64,000 nucleotides of DNA from Leptolyngbyaceae cyanobacterium (GCA_965263355.1 CBDHHL010000056.1:32001-96000), one strand, 5' to 3'. Counted from the stretch's first letter, positions 1 to 64,000 are shown. Notes: a model not told the origin generated them from the sequence alone. A program made the numbers and translations.

Positions 1-58
1 CAACAGTTGGCGCTCCCAACTCAATTTATCGCAAGGGCTTTGATGCCTTCGCTGGTTT

Positions 59-757
59 TTATAACTGTTTAGGATCAATGCCTAATTCACGTAGTTTATC
101 AAAGGCGCGATCGCGTTCTTCCTGGGCCTGGTCAAGTTCCTGCTGCACCTGGTCACGCTCTTGCTGGGCCTGATCACGCTCCTCAATAAACTCACCGGGC
201 TCCTTAAAGCGTTCCCCATTGGGATAGAACACAGCCAATCCATCATCAAACAGCTCAAATCGAACCTGCAAGATGGGCGAAACCCAGGGAAAATTTAGCG
301 GCGTAATCGGAGAAAAAAGCTGTCCCTGCTTGCTTCGCACCAATCCCCAAAATTCATAGGACTCTGGATCATAAAAAAACATTTCCAGCACACTGTGGTC
401 TCGGTAAAAACTTTGCTTTTTCAACATTTCTCCAGCAGTATTGCTAGGAGAAAGAATTTCAAAAACAACCTGGGGAGCAATATTATCTTCTTGCCATTGC
501 TTGTAACTCCCCCGATCCCCATCAGGCCGTCCTAAAACAACCATCACGTCCGGGGCCTGAGATGGTGCTGGTGGCTCCTTGACCTCAATGGGATACCACA
601 GTAAATCGCCCGCCACAAACGCCGTTTGGTCTTTTAATAATCGCTTAAGATTAGTCACCAAACGGACAATCCAGCGATACTGAATGGTATTCTCAGCCAT
701 CGGTTTACCGTCTGAATCAGGGTATAACGCCTGTTCTATTGAAAACGCCTGGACCAT
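59..757 (-). CDS. Uma2/DUF820 family putative endonuclease with C-terminal coiled-coil repeats
   Basis: YPDSDGKPMAENT, APDVMVV and PQVVFEILSPSNT motifs; ERDQAQQ heptad repeats at the C-terminus. Confidence 0.9.
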   Translation of the reverse strand: MVQAFSIEQALYPDSDGKPMAENTIQYRWIVRLVTNLKRLLKDQTAFVAGDLLWYPIEVKEPPAPSQAPDVMVVLGRPDGDRGSYKQWQEDNIAPQVVFEILSPSNTAGEMLKKQSFYRDHSVLEMFFYDPESYEFWGLVRSKQGQLFSPITPLNFPWVSPILQVRFELFDDGLAVFYPNGERFKEPGEFIEERDQAQQERDQVQQELDQAQEERDRAFDKLRELGIDPKQL

Positions 758-874
758 GGAAGGTGTCCTTGGGTGTGGTTAGTACTATTATTCTACACCT
801 GGGGCTTTGAGGTGGTGTGGTTTGTTTAATGGTAACTGGGCCGTGCTACGGTCACTGACGGTATCGCGATGAAT

Positions 875-2287
875 CTAGAACGAGCCCCCCTGAGAATTGC
901 TCAGAATTCCGAGGGTCCTCTCACTCAATTTTTTCAATGCCACACTTATTAGACACACCCCTAGAAAATAAATAAGAAACATAAGAACTATTGGACCCCG
1001 AAACAGTAAAAAATCAAAATGAATTAGGAATGTGTTATGGACCAAATAAAGTTCAAAGGAAATCCACCCAAGAAAATGAAGGAACCAGCAAGCACGTTGG
1101 TATTTCAGCAGTAAAACTATTATTAAAGTAAGCGTAGACGCGATTAAAACATTGGCTATACTACGAGTAGGAGCCCAGTACATAAGAGACAAAACTTCCT
1201 CAAACTCCCACGTCTGGAAAACACGACTGAGATAGTTAAAGTATATAGTGAGAAAAACAATAAGACAGCAAATCAACTCCCAAGGAACTGGTTGCTGATT
1301 TGCTTTAATCCTGTATTGATACAGTAGATATATACTTGAAAATACTACAAGTATCCCAGCTATCATAAGAATTGTTTGATAGGCATGGAACCTTAGTGTT
1401 TCCGCCAACCAGAATGACACCCCAGTCAATAATATTAAACCAGCAAGGGAAATTACGATTTTTCTGAAAGGAAATTGAATAAACTCATCCAGCTTTTTGA
1501 TAACCATTGAGTGGTTAAAACCCAACCAACAACCAAAGGGAAAGCTAAAGGCATTAGCTTTAGCCACATAAGGCATATCAGGAATAGTAATAATAGCGAA
1601 AGAGAATATAAGTAGTAAACGCAGTTTATGGGAGTCGCAAAGATTTAGCCTAGCACTGATGTATAGCAAGCAATACCAAAACAGAACAAAGACGATAAAC
1701 CACATTTTTCCGTCGAGGCTTTCCATTGCAAATAAGATTCTGGGTATCTCTGTAAGAAAGCCATTCTGCATTTCGGGTACGAGAATCACATAGAGTGCTA
1801 ATAGCAAAAGCAGGGCGTATATCAATGGAATAAAGATACGAGATAACCTCTTTTTAAAGAAATCTTGGACTCCCTTCTTCTGAATAGAGATGCATGTGCC
1901 ATAACCAGAAAAAATAAAGAAAATAGTCACTCCAACCATGCCAACTTCTGACCAAATTGAGTAAAGCGAAGGCAGTGGTTCAGTGTAGTAGCACAAATGA
2001 TTGAAAAGAATCAATAAAATTGCTAACCCTTTAGCTTGAGTCGTTTGCGTAACGGACAGGGGAGAATCTCTATTTTTTTTCCTTATTGTTAGGAGACATA
2101 GGATAAAAAATATTGCAGCCAAAAAAATATCAAATTGAGGATTCTCAACGGGAAGTTTAGTTTGGTAATGATTGATAAACGTAGGGGATATAGTCATTAG
2201 TGGCCCATAACCGGGGAGCAATATTCCTAACGGTAGGGCCAACCCAAATATTTTGAGGATTGACGTCCACTGCAATAATAAGGGCAT
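875..2287 (-). CDS. Acyltransferase family 3 (OafA-like) integral membrane O-acyltransferase
   Basis: KGLAILLILFNH, GVTIFFIFSGYG, KRLSRI, WFI and LGWISFELYLVH motifs; many TM segments; AT-rich. Confidence 0.8.
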   Translation of the reverse strand: MPLLLQWTSILKIFGLALPLGILLPGYGPLMTISPTFINHYQTKLPVENPQFDIFLAAIFFILCLLTIRKKNRDSPLSVTQTTQAKGLAILLILFNHLCYYTEPLPSLYSIWSEVGMVGVTIFFIFSGYGTCISIQKKGVQDFFKKRLSRIFIPLIYALLLLLALYVILVPEMQNGFLTEIPRILFAMESLDGKMWFIVFVLFWYCLLYISARLNLCDSHKLRLLLIFSFAIITIPDMPYVAKANAFSFPFGCWLGFNHSMVIKKLDEFIQFPFRKIVISLAGLILLTGVSFWLAETLRFHAYQTILMIAGILVVFSSIYLLYQYRIKANQQPVPWELICCLIVFLTIYFNYLSRVFQTWEFEEVLSLMYWAPTRSIANVLIASTLTLIIVLLLKYQRACWFLHFLGWISFELYLVHNTFLIHFDFLLFRGPIVLMFLIYFLGVCLISVALKKLSERTLGILSNSQGGSF

Positions 2288-2379
2288 AGGCTGGATCCTG
2301 ATTGTCTAATGGGACAAAGCGTCTTGTCATTCACCAATGACGAGATTTAACCAGCTAGTATCCCCATTAGACATCGCAT

Positions 2380-3510
2380 TTATGCCACCATAGGGACATC
2401 CATCGCTAAAACCTCTGCATAAAACTTCTGCAATTGCTGAGTTGCCCCACGCCAACCCCAACGTTCTGCTTCAATGCGCGCATTGCGGCGCAGTAGCTCA
2501 ATCTCTGTCCGGGTCGCTAACAACCGCTTGGTTGCCTTAATGGCACCTTCGTCATCCTTAGGGTCAAACAAAAAGCCGTTAGTGCCATCTGTAACAATAT
2601 CCGGAATGCCGCCTGCATTTGCCGCCACCGTCGGACAGCCTGCGGCCATGGCCTCTAGCAATACCAAGCCCAAGGTTTCAGTACGAGATGGAAAAACAAA
2701 TGCATCCCCAGAAGCATAGGCAGATGCAAGCTCCTCACCCCCGAGATAACCAACAAAGTTAGTGTTAGTCCCGGCAAAATGTTCCTCCAATTCTTCACGG
2801 TAGGGACCATCCCCCACCAAGGCCAGACGTGCATCGGGAATGGCTTCTAAAATCGGCTTAATCCGATCGACTTCTTTTTCTGCCGACAGACGCCCTACGT
2901 ATATCAGTAATGGTGCATCTGGATGGCCCTGGCTCAAACGCTCACGCATTTCCCGACTGGCCAAGCTAGGACGGAATAAGTCCGTATCTACACCCCGCTG
3001 CCAGACCTTAACATTTTCAATACCGTGCTCCGTCAGCTCTTGCTGCATAGCCGTAGACGTACACAAGTTAAGACGAGCATTATTATGAACCGCCTTCAGC
3101 AGCTCCCAAAGCATGCCTTCAAACATGCCAAAGCCGTAGTGCTCCAGATACTTCGGTAAGTGGGTATGATACGACGCCACGAGCGGTATCTCCAGGGCTT
3201 TAGCGTAATAAACCCCAGCCAGTCCCAAAACCGCCGGATTCACAACATGGATCAAATCAGGCTTAAACGCTTCTATCCCTTCACCAATTGAAGGCCGAGG
3301 TAGGGCCAACTTTAGCTCAGGGTATAGGGGCATAGGAAAACCGGAAATACCCTCGATTTTTGCGCCTTTATATTCCGTTAAACCGCCTTCTGGACAGAAT
3401 ACGCATACATCATCGCCTAAGGCCTGTAGCTGTTCGACGGTATGCTTGAGGCGAGTTACGATGCCGTCAACTTTAGGCAAAAATGTTTCAGTAAACAGGG
3501 CTATGCGCAT
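2380..3510 (-). CDS. sqdX: Sulfoquinovosyldiacylglycerol synthase (GT4)
   Basis: MRIALFTETFLPKVDGIVTRL start, PSRTETLGLVLLEAMAAG; directly downstream of sqdB. Confidence 0.93.
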   Translation of the reverse strand: MRIALFTETFLPKVDGIVTRLKHTVEQLQALGDDVCVFCPEGGLTEYKGAKIEGISGFPMPLYPELKLALPRPSIGEGIEAFKPDLIHVVNPAVLGLAGVYYAKALEIPLVASYHTHLPKYLEHYGFGMFEGMLWELLKAVHNNARLNLCTSTAMQQELTEHGIENVKVWQRGVDTDLFRPSLASREMRERLSQGHPDAPLLIYVGRLSAEKEVDRIKPILEAIPDARLALVGDGPYREELEEHFAGTNTNFVGYLGGEELASAYASGDAFVFPSRTETLGLVLLEAMAAGCPTVAANAGGIPDIVTDGTNGFLFDPKDDEGAIKATKRLLATRTEIELLRRNARIEAERWGWRGATQQLQKFYAEVLAMDVPMVA

Positions 3511-3759
3511 ATGTCTAGCAATAGTTAAAGCGAGGGTATCAAAAAAGACTGAACTGTTGATTATTCAACCGCGAAATTGTCCAGGACTCAAGGTTTCACA
3601 AAAATGCTTTTTTGGCAATATCCCAAATAACAGGAAAAATTGGCAGGCTTAAAAAGTAAAAAATGGAAATTATTGTATGGTAGAGCGGTTTTAGGTTGAG
3701 ATGAATACGGTTTGGTTTCGTAGGCGAGTTTAGAAAATCTGGCTTAAGCGGGACATCAG

Positions 3760-3815
3760 GAGCAAGCAGTCAGAAATCAGTGAGCTGACTCCTGACTCCT
3801 AACTCCTGAACCCTA
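3760..3815. repeat. Short tandem heptamer repeats (STRR-like) forming an inverted arrangement after sqdB
   Basis: ctgactc-ctgactc-ctaactc-ctgaacc opposite caggagc/cagtcag. Confidence 0.5.
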
Positions 3816-3816
3816 T

Positions 3817-5016
3817 CTAGCCAGCCGGAATTGGTTTCGGTGCAGGAGCCGCCTTTTTAGTCCACTTCGAAGTACAGATAATCTTCGACGTATCACAGCG
3901 GCCTACGTACTTTTTGGCAATCTCGGTGACTTCCAGCATCAGACCCTTATCTAACTGAGTGGGCTGGAGACCCATATCCAGGAAGCACTGGTTGTCCACA
4001 ACCAGCTCGTTCTCAGCCGCTTCATTACGGGGGTTTTCCATATACTGGATTTCAGCTTCCGCAATATCAGCCACAATCCTGGCTAGATCACGTACTCGGT
4101 GGGTTTCGGTCATCTGGTTTAAGATTTTTACCCGATCTCCCTTCTCAGGCGGATTGTTGATAGCTAGCTCAACGCACCGTACCGTATCTTGAATATGGAT
4201 AAAGGCTCGGGTTTGACCACCGGTACCGTGTACTGTCAACGGATGACCAATGGCTGCTTGCATTAAGAATCGATTTAACACAGTGCCGTAGTCGCCATCG
4301 TAATCAAAGCGATTAATCAACCGCTCATCCATGGCAGTCTCACGGGTATTAGTCCCCCAGACAATGCCTTGGTGTAGGTCAGTCACTCGGACCTTGTCGT
4401 TCTTGTTGTAGTACGCAAAGAATAGCTGGTCCTGGGTTTTGGTCATATGGTAGATACTGCCAGGGTTAGCCGGGTGCAGGATCTGTTTTTCAATTACCTT
4501 GCCAGTATCGGTGACTACCTGGATATCTAAGTATCCCTCAGGAATCTTCATGCCAGCCGTGCCATAGCCGTAAACACCCATGGTACCGAGGTGAACCACA
4601 TGGATATCTAGATCAGATTCAACGATGGCACAAAGCACATTATTAGTACCGTTAAGGTTGTTATCAACGGTGTAGCGCTTGTGCTTAGCCGATTTCATGG
4701 AGTAGGGGGCAGCCCGTTGCTCAGCGAAATGCACGATGACATCAGGGGCATAGTCGCAAATCAAATGGAAGAGTTTGTCATACTCCTGTGCGATATCGAG
4801 ATTATGGAAATCAATGGTCTTACCTGTAATTGCTTTCCAGGTCGACAGCCGTGTAGACATGGAGCTAATAGGAGTTAAAGACCCGATTTCTAGCTCATTG
4901 TCGATATTGCGTCGCGATAGGTTATCAACAATGGCAACCTCATGACCTGCGTTGGATAGATGCAGTGCGGTGGGCCAGCCGCAAAAGCCATCTCCACCTA
5001 ATACGATTACTTTCAT
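3817..5016 (-). CDS. sqdB: UDP-sulfoquinovose synthase
   Basis: GGDGFCGWPTALHLS, HFAEQRAAPYSM, HLGTMGVYGY, YHMTK, RFDYDGDYGTVLNRF. Confidence 0.96.
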   Translation of the reverse strand: MKVIVLGGDGFCGWPTALHLSNAGHEVAIVDNLSRRNIDNELEIGSLTPISSMSTRLSTWKAITGKTIDFHNLDIAQEYDKLFHLICDYAPDVIVHFAEQRAAPYSMKSAKHKRYTVDNNLNGTNNVLCAIVESDLDIHVVHLGTMGVYGYGTAGMKIPEGYLDIQVVTDTGKVIEKQILHPANPGSIYHMTKTQDQLFFAYYNKNDKVRVTDLHQGIVWGTNTRETAMDERLINRFDYDGDYGTVLNRFLMQAAIGHPLTVHGTGGQTRAFIHIQDTVRCVELAINNPPEKGDRVKILNQMTETHRVRDLARIVADIAEAEIQYMENPRNEAAENELVVDNQCFLDMGLQPTQLDKGLMLEVTEIAKKYVGRCDTSKIICTSKWTKKAAPAPKPIPAG

Positions 5017-5305
5017 CCTGTTAGCGCTTAAGCCTCCTTCATGATTAGCAAGAATTATACAGAAAATAGGTATAAATCGTTATCATCTGCGGTCATCTGA
5101 CTTGGGCTGGCACATTAGCTGTACTGATGGCTGCAAGGGTAAAAAAAACGAGAAAATCTGACGGCGCAATCGTTCCAGCAGCTCGTTTTGCTGAGTTGAT
5201 AATATCGCCTTGATGTGTTTTCTATTCTTTTGTCGAGGAAAAAAGTTTTGACTTACGGTCAGATAGTTGGGCGCGTAGCGGGAGACTATTAACGGGGTTG
5301 ATGGC

Positions 5306-6517
5306 TCAATTTGATAAACCGTTTAGCTTGAATAGCCAAATCTGAGTTTCCTGTCGAGTATCGAAGTTATTGTCGCTGACCATAATCAGGCTCTGGCCGT
5401 CATCCCACAGTTTAGGTCCCAGGGTCATGGCTTCGAGGTTGTCTGGTTTGAGGGATGTCAGGTCAGCGACAAGCTGTTTGCGAATAGGGGTAATGCCGCT
5501 GGTGTCGCCTTGCAGTGTGGTGATGCTACTGATATCGGTCGCGACTCCAGTGGCTAGCTGGTAAAGCTTAATTGATGTGCCCTGCAGGCCAAATGCCCGC
5601 TCGATGGCTAAAAAGTGACCGCCCACATCAATGGACAAAATTTCTGAAAGGCCATTAAGGACAGCGCCTAAGGGGGCTGTATCCATGGGGTACAAATGTT
5701 CTGAAAGTAGTATGGATTGTGCTGTGTCAGAAAAGTTAGGGTCAATTAGATAATGCAACCACCGGTTTTTGAAGGGAATTTCGGGGTCTATGTCTAGATC
5801 CTGGTACAGCGGTCCTTCGGTGGCGGCAAATAGCCGAAAGGGTTCGTAGGGACCGCCGGGGGCACTAATCGTGAGGGCTTCAAAGCCAATATTTTCTTGA
5901 ATGCCCTGGGTTTGGGTATCGGAAATTTTGCCATCTTTGGTGGCTAATAGGTACCGATCGGGCACACGAAAGCTGGTTTTTAGGTTTCCGGTTTCCAGGT
6001 CAAATTCTTGTAGTTTTGGAGGAATTTTTTGTCGGGGAGAACCCTCACTGGAAATAATCAAGCTGCGGCTTGGTGTGAGTACCATGCCTTCGGCATCAAG
6101 GGGGGCAATGGAGTTGCTAGTCTCGTCCTTTAGGGGGGTGACGGCTGCAACGGTGGCCTGGGTAATAGCAGTGGGGCTAAGGTCCAGATTTAAGGTGTAA
6201 AACCTGGGTTGCTGGCGGTCGTCGGATAGGGCATAGAAACGGTTGCGATCGCGATCATAGGTAATGGCTGACAACCCGCCTACCAAGGTCCCTGCAAATT
6301 CATCCATGGGCAGGACTATTTGAGCTATGGGCTCCACAGATAAATCTAAAAATAAACGTTCCTCAGCATTGACTTGAGGAACCGTGCAACTACTGATGCA
6401 GAGGCTAATCACACCAATCAAAAGAAATCTGCTTAGCCAACATCTAAGGTTTCTGAAATCTATATGGAGATTAGTTAACATGGCGGGTATTGTCATTAGA
6501 CCCCCATAGCCTATCAA
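5306..6517 (-). CDS. Esterase-like activity of phytase family lipoprotein (true start probably downstream)
   Basis: GGLSAITYD, ALSDDR, DAEG, GFEAL, DNLEAM, SDNNF; lipobox-like ISSC. Confidence 0.82.
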   Translation of the reverse strand: MIGYGGLMTIPAMLTNLHIDFRNLRCWLSRFLLIGVISLCISSCTVPQVNAEERLFLDLSVEPIAQIVLPMDEFAGTLVGGLSAITYDRDRNRFYALSDDRQQPRFYTLNLDLSPTAITQATVAAVTPLKDETSNSIAPLDAEGMVLTPSRSLIISSEGSPRQKIPPKLQEFDLETGNLKTSFRVPDRYLLATKDGKISDTQTQGIQENIGFEALTISAPGGPYEPFRLFAATEGPLYQDLDIDPEIPFKNRWLHYLIDPNFSDTAQSILLSEHLYPMDTAPLGAVLNGLSEILSIDVGGHFLAIERAFGLQGTSIKLYQLATGVATDISSITTLQGDTSGITPIRKQLVADLTSLKPDNLEAMTLGPKLWDDGQSLIMVSDNNFDTRQETQIWLFKLNGLSN

Positions 6518-6771
6518 AGTTTTATAAAACAGATACTCTAGAGTTCTGACAGGAGCACGTCAGGAACTGAAGATATCCACAACAGTCGCATCAAACCTAT
6601 AAGAGACTTATATGCCAGTTGTTCCTCTGCATGGATCTGCAGGCTTAATCTATATTTTCTCGATACTCAGCCAATATTTTTGGCGTTTCACTGACTCTGC
6701 CAAGCCTACGAAGATGTTAATAGGGCAACAGGTGTTGGGTTGGCCGTAATTTGGCCATAGCCTATTTCTTC

Positions 6772-8211
6772 CTAAGCAAGAATATCAATAATTGCACCTG
6801 AACGAGCCTGTATTGATAGTGTCTGAGGATCAACGTGAAGAATACCGTTATCCCAAAGAACCTTAGCGGTATTGTTTAATAAAGGTAGGTTAAGGGTTAT
6901 ATCGGTCTCTCCCGTATTAACAGCGACAAGAATTGTTTCTCTATTATTTTTGCGAACAAAACAATAGCCATCCCCATGGGCCATAACCGTTTCATAGATG
7001 CCAGTACGAAGAGCCGCATGACGATGGCGCAAAGCGATAAGTTCTTTGTGTAATGTTAGTAGCTCCTGATTCCACTGTTCAGGGGCTGGAAAGCTGCGAC
7101 GACAATCTGGATCGTCGGCACCTGCAAGACCTACCTCATCACCATAGTAGATGCTGGGTGCCCCAGGAAATGTCATCTGCAACAATACAGCTAGTTCAAG
7201 GCTAGAGTGATCATCACTAATCACAGTTAATGCCCGAGCAATATCATGGCTGGATAACAAATTTAACTGGGTCAGCTGAATCTCCCAAGGATACAATGCC
7301 AACAACTCTTCTATCTTTTGGGCATATCCCTGGGCATCGAGAGCTGGATATGGGAAGTAAGACGGTCGTTCTACCAAAGACATAACTACCCGATCTTTAG
7401 CCGTAAACGCCAACACTGGCCCGGTAAACAAATAGTTCATCACCCCATCAAACTGGCTGCCATCCAGCCACTGACGCGCATCAGTCCAAATCTCACCTAC
7501 AATGTAGGCCTCTGGATTGATCGCCTTGACCCGCTGACGAAACTCCTGCCAAAATCCTTCAGCCTGAATATCAAAGGGGACATCCAATCGCCAACCATCA
7601 ATCCCCTGATGTAGCCAGTGCTCGGCAATTTGCATAATATATTCTCGCACCTGCGGATTGTCGTGATTAAACTCCGGCAGTGCTCGGTTGTTGCACCAAC
7701 TCTCATAGTTAGCGGATTTAGTGCCATCATAGGCAGACAGGGGCCAGCCCTCAACCTTGAACCAGTCTAACCAGGGAGATGTAGGCCCGTTTTCAAGAAT
7801 ATCGTTAAAGAAAAAGAATCCCCGACTAGCATGGTTAAATACCCCATCGAGAACAACTTTAATGTCACGCTGATGAGCGGCTTTTAGGAAGTCATCAAAA
7901 GCGGCGTTGCCCCCCAGTAATGGATCAACCTGGTAGTAATCGTGGGTATGGTAGCGATGATTGCTACCAGATTGAAAGATGGGGGTAAAGTAAATGGCAT
8001 TAATGCCCAAATCCTTTAGATAGTCCAGGTTTTCTGCCACACCCCACAGGTCACCCCCCTTATAACCATTGCCGGTGGGTGGGGTATCCCAGGATTCTAA
8101 CGGCACTTGCATGGTGGGGGGTAGCGGTTGCTGCTGAGTGCGGGCAAAACGGTCTGGAAAAATTTGGTAGAAAACGGCGTGCTTAACCCAATCAGGAGTT
8201 TGGACTTGCAT
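6772..8211 (-). CDS. GH13 neopullulanase/cyclomaltodextrinase
   Basis: TPDWVKHAVFYQIFPDRF, LDGVFNH, DGWRLDV, GEIW, SHD, IYYGDE; start set at MQVQTP. Confidence 0.92.
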   Translation of the reverse strand: MQVQTPDWVKHAVFYQIFPDRFARTQQQPLPPTMQVPLESWDTPPTGNGYKGGDLWGVAENLDYLKDLGINAIYFTPIFQSGSNHRYHTHDYYQVDPLLGGNAAFDDFLKAAHQRDIKVVLDGVFNHASRGFFFFNDILENGPTSPWLDWFKVEGWPLSAYDGTKSANYESWCNNRALPEFNHDNPQVREYIMQIAEHWLHQGIDGWRLDVPFDIQAEGFWQEFRQRVKAINPEAYIVGEIWTDARQWLDGSQFDGVMNYLFTGPVLAFTAKDRVVMSLVERPSYFPYPALDAQGYAQKIEELLALYPWEIQLTQLNLLSSHDIARALTVISDDHSSLELAVLLQMTFPGAPSIYYGDEVGLAGADDPDCRRSFPAPEQWNQELLTLHKELIALRHRHAALRTGIYETVMAHGDGYCFVRKNNRETILVAVNTGETDITLNLPLLNNTAKVLWDNGILHVDPQTLSIQARSGAIIDILA

Positions 8212-8660
8212 GAAACCTATGGCAAACTGCATCGCCCAGAATAGCGGGTTGTGACTCTAATTCCTGTAGACATTAGGATACTTAAAGATATGGCCTAAAG
8301 TCGCGTATCGTTCGGTAGGCTTAGAAGTCTTGTGGAGTAGGTTCTCTACAAAACTAACCCTCGTTTAAAAGACAACTATCCAATAGATCCATAAATAAGT
8401 CGCTAGCCAGAACAGTGGATCAGCTAGTATTTCAAATAAATCTAAAACGAAAAGAACTCCCCGAAATAGTTGACAGGTTGATTTATTCATCATGGTCTCC
8501 GCTTTTAAATAAGACGGTGAGTGGTGAGCTTATCCTGAGTATTCGACTGAGCCCAGGCCAACGTCTTTTGGAAGGGGGTGAGTATTGGGACAACCTACTA
8601 GCAATCGACAGAGATTTCCATCGATTGCTAGAGAAATTCTCGCAGACCTGTTAGCCGAGA

Positions 8661-10883
<2,223 letters not shown>

Positions 10884-10931
10884 CTAGCTAATGCAAGGTT
10901 GAGCAGACAACTTTGCTTGACTTGCTCTTAT

Positions 10932-10948
10932 ATTAGAATAATTCTAAT
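10932..10948. promoter_or_regulatory. PerR/Fur-type palindromic operator upstream of katG
   Basis: Perfect 8-1-8 palindrome ATTAGAAT-A-ATTCTAAT about 85 bp upstream of the katG start. Confidence 0.7.
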
Positions 10949-11271
10949 TTAGGGTTTAGTCAGTTATGATAACTATTGTTAAGAGCTGAAGTTGTCATGA
11001 CCTAAACGGAGCGCTTACAGGAAAATCTGGTTGTCTGCTCCTGACATTGCAGGGCACCCTCAAGGGGATTTTGCCCCTACGGGATTGTCCTTTTTTAACT
11101 GGGTTTACTAATTTTGGAGGGTTAGGGGCAGATTCGAACGGATTAAACCGCCTGTTTACGTCTTTAACAGATTAAGCTGACCTACTTAATACTTCCAAAG
11201 TGTTGTTGAATTGAATCTATTGAAATCGCGGATACTCTTCGGTGAACCACTGTCTTACTCAGGTAGAGAAT

Positions 11272-11832
11272 TCAGGCAGAGAGCATTGTCCGCCACATGT
11301 GCATCAGCATGGCGGTCTGTTCAGGCTTCTTGGCCTCCGGGTTAATATAGTTCAACATTGTCTCCGCATTAGAAACCACGGGCATGGTTTCAAAGCCCTC
11401 TCTTTCGACAAACATTTTTTTAATTACCCCGTCTTGAACCAGCATAGAATAGCGCCAAGAGCGTTGTCCCATACCTTTATCAAATAGGTTTACCATCATC
11501 CCCATCTGGCGGGTAAAGTCACCGTTTACATCGGGGATAAACCGCACCTGATCGGCACCTTCTTCTTGAGCCCACGCTGCTAGCGAGAACGGATCATTTA
11601 CCGAAATGCAAAGAATGTCATCCACACCGTTGGCTCGAAATACGCTGGCGTATTTGTTGTAGCCTAATAGTTGAATAGGAGAATACGGACAGGTAAAGGC
11701 TCCTGTTACTGCAAATGCCACCACAGTTTTGTGCTCAAAGAGATCCGCTGTTGAAAGATCGTACCAACTCGCCTTTGTAACTATCCGAAAGGTTGCTGGA
11801 GGAACCCGCTGGCCTTCACGGTTGAACAACAT
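11272..11832 (-). CDS. Type II (Prx5-like) peroxiredoxin homologue with altered active-site motif
   Basis: GAFT, CISVNDPF, IPDVNGDFT, RSWRYSMLV; canonical PGAFTPTC appears as TGAFTCPY. Confidence 0.85.
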   Translation of the reverse strand: MLFNREGQRVPPATFRIVTKASWYDLSTADLFEHKTVVAFAVTGAFTCPYSPIQLLGYNKYASVFRANGVDDILCISVNDPFSLAAWAQEEGADQVRFIPDVNGDFTRQMGMMVNLFDKGMGQRSWRYSMLVQDGVIKKMFVEREGFETMPVVSNAETMLNYINPEAKKPEQTAMLMHMWRTMLSA

Positions 11833-12223
11833 TTTCTCAGCTCCTTACTTGTGTTCAATACCTACTCGTATTGAGTGTCAACGCCTAATTAAGAGCTTGA
11901 TGGGTAGCGATACTTCCTTAAGGTTCAAAGGTATTTGCCCTACTACGTTTCAAAGAGATCGTGGCAGGTCACTATAGAACCCAAGCCTATGCATTGAGTT
12001 ATATTGATTACGAGTTTGTATACTGCAAGGCTAATCAATCAAATAGATTTTTGCATTTCAAAAATGAGATTGTTTTGCAACACTTAACATCTCGATAAAA
12101 TACGAAATATTCGGCCCTAGGATTTTCGAGGGTATAAAAGATTTTCAATAACTATAACCTGCACAATCCAAATACTATGGTCATGAGCCATGTATTCGAC
12201 TGTGACTCACACCCGCTAACACC

Positions 12224-12868
12224 TTAAGCAACAACTCCAACCTCGCTGTTAAACTCAGACGTCAAAATTGCCATGCCAGTCTTCACTGCCGGACGGGTTT
12301 CCATCGTCTCAACCCAATGCTGCACATGAGAAAACTCAGTCAAGGATACATCCAAATAAGACGTTGTTGCTGCAGCAACCCAGGGGTAAGTCGCAATATC
12401 AGCAATTGAATAATCCCCAGCAATATACTCATGATCCACCAGCTGGCCATCTAGAACACCAAGTAGGCGAAGGGTCTCCTTTTGATATCGCTCAATCGCA
12501 TAGGGTAGTTTTTCAGGCGCAAAATTTTTGAAATGACCAAATTGACCAAACATGGGACCCACACTGGCCATTTGGAACATCAGCCATTCCATCACGCCCG
12601 CCCGTGCTGCTGGTTCCGTCGGTAACAGTTTGCCAGTTTTCTCAGCCAGATAGATTAAAATCGCACCGGACTCGAACACTTTAATATCGGCCTCACGGTC
12701 GATGATGGCTGGAATCTTACTATTAGGATTAATAGCCACATATTCAGGGGAGAACTGGTCCCCCTTACCAATGTGAATTTCGTGAATTGTGTAAGGTAAA
12801 CCCAGCTCTTCGAGAATGATGGCGGGTTTGCGACCATTGGGGGTAGTGAATGTGTAAAAGTCAATCAT
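12224..12868 (-). CDS. Glutathione S-transferase, YfcG/YghU-like
   Basis: TPNG motif, INPNSKIPAI, FESGAILIYLAEK, SIADIA. Confidence 0.9.
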   Translation of the reverse strand: MIDFYTFTTPNGRKPAIILEELGLPYTIHEIHIGKGDQFSPEYVAINPNSKIPAIIDREADIKVFESGAILIYLAEKTGKLLPTEPAARAGVMEWLMFQMASVGPMFGQFGHFKNFAPEKLPYAIERYQKETLRLLGVLDGQLVDHEYIAGDYSIADIATYPWVAAATTSYLDVSLTEFSHVQHWVETMETRPAVKTGMAILTSEFNSEVGVVA

Positions 12869-13074
12869 GAGCAAACTCCACGTTGTTTTCTTTGTTTGAA
12901 GCTTTAACCAGCATCAAATTATAAGGAAAAATAGTTTTCAGCAAGTGGCAGGTCGGGGCACAGGAGCCCGTGCCCCAAGCGATCGGTTACATTTCAGGGA
13001 CAACCAGGTCACCTTTGGCCCAGGCGGCATCAGCATTTGCTTTCATGGTGATTTCGTCGAATCTATGTAGTATG

Positions 13075-14049
13075 CTAGCTAGCCCAAGGGCCAGTTTTCT
13101 CTAGAAAAGGGGACTGTTCTGGAGCAGACCAACTTAATGGAAGGCTACCTTCAACGTATATCCCTCGATGGAGATAGAATTTGAACAGGCGTTCGGCACC
13201 GGGATAGCGAGCAATGTCAGGATCGCCATCCCAAATAACTTCGGCCCGTCCAGTCAGATACAACAGATTGCCCTTTGCAAAATCAATGAACAGTAATCCG
13301 GCGTGAGGATTGACTTCAATATTACCAAATGTATTAAAGATACAGTTGCCTGCAAGGTCAGGTATTGTCAGGGTATTGCCATCGACGCCCACAAAACCGG
13401 GGACTCCCCCTCGATGGGAAACATCGACACCGTTGGTGACATCAGCCTCGTTATCCAGGTAGGCTGTGGTAATGAAAAGAGTGTCTGCTGCCGTGATAAC
13501 ATCACGTTTCACGTTATCCAGCATAGTGAAGGCATAGACAGGCTTGGCAGTAGTGCTATCAAAATTTTGAAGATTGAACTGCCGTGCCTGGATGTATTTG
13601 GGACAGTTGCCAAAGGTTTGCTCCACCGCCACAGAAAAGCCATCTGGTGTGATTTCACTCACTATTCCATTGACCCGGTTACGACGACGTGTGTGGAGTT
13701 CGATGCCGAGGAAACCAACCTTACTACCGACAGCGAGATTCTTGGTTAGAGGGTCGCCAAAGAGTGGCTGGGCTGCAATGTGAAGTGTACGATCGTCCGG
13801 TGTGGAGATAAATCCAGGGTCGCCAACCAGAATCGATGCCCAAGGATTACCCTCTGCATCGACCGTGCCGACCAGAAAATGGGGAAGTTGAGCGTAAAAT
13901 TGGCGATGTTGCTCAGGTAAGAACTGACGAATTACTTTCCGTCCTACCGCTTCCATGCGATCGCGCGCGCCCAACCTTGTTTGCACAGCTTGTTCTCCTG
14001 GGTGAAACGGAGATTCATCTTTTTGCCAACCGGGAATGGCCATAATCAT
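13075..14049 (-). CDS. Pyridoxamine 5'-phosphate oxidase-like FMN-binding protein (tandem split barrel)
   Basis: SPFHPGE, RRRNRVNG, GNCPKYIQAR, DVSHRGG; start set after AGGAG. Confidence 0.85.
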   Translation of the reverse strand: MIMAIPGWQKDESPFHPGEQAVQTRLGARDRMEAVGRKVIRQFLPEQHRQFYAQLPHFLVGTVDAEGNPWASILVGDPGFISTPDDRTLHIAAQPLFGDPLTKNLAVGSKVGFLGIELHTRRRNRVNGIVSEITPDGFSVAVEQTFGNCPKYIQARQFNLQNFDSTTAKPVYAFTMLDNVKRDVITAADTLFITTAYLDNEADVTNGVDVSHRGGVPGFVGVDGNTLTIPDLAGNCIFNTFGNIEVNPHAGLLFIDFAKGNLLYLTGRAEVIWDGDPDIARYPGAERLFKFYLHRGIYVEGSLPLSWSAPEQSPFLEKTGPWAS

Positions 14050-14123
14050 TAAGCTCCTGCGATAAAATAGGAGAGTTCTAGCAAGCGTCCTGCCTGGGCA
14101 AGACATTTACGCATCCACTGATG

Positions 14124-14525
14124 CTAACTACCAGGGGCCATCAGTTCCAAGCGGATACCACCGGGAATGTAAGCCATCAAATGTTGAGAAGGGCCACCGC
14201 TCGAAAGCTCAGGTGGAAATTCAATACTGACACCCTCAGTTTTAATCAGGGTTTGATAAATGCTATTAAGGGTATCTATGTCTGTTACCTTCAGCGCAAG
14301 ATGGTGTAGCCCAATGTTATTTTTCCGATCAAAGGGGATAGCGCTATCCGGGTCGGTGGCTTGCCAGAGGGTTATAAATACAGTGCCGTCTGAAACAAAA
14401 TAGGCTGGGTATTCAGGTCGTTCACCCACTTGCTTGAATTCCAGTACGTTCACGAAAAAATCTCGGGTAGTGTCAATGCTAGGAACAGTGAGGCCAATGT
14501 GATGAGCACCTTGGGTAATTGCCAT
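14124..14525 (-). CDS. VOC/glyoxalase family protein
   Basis: HHIGLTV, GLHHLALKV, PGGIRLEL. Confidence 0.88.
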   Translation of the reverse strand: MAITQGAHHIGLTVPSIDTTRDFFVNVLEFKQVGERPEYPAYFVSDGTVFITLWQATDPDSAIPFDRKNNIGLHHLALKVTDIDTLNSIYQTLIKTEGVSIEFPPELSSGGPSQHLMAYIPGGIRLELMAPGS

Positions 14526-14617
14526 GGAACAACTCCTTTAGTGAAAAAACAAACTAAGCCTGGAAACAGATTAAAAAGGGTGGTTACTCAAGATATTGCG
14601 GTAGCAACCACTGGTAT

Positions 14618-14637
14618 TGTACCAAACGGTCGGTTCA
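14618..14637. promoter_or_regulatory. Putative TetR operator in divergent promoter
   Basis: Imperfect palindrome TGTACCAAACGGTCGGTTCA (14/20 self-complementary) between the VOC and TetR genes. Confidence 0.45.
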
Positions 14638-14702
14638 CTCCGATGAAAAAACTATATCGATGGTTTGATAGAATGTCAACAGTTCAATCCAAAAATGCTG
14701 AA

Positions 14703-15251
14703 ATGCCCAAAGAGGACTACGTTCCGATCTTATTTTCACTGTTTCGCCAGTACGGTTATGACGGAGCTACACTCTCTAAAATTTCAGCGGCAACTGGATT
14801 AGGTAAGGCCAGTCTCTACCACCACTTCCCTGGTGGGAAAGAGGACATGGTGGCATCAGTGCTGGACCATTCTGACTGCTGGTTAAAAGAAAAGGTGCTG
14901 CCACTTTTGGCTGGTGAAGGGAGTCCCCAAGCACGTTTGCAGGAGATGTGCGATCGCATCCATGAACTCTATGTAGGCGGTACCCAGCCTTGTTTGACAG
15001 CGATTTTGGCAGCAGGCACAGGACGTGATCTGTTTCACGATAGGGTTAAGGCTTTATTGACAGCCTGGATTGGAGCCATTGCCGATGTCTTAGTTGAGTC
15101 GGGTTTTGATAAAGATCTGGCCCTAAAACGTGGCCAGGATGCACTGATCGCGATTCAGGGAGCATTGATAATATCTCAAAATCTGGATGATGCTTCTCTC
15201 TTTCAGCGAACAATACAGCAGTTACCCCAGGTCTTGTTGCACACTGAGTAA
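14703..15251 (+). CDS. TetR/AcrR family transcriptional regulator
   Basis: LFRQYGYDGATLSKISAATGLGKASLYHHFPGGKE HTH; start at MPKEDY. Confidence 0.92.
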   Translation: MPKEDYVPILFSLFRQYGYDGATLSKISAATGLGKASLYHHFPGGKEDMVASVLDHSDCWLKEKVLPLLAGEGSPQARLQEMCDRIHELYVGGTQPCLTAILAAGTGRDLFHDRVKALLTAWIGAIADVLVESGFDKDLALKRGQDALIAIQGALIISQNLDDASLFQRTIQQLPQVLLHTE

Positions 15252-15350
15252 GAAATTAAGTAGTGGGAGAAAGTATGCTTTCTTTTTTTACAATTACTCA
15301 AGCTATTTGATTTACATTTAGTTGATTGGGATGTTTGTTATAGGCTTGAC

Positions 15351-15758
15351 TCAATTTTTACGGTTCTCATATATCTCATTAGCGAAATCTAAAAGCTCAC
15401 TATTAAGCTCAAATAGTTTATGTTCAATTTCGTTTTTTAGTTTGCTAGAGTCATATCCACCACAAATTTCAATCGAGTATGTTTTACCATCGCTATTAAT
15501 TTTAATTGTGGAGGACCCAAAATCATCCCACCCGCTAACGTAGCTCTCCTTTAACAGGTCAAGCTTTCCAGAGGTGATTACATTAAAGATTTTCTCAAAT
15601 AAATCCTCTGCCAATACGTCACCAGCCTCACAAATACCTGGAAACGCTTTAATGGAATAGCTCAGATTTCCATTCTCATCCATCGATAGATTACCCGACA
15701 GTAATCTACCGGTAAAACCTTCGTGAAAGCTAAATCCGAATATCTCTTTAGGACGCAT
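15351..15758 (-). CDS. Hypothetical protein (AT-rich)
   Basis: 135-aa ORF co-oriented with neighbours; no recognised motif. Confidence 0.6.
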   Translation of the reverse strand: MRPKEIFGFSFHEGFTGRLLSGNLSMDENGNLSYSIKAFPGICEAGDVLAEDLFEKIFNVITSGKLDLLKESYVSGWDDFGSSTIKINSDGKTYSIEICGGYDSSKLKNEIEHKLFELNSELLDFANEIYENRKN

Positions 15759-15791
15759 ATTTCACTTATTTTGCCTGTGCGGGGCTATGCG

Positions 15792-16154
15792 CTACCGTCG
15801 ATTTTTAATATATGACCTTTTCGACTTTATCTTTCCGTTTTCAAAGGTAAATAGGTCACAGCCATCAACATCCATTTTGGTACCGTCTTTTCTTGTGCCG
15901 ACAATTGTCCATTCTGAACAGCCATAGTTGTCTTGGGAAAAATGGATAGCATTTTCAAATCGTACATCTGGAATGTCTGTCCAGACTTCTATAAATCTTT
16001 CCCTCACGGCATCGTAGCCTTCATATCGAGTGCCAAATCTCTCCGGACCACCGCCAGGTTCAAACACACAATCTTCCGTCATAAATGCCATGATTTTATC
16101 GATATCGTGCTGATTCCATGCATCACTGTAGTCTTGCAACTCTTTCTTATTCAT
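15792..16154 (-). CDS. SnoaL/NTF2-like protein
   Basis: AWNQHDIDKIMAFMTEDCVF, SEWT, GCDLFTFENGKI. Confidence 0.88.
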   Translation of the reverse strand: MNKKELQDYSDAWNQHDIDKIMAFMTEDCVFEPGGGPERFGTRYEGYDAVRERFIEVWTDIPDVRFENAIHFSQDNYGCSEWTIVGTRKDGTKMDVDGCDLFTFENGKIKSKRSYIKNRR

Positions 16155-16247
16155 GGTTCTTTATAAGTATCCATAAGGGGCACTGGCTGTAAGTATCCTA
16201 TCGGGCAAAACAGATCCTAAACAAAACAGTCCAAGGGTAGGCAAATG

Positions 16248-16778
16248 TTAGGCAATAAACGATGCGTTGACGTCTGTCACCATCACCAGATCCCGCTGCG
16301 GATCGCTACCGAATTGAAATATATGCTCACCCACAACGCTGAATCCGTACTTGCCGTAAAAAGCAATGGCCCTTGGGTTGTGTTCCCAAACGCCAAGCCA
16401 GAGAGCGTCTGCTGGAGCAGACGCTGCTGTGGATAGGATCTGAGCCATAATTTTATGCGCTAACCCTCGGCCATGCCACTCTTTTGAAACATACAGCCGA
16501 TGAAGTTCTGAGGGATGGTTGGCAGAAACACAGTCTTTGGGTGAGTACAGCCGAACCTGTGCAAAGGCGACTAACTGGCTATCTACCTCAGCCAAAATTG
16601 TGGCACAGTTGGGATCTAGAATCTCCTGCCGTTGAATCTCCGCACCAAAGTTCTTTGCACAGTGGAGTGCCATATCGGTGGGGTTGTTTCCCGTGGTAAA
16701 CGTCTCTCGAAATGTATGCTCGGCTAAATAAGCTAGGGCCTCCGAGTCGTCTAGATGTGCTCGCCTGATAGTAGTCAT
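16248..16778 (-). CDS. GNAT N-acetyltransferase (PaiA-like)
   Basis: ELHRLYV, HGRGLAH, WLGVWEHNPRAIAFYGKYGF. Confidence 0.9.
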   Translation of the reverse strand: MTTIRRAHLDDSEALAYLAEHTFRETFTTGNNPTDMALHCAKNFGAEIQRQEILDPNCATILAEVDSQLVAFAQVRLYSPKDCVSANHPSELHRLYVSKEWHGRGLAHKIMAQILSTAASAPADALWLGVWEHNPRAIAFYGKYGFSVVGEHIFQFGSDPQRDLVMVTDVNASFIA

Positions 16779-16889
16779 AAGGATTGAATTTTCCAACGTT
16801 ACAAATAGTTTGGACTAATGGAAACAAACCCTTGTAAGTTTCAAGACCTCCTAAATTACATGGTTTGTATAATTTTTAGAGCTTGTTAA

Positions 16890-17250
16890 GAATGATATTT
16901 AAACTCTTTAGAGAAGCTTTTAAGGTAACGTAGCGTAGAATTTTGGTGAGGAGTTTAAAGGTGTTGCTTGGGGTCCTTTCGAGTTCCCCAAACCCCCTGA
17001 GCAGGGCCGGTACGCTGCCCTACAACCCAGCGTACTGAGTTATCTCAAATAGCATAGGTTTGGAGGTACGGCGACGTTAATTATATAGGTTCTGGACTGG
17101 TTGTTACAAACCATTTAGGGGATAAACCTCAAATCATGTATCTCAATTAGACATAGTGGGGATTTTCCAAGTTTGGTGGGACACAACTCAAAGCCCCCAA
17201 ACTATAGCCTAAGGGGCATTTAAGCAAGGGGGATTTGGGGGCCTGAACAT
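16890..17250. repeat. Cluster of degenerate cyanobacterial intergenic palindromic repeats
   Basis: ggggtcc..ccccaaaccccc, gcagggc..gccctac and gcccccaaa..tttgggggc hairpins in a non-coding gap. Confidence 0.5.
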
Positions 17251-17320
17251 TTTTTAGCTACGTTGGCAGCAGATCACCCATAGAAATTATCTTTCGGTGA
17301 AAGCATCACCCTTGCCTGTT

Positions 17321-17391
17321 AAACCTGTTCCACCTCCAGAACAGCCGGTTTCCCGTAAATGAAACTACAGGGTTCAACTTGGACGTGGTTT
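17321..17391 (+). repeat. 71-bp dispersed hairpin/MITE-like repeat, copy A
   Basis: Ungapped alignment with 18098, 20160 and 24491; AAACC...CTTGGACGTGGTTT. Confidence 0.85.
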
Positions 17392-17453
17392 AAGGGAAAC
17401 ACAAACGCTGGTGATGCTTCAAAAAGATGGCTGCTTAGCTGTTCAGTTCTCAT

Positions 17454-17936
17454 CTACTGCAACAAACTGCGCAACATCCACGCATTTTTCTCGTGAATCT
17501 GTAGCCGCTGGGTCAATAGATCAGCGGTGGGTTCATCATTGGCCTCATCGGCGATCGCAAATACCTCACGGGCTGTGCGGGCAACGGTTTCTTGACCTTC
17601 TACCAACAGAGCAATCATCTCTTCTGCAGTGGGGACTCCCTCAGTTTCACTAATGGAGCTGAGTTTGGCATATTCGCTATAGGTGCCAGGGGCAGGGAAC
17701 CCAAGGGCACGGATGCGCTCTGCGATCGCATCCACCGCCAGGGCCAGTTCATTGTACTGAGTTTCAAACATGAGATGCAATGTTTGGAACATTGGCCCCG
17801 TTACGTTCCAGTGAAAATTGTGAGTTTTGAGATAAAGCGTGTAGGTATCCGCCAAAGCACGGGATAAACCATCGGCAATCGCCTGCCGATGGTCGTCACT
17901 GATACCGATGTTGATAGGAAGAGTTGACGTAGACAT
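17454..17936 (-). CDS. dps: Dps family DNA starvation/stationary phase protection protein
   Basis: [51 protein letters not shown] before MSTSTL. Confidence 0.95.
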
Positions 17937-18097
17937 GACTAGTCTCCTTTTAGTAAGAGGGTGAGCCTTTTGATAAACCGCAGCGATAAACAATTTAGTG
18001 CAGCTCAGCAATTATAGATATCAGAAACTTGCCTGGCTGTATTTTATGGACACCTTAATCATACTCATAACGACTTCGACTTGCAATATTTTTTATT

Positions 18098-18168
18098 AGA
18101 CCTTGTTTACGTCCAGACCTGTTGTTTTGCCATAGAGAACATTGCAGGTTTCACCTTGGACATGGTTT
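18098..18168 (+). repeat. 71-bp dispersed repeat, copy B
   Basis: agaccttgtttacgtccagacctg...caggtttcaccttggacatggttt. Confidence 0.82.
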
Positions 18169-18188
18169 AGTTCGAGTGCAGCAAAAAC

Positions 18189-20075
18189 ATGACTGGCTAT
18201 GCCTATAGGACAGACCTAAAACTCCAACAAATTACCAACACAGTTGATCGGGGTTTGGGCTATGGTTTGAAAGTTGCTGTAGATGGGCGTATGGTTTTGG
18301 CTGATTGGCGATTGGGAGGTCATTCCCTGGGTAAACGAGCAGTACTCATTGCTTTTGGACTGTTAGCTGTCATGTCCGGTGACGCCTATGCCCAGGCACC
18401 GCTCAACCCTGACATTCAGATTGGTCTGGTGCAGCGGTTTGGTGAAGAGACGGGCGACAAACTTGTGCTTACGCCCTTGGGCGGAGACACCTTAACGGTA
18501 ACCTTTGAAACGGGGGGACAGCCCCAAGCTATTACGACCCAGGCGCTGACCCTGGAGGTGGGATCTGAGCCCCTGGACCAGCCTATTTTGCAAGAGTGGG
18601 TGGTATTGAGCAGCCACCGCAGTTTTGAAAGTGCAGAAGAGAGTGCCAATCAATGGCAAGCAAAGGGGATTGAAGCAGAGGTGGCCCAACCCAGTTCCTG
18701 GCAAGTGTGGGCTAAACGAGAAAATTACAATACGCCCCTGCTGCGCCGACTGTTGTTAGAAAGTTTGCATGAGGCCGGTCATACCAATACATTTATCGAT
18801 AGCCGTGTGCTCACCGAATCTCCTAGAGCTGCGTTTATCGCTAATGGCTATCGGTACAATCGTCATGCCTTTAGAATCACCAGTGCCAATCGTCGAGTAC
18901 ACATTGCTGAAAATGGTGGCTCTAAAAAACTGTTTGGGGGAGACTTTAAGCTCCAGCCCAATGCCTATGGCACCTACACGCTGGTAAACCAGGTACCCAT
19001 AGAAGTGTATCTGCGCGGTGTGGTGCCCCATGAGATTGGCCCCGGTGCCCCTCAATCGGCGGTTGAAGCCCAGGCTGTTTTGGCCAGAACCTATGCGCTG
19101 CGAAATCTGCGACGGTTTGCCATTGATAACTATGAACTATGTGCCGATACCCAATGCCAGGTGTATCGCGGGTTAAGCGGTGTGGTCGCTAGGGCAGATC
19201 GTGCGATCGCAGCCACCCAAAGCCAGGTACTCACCTATAACGGCGAACTGATTGATGCCCTATATTCCTCTACCACAGGCGGAATCACGGCTCGCTTTAG
19301 TGATGTATGGAACGGATTTGACCGTCCTTATCTGCAGCCAGTGGTCGATTCCCTGGCCATTACCTGGGATCTGGCCGCACGTCCCCTATCCGATGAAAAT
19401 AACTTCCGTTCCTTTATCAATTTGAAAAATCAGTTTAATGAAGACGACTGGCCTACATTTCGTTGGCAGCGGCCTGGTACCTTAGCCAATATCACCGAAG
19501 GTGTTAAGGAATACTTGACAAACCGCAAGAATCCCATGGCGAGCCTGAAAGCTGTTACGGGGCTCACGGTAACCGAGCGGTCAGACTCAGGACGAGTACA
19601 AACCGTTCTAGTCAATACGGATATTGGTGATTTTGAACTGCACAAAAACGAAGTCGTCAGTGCCTTGATCCCACCCCGCAGCCAGCTATTTTACTTAGAG
19701 CCCTGGTATGAAGAAACTGAGCAAAAAGAGAATAATGCCAGTGGTGGTAATGCCCCAGTAACCGATGCCAACAAGACCACGACCAGTCCACCAGATGCTA
19801 AACAAACGCCACCTGTACCTGTACTCAAAGGCTATACCTTTGTCGGCGGTGGCTTTGGTCATGGTGTGGGGATGAGCCAAACAGGCTCCTATCGATTGGG
19901 AGAAAGCGGTTGGCCCTACCAGCGAATTTTGCAGTTTTACTATCCCAATACCCAGTTGCTACCCATCAGTAATGACATCGTATTTTGGCAGGAGCCTGAA
20001 ACAAAATCGGCTCCGGCTGACCTAGAAATCGAGCCAGTTACTGAGGCCGAGGAGCCAGCATTTTCCTTACCATAG
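18189..20075 (+). CDS. SpoIID/LytB domain protein (true start probably downstream)
   Basis: YLRGVVPHEI, AQAVLARTYA, CADTQCQVYRG, GGGFGHGVGMSQ. Confidence 0.9.
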   Translation: MTGYAYRTDLKLQQITNTVDRGLGYGLKVAVDGRMVLADWRLGGHSLGKRAVLIAFGLLAVMSGDAYAQAPLNPDIQIGLVQRFGEETGDKLVLTPLGGDTLTVTFETGGQPQAITTQALTLEVGSEPLDQPILQEWVVLSSHRSFESAEESANQWQAKGIEAEVAQPSSWQVWAKRENYNTPLLRRLLLESLHEAGHTNTFIDSRVLTESPRAAFIANGYRYNRHAFRITSANRRVHIAENGGSKKLFGGDFKLQPNAYGTYTLVNQVPIEVYLRGVVPHEIGPGAPQSAVEAQAVLARTYALRNLRRFAIDNYELCADTQCQVYRGLSGVVARADRAIAATQSQVLTYNGELIDALYSSTTGGITARFSDVWNGFDRPYLQPVVDSLAITWDLAARPLSDENNFRSFINLKNQFNEDDWPTFRWQRPGTLANITEGVKEYLTNRKNPMASLKAVTGLTVTERSDSGRVQTVLVNTDIGDFELHKNEVVSALIPPRSQLFYLEPWYEETEQKENNASGGNAPVTDANKTTTSPPDAKQTPPVPVLKGYTFVGGGFGHGVGMSQTGSYRLGESGWPYQRILQFYYPNTQLLPISNDIVFWQEPETKSAPADLEIEPVTEAEEPAFSLP

Positions 20076-20159
20076 GAAGCTCAAGTATCAACAAAATATT
20101 CCAGGGTATCTACAAGGGAATGCCCCTACTGCAAGGGTAATGAATTTGGATCTGGTATT

Positions 20160-20230
20160 AAACCTTATCCGCATCCAGACCTGCAGTTTTGCCGTAGACG
20201 AAACTACAGGTTTTAACTTGGACGTGGTTT
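20160..20230 (+). repeat. 71-bp dispersed repeat, copy C
   Basis: aaaccttatccgcatccagacctgcagttttgccgtagacgaaactacaggttttaacttggacgtggttt. Confidence 0.85.
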
Positions 20231-20236
20231 CATCCC

Positions 20237-20278
20237 AAAAAAATGAAGGGCTCTTACAACGAAGAACCCTTCATTTTT
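20237..20278. terminator. Bidirectional intrinsic terminator between spoIID-like and petF
   Basis: aaaaatgaaggg / cccttcattttt stem with A/T tails. Confidence 0.7.
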
Positions 20279-20302
20279 CAACTAGCAGTTGACATTAAGA
20301 GG

Positions 20303-20465
20303 CTAGTGGTCTGTCAAGCCTGAGATTTCGGATAAGACGGGTAAAGAGTAGAGAGTTTAAAGGGATGAAGAGTCACCTTTTTACCCTATAGCCCTGGGGG
20401 CATGGCTAACGCTAGCACTCTTTATCAGTGACCAACCCGAATTTTTAGCTTTGACGCCGCACTAG
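20303..20465. mobile_element. MITE-like element with imperfect terminal inverted repeats
   Basis: CTAGTGgtctGTCAA...TTCGG versus reverse complement of the right end CTAGTGcggcGTCAA...TTCGG; non-coding interior. Confidence 0.6.
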
Positions 20466-20502
20466 TCTCACTAACTGATTATCGAAAACAGTCGAGATAG
20501 GC

Positions 20503-20949
<447 letters not shown>

Positions 20950-21222
20950 TTATAAATTTGGGCTACTTTTACTCAAGTTGGCTGAATGGTATTCGTAATA
21001 GGAGTAACACCTTTCCTAAGGTTTTACTTATAGATGAATAATAGTGACTTTAAAGGCTATAGAAAACTCTTCTCCACAAATGCCTTAAAACTATGATTGA
21101 TTGGTACGTAGCCTACGATACTCAAGTTAAACTATCACTAATTAATATTCTTGTTAGTTATTTTTATGTTGCTTTATATCTCTATTTATTGATAGAAATT
21201 TGAGAAATAGTTAAGGTTACTT

Positions 21223-21522
21223 CTAATAAAGTGACGCCTCTTGATGAGTCAAAATAGTGCAATTGGATGTGGGATACGCCACGCAAGTTAGTACAAAACC
21301 TGCTTCGAGTTGGTCATCTTCTAAAAAGGACTGGTCAACTTGGTCAACACTCCCCTCAGTGATTTTGCCAGTACAATTGGAACAATTGCCTGTACGACAG
21401 GAATAGGGAAGATTAAGACCCTGAGCTTCTGCAGCACTTAGAATGTAATCACTGTCAGCCACTTCAATAGTTTTATCAAGCCCTTCAGCGTTGTTTATCA
21501 GCCTAACCTTATAGCTTGCCAT
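21223..21522 (-). CDS. petF: Plant-type [2Fe-2S] ferredoxin paralogue
   Basis: [13 protein letters not shown]...[13 protein letters not shown]. Confidence 0.92.
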
Positions 21523-21674
21523 ATTGATTCATTTATGCATAACTTTGGTGATTTTACTTCTATTAACGCTTAGTAATTCCTATTTAAGCTGCCTATGAAA
21601 TCTGCTTTAGTAAGACAGTAAGGATAGTGACGTTATTATCGTCTACTATTACTTCTTAATGCTTGTATAAAAAG

Positions 21675-21709
21675 CAAAAATTCCCCTCAAAATTGAAGGG
21701 AATTTTTGT
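21675..21709. terminator. Intrinsic terminator after the third ferredoxin
   Basis: caaaaattccc / gggaatttttg stem. Confidence 0.65.
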
Positions 21710-21863
21710 TGAAAGCCTACAACTTAAACGTACATTTAAGCTGCCTAATATAACGTCTCTTACCCAAATAAAGTGCATCAGAACTACTAACTGAAAAGCT
21801 TTCTAGCTTCTACTATGCAATTTACCAGATAGAGAAACGCTACAAGGGGCCATTAAAAAGTAC

Positions 21864-22223
<360 letters not shown>

Positions 22224-22691
22224 CTATAGAGCCCGATAGCAGGCAATCTATTAGAGCAACATCATTTCTGATACTACGAGAAAATCATTGTGGTTCGCTA
22301 CTTTTCTGAGCAGTGGTTGAATGGTTTTCGTAATCAAACAACCGTCTCTGACATAATTTTACTTATGGAACCCTCGAACAATAAATGTTTGAACCTTACA
22401 AAGTGCTTTTCCTACAGGAAATACAGCATTTTAGCAGCCCTAACATGTGTCCAAGGACACCCCAAACGAATTATCATTAATTAATCTTCTTATAAGAAAA
22501 AATTATAGTGTATTTTGACCATACATTCTTGATAGTTAACCTTAGTTCAGTCTGGGTTTCTCATACTATAAAAGGTGGTTCATATTGCGATGAACTTTGT
22601 AGTCTAATTAACCTTTTTAAAGATTGGTCAAACTTACTTCAACAATGGCCTCTCTGCTAACAAGACTTTGCTGTATAAGCCTAGAGCCTCG

Positions 22692-23663
22692 ATGACTATT
22701 TATGTCGCCATTATTGGCACTGGCTTTGCCGCTCATAAGCGGGTGGAAGCTCTACAAAAAATCCCCCAGGTCGAGTTAGTGGCCGTAGCCAGTCGTAATG
22801 CAGAGCGGGCCCAGTGTTTTGCAGAGCAACATCATCTATCTGCTGTTAGTAGCAGTGCGCAACTCTGGAAAATTCAACAACTGGATTTGGTTTTTATTTG
22901 TACTGTGAATGCGGACCACGGAGCGTTGGTGCAGCAAGCGTTGGAGTGTAATAAACATGTTGTTGTTGAGTATCCCCTAGCGTTAGATGTAACTCAGGCT
23001 ACTCAACTGATATCGCTAGCTCGTAAACGTCAACGGCTTTTACATGTTGAACATATTGAGCTGATTGGTGGCTTACATCAATCTATGCAACAGCATATGG
23101 TGGCTGTGGGTACGCCTTATTACGTCAACTATCGTACCTTTGCCCCGAAACAGCCAGCCCCTAGAAAATGGAGCTACTGTCCAGAGTTGGTAGGTTTTCC
23201 ACTGATGGCTGCGCTCTCTCGCATTCAACGCTTGACGGATCTGTTTGGGGCTGTGGAGTATGTGACTTGTCAAGAAAGGCTGCAACAGCAGGACGCCCAC
23301 TACTTTTGTAGTTGTCTATACAGTGCGCAGCTACGTTTTTGCAATGGTATCTTAGCCGAACTTACCTATGGTAAAGGTGAAGGTCTCTGGCAGCGAAGTC
23401 GCTACATAGAAGTTAGGGGCGATCAAGGCTGTCTGATCTTTGACGGTAATCAAGGAACCTTAGTAACAGCAGCCGGGGAACAATCTATTGCCGCAGTGCC
23501 CCGGCAAGGCTTATTCCAAAAAGACACTCACTGGGTGGTGGAGCATTTGGTAAAAGGTAAGCCAATGTATGTGCAGCCGGAGGAGAGCTTATACGCGTTG
23601 CGGGTCGCAGCGGCGTTAGAACAAGCGGTGACGTTGGGCGAAAGAGTTAGGGTTATCGATTAA
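22692..23663 (+). CDS. bvdR: Biliverdin reductase (Gfo/Idh/MocA family)
   Basis: [40 protein letters not shown] as in cyanobacterial BvdR. Confidence 0.8.
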
Positions 23664-24387
23664 CCAAAACGCCTGGGCTCTCCTGTTCCGGTACGATGTC
23701 TGCTATGTCCATCTGGGCGCAGTATTCAAGATCGGCGGTGTTGTTAAGACGCAATAGCCGTTGGCCATGGGTTGCTATCTGCATGAGTTCCAGCATGCGA
23801 TCTTGCCATTGTTCGTATAGCCCAACGGCAGCGACGGCGGAGTCATTGCCAGTGCAGTCCACAAACCGTTGACCTGTTTTTGCCATCAGGGCATGGATAA
23901 TGGCTCCGGCGCAGACAGTGTCTTCCAGGGAGTAGGTTCCTTCCCAGCCAGAACCCACTAGCCAGACAGACTCGGGCTGTTTAGCTAGCAATTTATCGAC
24001 AACAGCTTGGCGGGTAGTTAGGGCTGCGGTCATTACCAATGGCACGGCCTGAATCCGTTGCAAACAGCGAGTGCCATTGGTAGTGCTCATAAATAAACGC
24101 CGACCGGCAGTCCGCTCAGGGGCATGATCGCGGGGGGAGTTGCCGAGGTCAAATCCATCTACTCGTTGACCGCCACGTTCTCCTGCAAGAATGCGTTTTT
24201 CTGCGGGCCATTGCTCACTAGCTTGAACTAGTTTATCTAAATCACTGAAGACTTCAATTGCTTCGGCACCTGCTGCAAAGGCTGCTGCCATAGTTGTGGT
24301 AGCTCTGAGAACATCAATTGCGATCGCACAGACAGGCAGAGCATCGGTTGGTGTCTCTTCAGGGGTGTGGTAGACAAATAGTTTCAC
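23653..24387 (-). CDS. comB: 2-phosphosulfolactate phosphatase family
   Basis: [37 protein letters not shown]. Confidence 0.93.
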
Positions 24388-24490
24388 AAATTTTTCGCAA
24401 ATATATTTAGTTAGAAGGAGGCACGGACAGACCTGACTATTCTATGGGGGAAAGTACGCATAAAGGTATGAATACTTGATTTTGAGTTTT

Positions 24491-24561
24491 AAACTTTGTC
24501 CACGTCCAGAACTGGAATGTTTCCGTAGAAAGCCCTATAGGTTTCAACTTGGACGTAGTTT
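24491..24561 (+). repeat. 71-bp dispersed repeat, copy D
   Basis: aaactttgtccacgtccaga...tttcaacttggacgtagttt; compensatory terminal AACT/AGTT. Confidence 0.82.
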
Positions 24562-24649
24562 AGGCTTGATTGAATAAAAACCCTGTCCAGGTTTTTAAGG
24601 ATAAGGGGTTTTACCTTAAAACTCAAAGTAAAAAAACTACACCCTGTTA

Positions 24650-25897
24650 TTAAAGGCCCCCAACAAATCGTCCTGGATTTAAAAGACCATGGGGGTCAAA
24701 TTGCTGTTTGATGGCTGTCATCATCGATAGGGCATTACCGGTATACCCCCAGGGTTCTAACGGTAGCGGGGCGGGGGCTTGCAGAATTGTCAGGTACCCT
24801 TTGTGGGCGTTGCAATGGGATCGCAACTTTTCTAGTATGCTGACGGCGGCTCCATCCATTGACAGCCCAATTAAGCCTAGACCACTAGCATTGTGCAATC
24901 GGGCCAGCCAAGGGACAGAAACGGTGTCTAGCAACTGTAGCAGGGGCACTAACTGGGTGGGTAACAGACCCACTTTGCACAAAATCCTGGTTGGATTTGC
25001 TAATTGCAGCGCCAGGGACGACCAGTAGGTATCCTCTGCTACATCTTCATAGGTTAACCCTGTGGTGGTTGCGATCGCTTGAAAGCGCTTCACCTGTTCA
25101 TTGACACCAGCCGCAATCCCCTGAAATCGTCCAGCTAACTGTAGGCCCTGCTCGGTCGCAACTACATCCATGGCACTGACGGTGAGTCCCTGTAGTCGAG
25201 CCTGTAACGCGGCCTCGGCGATGGCCGCCGCTGTTCCCGATAACACCACTGTCTGGGATTGCTCTGCCATGGGATAAAGCCTCAAGGTGAGCTGACTGAG
25301 AATGCCCAATGTGCCATAGGCCCCGGTCATCAGCTTCATCAGGTCATAACCAGCGACGTTTTTGACAACCCGGCCACCGGCTTTAGCTACCTCACCGTCG
25401 TAGCGCACAAACTGCACACCGATTATCGTATCGCGGACGCTGCCATAGCGCTGTCGTAGAGACCCGCCATCGGCGGTGGCCACAACCCCTCCTACGGTTG
25501 CCTGTTGTGCATATAGCGGATCCACCGGCCAGAATTGTCCCTGGGGTTGCAACTTGGCCCGTAATGCGGCAATTCCCATACCTGCTTCCACCCGCATCGT
25601 AAAGTCATCGACCCAATGGTCTACCAGGCGATTGAGACGGGCGGTGCTGATCACCAGGTCAATATTGGTTAACGAGTATTGCCCCCCCCAATGTAATTTG
25701 GTCCGTTGACCGCAGCTCAGCATACGCCAACGCTGTTCATAACAGGTACGCACCACTGCCGAGAGCTGCTCAATGGATTCGGGAAAAACGACACTGAGTT
25801 GGTCAGACACCTCAAAGCGAGCATCGTTGAGACTAGACCAGGACACTACCTGGTCGGTACCAAGCAGCGATTGAAATTTATTGACTACGGAACTCAT
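24650..25897 (-). CDS. glcE: FAD-binding oxidoreductase, glycolate oxidase subunit E-like
   Basis: ATVGGVVAT, GGRVVKNVAGYDLMKLMTGAYGTLG, FDPHGLLNPGRF. Confidence 0.85.
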   Translation of the reverse strand: MSSVVNKFQSLLGTDQVVSWSSLNDARFEVSDQLSVVFPESIEQLSAVVRTCYEQRWRMLSCGQRTKLHWGGQYSLTNIDLVISTARLNRLVDHWVDDFTMRVEAGMGIAALRAKLQPQGQFWPVDPLYAQQATVGGVVATADGGSLRQRYGSVRDTIIGVQFVRYDGEVAKAGGRVVKNVAGYDLMKLMTGAYGTLGILSQLTLRLYPMAEQSQTVVLSGTAAAIAEAALQARLQGLTVSAMDVVATEQGLQLAGRFQGIAAGVNEQVKRFQAIATTTGLTYEDVAEDTYWSSLALQLANPTRILCKVGLLPTQLVPLLQLLDTVSVPWLARLHNASGLGLIGLSMDGAAVSILEKLRSHCNAHKGYLTILQAPAPLPLEPWGYTGNALSMMTAIKQQFDPHGLLNPGRFVGGL

Positions 25898-25937
25898 GGT
25901 GATGCGCTGACTGCGCCTTACATTTTATCGGCCATCG

Positions 25938-26048
25938 GGGAATGGATAATGAACAATGGATAATCTTCTTTGCTTACTAGCCGTAGGGTGGGCACACCCA
26001 TTGGTGAATGGATAGTTAACAATGGCTAATTTTCTGGGCCCACCAGGC
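25938..26048. repeat. REP-like GTAGGGTGGGCA...GCCCACC element with heptamer-type repeats
   Basis: gtagggtgggca..gcccacc enclosing aatggatagttaacaatggc; related aatggataatgaacaatggat just upstream. Confidence 0.5.
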
Positions 26049-26060
26049 CAGTGTTTAAGA

Positions 26061-26855
26061 TTATTCAATGCCAATTTTTACCGGGCCGCTACCCGAGTTT
26101 TTAGGGGGTTCCGTACGCATCTTACGGTAGTCGGCGTAGAGGCGATCGCGCCAGGTCCAAAACCGTTCATAGTCAGGATTGTCGGCTAGACCGGGGACAC
26201 CTTTTTCGCACAAACCTGCTGGTAGGTCTACATAGCGCTGGCCTGGAAACTTGAGATACATGGAAATTCCAGCGACGGCAAAGTCTGCCAGGGTGGGCTG
26301 AATGCCTACCAGGTAGGGATGCTCTGATAGGACAACACAGATGGATGACAGGGCCTGTTGCAAACTGAGGCTGGCGGTTTTGATATCATCTGGGCCAAAG
26401 CCGATGCCGGTGCCGAGTAGATTGAGTAGATCTCCAGGGACGGCACTGACCAGGTCTTTTACTAGATCTGGTGTGGATGCGGGCAACAGCGATGTCCGAA
26501 AACTAGGATGTTGGTTAAAGGCTCCGATCATGGCTTTGCGGGCATTGGGGCCAATGGACTCGTCGGCCCAGTCCTCAATCATGCAACATAGACCCCGCAT
26601 GGCACCATCGGCGGGTAAAACTGGACGTTCAGGGTAGGCATCGTCGAGATAGGTTGCGATCGCAGTAGAATCTGCCACCACCGTTGTCCCATCCTTAAGC
26701 ACAGGCACTTGTCGTTGGCCTGACAGACGATATAGCTCTACCTGCCCCACACCCGGTGTAACCTCCACCGTTTTATAGGGCAGTTGCTTGTAGTCCAAAA
26801 CTAATCGAACCTTTTCACAATAATGAGATGCTTCAAACTGGTGTAGCTCTAACAT
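26061..26855 (-). CDS. Cyanobacterial glutathione S-transferase family protein
   Basis: SHYCEKVRLVLDYK, QVPVLKDG, DSTAIA, PTLADFAVAG. Confidence 0.9.
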   Translation of the reverse strand: MLELHQFEASHYCEKVRLVLDYKQLPYKTVEVTPGVGQVELYRLSGQRQVPVLKDGTTVVADSTAIATYLDDAYPERPVLPADGAMRGLCCMIEDWADESIGPNARKAMIGAFNQHPSFRTSLLPASTPDLVKDLVSAVPGDLLNLLGTGIGFGPDDIKTASLSLQQALSSICVVLSEHPYLVGIQPTLADFAVAGISMYLKFPGQRYVDLPAGLCEKGVPGLADNPDYERFWTWRDRLYADYRKMRTEPPKNSGSGPVKIGIE

Positions 26856-26877
26856 TTTGGGAGAGAAGAGTTAGGGG

Positions 26878-27642
26878 TTAAGAACATCCTTTTGGTTCAG
26901 TCACCTTGACGGTCAAATTGCCATAGCCCAAGGGTTCAATCAGCTGACGCATGGTTACTTCAGCCCGCTCGCTGGCCATGGTCAAAATGCCCTGGTCACA
27001 GGCACCCTGGCGGATCCGCTTGAGGGCTTCCTGCTGGGCCAATGTCTGCAATTCGGGAGCCCGATCTGGCCCTAAACTAAGAAAGCCACGATTGTAGTCG
27101 TAAACTTTTGAACGGGTGACATCCAGCTTGCTGTCCAAAATTTTAGGAGCAGGGAGGGTGACCACTAAGCTGGGCGGCAGCTCTTCAGAATCGTCAATTA
27201 CCTGGATATTATCTTCACTGATGGCATCGAGGTCGATGCCTGCTCGAACTTCGCCATGGGCAATGTATAGCAAATTGGTTTGACCAATAACATAGTTGCC
27301 CACGGTACGATTACTTTCTGTGGGCACCACAGCTTCCATGGAAAATATGGCAGTGGTTAGTTCGCTGGCCCCCTGAACTTGTTCGACAATCAGGGTGCGG
27401 GTATCCACCTTATCTTCCGCTGGTTTCGGCGTAAACATTAGCTTCACACCATCCATAAACTGATCTCCAGTGCGCCACAGACCGTAGCCTGCCACTGACG
27501 CCACTATCAAACCGCCCCCTAAAAGGGCCATAGATAGCATTGATAAGATCCGTAAACGGCTGGGCTGAGGCCTTTTATCTTTCTGTCTATCCGGTTTACG
27601 AGATCGACTGCGGTTAGCAACACGAGAGGGACGAGTAAACAT
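26878..27642 (-). CDS. DUF4230 domain protein
   Basis: SELTTA, GEVRAGIDL, VTLPAPKIL; single N-terminal TM. Confidence 0.8.
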   Translation of the reverse strand: MFTRPSRVANRSRSRKPDRQKDKRPQPSRLRILSMLSMALLGGGLIVASVAGYGLWRTGDQFMDGVKLMFTPKPAEDKVDTRTLIVEQVQGASELTTAIFSMEAVVPTESNRTVGNYVIGQTNLLYIAHGEVRAGIDLDAISEDNIQVIDDSEELPPSLVVTLPAPKILDSKLDVTRSKVYDYNRGFLSLGPDRAPELQTLAQQEALKRIRQGACDQGILTMASERAEVTMRQLIEPLGYGNLTVKVTEPKGCS

Positions 27643-27886
27643 GAAGCTGCCTAGAATGCTAGGGATGATTCTAGCGTCAGTTGCCAAGAATGAACGGTCA
27701 ATTCGGTCAGTTGTATTAAACCTTGTCCACGCCCAGAACGGCAGTTTTACCGTAGAGCAACCTCCAGGATTCAATTTGAACTTGGTTTAAATGTCCTATT
27801 TTTTGTACGACTTTATTGGATGCAAGTATGGTTCCATACAATTAAGGCAAACACGATAAGGTGGGTAAAGCACTGCCCTATCTTGC

Positions 27887-28300
27887 TTGTTTATGACCTC
27901 CTCTGCATCTGAGACCAACCGACAGCGCCTTCAAACGTTCCGCAACAAACTACTCAAACTTCACAAACTGCTCCTAGACTCAGAGCGTGTGCGCTATGAG
28001 CAAGTGAATGGTCCAATTAAGAATAAGGGTGAATTTTTTCAGCTGGTGATTGGAGACGACGCCTTTAGCTGGCTGCGACCCATTTCTCAATTTATTGTGC
28101 AAATTGATGAGTTTACTAGTGCGAAGGAACCGCCTGAGAATCCTGAAGAGACTGCGGCAATTTTGCTGGAGAAAGGTCGTTTAATGCTGAAGCCTGATGA
28201 ACATTCGGTAACGCCGTTGGCGGCTAAGTATTTTGAAGCGATTCAGAGTAATCCCCAGGTGGCGCTGATGAATGCGGAGATTACTAAAGTTTTTCGTTGA
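27887..28300 (+). CDS. Conserved hypothetical protein
   Basis: LLKLHKLLLDSER...FSWLRPISQFIVQIDE helical protein. Confidence 0.75.
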   Translation: MFMTSSASETNRQRLQTFRNKLLKLHKLLLDSERVRYEQVNGPIKNKGEFFQLVIGDDAFSWLRPISQFIVQIDEFTSAKEPPENPEETAAILLEKGRLMLKPDEHSVTPLAAKYFEAIQSNPQVALMNAEITKVFR

Positions 28301-28590
28301 TGGATGATGGGTTTAACTGGCCAGTCTGAATCAGGCAATGACGTTCAACCAAACGCTTTGGTCGATTGGTTTTGAGTAAGGCCAATGTTGCTCTACCAAT
28401 AGGAGTTAAGCGAGCAAGCCAGTGCTAGATTCTCTGCAGTTGTTTGTCCGCCATGTTTTTCTGCAATGACATGATCGATTTGATGTGCGGCTAATGCCAT
28501 TACTTTGGGGATGAGGCAATACTCGCAGCGACTTTGGGCACGATCATAGGCTAGCTTACGCAGACTAACTGGCACATAGGTTTTGCTCAT
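28284..28590 (-). pseudogene. HNH endonuclease, internally deleted and frameshifted
   Basis: RCEYC..IDHVIAEKHGG..NLALACS, then the family C-terminus LTPIGRATLALLKTNRPKRLVER follows immediately in another frame. Confidence 0.8.
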
Positions 28591-28813
28591 GCAGCATTTT
28601 GTAATTTAAGCAAGGCCTGGGCTTTTGCTATACGGACAAGATGTTCGACAAATTCATACTGTTGCCAGAGAACTTGCTCTATGGAATTCAATTCACCATT
28701 TTGATTTTTTTCAAGCAGTGTATTGATCTGGGCTTGAGCAGTTTCTGATAAGCGCAGGTCTAAGATTTCTTGAGGTGAGGGTAAGTTGGCCACCCTCAAA
28801 GAAATTATTCCAT
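28587..28813 (-). pseudogene. Degenerate small partner gene usually upstream of this HNH type
   Basis: LPSPQEILDLRLSE..LLEKNQNGEL..EHLVRIAKAQA; ATG at 28813 is out of frame; 4-bp overlap with the HNH start. Confidence 0.55.
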
Positions 28814-28837
28814 GCTATTCGCACTATAGCCAGACCT

Positions 28838-28888
28838 AACCACGTCCAAGGTTCAACCTATTTGTTGGGTTTTATGGGGACAAGACAG
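28838..28888 (-). repeat. Shortened reverse copy of the 71-bp repeat
   Basis: Minus strand cttgtcc...aggttgaaccttggacgtggtt. Confidence 0.6.
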
Positions 28889-29051
28889 TGTAAGACAAAA
28901 TCTCCTGGGCGAGATTACCCATATTTTTGAATAGATGATGGGCTCCTGCTTGGGTTAGTCGATACTCTTTCATTAATTCAGCATTGGCAATGTGCTCGCT
29001 ATCAACAAGTACGCCATCGCAATCAAAGATTATGAGTTCAAAGCCATTCAT
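28872..29051 (-). pseudogene. HAD-superfamily hydrolase remnant (internal deletion)
   Basis: 59-aa ORF MNGFELIIFDCDGVLVDSEHIAN joined to C-terminal-type LTQAGAHHLFKNM; below the ORF-track cutoff. Confidence 0.75.
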
Positions 29052-29321
29052 GATCTATGCTTTATGTCTTATTTGGTCACCTACTTATAACAACCTATTT
29101 GATATAGAGCTTCACAACCAATCTTGTCGCTTGAGCGATAGTCCTTAATTCTTGAGCTTTATAACCGACTTTGTGCAGGATGCGAGTACTTTAAATTTGG
29201 ACGTTGATTTAGTAAAAATCAGTAAAATTCAGGCTTAAAATTGGTAATCCTATGAAACGTTAGCTCAGTTTAATGCCAATCTATGGAAGTTGACAGTGAT
29301 GGATGATGGCCGATAGCTCCC

Positions 29322-30377
29322 ATGGTGTCTGTTATTCTACAGAAAATCTTTTTAGGGAATACCGTTAAAGCCTATGGTATTGCCCTGCTGAATATTGGTG
29401 TGGGTATTGCGATCGCACATCTCCTAAAACACCTCATTCTGCGCCGCCTTCAACGCTGGGCCAAACGCACGACAAATACCCTGGACGATCAACTTGTCCG
29501 CTTGATTGAGCGGCCCACCCTGTGGCTGCTTTACCTGGGTTCCTGCTATATCAGTTTGCAAAACTTGACCCTATATCCCACGGTTTACCAACTGCTGAGA
29601 GGCACTGGCGTAATTTTTGCCACCTTGTTATTACTGCAGCTAGCGGGGTCAGTGGCTGAATATAGCCTGCGTATTTATGGCTTTATCCACCGCGATCAGC
29701 CTAACATCCGTCAAAGTCTCAATGCCCTGATTCCAGCGGTGCGAGTGTTTCTGTGGGCCATTGGTATTGTTTTTGTGCTGGATAACCTGGGGTTTGACAT
29801 TTCGGCTGTAGTCACGGGTCTAGGCATTGGGGGGGTGGCCATTGCCCTGGCTTCCCAAGGGATTTTACAAGACCTGTTTAGTTACTTTTCCATTTTGTTA
29901 GATCGCCCCTTTGAAATTGGTGACTTTATTGTTATTGCCGATATGGCGGGTACCGTCGAACAGGTGGGTATCAAAACCACACGTCTTAAAAGTCTTGACG
30001 GAGAACAACTTGTATTTGCTAACACCGATCTCACATCTGCGCGGCTCCAAAATTTTCAGCGTATGGCCCACCGACGGATTGCCTTTAATCTAGGCGTTAC
30101 CTACGAAACTAGCATGGACCAACTGGAGCAGATCCCCACCATCCTTCGTCGCATTATTGAAGAGATTCCCCAGGTCACATTTGACCGGGCCCATTTCGCT
30201 AGCTTTGGAGACTTTAGCCTCAACTACGAAGTTGTTTACTTAGTGGACACCAATGATTACACCCTCTATCGAGATGTTCAACAACAGATGAACTTAGCCA
30301 TCAAACAACAGTTTGACCAAGCAGGCATAGAGTTTGCCTATCCGACCCAGGTGTTATACCTAAATCAGAACTCATAA
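29322..30377 (+). CDS. Small-conductance mechanosensitive channel (MscS family)
   Basis: GLGIGGVAIALASQ, DRPFEIGDFI, GTVEQVGIKTTRL, GIEFAYPTQ. Confidence 0.93.
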   Translation: MVSVILQKIFLGNTVKAYGIALLNIGVGIAIAHLLKHLILRRLQRWAKRTTNTLDDQLVRLIERPTLWLLYLGSCYISLQNLTLYPTVYQLLRGTGVIFATLLLLQLAGSVAEYSLRIYGFIHRDQPNIRQSLNALIPAVRVFLWAIGIVFVLDNLGFDISAVVTGLGIGGVAIALASQGILQDLFSYFSILLDRPFEIGDFIVIADMAGTVEQVGIKTTRLKSLDGEQLVFANTDLTSARLQNFQRMAHRRIAFNLGVTYETSMDQLEQIPTILRRIIEEIPQVTFDRAHFASFGDFSLNYEVVYLVDTNDYTLYRDVQQQMNLAIKQQFDQAGIEFAYPTQVLYLNQNS

Positions 30378-30381
30378 CCGC

Positions 30382-30903
30382 TCAAATTGCAATATTAAAA
30401 CTGTCTCGACGATGGAAGTCGGGTTCTTCGCCTGGATGTTCGAGGGCCCAATGGGAGATGCTATCGGTTTTGAGGACGGTGCTCACACCGAGTTCCAAGG
30501 GTTGATCAAGGGCGAGCCAGTCGTCTGTGGAGAGTTCCAGGGTTAAATAGTAGCCCTTGGTGAGGGGTTGCCAGGTACTGGCAACCTGTTTGCACGCAGG
30601 TTCAGCTACCATGGCTTGACGGTAGTCGTCAAAACGATAAACGTTCCAGTCCCCGTTAGGGGCCGCATTGACTTCCCAATAGCGAGGTGAGTCGGGGATG
30701 CCGATAAAGACTTCAAAACAAGTGTCTTCCCAAAGATGATCGCGACGGCTAGGGGATTGACCGGTGGGAGGAACTTGCAGGGTTTCGACGGCCCCTGTGA
30801 GGGTGTACTCGATGGTGAGGGAGGATTGCGATCGCACTACCCGGCCAGAAATCACTAAATTAGAGACGGGTTCAAACGGTTTTAGCGAAAATGGGATAGC
30901 CAT
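30382..30903 (-). CDS. DOMON-like domain protein
   Basis: RRDHLWEDTCFEVFI, YWEVNAAPNGDWNVYRFDDYR, HWALEHP..PDFH. Confidence 0.82.
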   Translation of the reverse strand: MAIPFSLKPFEPVSNLVISGRVVRSQSSLTIEYTLTGAVETLQVPPTGQSPSRRDHLWEDTCFEVFIGIPDSPRYWEVNAAPNGDWNVYRFDDYRQAMVAEPACKQVASTWQPLTKGYYLTLELSTDDWLALDQPLELGVSTVLKTDSISHWALEHPGEEPDFHRRDSFNIAI

Positions 30904-31066
30904 AGATGTCAGATGTCTCCTAGGGGCATAAAAATTAGGTAGATAGGGTCTAGAGAGGCGGACGGAATATCGCTTAAATTCCCTATAAATAAGGCTTAGG
31001 GGTAATAGTCACCAGGCACTGATGGTCACTGAGTGGTTTTCAGAACTCAGTACATACTTAATAGTT

Positions 31067-32236
31067 CTATGCTGCACGGTCTGCTTCAGTACAGTAATGG
31101 GCTTTTAGTTGATTAATTACCCTTTGAATCGCCTGTCCCTGATTGCGAATGCTCTCAGCCAGCTGAAATTGGACCATTGCCCGTTCTAAATTATGGTTAG
31201 GGCGCTGGGTCTTAAAATAAATGTCCCCTGCCAGGTGATCACTAAAAAAGCGTAAGCCTAGCTCAAAGGTGATCAACCAAATGGCATCATAAATATAGTC
31301 ATATTCCACCCTGTTAAGAAATGCGCTGGCGCTAGACAGATACCCCCGGAGGACAGCTGCACATAGGGTGACATCAAAGCTGACAGCCTGCCAATTTGGG
31401 GTTTCTTCTCCCAGGGCATTGCAGCTAGAGCGTAAACAATCGCCAATATCGTAGTGGACAAGCCCTGGTTTAACCGTATCGAGATCAATCAGGCTAGCGG
31501 CCTGTCCCGTGGCTGTGTCAATCAATATATTATTGATTTTTGGATCTCCATGAATGGAGCGTAGGGGTAACGTGCCATCGGCTTTGGCATCTTCTAAGAC
31601 AGATAACCGCTCTCGATGGTTGGCGATCAAGCTACAACAATGCTGCTCCTCCAGGGACAGGGAGTCGGTTTGCTGCCGAACAGCGTCGTATTGATTGAGA
31701 TAATGGGGGGTAATGTGGAAGCCAGGTAGCGTATCTGCCAGGTTTGTGGAGGGCAAATCGCTCAGCAAACTGTGAAAACAACCGAGACCGTAACCAATTT
31801 CAGTGGCGTGTTCCTGGTTTTGAATCGTATTGAATGTAGTGGTGCCTTGGACAAAGCTCAGCCCCCGCCAAACATTACCCAGGCCATCTATCCAGTGGTG
31901 TTGGTTATGCTCTGTTCTGAGTACCGTAGGCACTTCCCAACGCCGCTTTAGGGGAGTTTTGTCTAGACGTTCACGGGCATGGCTAACAAATTGACAGAGG
32001 TTATCCATGACCTGATGCGGTTGGGGAAACACCTCGGTATTGATCCGCTGGAGGACAAATGGCTGTTGTTCTGTATGAACTAGATAGGTATCGTTAATAT
32101 TGCCACTGCCGAGGGGGCAAATGTTTTGCACAACATTATCGCCAACAAATTGTTTGGCAATGTGGATGAGGGCATTGGTCTGGGTTATATCGGTCTGATA
32201 TCTCAGGGAATTGGGTAGCTCAGCCTCGGAGACCAT
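31067..32236 (-). CDS. APH/choline-kinase-like phosphotransferase (N-acetylhexosamine kinase-like)
   Basis: LGSGNINDTY, LQRIN, HGDPKINNIL, IDLDT, YDIGDCLRS. Confidence 0.85.
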   Translation of the reverse strand: MVSEAELPNSLRYQTDITQTNALIHIAKQFVGDNVVQNICPLGSGNINDTYLVHTEQQPFVLQRINTEVFPQPHQVMDNLCQFVSHARERLDKTPLKRRWEVPTVLRTEHNQHHWIDGLGNVWRGLSFVQGTTTFNTIQNQEHATEIGYGLGCFHSLLSDLPSTNLADTLPGFHITPHYLNQYDAVRQQTDSLSLEEQHCCSLIANHRERLSVLEDAKADGTLPLRSIHGDPKINNILIDTATGQAASLIDLDTVKPGLVHYDIGDCLRSSCNALGEETPNWQAVSFDVTLCAAVLRGYLSSASAFLNRVEYDYIYDAIWLITFELGLRFFSDHLAGDIYFKTQRPNHNLERAMVQFQLAESIRNQGQAIQRVINQLKAHYCTEADRAA

Positions 32237-32326
32237 GGGCTTAGTTCGATCAAACTTGGCTAATCATACTTCCAACCCTGAGAATTGGGAAACTGGATGG
32301 GCCATAAGAAGATTCTATCAATATGT

Positions 32327-32368
32327 AGAATTCGGAATTTGGAGTTCGGAATTCGGAATTCAGAGTAC
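32327..32368. repeat. Heptamer tandem repeat (STRR-like)
   Basis: gaattcg-gaatttg-gagttcg-gaattcg-gaattca. Confidence 0.7.
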
Positions 32369-32411
32369 TCTTCTCTTCGAGAATGTCAGGGGCGAACGAG
32401 AAGGGGGGTGA

Positions 32412-35048
32412 CTACAGACCATTTCCGATCAAAATAAACGATGACCAATAGTAGGGATGACTATAGGAATTGGGGAGACTAGGTAGCGCTTCGCGAAAAG
32501 TCTCGGCAAAGCCTCGTTGGTTGGCGGCCAGTGCTTGCTGGTTTTCAGTGATCAGGGCAATTTGGGCCTGGCGTAAGGCTTCGCTTTTTCCCTGGCCCTG
32601 TTGTAAGTGGTCATAAAATGAGGTCATTAGGGCCTGGGTGCCACCGTCATCTACGGACCATAGCGATGCGATCGCACTTTTCGCCCCTGCCCGTTGGATT
32701 TGGTAACCAAAGCCCAAAATCTCTTCTCCATTTCCCAGGGTACCGCCCAGCCCGGTCTGGCATGCACTCAGGACGACCAGATCCACATTCCGTAAACTCC
32801 AAGTAGACATATCCCGGAGACTGACTCGGTCGCCATCACCCAAGAGAATAAATGACTCTTCCGGCTGACCGGAGACAAATTCAGCATGGGTGGCCATATG
32901 CACAATGCTGTAGTCGTCCATTTGAGGAATAGTCGTAGCTCCATTAAAGGCTTCATTGAGGAGCTGTGTGGTATCGACAAATTTATCCACCAGTGTGGTC
33001 ACTTCAACCTTTGCGTAAGGCAGTCCAGCAAGGCTGACCTGGCGAGTGCCCACCTGCAGATTGTAATTACCCTCACTAAACGCAGCGGCCAAAATGCTAG
33101 GGCTAGGGTTGGGTATGGTGTTAAAGTCCGTCAGGCTGGCGGCAGTGATATTAGTAATTTGAAACCGCTCAATTAGCCATTGCTCACCGTCATAGAGTGC
33201 GCCCAAGGGGACATAACGCAGAGGACCATCGGGAGAATACACAATGGTCTCGGCCTCGGCCTGGGCTAGATCCGCTTCAATGGGCTTGATTAAGTAATTG
33301 TAGAGCTGCTCCATGGCCGGACGGGCATCGCTGCGGCGATTGCTTAATGCCTGACGGGCGGTTTCGAGGGCGGCTTGCAACTCATCAGCGGTGACATCGA
33401 CGCTCCGGTGTAAAGGGGGCGCATAGGCACTCACCAGCACTAGCTCTAAGCGGTCTTCTAAAATTAGCGGATAGACTAGCACCGCATTATCCAGCGTTTG
33501 TAAGTTATCTTGCAGGCTATTGAGGTTATATAGATTGAGGTTTTGCTGACGACTGGCATTTCCCAGTTGGGTCACCAGTGTAGACACTTCGGGGCTATCA
33601 ATAAAGTGGTTAAACTCAGCGGTTTTGGCCTGCTGTGAGGTAACTAGCTCGCTGATGCGTTGCTGTTGGCTGGGGGTGCGTTGAGAACGGGGAATGCGTC
33701 TGAGTTGAGCTAATTCTCGGCCATCGGCCACGGTCTGATCATAAAGCTCTAGCAACTCGGTTTCTGCTGGTTGCAATGGTGCTTCTCCGAGATCAGGTGA
33801 ATCGGTGGCTGGGACATCGTCTAAGTAATCATCGACTTCTTGGACTTTTAGCAGATCCAGGATCGCTTGAGCTTCAATTACCCGATCCTGTTGTAAGAGT
33901 AAATCCGCTAGGGTGCGATAGGTTGTGGCAAAGGTTCTGGGAAAGATGGCCCGCTGTTCCAGGGGCAGTACGCGTAAGTCTTGACGGACATCTTCGAAAA
34001 CGGTGATGGCCTGTTTGTAAAGTGCGATCGCCAGCTCATGTTCACCCTGAGCGTTGAGAATATTGCCAATCTGACTCAGGGTTTCCCCTTCCAAAGCACG
34101 ATAGCCCAGCTCATCAAACAGAGCCGCCGCTTCATAGAGTTTGACTAATGCCTGGTCCCAATCACCACTGCGACCATAGGAAATGCCCATGTTTTGCAAC
34201 AGGGTGGCTTCAGACGCTATGTCACTACGGGTACGGGAAATGTCTAACGCTTCTCCATAGGCTGTAAACGCAGCATCGTATTGGCGCTGCAAATGGTAAG
34301 CCCCCCCTAGCCGCGTTAGGGTAACTTGAGTCCCCTCGGCGTCATTGACGTCTCGCCACAGGGTCAGGGCTGACTGATAGCTAGCTACGGCTGCTGGTAA
34401 CCGATCCTGCTCCAGGTGAATCTCACCAATGCCATGGAGTGCCGCCGCCTGACGCCGAGTATCTCCCTGGGCCTTAGTTTGGGCTGTTTCGTAAGCGTTG
34501 AGCGCTTGGTCCCACTGGCGATTTTCTTCATAGGCAGCGGCCAAATAACGCCAGGTGTCTGCAATACCAGCCAACAGTCCGGCCTGTTCAAATAGGTCTA
34601 AGGCTTGTTGATGAGCCCCTAAGGCCTCAGACGTTCGGCCAAACCGGGTATGGACTTGACCGATACCATTCAAGGAGTCACCTTTGGTTTGAGGGGATGG
34701 CGCAACGGTCAAGGCCCGTTGATGGCGTGCTAACGATTGGGGATATTGTCCGACCTGGCGGTAGGCATCGCCCATGTGGTTGAGGATACGAGCTTCTTCA
34801 CCGGAATCATTGTTTTGCCGCGCCAGGCTTAGAGCCGCCTCAAAAAAAATCAAGCCTGGCACACCACCGCCTACGGGCTGGGCCACTTCCCCATCTGCCA
34901 GCCCCGTCTCAATTAAAGACTCTATATCACAGGGAGATAGTTGAGCGCAGGCCTGCTCGATGGGTGTTTGGCCATAGCTAACAGGGGCTGCAATCCCCGT
35001 TAGCAACAATGCGCTCAGCCCTACAAAGAACGAACAATAACGGTTCAT
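32412..35048 (-). CDS. TPR + CHAT (caspase/HetF) domain protein with signal peptide
   Basis: Multiple TPRs; HMATHA, LVVLSACQTG, ASLWSVDD, HPYYWSSFILIGN. Confidence 0.92.
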   Translation of the reverse strand: MNRYCSFFVGLSALLLTGIAAPVSYGQTPIEQACAQLSPCDIESLIETGLADGEVAQPVGGGVPGLIFFEAALSLARQNNDSGEEARILNHMGDAYRQVGQYPQSLARHQRALTVAPSPQTKGDSLNGIGQVHTRFGRTSEALGAHQQALDLFEQAGLLAGIADTWRYLAAAYEENRQWDQALNAYETAQTKAQGDTRRQAAALHGIGEIHLEQDRLPAAVASYQSALTLWRDVNDAEGTQVTLTRLGGAYHLQRQYDAAFTAYGEALDISRTRSDIASEATLLQNMGISYGRSGDWDQALVKLYEAAALFDELGYRALEGETLSQIGNILNAQGEHELAIALYKQAITVFEDVRQDLRVLPLEQRAIFPRTFATTYRTLADLLLQQDRVIEAQAILDLLKVQEVDDYLDDVPATDSPDLGEAPLQPAETELLELYDQTVADGRELAQLRRIPRSQRTPSQQQRISELVTSQQAKTAEFNHFIDSPEVSTLVTQLGNASRQQNLNLYNLNSLQDNLQTLDNAVLVYPLILEDRLELVLVSAYAPPLHRSVDVTADELQAALETARQALSNRRSDARPAMEQLYNYLIKPIEADLAQAEAETIVYSPDGPLRYVPLGALYDGEQWLIERFQITNITAASLTDFNTIPNPSPSILAAAFSEGNYNLQVGTRQVSLAGLPYAKVEVTTLVDKFVDTTQLLNEAFNGATTIPQMDDYSIVHMATHAEFVSGQPEESFILLGDGDRVSLRDMSTWSLRNVDLVVLSACQTGLGGTLGNGEEILGFGYQIQRAGAKSAIASLWSVDDGGTQALMTSFYDHLQQGQGKSEALRQAQIALITENQQALAANQRGFAETFREALPSLPNSYSHPYYWSSFILIGNGL

Positions 35049-35202
35049 AGCAATCCATCCACACCGTTCACCATGTTAATTAACCCAACTCAGACTGATG
35101 GGTAACTTAGTCCGTTTAAACAGGGTGACGCTGACCTATCCTGAAACTTTGGCGAAAGGTTCACATAAATTTCTTGGCAGTTTTGGCTTAGGAGTATTGG
35201 CC

Positions 35203-35976
35203 TTAACGTATAACTAGAGCCCCTAGGCCGATGGCAACCACAGCGCCAATCAAGGTATTAATAATATTCACCACGTCGTGGGTTAAGCCGGGTAGCTTAT
35301 TTTCAATGGTGGCACCAATTAAGCTTTCAATGGTGGTGGCAACAAACGCTGCGATCGCACAGATAACAATGCCGAGCGCTGAGATAAACCCGATGCCCCA
35401 AGCGGCAACGGCTAATATCAACGAACCCCCTATACCGGCCAGTGTGCCTTCTAAACTAACAGCCCCCTCTGTGCCGCGAGGGACTGGTTGCAGCGTTGTA
35501 ATTAAAAAGGTTCGTTGACCATAGGCTTTACCAATTTCTGTGGCGGTGGTGTCCGATAGCTTAGTACTGAGACTGGCGACAAAGCCAAGGATAAGTAATT
35601 GCACCACTTGCCCCTGGGATAACCCCATCAGTGATACTGAGGTCAGGCCCGTCAGCCACACCAGCAGAGCGCAGATAGCGGCTGTCAGAGCAGACCCCCA
35701 CACATTGCCGGGGCCACGGACGCCACCGCGTGCTTCCGCAATACCGGCTGCTTCCTTTTCGGCAAAGCCCACCTTTGTCACAGCAGAACCGGCGGCAAAA
35801 TATACCATCGTCACACCATAGGCCTGCCAACCCAAACAGCCCCAAAGGATCACCCCCAATATCCAGGCATGTACATAGCCCATGGGGGTGAGCAGCTTTT
35901 TGGGACTAGCAAAGGCTATGGCCACTAAAACCGTATTTAGAACGACTGCTACCAACCAAGGAGTTTGCCATGTCAT
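35203..35976 (-). CDS. DUF92/TIGR00297 membrane protein (VTE6-like phytyl-phosphate kinase)
   Basis: RGPGNVWGS, KLSDTTATEIGK, GTEGAVSLEGT, ESLIGAT. Confidence 0.88.
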   Translation of the reverse strand: MTWQTPWLVAVVLNTVLVAIAFASPKKLLTPMGYVHAWILGVILWGCLGWQAYGVTMVYFAAGSAVTKVGFAEKEAAGIAEARGGVRGPGNVWGSALTAAICALLVWLTGLTSVSLMGLSQGQVVQLLILGFVASLSTKLSDTTATEIGKAYGQRTFLITTLQPVPRGTEGAVSLEGTLAGIGGSLILAVAAWGIGFISALGIVICAIAAFVATTIESLIGATIENKLPGLTHDVVNIINTLIGAVVAIGLGALVIR

Positions 35977-36233
35977 AGGTGGGTTTCCTTATGCCTATTG
36001 TGGAGATGCCTATATGAGGATACGGTGGATTCTGCCAGGGGCCTACTGACTAATTTGTACACCAAAAAGAGCATTAGGACTGTCAATCATATAGGCCGTT
36101 AATGCTGTCCACAGCAGATAGCTGTTATTCAGATTAGTAAAAGTTAATACTGCACAATCAAGTATGGTTTTCCAGCTGTGCAAGTCTTACATAGTTGGTG
36201 AAAAGCATGCCCTAACGTTAATTCAGCGGTTTT

Positions 36234-36635
36234 ATGAATTCTATCGAAAAGCTCATTACCATGGCCGAAGACGAGCTTACGCAATACAGTACAGACGCAC
36301 GGAAAATTGAAAAACTACGACCTAAGGTGGGTCTAACAATCCCCTACCCCCAGCAAAAAGCTGTCAGAGAGCAGCTGCTAGCAGATATACCCACTAATAT
36401 CTTTGCCAAAATTGTTGAGCGTGATCGGCAAATGGTGGCCCTGCCCTTTTGGGGATTGGGTGGATTGGGTTTGTTGCTGGGTATTTCTATGCAGCAGCCT
36501 CTAGATTTTATGGCAACAGGAATTGGCTTTTATATCGCGTTCAGGATTCAATCTTGGGGTTGGAAATTAGAGGCCAAGCGTTTGGTGGTTAAAACCCTTG
36601 ACGCGATTGAGCAAGATATGCAAAGCGAGGCATAA
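36234..36635 (+). CDS. Conserved hypothetical membrane protein
   Basis: 133-aa ORF with two hydrophobic segments. Confidence 0.75.
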   Translation: MNSIEKLITMAEDELTQYSTDARKIEKLRPKVGLTIPYPQQKAVREQLLADIPTNIFAKIVERDRQMVALPFWGLGGLGLLLGISMQQPLDFMATGIGFYIAFRIQSWGWKLEAKRLVVKTLDAIEQDMQSEA

Positions 36636-37069
36636 CCCGATTGCCCAACTGTTGGTTGAGCCATTGACTGGATAGCAGTCTAAAGAACAGCAGTTAACTA
36701 TAGCTCCAAAATAAATTTAATCGAACTGTATGGTATTCCGAAGACCGGTAATTCTCACAAATTTTAGATAGAACATTTAATTTTTTCTTAAGATTTACTG
36801 GATTGTAAAGCCTATACAAAAATGACCACTAGTGGTCCAATATTTCTATCTGTGCAAGGTTTTGGTCGTTAGTAGACAAAATTACCTGCTGGTGGACGCT
36901 TGTGGGTCGATAGTGAATTAACTTGCAGTATTTTTATTATTGTTGGACTGTCTTTTTTGTTAGGAAAGGTTCACAATAATAAAATCTTCCCCTTTCGGGA
37001 TTGAGCTTTCCTTAATAAGATTAGAAGTACTAAAAGACTTTTATCAATACTGACAATAATTAAGCGTCA

Positions 37070-37438
37070 ATGACACTTTCTGAAGATAATTTCGAAAACG
37101 TTGTGCTAGCGTCTCCGGTGCCGGTTCTAGTACATTTTTGGGCCCCATGGTGTGGTTTATGTCGGCGGGTGACGCCGCTGCTGAATCGCTTTCAGCATGA
37201 TTGGTCAGGCCAAGTAAATGTCTTTAATATCAATGCCGATGAGAATCTAAAGTTAGCTAACCTTTACCGCTTGCAAACATTGCCAACTTTACTGTTTCTT
37301 GATCAGGGGCAGGTGGTGCAGCGGTTTGATGTGTTGCGTAATCGCGATGAGTGTATGCGAGCCCTCAACTTGCTGATGCGCCGCTATCAGCTAGAGACTG
37401 GTTTGGTTGAGGGGGCTGCTGGGCTAGTAGACATTTAA
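37070..37438 (+). CDS. trxC: Atypical cyanobacterial thioredoxin
   Basis: VHFWAPWCGLC active site. Confidence 0.85.
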   Translation: MTLSEDNFENVVLASPVPVLVHFWAPWCGLCRRVTPLLNRFQHDWSGQVNVFNINADENLKLANLYRLQTLPTLLFLDQGQVVQRFDVLRNRDECMRALNLLMRRYQLETGLVEGAAGLVDI

Positions 37439-37458
37439 GCTGTTTGTCCGAGGGGGCT

Positions 37459-38619
37459 CTATGGTGCCGCTTCGGGCTTATCTTCTTTTAAATGTTTTAA
37501 ATATCCTTGTAGTAGCCAGTCCGGGCCAATTGTCTCCAATGAGGTCTGGTGCAGGGCTAGGGCCTCAGACATATGTTTGAGGCCCATGTCGCTTACGGGG
37601 GTTGGGGCTTGGTTGCCGCCAATCAGTTTGGGGGCGATGAAGGCCCATAGCTTTTGGATTACGCCCTGACGTAGAGCAACGGCGCTGAGGGTGCCGCCAC
37701 ATTCCCATAAAACTGATGACAGTCCTCGTTTGTATAGATGTTCTAGGACTGTTAGGGGGGTTAGGGAGTTGACTGAAATGATCTCTATCTCTTTAGGTAG
37801 TATGCCTTTTGCCTGCTGTTGGTTGACTTCTGTAAACACCAGGGTGGGAGCAACATCGGTTTTCCACAAGTTGGCTGTGGTGGGTAGCTCTAGACGGCGG
37901 CTCATGACCACCCGTAGGGGATTGCGATCGCACACCCCATGGCTCGTCAATTGAGGATTGTCTTTGCGGACCGTATTGCCACCTACGATCACCGCATCGC
38001 ATTGGCCCCGTAATTGATGCACCCGGCGGCGGGACTCTGGGCTAGTAATCCAGGCGCTATGGCCCGTATCCGTCGCGATTTTGCCATCCAGGGTCATGGC
38101 ATATTTTAAGATGCTAAAGGGTTGCCGATGGCGAATACGGTGGATAAAGGCTTCATTTAAACGCTCACAGGCCACCGTTTCCACATCGGTAATTACCTCA
38201 ACACCCGCTGAACGCAGTTTTTGTATGCCGCCACTGGCCTTGGGGTTAGGGTCGGTCATGCCGATAACCACCGTGGTGATGCCCGCCTTTAAAACGGCCT
38301 CTGTGCAAGGGGGAGTACGCCCCTGGTGATTACAAGGTTCCAAATTTACGTAGAGAGTAGCCCCTTGGGCCGCATCACCCGCTGCTCTTAGGGCAAATAC
38401 TTCTGCATGGGGCTGCCCCGCTTGGGGATGAAATCCTTCACTGACAATTTTTCCATCCTTGACAACCAAGGCTCCCACCATCGGATTGGGCGCTGTCCGC
38501 CCTGCTCCTTTCGCGGCCAGCTCTAGACAGCGATACATCATTGTGCTGTGACATTGGTCGCTATCATTCTTGTCTGGGACTGCACCGTCGAATGAACTGT
38601 GCTGTGAAATCATCGGCAA
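37459..38619 (-). CDS. ribD: Riboflavin biosynthesis deaminase/reductase
   Basis: PNPMVG, HAE, LEPCNHQGRTPPC, TLDGKIAT, ECGGTL. Confidence 0.96.
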   Translation of the reverse strand: MPMISQHSSFDGAVPDKNDSDQCHSTMMYRCLELAAKGAGRTAPNPMVGALVVKDGKIVSEGFHPQAGQPHAEVFALRAAGDAAQGATLYVNLEPCNHQGRTPPCTEAVLKAGITTVVIGMTDPNPKASGGIQKLRSAGVEVITDVETVACERLNEAFIHRIRHRQPFSILKYAMTLDGKIATDTGHSAWITSPESRRRVHQLRGQCDAVIVGGNTVRKDNPQLTSHGVCDRNPLRVVMSRRLELPTTANLWKTDVAPTLVFTEVNQQQAKGILPKEIEIISVNSLTPLTVLEHLYKRGLSSVLWECGGTLSAVALRQGVIQKLWAFIAPKLIGGNQAPTPVSDMGLKHMSEALALHQTSLETIGPDWLLQGYLKHLKEDKPEAAP

Positions 38620-38666
38620 AATTATCTAGAATTTTGGAAGAGAGAAAGAGTTATTAGAATAACCCT

Positions 38667-38894
38667 ATGACTACTGAGAACACTAGCGTGAACTGTGCCG
38701 TTGACTGCATCAATGGCTGCATTAAAGGGGATGCCTGTCCCAATGAAGCTTACACTCAACAGGCGTCTGAGTTTATTGAAAATACTTCCCTCGACAAAAT
38801 GTTGGAAATTGCTGAAGAGGCTGTGCGCAAGAAGATTATTGCACGGGCAACAGAGCCGAGAAAGTGGGTGATGCCAGAGGAGTTAGGGGAGTAA
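38667..38894 (+). CDS. Small Cys-rich hypothetical protein
   Basis: NCAVDCINGCIKGDACPN, SLDKMLEIAEE. Confidence 0.7.
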   Translation: MTTENTSVNCAVDCINGCIKGDACPNEAYTQQASEFIENTSLDKMLEIAEEAVRKKIIARATEPRKWVMPEELGE

Positions 38895-40055
38895 ACATTT
38901 CTGTATTCCCTCCACCAACCGACCAATATCTTCCTGGCTGTGGGTTGACATCACGGTCATTCTCAAACGACTGGTAGGTACGGTTGGTGGACGCACTGCG
39001 GCAGCAAAAAATCCCTGGTGCTTAAGCCGTTGGCCGAGGTTGAGTACGGTAGCAGCATCTTTGACCTGTATGCAGATGATGGGGGATGCGGAGGGTAGGC
39101 GGTTGATGTTTGGCAGTTTATCCAGGCGTTGTCTCAAATAGATGGCGTTTGCGTCTAACTGAACCAGACGTTCAGGTTCTTGGGTGAGAATTGCGATCGC
39201 AGTCCGAGCGGCAGCGGCAGCGGCAGGGGATAGCCCCGTTGTATAGATCCAGGTGGCGGCACGATTGCGCAGAAACTCAATGAGTTCAGTGGAGCCAGTG
39301 ACATAGCCACCCAGGCTGCCCAAGGCTTTGCTTAAGGTGCCGACTTGCACCATGGGACGATGGCGACAGCCAAGATATTCAACGGCACCGCCGCCAGTTT
39401 TTCCCAATACCCCTGTGCCGTGGGCTTCATCCACCATCACCATGGCGTCCCACTGGTCGGCAATGGCTAAAATCTCTGGCAGTGGGCAGAGGTCGCCGTC
39501 CATGCTAAAGACACTGTCGGTAACAATTAGACAACGACGATACTGGGGGCGGAGTTCGGCTAACTGTTGTGTTAGTTGTTCTAAATTGTTGTGGCGGTAG
39601 GTGGCGACAGTGGCTTTGCTCAAGCGAGCGCCCATTTGCAAGCTTGAGTGGTTATACTGATCGGCCAGAATCAGGTCGCGATGATCCACCAGGGCTGCGA
39701 GGGTACCCAGGTTGGCTAAGTATCCTGAGCTAAAGACAATGGCGTCGTCGGTGCCCTTGAGTTGGGCGATGGCTTGTTCTAATTCACGGTGGATGGGGCG
39801 ATGGCCACTCAGGAGTCGAGAGCCGGTACTACCCGTGCCGTAGGTTGAGATCGCAGTAGCGGCGGCACTGGCTAAGCGTGGATCTCCCGCCAGACCCAGA
39901 TAATCATTGCTGGCGAAGTTTAAACAAGGCCGTCCATCAATGCTGATAGTGGCCCCCCCTTTACCGTCAATGGTCTGAACCTGGCGGTACCAGTTGGCCC
40001 GTTGCAGCGTATGCAGCGATTTTGTAATCCAGCCGTAGGGATTGTTGGACGCCAC
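38883..40055 (-). CDS. bioF: 8-amino-7-oxononanoate synthase
   Basis: NFASNDYLGL, FSMDGD, DEAH, GTLSKALG, RPPTVP. Confidence 0.96.
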   Translation of the reverse strand: MASNNPYGWITKSLHTLQRANWYRQVQTIDGKGGATISIDGRPCLNFASNDYLGLAGDPRLASAAATAISTYGTGSTGSRLLSGHRPIHRELEQAIAQLKGTDDAIVFSSGYLANLGTLAALVDHRDLILADQYNHSSLQMGARLSKATVATYRHNNLEQLTQQLAELRPQYRRCLIVTDSVFSMDGDLCPLPEILAIADQWDAMVMVDEAHGTGVLGKTGGGAVEYLGCRHRPMVQVGTLSKALGSLGGYVTGSTELIEFLRNRAATWIYTTGLSPAAAAAARTAIAILTQEPERLVQLDANAIYLRQRLDKLPNINRLPSASPIICIQVKDAATVLNLGQRLKHQGFFAAAVRPPTVPTSRLRMTVMSTHSQEDIGRLVEGIQKCLLP

Positions 40056-40140
40056 TTATTACCCCCGATTAAAATGCATCAGTCCTTAGGGATAATTCCT
40101 TGGAGATGCCCTGCAATATCGGGGGCAGGGCATCCAGGTC

Positions 40141-40623
40141 TTACCTGTCTAAATTAGATATCCAGCTATGATAACGTCCAGATATACGCACGCTCCCATT
40201 GTCTGAAAAACTAAGAACAATAGTATCAGAGGCTTCTTCAGCGTCGCTAATTTCTAGATAGCCGTCAATCCATTGGTCAAAGAAATTTGTAGCACTATGT
40301 ACACGGATGTTATAAGTCCCTTTCTTAAGTTGCATTGTTTTGCTGCGCTTAAAACCACGAGGGGAAAAGACGCGATGATCCTCAATATACACATCAGCCC
40401 ATTCGTTGCCCCGAGCAACAAGTTTCAAGGTAACTTCTTGTTCTTCGTGCTCCGCTTGGCTATCTTGTTCAGACTCAGACTGATGAGTATCTTCTTGGCT
40501 GGAAGAATAATGAATGATGGTTTCTGCGGTGGCAGAATTAGCAAAATAATTAATTAGGGATGGAGTAATGCTACTGCCGATCAGAACTGCGACCCCTAAC
40601 TTGAGCCATGGGTTTGTTGTCAT
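40141..40623 (-). CDS. Secreted hypothetical protein, PEGA-like beta domain (paralogue 1)
   Basis: Signal peptide from MTTNPWLK; GNEWADVYIE...GTYNIRV...WIDGYL. Confidence 0.7.
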   Translation of the reverse strand: MTTNPWLKLGVAVLIGSSITPSLINYFANSATAETIIHYSSSQEDTHQSESEQDSQAEHEEQEVTLKLVARGNEWADVYIEDHRVFSPRGFKRSKTMQLKKGTYNIRVHSATNFFDQWIDGYLEISDAEEASDTIVLSFSDNGSVRISGRYHSWISNLDR

Positions 40624-40658
40624 GGTGATGGGGAAGCTTGCGATCAAACACCTTGAGA

Positions 40659-41126
40659 TTAATACCCTATTGACGAGCGTTGCCCGGTCGAAATTGGGAT
40701 CCAAGCATGGGGGTCACCCGATACCCGCACACCTCGTTCGGAAAAACGGACGACAATAATATTGGTATCATTGCGACCGACATCTAAATAGCCCTCGGCC
40801 CAGACATCAAAATAATCGACACCGGTAATTTTAATTTCGTAGGCCCCTTCCCTAAAGGTGAACCGCTTACGTCGGTTGGTATTGTGGGCAGATAAAATGC
40901 GACGACCATCTACATATACGTTGGCCCATTCATTCCCCTGGGCAATAAATTCCACTGTGACTCGATTTCTAACACGTTCCCGCTCATAGATGGGATAGCG
41001 GCGGTGGTGTGGATCGGTGAGAATAATGATCTGACCGGCTTCAGCAGAGGAGACCATGGCCAGGGGAGCTGCGATCGCACCCAACAGTCCTACTATCCCT
41101 AGCCTTAGCCATTGGTGTTGTTTCAT
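40659..41126 (-). CDS. Secreted hypothetical protein, PEGA-like beta domain (paralogue 2)
   Basis: Signal peptide ending AEA; GNEWANVYVDG...GAYEIKI...WAEGYL. Confidence 0.72.
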   Translation of the reverse strand: MKQHQWLRLGIVGLLGAIAAPLAMVSSAEAGQIIILTDPHHRRYPIYERERVRNRVTVEFIAQGNEWANVYVDGRRILSAHNTNRRKRFTFREGAYEIKITGVDYFDVWAEGYLDVGRNDTNIIVVRFSERGVRVSGDPHAWIPISTGQRSSIGY

Positions 41127-41265
41127 CTTGGTTTCTATGAGCAACGTGACGTTTTTACAGGCACACCCGTCTCTATTCTAAGATTTGCCACACACATCAT
41201 CATTACCCACAAGCCAGATTCTCCAACTGGACAGGTTCGCTTCTGGAGATACGAACGAATACCTT

Positions 41266-41310
41266 AAAAGCCCCCAACCCGTCTAAGCAAGAAGAGGGGG
41301 CGGGGGCTAT
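41266..41310 (-). terminator. Intrinsic terminator after the linker gene
   Basis: agccccc / gggggct stem followed by a T run on the minus strand. Confidence 0.55.
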
Positions 41311-41354
41311 GCATCAGCTTATAGCTCAGAATCCATTGCGCAAAACAAACGCGT

Positions 41355-44312
41355 TTAAATAATCCCGAGAGTTTTCTGAATTAACGCCGTACCATCGATA
41401 ACTGGTTGAACCGGAATCGGATTGGCATAGGAGAGACGCTTTTCCAACCGAGGTTGACTAGAACGGGCTTGAGAGATAACGGACGTACTTTCGAGCAGGT
41501 CAAACATATTGACATACCCTACCAACCGCTGACCCGTTTGAGTTTGATATCCACGGGGATAGGGCACAGTGTCGTCACCAAAGGCCGCTTTGTATTCGTC
41601 ACTGTCAATGTAAGCGTCAATATCAGCATCGTAGCCTTGATTATCGACCATGCTACTGTGGTAAACAGCCTCTTCATAGCTTTCAGGAGCCCGGCCTAGC
41701 AGATGCTTGAAGTTAAGCTCATGGCAACGATAGCGAGGAGAACTATTGATAAAGCGAGTCTTGTACAGATCTGACTTGGCTAGAGCACGAACAAAATCGC
41801 GAACGGTCAAATCTCCATTGCGGAGCTGTGACTCAGCGGCTACCAAACGCTCGCTTTCCATCACATGGGCATTGCCTAAAACCTGCTTATAAGCCGCTCT
41901 AATCACCAATGCAACATCCTCTTCAGAGGCCCCTGGAACAAACTTGACTGGAGCAGTGTGATCTAATGTGTTGTACTGGTTCTGTAGAATTGCCGAACGC
42001 TCAAACCTGGATAGAGCACTAGTTGCATCTAAGCTAAACGAATAGTCTGGAGTGACCGTGGGAATTTCAGGTTTAGCCGTTGGTCTTCCAACGGCTGGCA
42101 CAGTGGCTGGCACAGTGGCCTCAGAAATTTCGGGAATGTTGCTGGACCGATTGCTCAGTAGAGACTGTTCTAAGGCGGCACCACCATGCTGGCTAAAGGG
42201 TTTATCGCTGCTAGAGGCTCCGCGCAATAACTGGAAGGAGTGAGTATAGCTGGCTATGCGCTTGCCTGTTTGCGTTTGATAGCCCCGGAAGTAGGGAACG
42301 ATGTTAGCGCCAAAGGCTTGGAAATATTCATCGCTATCTAGATAGGTATCAATGTCAGCGTAGAACCCTTGCTCAGCCAAAATTTGAATATGATGAGAGA
42401 TTTCTGCAGCATTCTCAGGCGCACGCCCTAGCAAATGCTTGAAGTTTAATTCAACTGTTTTTAGGTTGGTGCATCCCTCGTAGAACAAATCGCGATATCT
42501 GTCTGACTTCGCCAGGGCCCGAACAAATTCAAGGACGGTAATATCACCATTACGTAACTGTGATTCAGCCATGGGAAACCGCTCGCTTTCCATCAGATGG
42601 GCATTGCCAAACACCTGTTTATAGGCGGCTTCAATGACTAAATCGATTTGGGTTGTACTGTCACCAACCACTCGTTCAATGGGGTGTTGCTCAGCAAATG
42701 AGTCAGTGTAGGGGGCAACGATAGACGGCGAGCCAACATCCTGTTTAGAAACAAAGATCTCAGTGCCAATGGCTTGGGCTAACTGGAACCCCTTAGGATT
42801 GAAAACGTTTTCCTGCTTGGATTGGAAGTTTTTAGCTAGGGCTGTTTGTAGTTGCGATCGCTGGCTGGTTTGAATTGAGTCAGCAACGGTGCGATCGCTA
42901 CTGGATAATCCTTTAACCAATTCAAAGATACGGTTATAGCCAGCGACATTCTTACCCGTTTGAGTGGCGTAACTCACATAGTAGGGAACTGTGTCAGTGC
43001 CGAAGTTCTCATCATATTCTGGGGTGTCGAAGTAAGAATTAATTTCGGCCTCTAAACCGCCCTCAGCCAAAATGGCAAGATGTTTAGATACTTCCTTAAA
43101 GTCATCAGGGGCCCGACCCAGTAGGTGCTTAAAGTTCAATTCAATGGCCCGGACATTGGAACAACTCTCAAAGAACAGTGCCCGATACGCATCCGACTTA
43201 GCCAGGTTCCGGACAAACTCCTTGACGGTTAACGCACCATCTTTAAACTGGGACTCAGCCGTTAGCAGGCGCTGACTTTCCATCAGGTGGACATTACCAA
43301 ACACCTGTTTATAGGCCGTCCGAATAATTATCTCCTTGTCTTCATTGGAAGCCCCTGGGTAGAGCTTCACTGGCTGGCTGGCACGAGCAGCCGGAAAGGT
43401 CGCTGCTGCCTGCTTGGCGTTGTACTGCTGGACCCACTCGCTGGGAGTAACCGGTGCTGCCAAAAATGCAGCTGACTTGTAAAAGGGAATGTAATCTTCC
43501 TTGGTCAGCTGTTTTTCAGGCTGCTTGTATTCCTGGGGAGGAATAACTGGTGTTGGCACTGGTAAGGTTATCAACGGCTTAATCTCCGTGGGAGTGCCGC
43601 CTAACAGACCTGTTTGAATTTGAGGAGTGGTATTACTCTCAATGGATTTATCGCTACTGGGTGCCCCTTTCACCAGCTGGGATGAATGGGTAAATCCAGA
43701 CACCGATTTACCGGTCTGGGTGAGATGTCCACGATAGTAAGGCACCAAGTCTGTTCCAAATGCCTGGAAATATTCGTCACTATCTAGGTAAGAATCAATC
43801 TCAGCTTCAAACCCACCCTCGGCCAAAATCTGAATATGCTCAGAAATTTCGGCATGATTGTCAGGCGCACGCCCCAGCAAATGCTTAAAGTTTAATTCGA
43901 CCGTTCTGATGTTCGGGCAGTTTTCGAAAAATACGGCGCGGTAGCGGTCAGACTTAGCCAACCGACGCACAAACTCTAGTACGGTAATCTCGCCTCTGCG
44001 TAACTGAGATTCTGCGATCGCAGAGCGCTCACTTTCCATCAGATGGGCATTGCCAAACACCTGTTTGTATGCGGCCCGAATCACCACATCTAAATCAGTG
44101 ACTGAGTTAGTTCCGATCAGCTCTACAGGTTCACTAAAGGCATTGGCATAATTTTTCTGAACATCAAATTCGGCTTTTACGATGACCTCTGCTTGAGCCG
44201 TCTCAGCCACTTTTCTCTGTTCTAAAGCAGTCGCTAAATCAAAGCCTTCAGGATTAAATTGCTTTCTGTTAGCCTTGATTGCTGCAGGGCGAAACAACGT
44301 GTTGTTAATCAT
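41355..44312 (-). CDS. Phycobilisome rod-type linker with four tandem PBS_linker (PF00427-like) domains
   Basis: Four copies of AYKQVxGNxHxMESxR...ELNFKHLLGRAP...EY...FGxxxVPY; no N-terminal bilin domain. Confidence 0.93.
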   Translation of the reverse strand: MINNTLFRPAAIKANRKQFNPEGFDLATALEQRKVAETAQAEVIVKAEFDVQKNYANAFSEPVELIGTNSVTDLDVVIRAAYKQVFGNAHLMESERSAIAESQLRRGEITVLEFVRRLAKSDRYRAVFFENCPNIRTVELNFKHLLGRAPDNHAEISEHIQILAEGGFEAEIDSYLDSDEYFQAFGTDLVPYYRGHLTQTGKSVSGFTHSSQLVKGAPSSDKSIESNTTPQIQTGLLGGTPTEIKPLITLPVPTPVIPPQEYKQPEKQLTKEDYIPFYKSAAFLAAPVTPSEWVQQYNAKQAAATFPAARASQPVKLYPGASNEDKEIIIRTAYKQVFGNVHLMESQRLLTAESQFKDGALTVKEFVRNLAKSDAYRALFFESCSNVRAIELNFKHLLGRAPDDFKEVSKHLAILAEGGLEAEINSYFDTPEYDENFGTDTVPYYVSYATQTGKNVAGYNRIFELVKGLSSSDRTVADSIQTSQRSQLQTALAKNFQSKQENVFNPKGFQLAQAIGTEIFVSKQDVGSPSIVAPYTDSFAEQHPIERVVGDSTTQIDLVIEAAYKQVFGNAHLMESERFPMAESQLRNGDITVLEFVRALAKSDRYRDLFYEGCTNLKTVELNFKHLLGRAPENAAEISHHIQILAEQGFYADIDTYLDSDEYFQAFGANIVPYFRGYQTQTGKRIASYTHSFQLLRGASSSDKPFSQHGGAALEQSLLSNRSSNIPEISEATVPATVPAVGRPTAKPEIPTVTPDYSFSLDATSALSRFERSAILQNQYNTLDHTAPVKFVPGASEEDVALVIRAAYKQVLGNAHVMESERLVAAESQLRNGDLTVRDFVRALAKSDLYKTRFINSSPRYRCHELNFKHLLGRAPESYEEAVYHSSMVDNQGYDADIDAYIDSDEYKAAFGDDTVPYPRGYQTQTGQRLVGYVNMFDLLESTSVISQARSSQPRLEKRLSYANPIPVQPVIDGTALIQKTLGII

Positions 44313-44542
44313 AGATTTGGCAATACCTTCCTCTATTTGAAAATTTTGGTACGCTCCACCGTTTAGAATGGCAACGCTTTACTCTAGCGAACTCCGATCA
44401 TCTGTAAGCGCTACGCATAAAGGGCTTCACCTTTTAGAGCCTGTGTAGAGCTTGACCACACTGTAGTCAATCGCGAAAACCATTGCCTGGTCAACGTTTC
44501 AGATAATATCTACGTACTTGAGTCTGCCAGAAAACTGGATCC

Positions 44543-44570
44543 AGGTGTAAAGACTTGTAATAACTTGAAA
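44543..44570 (-). promoter_or_regulatory. HLR1-like (RpaB) direct repeats upstream of the linker gene
   Basis: Minus strand TTTCA/TTACA/TTACA at 10-bp spacing, about 40-60 bp upstream of a TATTAT -10-like hexamer (44503-44508). Confidence 0.5.
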
Positions 44571-44714
44571 AGCTGAGTTTAATTTATGCCAGATTTTCTG
44601 GATCTGTTTAACCTTCCATAGCAGCAGTTGCTAGATGTTCCGCTGATTTCAACCTGGCCCCTAAGCGCCATGGCCATACAATACTAACTATGGCCCGCTA
44701 CTCCTAATTTCCCG

Positions 44715-45305
44715 ATGAAATTTTTTGAAAAACCTGGCGCTGATCTGGCTGACCGAGTCCCCCCAGGTCAACATTTAGCCAAAGGGTTTCCAGTATTAAC
44801 CTATGGCCCTACGCCAGAGATAACCCAGGACGATTGGCAGTTGAACCTATCGGGATTAGTAACACCTAAAACCTTGAACTGGGCCGATCTCCTGGCCTTA
44901 CCTCAGCATCAGTTCACAGCAGATTTCCACTGCGTTACCACCTGGAGCAAGTTGGATGTGGTCTGGATGGGGGTAAAGGTAACAGATTTATTAGCGACCG
45001 TGGATGTCGATGACAAAGCAGCCCATGTGATGGCCCACTGTTACGGTGGATACACCACTAATTTAGCGATGGAGGATTTTGCTCGACCTGAAAATTTTCT
45101 GGCCCATACGTTAGAAGGTGAACCACTGCCTGCAGACCATGGGGGCCCCTTGCGATTAGTTGTGCCCCACTTATATGCGTGGAAAAGTGCTAAGTGGCTC
45201 AGCGGTTTAGAATTTCTTGCAGAACCAGTCCTCGGATTTTGGGAACGGAATGGCTATCACCAACGGGGTGAACCCTGGGCGGAAGAACGCTATGGTGATC
45301 GATAA
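44715..45305 (+). CDS. Sulfite oxidase-like molybdopterin oxidoreductase
   Basis: RVPPGQ, DFHCVTTWSK, HGGPLRLVVPHLYAWKSAKW, GFWERNGYH. Confidence 0.92.
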   Translation: MKFFEKPGADLADRVPPGQHLAKGFPVLTYGPTPEITQDDWQLNLSGLVTPKTLNWADLLALPQHQFTADFHCVTTWSKLDVVWMGVKVTDLLATVDVDDKAAHVMAHCYGGYTTNLAMEDFARPENFLAHTLEGEPLPADHGGPLRLVVPHLYAWKSAKWLSGLEFLAEPVLGFWERNGYHQRGEPWAEERYGDR

Positions 45306-45436
45306 AAATCCGTAGGAACACTAAATCGTCCTGATCGTCTTGTTATTTATCTGTAATCCTGACCATGGCTGTACAGGCCAGATCTCCTGAGAATGTCAGC
45401 ATACGTTGCGATGAAAACCGATAAATCACAGGACGC

Positions 45437-46219
45437 ATGTCGGCGATTAATGGCTCCACTCCAGACAAGATCAAGCAACAAATAGTTGAGACTTTACCCG
45501 CAGAGGCCCAACATTGGTTGATGGGCCTACCTTGGGTACAGCGTCGATACATACTATCGCTCTGCTATTTAATGTGTGCTACTCCACCAGAGGAGCAGGT
45601 ACAGTTTTTAGACGAGTACACGGCTGACGGTATCATTTCGCGCATCATCCACGATCAAGATACTCAGCAGCGAATTTACTATCATCTGCGTCGCTTCCGC
45701 ATCGAAACCCAGCTAACCGAAACAGTTCTTCGCAGCTATATTCGTCAATATTACTTGCACTCAGCCCAGGCCCGTCAGCGGCGTGACAAAGCCTATCTGG
45801 AATCCGCTATTCACCTGATGATGGATGGCCAGGAGCACAATCGTGTCTTAACTTATATTCTTGGGTTTGAGCTGCTGATCCTGATATTTAGTATGAGTTG
45901 GGAGCAGCACGAGCGATTCTATACGCTACAGTCCAATCAGGAAGACTTCTTCAATCGCTATATTCGCCCCATTCAGCGGGCCCATCGTCTGAATGGAATC
46001 ATTGTGCCTAAGGATGAGCATCGCTTTTTTGCTCGACGCGATTATTTTATTCGCATTCCTATTCTTAAGCCAAGACAGACAGTAGCCCTAATTATGGCTA
46101 GTTTTTCTCCCAAGCAGATCAGCCAGCTCGGTTCCATTGTTATGCGTCATCAAAATGCCCTGCAGTTTGATTACGACCATATTTTTCAACAAGATTCTGA
46201 CGCGGCTATTTTTGGCTAG
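45437..46219 (+). CDS. Conserved cyanobacterial hypothetical protein
   Basis: 260-aa ORF; no recognised catalytic motif. Confidence 0.72.
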   Translation: MSAINGSTPDKIKQQIVETLPAEAQHWLMGLPWVQRRYILSLCYLMCATPPEEQVQFLDEYTADGIISRIIHDQDTQQRIYYHLRRFRIETQLTETVLRSYIRQYYLHSAQARQRRDKAYLESAIHLMMDGQEHNRVLTYILGFELLILIFSMSWEQHERFYTLQSNQEDFFNRYIRPIQRAHRLNGIIVPKDEHRFFARRDYFIRIPILKPRQTVALIMASFSPKQISQLGSIVMRHQNALQFDYDHIFQQDSDAAIFG

Positions 46220-46225
46220 CTATCC

Positions 46226-46486
46226 TTATTCCACAATGCGGATGACACCAGTCTGAATCGCATCAAATAGACGATTGATTTGGCAGCGTTCCTGTTCATC
46301 AACGGTGCCATCGGCTAATACCATCTTCGATAGGGACTGATACTGGGTGTAGGTAATGCGCTTGGACCTGATCAGCTGATCCACTAACTGAGTCACTTCA
46401 TTGTCTTCTGTGGCAGTATTTTCTAGCTGATCGTCACTGTTGGCAGGTGGATTCGGATTGTCAAAAGAATTGTCCATAGCGTTCAC
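46226..46486 (-). CDS. Small hypothetical protein
   Basis: LADGTVDEQERCQINRLFDAIQ; probable start at MDNSF. Confidence 0.65.
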   Translation of the reverse strand: MNAMDNSFDNPNPPANSDDQLENTATEDNEVTQLVDQLIRSKRITYTQYQSLSKMVLADGTVDEQERCQINRLFDAIQTGVIRIVE

Positions 46487-46569
46487 AGAATCCCAATTTT
46501 TAGCGTTGACGCTGCACTAGGACTTTATCAAGTAAATCCCCTGACAAATCAGTAATGCCACAGGAAAAT

Positions 46570-48222
46570 TCAAGATTTGCTTGCTGGCGACATGGCCGCA
46601 TTATCGTCTGCATTGAGGAGGGCAATGGCTGCGTCCAGAGAGTCTGCTTCATTAATGAATTTATCATGTCGCCAGCGTAAAATACGGGGAAAGCGTACTG
46701 AAATGCCTGATTTGTGACGCTTAGATTGGGCAATGCCTTCAAACCCAATTTCAAATACATGGGTGGGCTCAACGGAGCGGACAGGGCCAAACCGTTCACG
46801 GGTATGACGACGAATCCACTTATCGAGGGTAGCAATTTCATGGTTATCTAGCCCTGAATATGCTTTTGCAAACGTCACTAGCTCGTCTCCATGCCAGAGG
46901 GCAAACGTATAGTCCGTAAATAGGTTGGCCCGTTTGCCGCTACCTGCTTGGGCGTAGATCAAAACCGCATCTAAGGTCATGGGGTCTACCTTATATTTCC
47001 ACCAATATCCCCGTTTGCGTCCCACCAAATAGGGACTTTTGAGGGCTTTAATCATTAATCCTTCGGCCCGATGTTGACGGGATTGGCTTCTGAGCAGCTG
47101 TAATTGTTCAAAGGTATCAAACGTGAGCAGTTGGGAATAGCTGATGTAGGGCGTATCGTAGATATCTAGTAAGTCCGTTAGCAGTTGACGACGCTGAGCG
47201 AGGGGGCGTTGGCGAAGGTCTTCTCCTTGGTGCTCTAACAGATCGTAGGCCAGGAAATGGACCGGATTGTCAGCCATGAGTTTTGGCCCAACTCGCTTAC
47301 GCCCCAGGCGCTTTTGTAAGTAATTAAAGTGCAAAGGCTGCTGACCATCCCAGCAGACAATTTCACCATCAAGGACGGTGCCATCGGGCAATTGTTGTAG
47401 CGGTTCTGCAAATTCAGGAAATTGATGGGTGATCAGATCCTCGCCCCGCGACCAGATAAAGTATTGCTCAGCCCGATGAATCATTTGAGCCCGAATGCCG
47501 TCCCACTTCCATTCAGCTTGCCAATCCGCCATGGTTTCCTGGGCAAATTTATCTACATCTATGGGCGATGCTAGAAAAAATGGATAGGGACGGCTGGGGA
47601 CCACCTGGGGCGTTTCACTTTGAATTAGCGTTTGGGTAAGCGTCTGGTAAAACTCTACAGACGGCGTAAAATCACCCATCAATCGATAAGTAATTAAATC
47701 CGCAGGAATATCGTATTCAGCAGCTAACGCTTTGACGACTAATTTGGTGGAGACGCCTACTCGGAAGGCTCCGGTCAAAATTTTGTTCAGTACAAAAACT
47801 TCATACCTGTTTAAGCTTGCCCACCAGGAAATGACCAGGGTCTTCTGTTCTTCGGCACTACAGGTTTTTACCTGGGGAATGATGGTTTCTAACCAAGTGT
47901 GTAAGGTCTGGTTCTGAAACTCTGGGCAAGCTGGGGGGAGGGGAGTATCATGCAGGAGTAGAGCAATGGTTTCTGCGGAATCGCCCACATGGGCATAGCT
48001 GGCTTCAAATAGCCATTCAGGAATATTGGATATCTGTAGAAAAATATCCCGTAATGTGCGTGATGTAACCAGACGTTTACGGGTTTTGCCCAGAAACAGA
48101 TATAACGCCCAAACTGCATTGGTCGCTGACTCATTGCGAAAATATCGCTGTAGCGCCGCTACTTTTTCATTGGTGGAGGTGGTACTGTCCACGGCTTGAA
48201 AAAGTTGGGTAAATTGTTTCAT
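46570..48222 (-). CDS. ATP-dependent DNA ligase
   Basis: EWKWDGIRAQ, LDGEIV, EGLMIK, WWKYK, VRFPRI. Confidence 0.95.
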   Translation of the reverse strand: MKQFTQLFQAVDSTTSTNEKVAALQRYFRNESATNAVWALYLFLGKTRKRLVTSRTLRDIFLQISNIPEWLFEASYAHVGDSAETIALLLHDTPLPPACPEFQNQTLHTWLETIIPQVKTCSAEEQKTLVISWWASLNRYEVFVLNKILTGAFRVGVSTKLVVKALAAEYDIPADLITYRLMGDFTPSVEFYQTLTQTLIQSETPQVVPSRPYPFFLASPIDVDKFAQETMADWQAEWKWDGIRAQMIHRAEQYFIWSRGEDLITHQFPEFAEPLQQLPDGTVLDGEIVCWDGQQPLHFNYLQKRLGRKRVGPKLMADNPVHFLAYDLLEHQGEDLRQRPLAQRRQLLTDLLDIYDTPYISYSQLLTFDTFEQLQLLRSQSRQHRAEGLMIKALKSPYLVGRKRGYWWKYKVDPMTLDAVLIYAQAGSGKRANLFTDYTFALWHGDELVTFAKAYSGLDNHEIATLDKWIRRHTRERFGPVRSVEPTHVFEIGFEGIAQSKRHKSGISVRFPRILRWRHDKFINEADSLDAAIALLNADDNAAMSPASKS

Positions 48223-48492
48223 GACGTAAAATAATGCCGGGAAAGATATGGGAAAACTTACGGGCCAGACTGAGAGTAAATGTAGTTACTTATGACAGAT
48301 GAATTTTTAAATATGGATATAATCTTAAAAAATAATTAATTTTCATATTATTCTCGATATGGCTAGTGGTGCATCCCGCTAAAAAAGTATCGATAGGCGT
48401 GTTGATGAGTGAGTGGTATCATCCCCTCGAGTATTGAAGTCTGAAAAAGCACTAGTTCGCAGTTTGTAGAAGTCCAGCCGCAATTATTATTT

Positions 48493-49131
48493 ATGGCAAA
48501 AAATATTGAACACAATAGGGCTACTCATGCGTCCAATTATGCGTCCAATGGTTCAAGTGGTCGCATGACAAGTAGAGAACTCAAGCTGTCCCCAGTAGAC
48601 GGAGCCTTGTTTGCTCCCTATAGGGACAGTGTTATGTCTGACAGTCGCGATCGCATGGCGATTCTGATTGATGGAGCAAATTTATTCTATTCCGCTTCTT
48701 ACCTGGGCATTGAAGTAGACTACGTTCGTTTGCTGAAGACACTCGTGGGCGAGCGACAGCTGCTGCGGTCTTACTTTTATACCGGTGTGGACCCCAAAAA
48801 TGAAAAGCAGCGGGGCTTTTTGCTTTGGTTAAACCGTAATGGGTACCGCGTTGTCAGTAAAGATCTAGCGCAAGTTGCCGATGGTGCACGACGGGCTAAC
48901 CTGCATGTAGAAATGTCGGTGGATATGATTCGTTTGGCGGACCATTGCGACACAATTACACTGCTCAGTGGGGATGGGCAATTGACCTATGCTGTAGATG
49001 CCCTCAGTTATCGAGGTGTAAGGGTAGAATTGGTAAGCTTGCAATCGATGACTAGCGATACGTTGATTGATTTAGCGGATCGCTACACAGATCTGGCTGC
49101 ATTACGGGACAGCATTTGTAAAGCGAATTAG
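48493..49131 (+). CDS. NYN/LabA (DUF88) domain protein (probable start 48634)
   Basis: ILIDGANLFY, YFYTG, ANLHVEMSVDM, LSGDGQL, GVRVELVS. Confidence 0.88.
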   Translation: MAKNIEHNRATHASNYASNGSSGRMTSRELKLSPVDGALFAPYRDSVMSDSRDRMAILIDGANLFYSASYLGIEVDYVRLLKTLVGERQLLRSYFYTGVDPKNEKQRGFLLWLNRNGYRVVSKDLAQVADGARRANLHVEMSVDMIRLADHCDTITLLSGDGQLTYAVDALSYRGVRVELVSLQSMTSDTLIDLADRYTDLAALRDSICKAN

Positions 49132-49281
49132 CGATTTTTAGAAAGTTTACATATCGATCCCCTGTATATAGTGACACTTTTCAGGCAAAGGATTAGTACG
49201 CTCCGATAGCCTATCCGGAGAATGGGCTGCTTCTGGTGGAGATCCGCATAGAATCAGCTTGAGCATTCGGGAGATCGCCTA

Positions 49282-50235
49282 ATGTATGTAGTAACCAATC
49301 GCAATCTGCAGCCAAATGCACGACCAGAAGAACGATTTGGAGCAGGATTTAACCAAAAGGGTCCCCATGAGCTAAGGCTAGCAGAAGCTCGCAAAGTTGT
49401 TGATCAGTGGCAGGTCGATATTTTAGAAGACCGGACTACCTACAACGGGGAAGACATGTGGGCTAGCGAAGCCGCATTTCTAACAGCGCAGCAGCGAATG
49501 CAACAAAAACAGACTAATGCTCTCTTTTTTGTACATGGGTTCAACACGAACTTTAGCGATGCGTTAGCAGCAGCCTACGCAATAGAACAGCTGTATAACC
49601 TTGAGGTGATCCTATTTACATGGCCGTCAAATGGTGGCGGTGGCATAGACGGGTTAGCCAGCTATCAGGATGATAAACGCGATGCGGCATTGTCCATTGG
49701 TGCACTAGATCGATGCTTTGAAAAGCTAGCCGTTTATTTCACTAAGTATGCAGAGCAAGCTTGTAAGCGAAAGTTTAGTCTGGCCATGCATAGTATGGGA
49801 AATTATCTCTTCAAACGGTTGTTATCATCTTCAATTTATCAGGGAGAAACACTGTTGTTTGACAACATTGTGATGCTGGCAGCTGATGTCAATAATAAGG
49901 ACCATGCATCTTGGGTTGATCGGGTGCGGTTTCGTAACAGATTGTTTATTACCATCAATGAAGACGATGCGGCATTGTTGGCATCCAAAGCTCTCCCTGG
50001 CGATGAACAAGAAGCGCGTTTAGGCCACTGGCCAAGAAATCTAACGGCACGCAATGCGACATATTTAGACTTTACCGATGCCGCAGAAATTGAGGCCCAT
50101 CATAATTATTTTACGGATAATAGTGCCCTAGATAATTCGAGAATTCGAGAGTTGTTTTCGCGGGCGTTTAATGGCAGTAAGGCAGAACGTGGGTTGACCT
50201 TTGATGCGGCAACAGGCGCGTATCGTGTGCTGTAA
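49282..50235 (+). CDS. DUF900-like alpha/beta hydrolase
   Basis: FVHGFN, FTWPS, HSMGN, LAADV, RLG. Confidence 0.85.
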   Translation: MYVVTNRNLQPNARPEERFGAGFNQKGPHELRLAEARKVVDQWQVDILEDRTTYNGEDMWASEAAFLTAQQRMQQKQTNALFFVHGFNTNFSDALAAAYAIEQLYNLEVILFTWPSNGGGGIDGLASYQDDKRDAALSIGALDRCFEKLAVYFTKYAEQACKRKFSLAMHSMGNYLFKRLLSSSIYQGETLLFDNIVMLAADVNNKDHASWVDRVRFRNRLFITINEDDAALLASKALPGDEQEARLGHWPRNLTARNATYLDFTDAAEIEAHHNYFTDNSALDNSRIRELFSRAFNGSKAERGLTFDAATGAYRVL

Positions 50236-50243
50236 CTTTTCCC

Positions 50244-51008
50244 TTACTGCGCTGTCATGCCACCATCAGCGGTGATAATAGAACCTGTCAACAACGAGGC
50301 CTCATCAGACGCCAAAAACAAAGCCAGATTGGCAATCTCTCTCGGTTCTCCAGGTCGGCCAATGGGTTGAAATGAGTCAATAGACTCATAGAGTTTCTCG
50401 ATGCCGCCGAGCAAATTGGCATGGGCATAATTAATAGGAGTATCAACCCAGCCAGGGCAAATACAATTACAGCGGATGCCTTGTTTGGCATAGTCCAGGG
50501 CAATGCCTCGGGTAAGCATGACAATGGCTCCTTTAGAGGCAGAGTAAACGGTCAGGTAGGGTTCGGAGACAAGTCCGTTAACGCTGGAGATATTGACAAT
50601 GGAGCCTTTGCCCTGTTTGAGCATGTGGGGAATAATGGCTCGACTAACGTACATGGTGCCTTTGACGTTGACGTTTAGGGTTTTGTCAATGGTCTCGTCA
50701 GTGGCTTCATGAAAGGTACCAGGGAGGTTTACGCCTGCATTGTTGATGAGGACATCAATGCTGCCGTAGATATTGATGCAGTGGTCGACAAAGGCACGCA
50801 CCTGGTCATCCTGGCTGATATCGGCAGTGAAGGCTGCGGCGGTGCCACCTGCGGTTTGGATATCTTGGGTCGTGGCGACAGCGGTGTCTGGGTTGATGTC
50901 GATGCAGAGGACCTTGCCACCTTCTTCGGCCAGACGAATGGCGGTGGCACGCCCGATGCCGGACCCTGCGCCTGTGACGATACAGGCTTTATTTTCAACT
51001 CTGCCCAT
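50244..51008 (-). CDS. Short-chain dehydrogenase/reductase
   Basis: TGAGSGIG, NNAG, YSASKG, PGWVDT, ADGG. Confidence 0.95.
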   Translation of the reverse strand: MGRVENKACIVTGAGSGIGRATAIRLAEEGGKVLCIDINPDTAVATTQDIQTAGGTAAAFTADISQDDQVRAFVDHCINIYGSIDVLINNAGVNLPGTFHEATDETIDKTLNVNVKGTMYVSRAIIPHMLKQGKGSIVNISSVNGLVSEPYLTVYSASKGAIVMLTRGIALDYAKQGIRCNCICPGWVDTPINYAHANLLGGIEKLYESIDSFQPIGRPGEPREIANLALFLASDEASLLTGSIITADGGMTAQ

Positions 51009-51576
51009 AAGTATTAGTCCTATGAACGTTCCAATATTGCCAAGGGCGTTTGTCGTGTAATTGGCGAGATATTGGCTCTGCCACCAGGCAGTGGGTAGAG
51101 CCTGAGAGGACGTACGAGCCTAAGAAAATGTTCACTTTACAATTTTTATGCGAGAGAAGAAGAAACTAATCCTCGTGTTTTAGTCCCATTTGTTAAACTC
51201 CTACCAACCTACGGTGCCCTTTCACTCCATGGCCACCGTACTTCATAATGCTCTATCCTACAGCATCCTAAAACTTAAGAAAAGCATCTTTATAATAATT
51301 GCCATTAGTTACACTACCACACTGCAGATAAATTTCTTTTTATATGCTAAATCCATATTTCCCCATACTGTAAGTGACCCAAAAAATCATCAATAGCGTG
51401 TCAAATCGGGATGTTCAGATGGCAATTTCTTGCACCAATTTTCAATTATCTTTATTGATTTTTTAATATTATCTTTTAGCCATTTTCTAATCAGGCTCAA
51501 TGACTCTTCTTTTGGGTAGTTATGGGGTAACTAAAACCACAGTAAATCAGAAAAAATTTGGCATACGTTTCAAAAA

Positions 51577-52120
51577 ACGGCCCAGGAGTTAAGGCGAAAA
51601 AGAAGACCAAGAAACGCAGGAAGTCGAGTTCATCAGAGTCTTCTCCTCGCCAAGTCCGTACGCTCAAGCCGAGTGAAGAGTGTGAGCGCAGTTATGACGT
51701 GAAGCCAACAGTGTGCAAGGACTGTGGAGCGGAGTTGAGTGGAGATGATCGCTATCCACATCGGCATCAAGAGATAGAGTTGCCCCGGATTGAACCGTTG
51801 GTGATTGAATACCGTCTCCATCAGCTGAGTTGTTCGGTCTTTGGAGAGATGACCCGAGCGAGGTTACCGTTAGGGGTGTCCCCTTCCGCATATAGAGAGC
51901 GTTTGAGTGCCATCGTGAGTCTGTTGAGTGGACCGTATCGTCAAAGCTATCGTCAGGTTTGTCGATGGATGGATGAGGTGTTTGAGGTGCGATTGTCCCG
52001 TGGCAGTATTGGTCGTTTGCGCGAAGAGCTGAGTACGGCTCTCGAAGCTCCCGTGTCAGAGGCAAAAACATATGTTCAGTCTCAACCGAGGGTCCATAGT
52101 GATGAGACGGGATTTCCCCG
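51577..52120 (+). mobile_element. IS66-family transposase, internal N-terminal fragment
   Basis: Basic patch, CxxCG zinc finger, EYRLHQLSC; ends at VHSDETGF. Confidence 0.85.
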
Positions 52121-52554
52121 TAGTCACAGCAGGTGAGTTTTGCTTCCAGTTGACTTACCCAGCTATCCCCAACGTTGGACACAGTATCCAAATTTGCTAG
52201 AAAGGGATCCCCAGCCCTCTGAACAGACTGGCCTAAGGTTTTGGCTATCTGAGCATCAGGATTTTGCTCTCGATAGATAATGGCAATCTGCTTTTTCCGG
52301 TTTATGGCCCTTTCTAGTGGGCCTCTTATATCCCGTTTGCCAAAGTCTTCGTACGACGCTTTGGAAAAAAAATTCCAAAGCTTAAAACCGACATTCTTTT
52401 CGATATGCTCTGGTTTAAAGGGATAAATTTCCCGATAGGTCCGACCTTCCCAAGATCCTATAAAAACCTTACGTTCCAGATCATTAAGATGTTTTCCAGT
52501 TTTAGTGTAGACCAACTGGTCAACAAACTCTAACGCTGCATCTGCATCCATCAT
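52121..52554 (-). pseudogene. Truncated N-terminus of a cyanobacterial HTH + TIR-like signalling/ATPase protein
   Basis: ALEFVDQLVY..GKHLNDLER..GSWEGRTY..KLW HTH then IAIIYR..PDAQIA..GDSW; reading continues into antisense IS66. Confidence 0.65.
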
Positions 52555-53054
52555 AAAACTGTTGCTAAATATGGGGCCGATAGCACATGGGGCTAATTCT
52601 GGGCGAGGTATAAAGTTCTGACAAAGCTAAAGTCTAGATTTCCGGAGTTTTGCTGAGGTTTTATGAGGTTTATATGAAGCGGGCCTTTGAGCAACATTCC
52701 TAATGCTTAGCAAATTTTTCCGTAGATTGTGAGCTTTCCTGGTTACGTTTTAAGTGTTCACCCCAGATACTAATCACACAGGAACAGTCAGAACCGGATA
52801 GTGAACATCAGCATTAATTCGGACTTTGGCTAGCTACTTCTTTAGCTAGATCTGTTTGAGGGGTGACTCACCCCCAGCCTTAATCAATGATTTCGGCCAA
52901 ACTAGAGGTCTACCCAATCGTTGTTAGCCATGTACTAATTTATTTAGTACATGTGCAACCGTCAATTTTAGAATGACGAACACTGCTCACAAGATGCTTG
53001 GTCCAAGTTTAACCCACTTGCTACTAGACCATCCATTGAAATGGCAATAGACCA

Positions 53055-53115
53055 AAACCTCGTTCATGCCAGTTTTTCTACGAAAAAACAACTGTTCTGG
53101 ATATGGACAAGGGGT
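53055..53115 (-). repeat. Degenerate reverse copy of the 71-bp repeat
   Basis: Minus strand ccttgtccatatccagaacagttgttttttcgtagaaaaact...gaggttt. Confidence 0.6.
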
Positions 53116-53316
53116 AGTCAGTAGTCAGGATGACGACATCACTATCATTTGTACAAAGAAATGCCAATGTTAAGAGCAAATATATCTGTCGAAACAAGTA
53201 AGATTGACATTAAGATCGAAACGGGTAGCTTAGATAAAACGTATTGCTCACCTCTAGCGCATACTTTCCCATCCACAAGCTCTTTAATCTGCCATCGCGT
53301 TCCACGGACCTTCAAA

Positions 53317-54222
53317 GTGCTATATCCTTCCACATCAATAAAGCAAGCTTGTGTGAATCAGCTGCACGAGAAATACATTCAGATGCTGGGTAAACCGTTG
53401 GGCTATCCGTCTGCCCAACCCAACCCTCAATTCCAGCCTGACTATGGTGTTTTACTCAGCACGTTTGCGGCTCAAGTGTTAGATAAAATCAGTGCTAGCA
53501 CAGCACTTTATCACAACGTTGAGCACACCATTTTAGTTTGCTTGGTGGGGCAGGAAATCTTACACGGCAAACATCAGCTGGAGGGCAGTATTACCTGCGA
53601 GGACTGGCTCAACTTTATGGTATCTCTACTCTGCCATGATATTGGCTATGTCAGTGGTGTTTGCCAACAGGATGATGTGTCCCAGCGACGCTATGTACAG
53701 GGTCAAATGTCTGCAGGTCAGGCACCGGAAACGGCTTGGGTCACGTTACCTCCTGGCACAACTGACGCCAGTTTGATGCCGTACCATGTTAATCGCAGTA
53801 AGCTCTTTGTCCAGGAAAACTTTAGTCAGTATGACGTTTTAGATCTAGAGGCGATTCAGCGAAACATTGCCTTTACTCAATTTCCCATACCGGAAGATCC
53901 AACCTACCGGGTCACCCATCACTACCCTGGGCTGACCCGAGCGGCTGACCTGATTGGTCAGTTGAGTGATCCACATTATTTGCAAAAAACCGTAGCCCTG
54001 TTTTACGAGTTTGAGGAAGTCGGTACTAACCGCGAGCTGGGCTATCGCTCCCCTGACGATCTGAAATTAGGCTTTCCCAAGTTTTATCGCACTCAGGTTT
54101 ATCCGTATATTCAACCTGCCCTGACCTATTTGCAAGCCACCCCCCTAGGGCAGCAGATTGTAGAAAATCTGGAGGCTAATGTAGAGGCTGTTGTCAGTAA
54201 CGAACCAGCCCTATCTAGATGA
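53317..54222 (+). CDS. HD-domain metal-dependent phosphohydrolase (Npun_R2479-like)
   Basis: ALYHNVEHT, LCHDIGY, PYHVNRS, AADLIGQLSDP; GTG start inferred. Confidence 0.85.
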   Translation: MLYPSTSIKQACVNQLHEKYIQMLGKPLGYPSAQPNPQFQPDYGVLLSTFAAQVLDKISASTALYHNVEHTILVCLVGQEILHGKHQLEGSITCEDWLNFMVSLLCHDIGYVSGVCQQDDVSQRRYVQGQMSAGQAPETAWVTLPPGTTDASLMPYHVNRSKLFVQENFSQYDVLDLEAIQRNIAFTQFPIPEDPTYRVTHHYPGLTRAADLIGQLSDPHYLQKTVALFYEFEEVGTNRELGYRSPDDLKLGFPKFYRTQVYPYIQPALTYLQATPLGQQIVENLEANVEAVVSNEPALSR

Positions 54223-54832
54223 CGCAGACGTTTTCAATCTATTCGCAAAACTTACATCTGGTTGTACTCAGTCTAGTCTCAAGAACTTCGATATGGAGAT
54301 TACACTGATGACATCCTTATCTTGTAATCAGTCTCTCTTAAATATTGGCATACAAAAAGTTTCTAAAACTCAGATCTTGCACCTGTCCAAGAAGCATTAA
54401 CCCGCCTTGGACTCAAAGTCACAAGGCTAATTGAATCAAAACCTATTAGAAGGTGTTAGTAGCCTGTAGGCGATCCTAACTAGGATGAATGGTTTTGTCG
54501 CTTTAGCAAACAGTAATCAATTAGCGCCCGGTTTCGAACCGGACGTGGGTTTGAGCCTTATAACTGATCTGAGTGCACGATCTCAATAAAACAATCTTTC
54601 AATCTTCTAAAACAGTCTTTCAACCATGGTCATACCTTACCCTTTAAGATTCTATTGAGGGTAAGCATCCCAGGTGGTAAGTGGGCGATGAACTTGGTTG
54701 CTATGACTTACGGATAAGTCAATAGAATAACTTACAGCTACTTACAGGTAAGGCAGCGGAGTGTAACATTATCTACAGGACTTTTTAACTTATTAAGTAA
54801 GCCTTATTCAGCTTTATCTGTATCTATTAAAA

Positions 54833-56821
54833 ATGTTAGCGATCTTTCCTGTAGCGAGTCTTATTTTATTAGCGCTGATCGGCTCAAAGCTTTTTGATTA
54901 CAAACGAGAAGCGCTGTTAGCGGCATTAATGGCATGGGCTGTTATTGTCACAGCTTTAACCGAGATTCTGAGCCTCGTTAGGGGATTCAATTTTATTCTT
55001 TTAACGCTGGCTTGGATATTAATAACAGCGGGTCTAGCTTTTTTTCTATGGCGGGCCTATGGCTCCAGGTTAATCAAAACAGCCCCCCGGTATTGGCTAA
55101 GCCCCTATGGGTTTATTAGTTTGCCAGTTCCCCTCAAACTTTCGACGGTGGGGATGACCCTGGCCCTTTTGGCCATCGGTGTTACTGCTGTGGTGGCGGC
55201 TCCAAACCACTCTGACTCCATGGAGTATCACCTCAGTCGGATTATGCACTGGATGCAGCATGGTAGTGTTGCTCACTATCCTAGCCATAATACATTTCAG
55301 CTGTATCAAAACCCATGGTCTGAGTTTGCGATCGCACACTTCCAACTCCTCACCCACAGCGACCGACTCAGTAACTGTATCCAGTGGGTCAGCATGATCG
55401 GCTCCATGGCAGGTATCTCCCTGATTGCCAAAGAACTCGGCGCAAACCGTAGCGGTCAGATTCTGGCCGCCATTTTTGCTGGCACCATGCCCATGGCTAT
55501 ACTACAGGGCTCTAGCACCAACAACGACCACGTAGTCGCCCTATGGATCGTCTGTTTTGTCTACTTTGCCCTGGTGACTATGGCACAAGGTCTGAGCCCC
55601 ATGCTGATCACCTGTCTGGGCACTAGCCTGGGGTTAGCAATTTTAAGTAAAGGGACCGCCTATATCTATGCCTTTCCCTTTTGCATCTGGCTATTGGTCT
55701 GGGGCATCGTGCATCTAAGATGGCGCATAGTCAAGCCCATGCTTGGATTACTCGCCATTGCCATCGCCATCAATGGCGGCCATTATCTCCGTAACCTTGG
55801 CCTATTTGGCTCACCCCTGGGGTCACCGGGGGATGAAACCGGGGCCGCCATTGGTCTCACCTATTTAATTTCCAATATAGTGAGAAACCTGGCCCTCCAT
55901 GCTGACCTGGTTAGAAATCTGCACCTGGATGGCCTGATTACCCCTACCACCGGGCTGGTCGAAAAGGCCATTGTGATTTTACACAACATTTTAGGGATAG
56001 ATCCCAGCGATCCCCTCACCACCAGTGCTAAGCATCCCAGATTTTTTGTTCCCGGCCTTTCATTTAATGAGGATAAAGCAGGCAATCCCCTACATTTGGC
56101 CATAATTCTGATTACCTCTGGGTTATTGCTGGTGAATGGTCGTCTGCGACAACGGCGACGTTTATTTCTCTACTGGTTAACCACCACCAGTAGTTTTATT
56201 CTCTTTTGCCAGTTGCTTACCTGGTCTACCTCTCGCTGTCGTCTACACTTGCCTATTTTTATTCTCTTTGCAGCCCTGGTGGGGACTGTCATTGGCAACA
56301 CCCTCAATCGTAATGTGGTTAATACTCTCACCGTTTTTTTAGTATTACTGTCGTTTCAGTGGGTATTTAATAACGAAATTCGACCGCTTACGGGTGAAAA
56401 CAATATCTTTTCCACACCCCGCTCTAGTCAATACTTTATGACCCAACCGGTCCTGGAAACAATTTATACAAATGCGGCTAACGAGATCAACAACCAAAGC
56501 TGTACCACTATTGGTATGATGTATGACAACATTTCCTTTGAATATCCCTATTGGTTATTGCTAAATGCACCTCGACGCAACTTTAAACTTCAACATATTG
56601 GTGTTACCAATGATTCTCGGATATTAGAAACAAGGCCTCGCTATCGTCAGTTTGACCCTTGTTTGGTCTTAAAAACAACGTCCCACAATTCAGAGACTCC
56701 CCTGGCAACCGAGCTAACAATCGGGGAACAACGCTACCAAGAGATCTGGCAACAAAGCGACCCAAAACTAAAGTCTATAAAATCAGTGCAGTTATTTCTC
56801 CCTGACTCCCCTGTCAACTGA
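54833..56821 (+). CDS. GT39/ArnT-like membrane glycosyltransferase
   Basis: APNHSDSMEYHLSRIMHW, STNND, KGT; many TM helices. Confidence 0.75.
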   Translation: MLAIFPVASLILLALIGSKLFDYKREALLAALMAWAVIVTALTEILSLVRGFNFILLTLAWILITAGLAFFLWRAYGSRLIKTAPRYWLSPYGFISLPVPLKLSTVGMTLALLAIGVTAVVAAPNHSDSMEYHLSRIMHWMQHGSVAHYPSHNTFQLYQNPWSEFAIAHFQLLTHSDRLSNCIQWVSMIGSMAGISLIAKELGANRSGQILAAIFAGTMPMAILQGSSTNNDHVVALWIVCFVYFALVTMAQGLSPMLITCLGTSLGLAILSKGTAYIYAFPFCIWLLVWGIVHLRWRIVKPMLGLLAIAIAINGGHYLRNLGLFGSPLGSPGDETGAAIGLTYLISNIVRNLALHADLVRNLHLDGLITPTTGLVEKAIVILHNILGIDPSDPLTTSAKHPRFFVPGLSFNEDKAGNPLHLAIILITSGLLLVNGRLRQRRRLFLYWLTTTSSFILFCQLLTWSTSRCRLHLPIFILFAALVGTVIGNTLNRNVVNTLTVFLVLLSFQWVFNNEIRPLTGENNIFSTPRSSQYFMTQPVLETIYTNAANEINNQSCTTIGMMYDNISFEYPYWLLLNAPRRNFKLQHIGVTNDSRILETRPRYRQFDPCLVLKTTSHNSETPLATELTIGEQRYQEIWQQSDPKLKSIKSVQLFLPDSPVN

Positions 56822-57661
56822 TTGACACAGGTCTATTAATGCGGTCTGACAGTCGTGGTGGATCTGTTTAGCTCGGTCTATTAATTCTGTGGGAAATGAT
56901 TGGGTAAGCTGGCGTTGCGATCGCACAATTTTGCCTGCCTTAATTTTTCCCTTGGAGTCACCCACCCCTTTCATGCCAGTAGTTTTTAGCACCTTATACT
57001 CCTCAGTAAACGGGGCCTGGGTCTGTAGGAACCGCTGCAATGTTGTTAGCACCTGTGGTGTATCATCTAGCAGTTGCTCGTAGGTAACCACCAGCATCCG
57101 CTGGGGATTGTTGATCAATCGAGCATAGTCCACCAGCATCGCCATCCGCCCAGCGTAGTATTCAATTGTATCTTGCTGCTTCCAATGGGGTTTAAGGTCC
57201 GCAATACTGGCGAGACTGCGTTCTGGCTCGCGCAACAAAAAGATGGCATAGACCTGATTAGACGTAAGAAAATTGTGGTTTAAGAACTTTTTGTTATGCA
57301 GCACCTTATCCATCACGTATTGATGGTGCATGCGTAAATTTTGCACATCCCCCAGGGTACGAAAATCTTGAGCTTGCCAGTACACCTTTTTGAGTAACTC
57401 CCTAAAGTCGCTGGCATCGGTATAGTTGGTGTGGGTTTCACCGTAGCCGATCACCTCAGGATTTGTGGTGAGTAGATGGGTGAGTAGCGACGACCCAGAC
57501 CGCATATGGCTTAGCAGTAGCAAAAATCGATAGGGTTTGGCCCGAAATGCCACCTTGTAAGGCTGATTTGCTGACTCAATGCGATAGCTAAAGTACTTTT
57601 GCACTAAATCATTTTTAGATTCGCGAACCCGCTGTCGCCACTGACCTAATACTGACCCCAT
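56792..57661 (-). CDS. Sulfotransferase family protein
   Basis: SHMRSGSSLL (5'-PSB-like), LLREPERSLAS, TYEQLL. Confidence 0.8.
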   Translation of the reverse strand: MGSVLGQWRQRVRESKNDLVQKYFSYRIESANQPYKVAFRAKPYRFLLLLSHMRSGSSLLTHLLTTNPEVIGYGETHTNYTDASDFRELLKKVYWQAQDFRTLGDVQNLRMHHQYVMDKVLHNKKFLNHNFLTSNQVYAIFLLREPERSLASIADLKPHWKQQDTIEYYAGRMAMLVDYARLINNPQRMLVVTYEQLLDDTPQVLTTLQRFLQTQAPFTEEYKVLKTTGMKGVGDSKGKIKAGKIVRSQRQLTQSFPTELIDRAKQIHHDCQTALIDLCQSVDRGVREK

Positions 57662-57789
57662 AGGTATTACTAATAAAATTAAAAAATTAAATACGCTAGC
57701 TATACGTTACCCCATGGTATCTGGCAGAGAACAGAAACGTTCCCTATTCCCTGTGGGAAGGCTATGCCAACGACTTCGCTCAGGGAGCA

Positions 57790-58560
57790 TCACTCTGAGA
57801 CTAGTACGATAGCACCATTCTGCAATTGAGGGGAGGCCGCATCCTCTACGGTAATCGCCATTTTGGCAACTGCCCCAGGACGACGATGCACGGCAGGAAT
57901 AGTGAGCTTTGTGCCCACATCGCCTTGGGCATTAACTCGAAAAACATCTGCTAAAATTGCCCCATTATCGTTGGTGGTAACCGGCACAGTCTGCTCAGGT
58001 AATGTCCATACTGCATAGACTTTGTCAGCTGGCAACGGGATAAGCTTTTGAGCCGTTAGTTCAGCCTCCAAGGTAGTGGGGTTGATGACAATTGAAGCTG
58101 TCCCTGGATCAGTGGGTTCTGGACTGGCTAGAGAATAGGTTAATAGCTCAGCATTTCCTACATTCAACTGGGATGAATTTGCCCGTTCTGCGGTCAAGTC
58201 TTGCCGCAGGCGATAGTTGTTAACCCCTAAAGCAACAACCAGGACAGCTGCGATCGCATTGCCCACCAGGGGCCAAGAAAAACGCCTATTACGTAGTGAC
58301 GTAGGAGCAGAAAGCCTTTGGGGCTTAGTAGGACGCTGGCTAGACTCTAAAACCCTTGAACGCAGTGTCGGAGGAGGCGTTACCTCGGTAATGTCTTGGG
58401 CAAATTCTGAGGCATCCTGCAAGTCAGCAACGTCTTCTAACAGTGAGGGATTCTCCTCAATCAGACGGGTCAATTCCGCAGCTTCATCAGAACTGAGATT
58501 GCCAAGCACGTAGCCCGCGACCAATAGTTGTATTCGTTCTGAAGGCGTTATCTGACTCAT
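57790..58560 (-). CDS. Anti-sigma factor (RskA-like)
   Basis: AGYVLGNL, PPPTLRSRV, one TM, YAVW, AITVE. Confidence 0.85.
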   Translation of the reverse strand: MSQITPSERIQLLVAGYVLGNLSSDEAAELTRLIEENPSLLEDVADLQDASEFAQDITEVTPPPTLRSRVLESSQRPTKPQRLSAPTSLRNRRFSWPLVGNAIAAVLVVALGVNNYRLRQDLTAERANSSQLNVGNAELLTYSLASPEPTDPGTASIVINPTTLEAELTAQKLIPLPADKVYAVWTLPEQTVPVTTNDNGAILADVFRVNAQGDVGTKLTIPAVHRRPGAVAKMAITVEDAASPQLQNGAIVLVSE

Positions 58561-59159
58561 GGAAATTGACGTTCAGTCTCCTCTTTTAAAATTTGCCTTA
58601 GTCTTAATAGACCTCGTCGCGCTCTACCTTTAACCGTCGTTAACGGTATGTTTAATCGTTTAGCGATATTGGGTTGACTGACACCCTCGTAATATATAAG
58701 TTTAAGCACCTGCTGTTGATTTTCTGGCAGTTGAGCTAAGGCATCATAAACTTCCTGGGATTGTTCGGATTGAAACAGATAGTCTAAAGGCAAATTATTA
58801 CTTGCATCCTGACGCTGCACCGGGTCTCGTTCTTGCAAAATTCGGGTTCGGTTTGTGCGCGATCTCAACCGATCAATTGCCCTGGAGCGAGTTAACACAG
58901 CGAGAAAGGTTCTGAGGGAGCTGCGCGTTGGATCATAGGACGAGGCCTTAGCTAAATGTAGGAAAATATCATGGGCTAAATCCTCGGCTTCTTGGGGATC
59001 GCACAAAGTCTTAAGGGCCACACCATACACTAATCCAGCATGGCGATCATACAAAGCCCCTAGCGCTGCCGTATTTCCCGCTTGTAACGCTAAGACGAGA
59101 TCTACATCTGACTGTGTCTGTAAAAAGTCTGCTTGAATGCTAGGGTCTTTAGAGGGCAT
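58557..59159 (-). CDS. ECF RNA polymerase sigma factor (SigK-like)
   Basis: ALGALYDRH, EAEDL, RSRAIDRLR, TVKGRARRGL; 4-bp overlap with the anti-sigma gene. Confidence 0.92.
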   Translation of the reverse strand: MPSKDPSIQADFLQTQSDVDLVLALQAGNTAALGALYDRHAGLVYGVALKTLCDPQEAEDLAHDIFLHLAKASSYDPTRSSLRTFLAVLTRSRAIDRLRSRTNRTRILQERDPVQRQDASNNLPLDYLFQSEQSQEVYDALAQLPENQQQVLKLIYYEGVSQPNIAKRLNIPLTTVKGRARRGLLRLRQILKEETERQFP

Positions 59160-59258
59160 AGCGCACCTAGTCTTTGGCCAGTGTCTTTGTTAAAACACTG
59201 CTGACAAAATCTTGCCAATACAGTTCGATATTCCTACACAAACCCATCAATTGGTGAA

Positions 59259-59323
59259 CAACTTTACAGAAAGTTAACACAATCAACAGTTTTAACTCAG
59301 TTTGTAAGTTTTCTGTAAAGTTG
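59259..59323. promoter_or_regulatory. 14-bp perfect inverted repeat in divergent promoter
   Basis: CAACTTTACAGAAA (59259-59272) and TTTCTGTAAAGTTG (59310-59323). Confidence 0.6.
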
Positions 59324-59460
59324 CCCTAAAAAAGTCTCCTTTGTAAACCCTCAGCCGTACCGAAACTGACAACTGCAGATCACAGTCGGTGCGCTAGCTC
59401 GGCAGGCCTGCTTCAGGCTGACATATTTCCTCTCCTTGAATTGGGATTTTAGTCACACAT

Positions 59461-60174
59461 ATGAACAAACTCAGATTTCCATGGCTAGCAATTGCTACAG
59501 GGCTCAGCCTCGCCTTAGTCGCTAAACCTGGCCATACAGCAACTTTTACAGAGGCTCAAGATACAGGCGAGAACCTGAATACTGCTGTTTCAATAACATC
59601 AGAACAGACATCTCCCCTGGAATCGATCTCAGGTTTACTCTCAGGAGATGCGGATCTGTTTCAAATTTTTCTGACCGGTGGTCAACAGTTTTCTGCGACC
59701 ACCATCAATGCTGATACGCTGTTGGGTCTACCCATTGATACGGCATTAGGCATTCCTAACGATTTACTAGGGGACCCACAATTATTTCTATTTGATGCTT
59801 TTGGTAATGGGGTTTACGCCAATGATGACAGCTTGGGGTCATCCCAAGCAACCTTACCATCCCTAAGCTTATCCCCCGTTGAGTCTGGCATTTATTTCCT
59901 AGGTATCTCTGGTTTTGGCCTCAATCCAATTAGTGCCGGGGGAGACATTTTTCCTGATGATCCTGACGTTGTTGGTCCTACGGGTCCAGGCGGTGACGCG
60001 CCTCTAATTGGCTTTGCTGGTGAAAGCACTAGTCGTGGGCGCTACACCATTACCCTGACAGGTGCCCAAACCATAGCAGCGCCAGTACCTGAACCGACAT
60101 CGGTATTGAGCCTATTGGCCTTGACCTGCCTAGGTTTATTTTCTCGCATGCGTAAAACACTTATAAAACTTTAA
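59461..60174 (+). CDS. PEP-CTERM sorting domain protein (DVUA0089-like)
   Basis: Signal peptide, DPQLFLFD..NDD, C-terminal VPEPTS + TM + RMRK. Confidence 0.88.
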   Translation: MNKLRFPWLAIATGLSLALVAKPGHTATFTEAQDTGENLNTAVSITSEQTSPLESISGLLSGDADLFQIFLTGGQQFSATTINADTLLGLPIDTALGIPNDLLGDPQLFLFDAFGNGVYANDDSLGSSQATLPSLSLSPVESGIYFLGISGFGLNPISAGGDIFPDDPDVVGPTGPGGDAPLIGFAGESTSRGRYTITLTGAQTIAAPVPEPTSVLSLLALTCLGLFSRMRKTLIKL

Positions 60175-60187
60175 GGAGACATTAAAT

Positions 60188-61420
60188 ATGTGGAATAGTT
60201 TGACACGATTCACGGCATCGTTGAAAAAGACAATCGGTTTAACCAGTGTGTTATTGGGGTTGACGCTGCTTGGTGGAACCGTCTATGTGCATGCATCTGA
60301 CCACGATGACGGTGAAACAGAAATCAAGGGACGCAACCTAAATCTGACTGATTTATATGTGTTTCGGGAAAGCGATCAGAATCCCACTGCCTCGCCTGGA
60401 AATTTGGTTTTTATTATGAATTCCAATCCCCGTTCCCTGGCACGACAGCAATATTATTTCAGTACCCGAGCCCGCTACGAATTTAAGGTATCCCAGGTTG
60501 ACAATAACAATGCTACCCCTACCGGGAAGGCCGATGTTACCCTCCGCTTTGAGTTTGATCCCCCTGATGCCTCGAATCAACAAGAATTTACGGTGACGGC
60601 CATCAAAAATGGCCGCACTATGACGGCTAAGGGACAAACCACTCCCATCAGTGATGAACCGTTAGTCAATAATGTCTCTTTGGGCAATTCAAGTCTCAAG
60701 GTATTTGCGGGTCTACGGGAAGATCCCTTTTTCTTCGACGTTGAGCAATTCTTCCGGGTACGCGCAGGTGCACTCGGTATTGGTCCAGCCGTCGGCTTTC
60801 GGTCTCCTAGCGCGGCATTGGATTTTGCCCGTGGCTATAATGTTAATGCGATCGCACTCCAAGTCCCCATCTCCTTTTTACAAGGGTCCAGCGGAGCCAC
60901 CACATTCGACGTTTGGCAAACTGTTTCGCTCCCTGCTGGTAAGGGCAAGTTTAACCAGATAGAGCGATTGGGCCGCCCCGGTATTAACGAAGGATTAATT
61001 GTCACTAACGATTTTCTAAACACCTTAAACAGCGTCGGTCCCGATTTTGAAGCTGCTGCCCTAGCTGGGCAACAACCTGCAGCCAATGCCGCCGGTCCCA
61101 TTGTTGCAGAGGCTAAACAAACCCTACTGGCGTTAGGCAACAATGACAGCCGAGCAGATGCGCTACTGGGGGCATTTTTACCGGATGTCATGCGCATTGA
61201 CACCACCGGCCCCAGTGGTTATGCCAATGCGCTCAATTCGAGCGGTAGCCCAATTCGAGGCCGACTCCTTGAGGATGATGTTATTGATATTACCCTCTCT
61301 GTTTTAACAAACGGTGCGGTAACTAGCGACAATGTTTCCTATGCAGGCACACCGGGTAATCCGGCCACAGGCCATCAGCCATTAATTGAAGACTTTCCCT
61401 ATTTAGCGCCGCCTAACTAG
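60188..61420 (+). CDS. DUF4331 domain secreted protein
   Basis: ASDHDD, TDLYVF, VFAGLREDPFFFD, ERLGRP, GRLLEDDVID, FPYLAPP. Confidence 0.88.
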   Translation: MWNSLTRFTASLKKTIGLTSVLLGLTLLGGTVYVHASDHDDGETEIKGRNLNLTDLYVFRESDQNPTASPGNLVFIMNSNPRSLARQQYYFSTRARYEFKVSQVDNNNATPTGKADVTLRFEFDPPDASNQQEFTVTAIKNGRTMTAKGQTTPISDEPLVNNVSLGNSSLKVFAGLREDPFFFDVEQFFRVRAGALGIGPAVGFRSPSAALDFARGYNVNAIALQVPISFLQGSSGATTFDVWQTVSLPAGKGKFNQIERLGRPGINEGLIVTNDFLNTLNSVGPDFEAAALAGQQPAANAAGPIVAEAKQTLLALGNNDSRADALLGAFLPDVMRIDTTGPSGYANALNSSGSPIRGRLLEDDVIDITLSVLTNGAVTSDNVSYAGTPGNPATGHQPLIEDFPYLAPPN

Positions 61421-61435
61421 GGCATGGTTGTCCCA

Positions 61436-61560
61436 CCCCGGTAGGGGCATTGCATGCTACGAGATATGTGTACACGGTAGCCCTACCGGGGGAAACCACA
61501 GGGGTATTGCAAAATTGTGAATATCAGTCTGACCCATGTGTACACAGTCCTAGAACCCTT
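61436..61560. repeat. REP-like GTAGGG...CCCTAC element with duplicated ATGTGTACAC
   Basis: ccggtagggg...ccctaccgg inverted pair; atgtgtacac occurs twice. Confidence 0.5.
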
Positions 61561-61697
61561 GGAAAAATATCGAGGATATCCCTAACCGCCTATTTGGTTA
61601 CCCGGCGAGGCGATTTAGAATTTTGCGCACTGCGACAAAATTCTAAAAAGAACAGTTATCCAAATTTCTGTTAGGCAAAATAGCCATAATCAAAACC

Positions 61698-63017
61698 ATG
61701 AGCTTAATCTTTAACAGACCCTTAGCCAACTGCTCAAGACTCTCTAGTCGTCCAGCGACGCTGTTACTTGCTGCATTACTGACCGTCCCTCTGGGAGGGT
61801 ACTTGCTAAAAGCATCAAGCTTACAACAAGAAACATATGCTTATCCCTTCTTGTCAAACAACAGCAATCAAGAAACGATAGAAAGACGTATTTCCTTCTA
61901 TCAAAACCGGGTTCAGCAAAATCCAGACGGGGGATTGGACCAGGCGTTTCTTGCCAACGCATATCTCAAAATGGCCCAGGCCAGGGATCATGAAGGTTGG
62001 TTGTTAAAGGCAGAACAAACTGCCCTGCAATCCCTTGAAAACCTGCCTTTCAACAATGACGGTGCGATTCTGGTTCTAGCTAAGATTGCCGAGGCTAACC
62101 ACAATTTTACAGAAGCGATTCGTCTGGCAGAACAGGCCTCTGGAGAAGAAGCCCTGGCCACGATTGTGACAGCTAAACTAGCCATGGGTCAAGGGCAGGA
62201 AGCGAATGCGATCGCAAATACCCTGGTGGACCTGAGTCCCTCCCTTGGCAGTCTCACGCTACGAGCATTGACCTGGGTCGCGCAGGGAGAGCATGACGTC
62301 GCTCTGCAAGACTTTCAGCAGGCAATCTCAGCAGAAGAACCGTCGGAAGAAAGGGGATCTGCCTGGGTCAGAACTCTGCTGGGAGATTTTTATTTTAAGC
62401 AGGGGCATCCCACTCTAGCGAAAGCGCTTTATCAAGAGGCGTTACAAATTGTTCCAGATTATCCACTAGCGCTCTTGCATCTGGCCGAACTTGAAACCCA
62501 GCAAGGACACTTCCGACTGGCTCAACGGTATTACTCTCAGATGGGCTATGATCCAGTCGCACTCCACGGGATTGCTCGCATTAAAGAACTTCAGGGACAA
62601 GCGGCGGAACAATCGTGGCAAGTGGCTGAAGCAACCATGCGCCACCAGCTCGATCACCACACATCGGGGCATCGTCGTGACCTGGCTCATTTGCTGTTAG
62701 AACGAGGTAATCCAGGCGATATACCAGAAGCAATTTCCCTGATGCAGGCTGAGGCCAATACCCGACAAGATGCTGATACCCTGGCTCTGCTGGCTTGGGC
62801 GCTCTCTAGAGAAAATCGTTGGCAAGAAGCCCAACAAACGATCCAAACGGCTCTGGCGTTAGGCGTTCAGGATGCCAGCCTATTCTATCGAGCAGGCACA
62901 ATTGAAGCTGCTTTAGACAACTCAACTCAAGCTGAACAATACTTTCGTCTGGCCCAGGAAACAAATCCATTGTTCAACAAACAAACGTATCAAAGACTCG
63001 GATTCGTGGCTCACTAA
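61698..63017 (+). CDS. Tetratricopeptide repeat protein with N-terminal anchor
   Basis: Repeated TPR helices; typical DUF4331 neighbour. Confidence 0.85.
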   Translation: MSLIFNRPLANCSRLSSRPATLLLAALLTVPLGGYLLKASSLQQETYAYPFLSNNSNQETIERRISFYQNRVQQNPDGGLDQAFLANAYLKMAQARDHEGWLLKAEQTALQSLENLPFNNDGAILVLAKIAEANHNFTEAIRLAEQASGEEALATIVTAKLAMGQGQEANAIANTLVDLSPSLGSLTLRALTWVAQGEHDVALQDFQQAISAEEPSEERGSAWVRTLLGDFYFKQGHPTLAKALYQEALQIVPDYPLALLHLAELETQQGHFRLAQRYYSQMGYDPVALHGIARIKELQGQAAEQSWQVAEATMRHQLDHHTSGHRRDLAHLLLERGNPGDIPEAISLMQAEANTRQDADTLALLAWALSRENRWQEAQQTIQTALALGVQDASLFYRAGTIEAALDNSTQAEQYFRLAQETNPLFNKQTYQRLGFVAH

Positions 63018-63039
63018 TTATCTCTACTGATCTACCACC

Positions 63040-63243
63040 ATGATAAAAATACGCCGTTCTAGATTGCTCAGCCTATTTATGGGCGCAGGGACCGTACTAT
63101 CTGTTCCCAACAACCTACCGGCCCAAGAAACTTTTGGTTTGTCATCTACACCAATCACCCCGATTTGCTACATGCAACTTGAAAGCGATGAGATTGTGAA
63201 TTTAGAGAAACTATGTGAATTACCCGCTGAAAATCCGTGCTAA
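63040..63243 (+). CDS. Small secreted hypothetical protein, possibly truncated by the adjacent IS remnant
   Basis: Signal peptide, CYMQLESDEIVNLEKLC. Confidence 0.55.
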   Translation: MIKIRRSRLLSLFMGAGTVLSVPNNLPAQETFGLSSTPITPICYMQLESDEIVNLEKLCELPAENPC

Positions 63244-63483
63244 GGTTAATTCTTCCTCTAAAGCCGCTTCAAGGGTCGTTTTAACCGCACTGACAACTGC
63301 GGTGCGAAGGGTGTCCTCTAGCGCTGTATCCAGTTCTGGATGGAAACTGCTGGTTTTGACTCGTAAGATTTGTGCTTCCCGGTCTTGGATCGTCATACGT
63401 AGGCACCCTTAATGGCTGTAAGTCACTACTTTGAACCATTTAAGCCGACACTAGGCAATGGCGAAAACCTCGTGACACTAACC
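63220..63483 (-). mobile_element. IS256-family remnant (left end + transposase N-terminus)
   Basis: Minus ORF 63396-63220 MTIQDREAQILRVKTS..TLEAALEEEL; end GGTTAGTGTCACGAGGTTTT. Confidence 0.65.
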
Positions 63484-63694
63484 GCCCTGCGGTCTTGTGG
63501 CGTAAACAGAGTTTTGGAGCCAATAGCCAATAGGGGAGTCAGTTTGTGGCCCGGATGATGACTACCGTCACCAGCTTAAAGGCTCAGCAACGTTCAATTT
63601 TTGACTTCCTGAGCGATGCTGTAAAAGCTTCTCGTCATGGTTCTCCTGTGCCTTCATTGATACCTGAAGGAGACTGACCCTCCTGAATCTTTAC
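63483..63694 (+). mobile_element. IS66-family remnant (transposase C-terminus with internal stop + right end)
   Basis: RPAVLWRKQSFGANSQ*GSQFVARMMTTVTSLKAQQR..PSLIP; terminal CCTGAATCTTTAC. Confidence 0.82.
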
Positions 63695-63784
63695 ATTAGA
63701 GAAGTATGTTCTCAATGGCCATGAGATGGATGAGAGTAATACATAGGTCAGTGCAATTCTTTTATCTCCCATAGGACAAAACTT

Positions 63785-64000
63785 TTACGCCTCACTTCCC
63801 GCCAGAGCTGGCTCATTCAACGCCCCACGCATGTAGCCTAACCACTCAATCAAATTCTCCAGTTGCTTATCCGGTTTCACTGCCCCCAAACCACGTACGG
63901 TCACCTTACCCGATGCATACACAAACCGTGATTTCAAATGTCCGGGTACTTTATCGTGGAGTAACTTCCAGGCCGGAGCCTCCATGGGTGTTTCCATCAC
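63785..64000 (-). CDS. C-terminal part of a hypothetical protein running off the window
   Basis: Open frame to the window edge. Confidence 0.45.

Follow-up and report, generated by a model that had tools for sequence, protein, structure and literature searches.

The 64,000-nucleotide stretch of a Leptolyngbyaceae genome analysed here (the window) contains, on its minus strand, a gene for a linker protein with four PF00427 domains (Table 1). A Pfam scan of this query protein returned four PF00427 stretches (E 4.6e-198) and, at E≤0.1, no match to PF00502 or PF01383. The four linker domains that an earlier note had read from this 985-aa ORF are thus confirmed, and the sites of the YKQV..MES motifs agree (44028-44069, 43272-43313, 42582-42623 and 41850-41891), as do the rod-linker-type tails, PY..G/TQTG following every one of the four domains in the alignment. 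The absences claimed in that note were also borne out. With PF00502 missing and D1 beginning at residue 72 there is no N-terminal phycobiliprotein domain, and at the C-terminus neither PF01383 nor a remnant recognizable by a CpcD profile was present. The NCBIfam CpcG2 model gives the query a score of 422 (cut-off 420), a value reached by adding up four partial matches.

Table 1. Features of the four-domain linker gene and its product, in window positions.
Feature	Residues	Position	Strand	Basis
Linker ORF with four PF00427 domains, 985 aa, 109.6 kDa, domain order A-B-A-C		41355..44312	(-)	ATG start
Conserved N-terminal arm, motif FNPxGFxLA, candidate docking element	1-31	44220..44312	(-)	invariant columns, conservation
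D1, linker domain type A	72-193	43734..44099	(-)	
Conserved arm preceding D2; W293, F306, P314 invariant	279-315	43368..43478	(-)	
D2, linker domain type B, sister of type A	324-445	42978..43343	(-)	
FNPxGFxLA arm, second copy, preceding D3	503-515	42768..42806	(-)	
D3, linker domain type A, 70% identical to D1	554-675	42288..42653	(-)	
D4, linker domain type C	798-919	41556..41921	(-)	
C-terminal helix segment, at the canonical place of a CpcD domain	965-985	41358..41420	(-)	
GC-rich hairpin then UUU, candidate intrinsic terminator, no better than chance		41269..41308	(-)	z=-1.56

AlphaFold2, run with a 53-sequence alignment, predicted four confident helical domains joined by spacers of pLDDT<50, with a pTM of 0.28; the low pTM and the low-confidence spacers leave the model without a fixed domain arrangement. 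The spacers, of 130, 108 and 122 residues, had been described as flexible and partly Pro-rich. The predicted flexibility is in line with this, and Pro-rich parts are found in spacers 1 and 3 (9 of 38 and 7 of 49 residues, respectively) but not in spacer 2 (4 of 56). A Foldseek search with the query returned known linkers only, at low whole-chain TM-scores. The recurrence of the FNPxGFxLA arm before D3 shows that an arm together with a type A domain was duplicated internally; moreover, the query N-terminus matches spacer 2 with an HHalign probability of 98%, and D3 and D1 have a 35-bp exact repeat in common (42586-42620 and 44032-44066). In run X1, possibly the source sample, the ORF is covered evenly by three contigs that show no mismatch; their sole break is at this repeat, which no one contig crosses. 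An assembly artefact is ruled out by orthologs on long contigs.

Within the window the gene stands alone, as had been noted: the upstream gene is divergent, and no phycobilisome gene was found in the 36 Pfam-scanned ORFs (out of 45 further ORFs of at least 150 aa in the window, the remaining nine being listed or read by eye). The terminator ascribed to the gene fared less well. The hairpin with its UUU does fold, but 12 of 200 shuffles were as stable and the consensus scan was silent.

Family membership and size range

Judged from its sequences, the four-domain linker represents a real, conserved and unnamed family of red-pigmented marine cyanobacteria, with at least 40 further four-domain orthologs in Leptothoe, Adonisia, Okeania, PCC 7376 and marine assemblies. 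The protein search gave 439 matches, and among the 120 listed the FNPxxFx[LW] arm occurs in 59 proteins, comprising 41 with four domains (query included), 15 with three and 3 with two, and some of the two- and three-domain ones are partial sequences. The named carriers are Leptothoe kymatousa, L. spongobia, Adonisia turfae, Leptolyngbya sp. Heron Island J, PCC 7375, three Okeania assemblies and [Leptolyngbya] sp. PCC 7376. Their orthologs are 51-85% identical to the query over the full length, and family members bear generic names only in the source databases. Domain number among relatives ranges from one to seven, from a form that has these arms but a single domain (P0240) to seven longer proteins of 1805-2015 aa (six seven-domain and one six-domain), two of which are complete ORFs in metagenome loci.

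Of 172 genomes in the order containing A. turfae, with a maximum of four candidates scored per genome, 20 carry the family, 15 as complete four-domain genes, two as three-domain genes and three truncated by contig ends. In a phylum-wide sample none of 400 other genomes carried it at E≤1e-100; with two candidates at most scored per genome, this shows rarity in the phylum only loosely. The assignment to a thylakoid-bearing lineage, proposed earlier, is supported, and one carrier, Heron Island J, performs chromatic acclimation (PMC3916487). No description of the family was found in the titles, abstracts and passages covered, which came largely from open-access journals and included parts of PMC13623022 and PMC13436157.

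Domain ancestry and comparison with known linkers

The ancestry of the domains was examined in a quick tree of 126 domains (25 of 151 having been dropped for speed) and in a 60-domain mixture-model tree, which agree on domain placement. All four query domains fall in one 25-row clade (97/98) together with the CpeC-like linker, and outside it lie CpcC, the CpeD/E-like and MpeD-like linkers, CpcG, ApcE and the Gloeobacterales domains. This grouping and the TQTG tails uphold the earlier assignment of the domains to the rod-linker type. D1 and D3 are of one type and D2 is of its sister type. D4, by contrast, is placed with the CpeC-like linker and with the final domain of phycoerythrin-cluster linkers that have two or three domains, so that an A-B-A-B order was rejected. 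Sequence identity of the query domains amounts to 39-50% with Gloeobacterales repeats and 23-33% with CpcG-like domains.

The Gloeobacterales proteins CpcN, Glr2806 and Glr1262 (represented by the G. kilaueensis ortholog P0117) form a separate clade (100/96). AU tests were run per domain group because the domains of the family are not monophyletic (p=0.016). Common ancestry with Glr1262, Glr2806 and CpcN was rejected for both the D1-D3 group (p=0.006) and the D4 group (p=1.6e-5), and on the evidence of these trees the family arose independently of them.

In overall plan the query resembles these proteins, each combining at least three PF00427 domains with the lack of PF01383 and PF00502. CpcN, the chain-core linker of Anthocerotibacter panamensis (PDB 8IMN), is the query's top PDB sequence match (E 8e-208) and likewise carries tandem PF00427 without a CpcD domain, with spacers (99-111 residues, and 105-107 in Glr2806) near the query's 108-130. 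However, it is 39-47% identical per domain, belongs to the separate clade and, unlike the query, has N-terminal docking motifs, a phycocyanin partner and a thylakoid-less cell. The Gloeobacter rod-core linkers Glr1262 and Glr2806 (PDB 9K9W, 9V7G-L) also bear several rod-type PF00427 domains on loops, but they consist of three near-identical repeats with core-docking helices in place of CpcG, which Gloeobacter is reported to lack (PMC12525769), whereas the query has four divergent domains and no docking motif, and its carriers keep CpcG.

Multi-domain rod linkers, which the earlier note had placed mainly in Gloeobacterales, are not confined there, as a two-domain phycoerythrin linker, MpeD, is described from marine Synechococcus, a thylakoid-bearing host (PMC2246261). 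The MpeD-like proteins compared here end in a CpcD domain, unlike the query. MpeD joins a PEII-type domain to a CpeD-like linker, and most MpeD have PUB-binding cysteines at the N-terminus; the query has no cysteine there, and none of its domains groups with CpeD-like or MpeD-like rows. A chromophorylated linker was considered and rejected for want of an N-terminal Cys in the query, whose first is at residue 132; 10 of 53 members have a Cys in residues 1-60, and the conserved C132 (51 of 52) and C384 (49 of 53) both lie inside domains.

The nearest named relative by tree is CpeC, which has a single PF00427 plus PF01383, is retained alongside the family gene and shares an operon with it in five genomes. 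The query departs from this canonical plan of CpcC, CpeC, CpeD and CpeE, and also from that of CpcG (a single type I PF00427 with a C-terminal docking helix).

ApcE resembles the query in having several PF00427 repeats in one large chain, but it includes a phycobiliprotein domain. By anatomy the protein is not ApcE, as had been claimed, since there is no bilin domain, identity to ApcE repeats is 30-37% and carriers have a separate ApcE. The per-domain phylogeny agrees in part: the domains fall outside ApcE and with the CpeC-like linker, while union with ApcE repeats, whose branches are long, was not rejected by the AU test (p=0.32 and 0.058). Combined with the presence of four repeats, as in pentacylindrical ApcE, these values might be taken to indicate an ApcE-derived core or core-core linker (ApcH-like) that binds allophycocyanin. 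We consider this extremely improbable, given the higher identity to the CpeC-like linker (47-54%), the rod-type tails, the position of ApcE outside a 98/98 branch and the fact that in the loci examined the family gene never adjoins apc genes.

Association with phycoerythrin genes

Every one of the 20 carriers possesses phycoerythrin genes. A CpeB match occurs in 14 of them and in 53 of the 152 non-carriers (67 of 172 overall), a difference with a Fisher p=0.003 that is uncorrected for kinship. Five of the CpeB-negative carriers have a PebA match of 72-94% identity (one spanning just 70 residues at a contig end), and in the sixth (L168) the family gene lies inside that genome's cpe cluster. As the carriers are for the most part closely related, their co-occurrence with phycoerythrin does not represent 20 independent events. 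The CpeB and CpeY labels are NCBIfam hits, the latter scoring 596, just under the cut-off of 600. The CpeC-like linker, which bears generic names only in databases, is one that we take to be CpeC from its gene order and, in part, from its sequence. For the cpeC/D/E/S/T/R, pebA and PEII-like labels we relied on the domains present and on the published cpeCDESTR order (PMC5737509).

The family gene lies within the cpe linker operon in five of the 20 carriers, in the order cpeC, cpeD, family gene, cpeE, cpeE, cpeS, cpeT, cpeR (one without a called cpeD), and adjoins cpe genes in three more. The remaining 12 comprise six with the same stand-alone site as the window, four with other neighbours (in one, the gene abuts cpcF) and two on short contigs. 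Standing alone, although true of the window, is therefore not the typical context of the family, with eight of 20 carriers having the gene in or beside a cpe cluster. Because a cpe-side gene occurs in at least two carrier lineages, the site in the window is likely to reflect a later move. Relatives with 76-85% identical orthologs suggest that the organism of the window has phycoerythrin too, and phycoerythrin would be the likely partner of the four-domain linker.

Carriers retain many other linkers (four plus five genomes were inventoried), and those examined closely keep single-domain CpeC/D/E-like linkers, CpcC and CpcG and a three-repeat ApcE. Hence the four-domain gene appears as an addition to a complete standard set. 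Of the 20 carriers, 13 have free CpcD-like genes in the cpe cluster, as do 25 of the 152 non-carriers; obligate capping by their products was rejected, the co-occurrence being partial and not family-specific.

Attachment elements and proposed architecture

In canonical rod linkers the CpcD domain plugs into the next disc, and rod-core linkers dock on the core by short helices with conserved Phe/Trp (PMC12216592). A profile from CpcD-like domains of related loci revealed no CpcD remnant in any of 53 aligned family members, and HHalign against CpcD gave <1% for the query N-terminus, each spacer and the tail, compared with 99.7% for an MpeD-like tail used as a positive control. The core-docking pattern, which was written post hoc from reference sequences and which we equate with the helices of PMC12216592, is likewise absent from all 53. 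It is present in six of six Gloeobacterales proteins (CpcN, two CpcN-like, both Glr2806 proteins and the Glr1262 ortholog) and in two of four CpcG-like proteins, the other two having hydrophobic, CpcL-like tails.

Outside the domains, conservation is found in the N-terminal arm, its pre-D3 copy, the Trp arm before D2 and the C-terminal helix; an ending similar to the query's is found in single-domain type A paralogs. In the N-terminal arm L6, F7, F19, N20, P21, F24 and D25 are invariant, and 37 of 53 members have two copies of the FNPxGFxLA arm. These arms may dock on neighbouring phycobiliprotein surfaces. When the N-terminal arm was modelled in complex with CpeA and CpeB, using residues 1-45 from the ortholog of L. 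kymatousa, the prediction reached a median of 0.18, against a mark of 0.32.

A PF00427 domain occupies the cavity of a hexamer, and multi-domain linkers without CpcD are described as giving chains without stacking, in the case of CpcN, or hexamers that lie side by side, in Glr1262 and Glr2806 (PMC10696076, PMC12525769, PMC12216592). A tether of four hexamers, as the earlier note suggested, is plausible. We propose, at roughly even confidence, that the family provides a lateral scaffold for four extra phycoerythrin hexamers in a phycobilisome of undescribed shape in thylakoid-bearing cyanobacteria. Each linker domain would likely be seated in the cavity of one of four phycoerythrin hexamers, which would likely be held at the antenna periphery as additional discs, either side by side or staggered, with the conserved arms docking on the outside of adjacent rods. 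The discs may be capped by free CpcD-like proteins, in the way reported for CpcD on CpcN (PMC10696076). Ordinary rods would still be built by CpcG, CpcC and CpeC/D/E, the scaffold adding discs and replacing no rods; extra phycoerythrin hexamers are reported in red algal antennas (PMC10682464).

The CpeC-related ancestry, the co-occurrence and linkage with phycoerythrin, the lack of both plug and docking motif, the family-specific arms, the spacers near CpcN and Glr2806 length and the retention of the standard linkers are all consistent with a lateral scaffold. Against it weigh the close kinship of most carriers, the patchy occurrence of free CpcD-like genes, the AU results that leave ApcE as a possible sister, and the 12 carriers, besides the window, in which the gene is away from cpe genes or its contig is too short.

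Nor does spacer length discriminate between a lateral and a coaxial arrangement, as a 118-aa MpeD-like spacer is also without a CpcD remnant and MpeD has been modelled inside a coaxial rod (PMC2246261). The protein could accordingly be a coaxial rod linker produced by fusion, a kind of lengthened MpeD that stacks four phycoerythrin hexamers into a long rod segment of an otherwise ordinary hemidiscoidal phycobilisome. The two-domain MpeD is proposed to add a rod disc (PMC2246261), several genomes have the family gene flanked by a cpeD-like and a cpeE-like rod linker, and a separate four-domain CpeE/CpeC fusion exists (P0075). However, P0075 and the MpeD-like proteins end in a CpcD plug that the family lacks, the query domains group with neither MpeD-like nor CpeD/CpeE-like rows, the seven-domain relatives would need very long rods, and the long conserved N-terminal arm would be left without a role. 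We regard stacking as unlikely, though it is the most probable of the alternatives.

The missing docking helix motif makes the bundling of rods on the core less likely than the tethering of extra discs. Nevertheless, the docking pattern is post hoc, and the FNPxGFxLA arm may itself derive from a core-docking helix that has diverged. The protein could alternatively be a convergent, Glr1262-like rod-core bundler, its domains forming the bases of four rods and its arms resting on the allophycocyanin core. The two conserved aromatic-led arms are placed like the docking helices of Glr1262 and CpcN, and the family's spacer 1, at 125-147 aa, comes near the 139-141 aa of the same spacer in the Glr1262 ortholog. 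With carriers keeping CpcG, and with a phycoerythrin-linked ancestry and context for a protein that would have to adjoin the core, where phycocyanin and not phycoerythrin is found in described architectures, we judge bundling to be distinctly improbable.

The long flexible spacers without a fixed arrangement, the lack of a known attachment device and the variable domain number would also suit a cross-linker of neighbouring phycobilisomes into arrays, or a core-free phycoerythrin pool serving as a pigment or nitrogen store or as a light screen. To these we give little credence, as the rod-linker operon site in five genomes suggests co-expression with normal rod parts.

The lateral scaffold belongs to a broader picture, for which we put our confidence somewhat below even. 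Marine benthic, phycoerythrin-rich, thylakoid-bearing cyanobacteria would assemble an oversized phycobilisome of an undescribed kind, comparable in bulk to those of red algae, using an independently evolved, CpeC-derived scaffold kit of one to seven hexamer-binding domains and new docking arms. The present linker would be the four-disc member of the kit, which may explain a report of hemiellipsoidal phycobilisomes in Phormidium. Westermann et al. reportedly described these in a Phormidium in 1993; for PCC 7376 or Phormidium persicinum the literature searched gave no confirmation of them. The link between that report and the four-domain family is a conjecture. Hemi-ellipsoidal phycobilisomes are elsewhere said to occur only in red algae (PMC4553884), a statement with which the citation of Westermann et al. 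in PMC9916406 is at odds.

The tethering of extra discs, which we take to be the likely role of this protein, is described in the literature found from thylakoid-less cyanobacteria only. What is new here is an independently evolved multi-domain linker of phycoerythrin type, with a proposed function, in thylakoid-bearing marine cyanobacteria. This second independent origin shows that the design is not tied to the absence of thylakoids. As linkers set phycobilisome shape, the cultured carriers (Heron Island J, PCC 7375, PCC 7376 and Adonisia turfae) are cryo-EM targets for a new architecture. Modular scaffolds of one to seven domains could serve antenna engineering, and the family widens the known range of such scaffolds beyond current structure papers.

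Longer multi-domain linkers

Giant linkers (P0291-P0297) carry seven PF00427 domains at about 2010 aa, one of them having six domains across 1805 aa. These proteins, including those encoded by complete ORFs at the metagenome loci L091 and L110, are composed of the A/B modules of the four-domain linker family itself, and their C-terminus is a coiled-coil-like tail, as found in the two- and three-domain linkers. CpcN-like proteins (P0047, P0061-P0064 and P0069) contained 5 to 7 domains, so that the length of the CpcN chain varies.

Conserved cysteines and surroundings of the linker gene

Two cysteines of the window linker, P0001, are conserved within the family: residue 132, inside D1 (51/52 members), and residue 384, inside D2 (49/53 members). 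Directly downstream of the gene lie two small paralogous ORFs with hydrophobic N-termini, which gave no Pfam match and are kept at the same site in relatives. An intergenic position (44706) has one extra G in both closely matching sequencing runs, and the window may hold a single-base error there. A further ORF, overlapping one of 296 aa, resembles a transposase fragment by eye.

Coordinates of features in the window and in compared loci (L handles, local coordinates).
Feature	Location	Proteins
Small paralogous ORFs	window:40141-41144	
Extra G in runs	window:44706	
Transposase fragment-like ORF	window:51558-52136	
Giant linkers	L091:3433-9480; L110:3448-9477	
Second CpeC-related linker set	L040:3032-5380; L044:14543-16882	P0055, P0071, P0076
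Second phycoerythrin operon	L044:11632-12858; L164; L089; L090	
Stand-alone CpcD-like (PF01383) genes	L039:16813-17055 and 17875-18237	
Phycocyanin cluster	L047:2892-19718; L048:1903-16832	

Phycoerythrin and phycocyanin gene clusters

Leptolyngbyaceae-type genomes contain a second phycoerythrin operon, presumably PEII-like, with about 68% identity to CpeB/CpeA, which adjoins a linker family member in three loci. The cpe cluster of L039 includes two small stand-alone CpcD-like genes. A phycocyanin cluster, at L047 and L048, combines a sensor kinase and response regulators, which we take to be Rca-like, with linkers and with second copies of both cpcBA and the three-repeat apcE; this gene content suggests that the core linker is exchanged according to light.

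Linkers related to CpeC and CpeE

A second, unnamed set of CpeC-related linkers has 2, 3 or 4 domains, lacks CpcD and shows a duplicated helical tail; its three-domain form lies close to cpeBA, in the same genomes as the linker family. Fused four-domain CpeE-CpeE-CpeC-CpeC linkers, ending in CpcD, were also observed (P0075, P0077, P0078 and P0081), P0075 being included in the domain tree, as was a five-domain protein with CpcD observed (P0066). These fused linkers and the five-domain protein are candidates for true one-chain coaxial rods.
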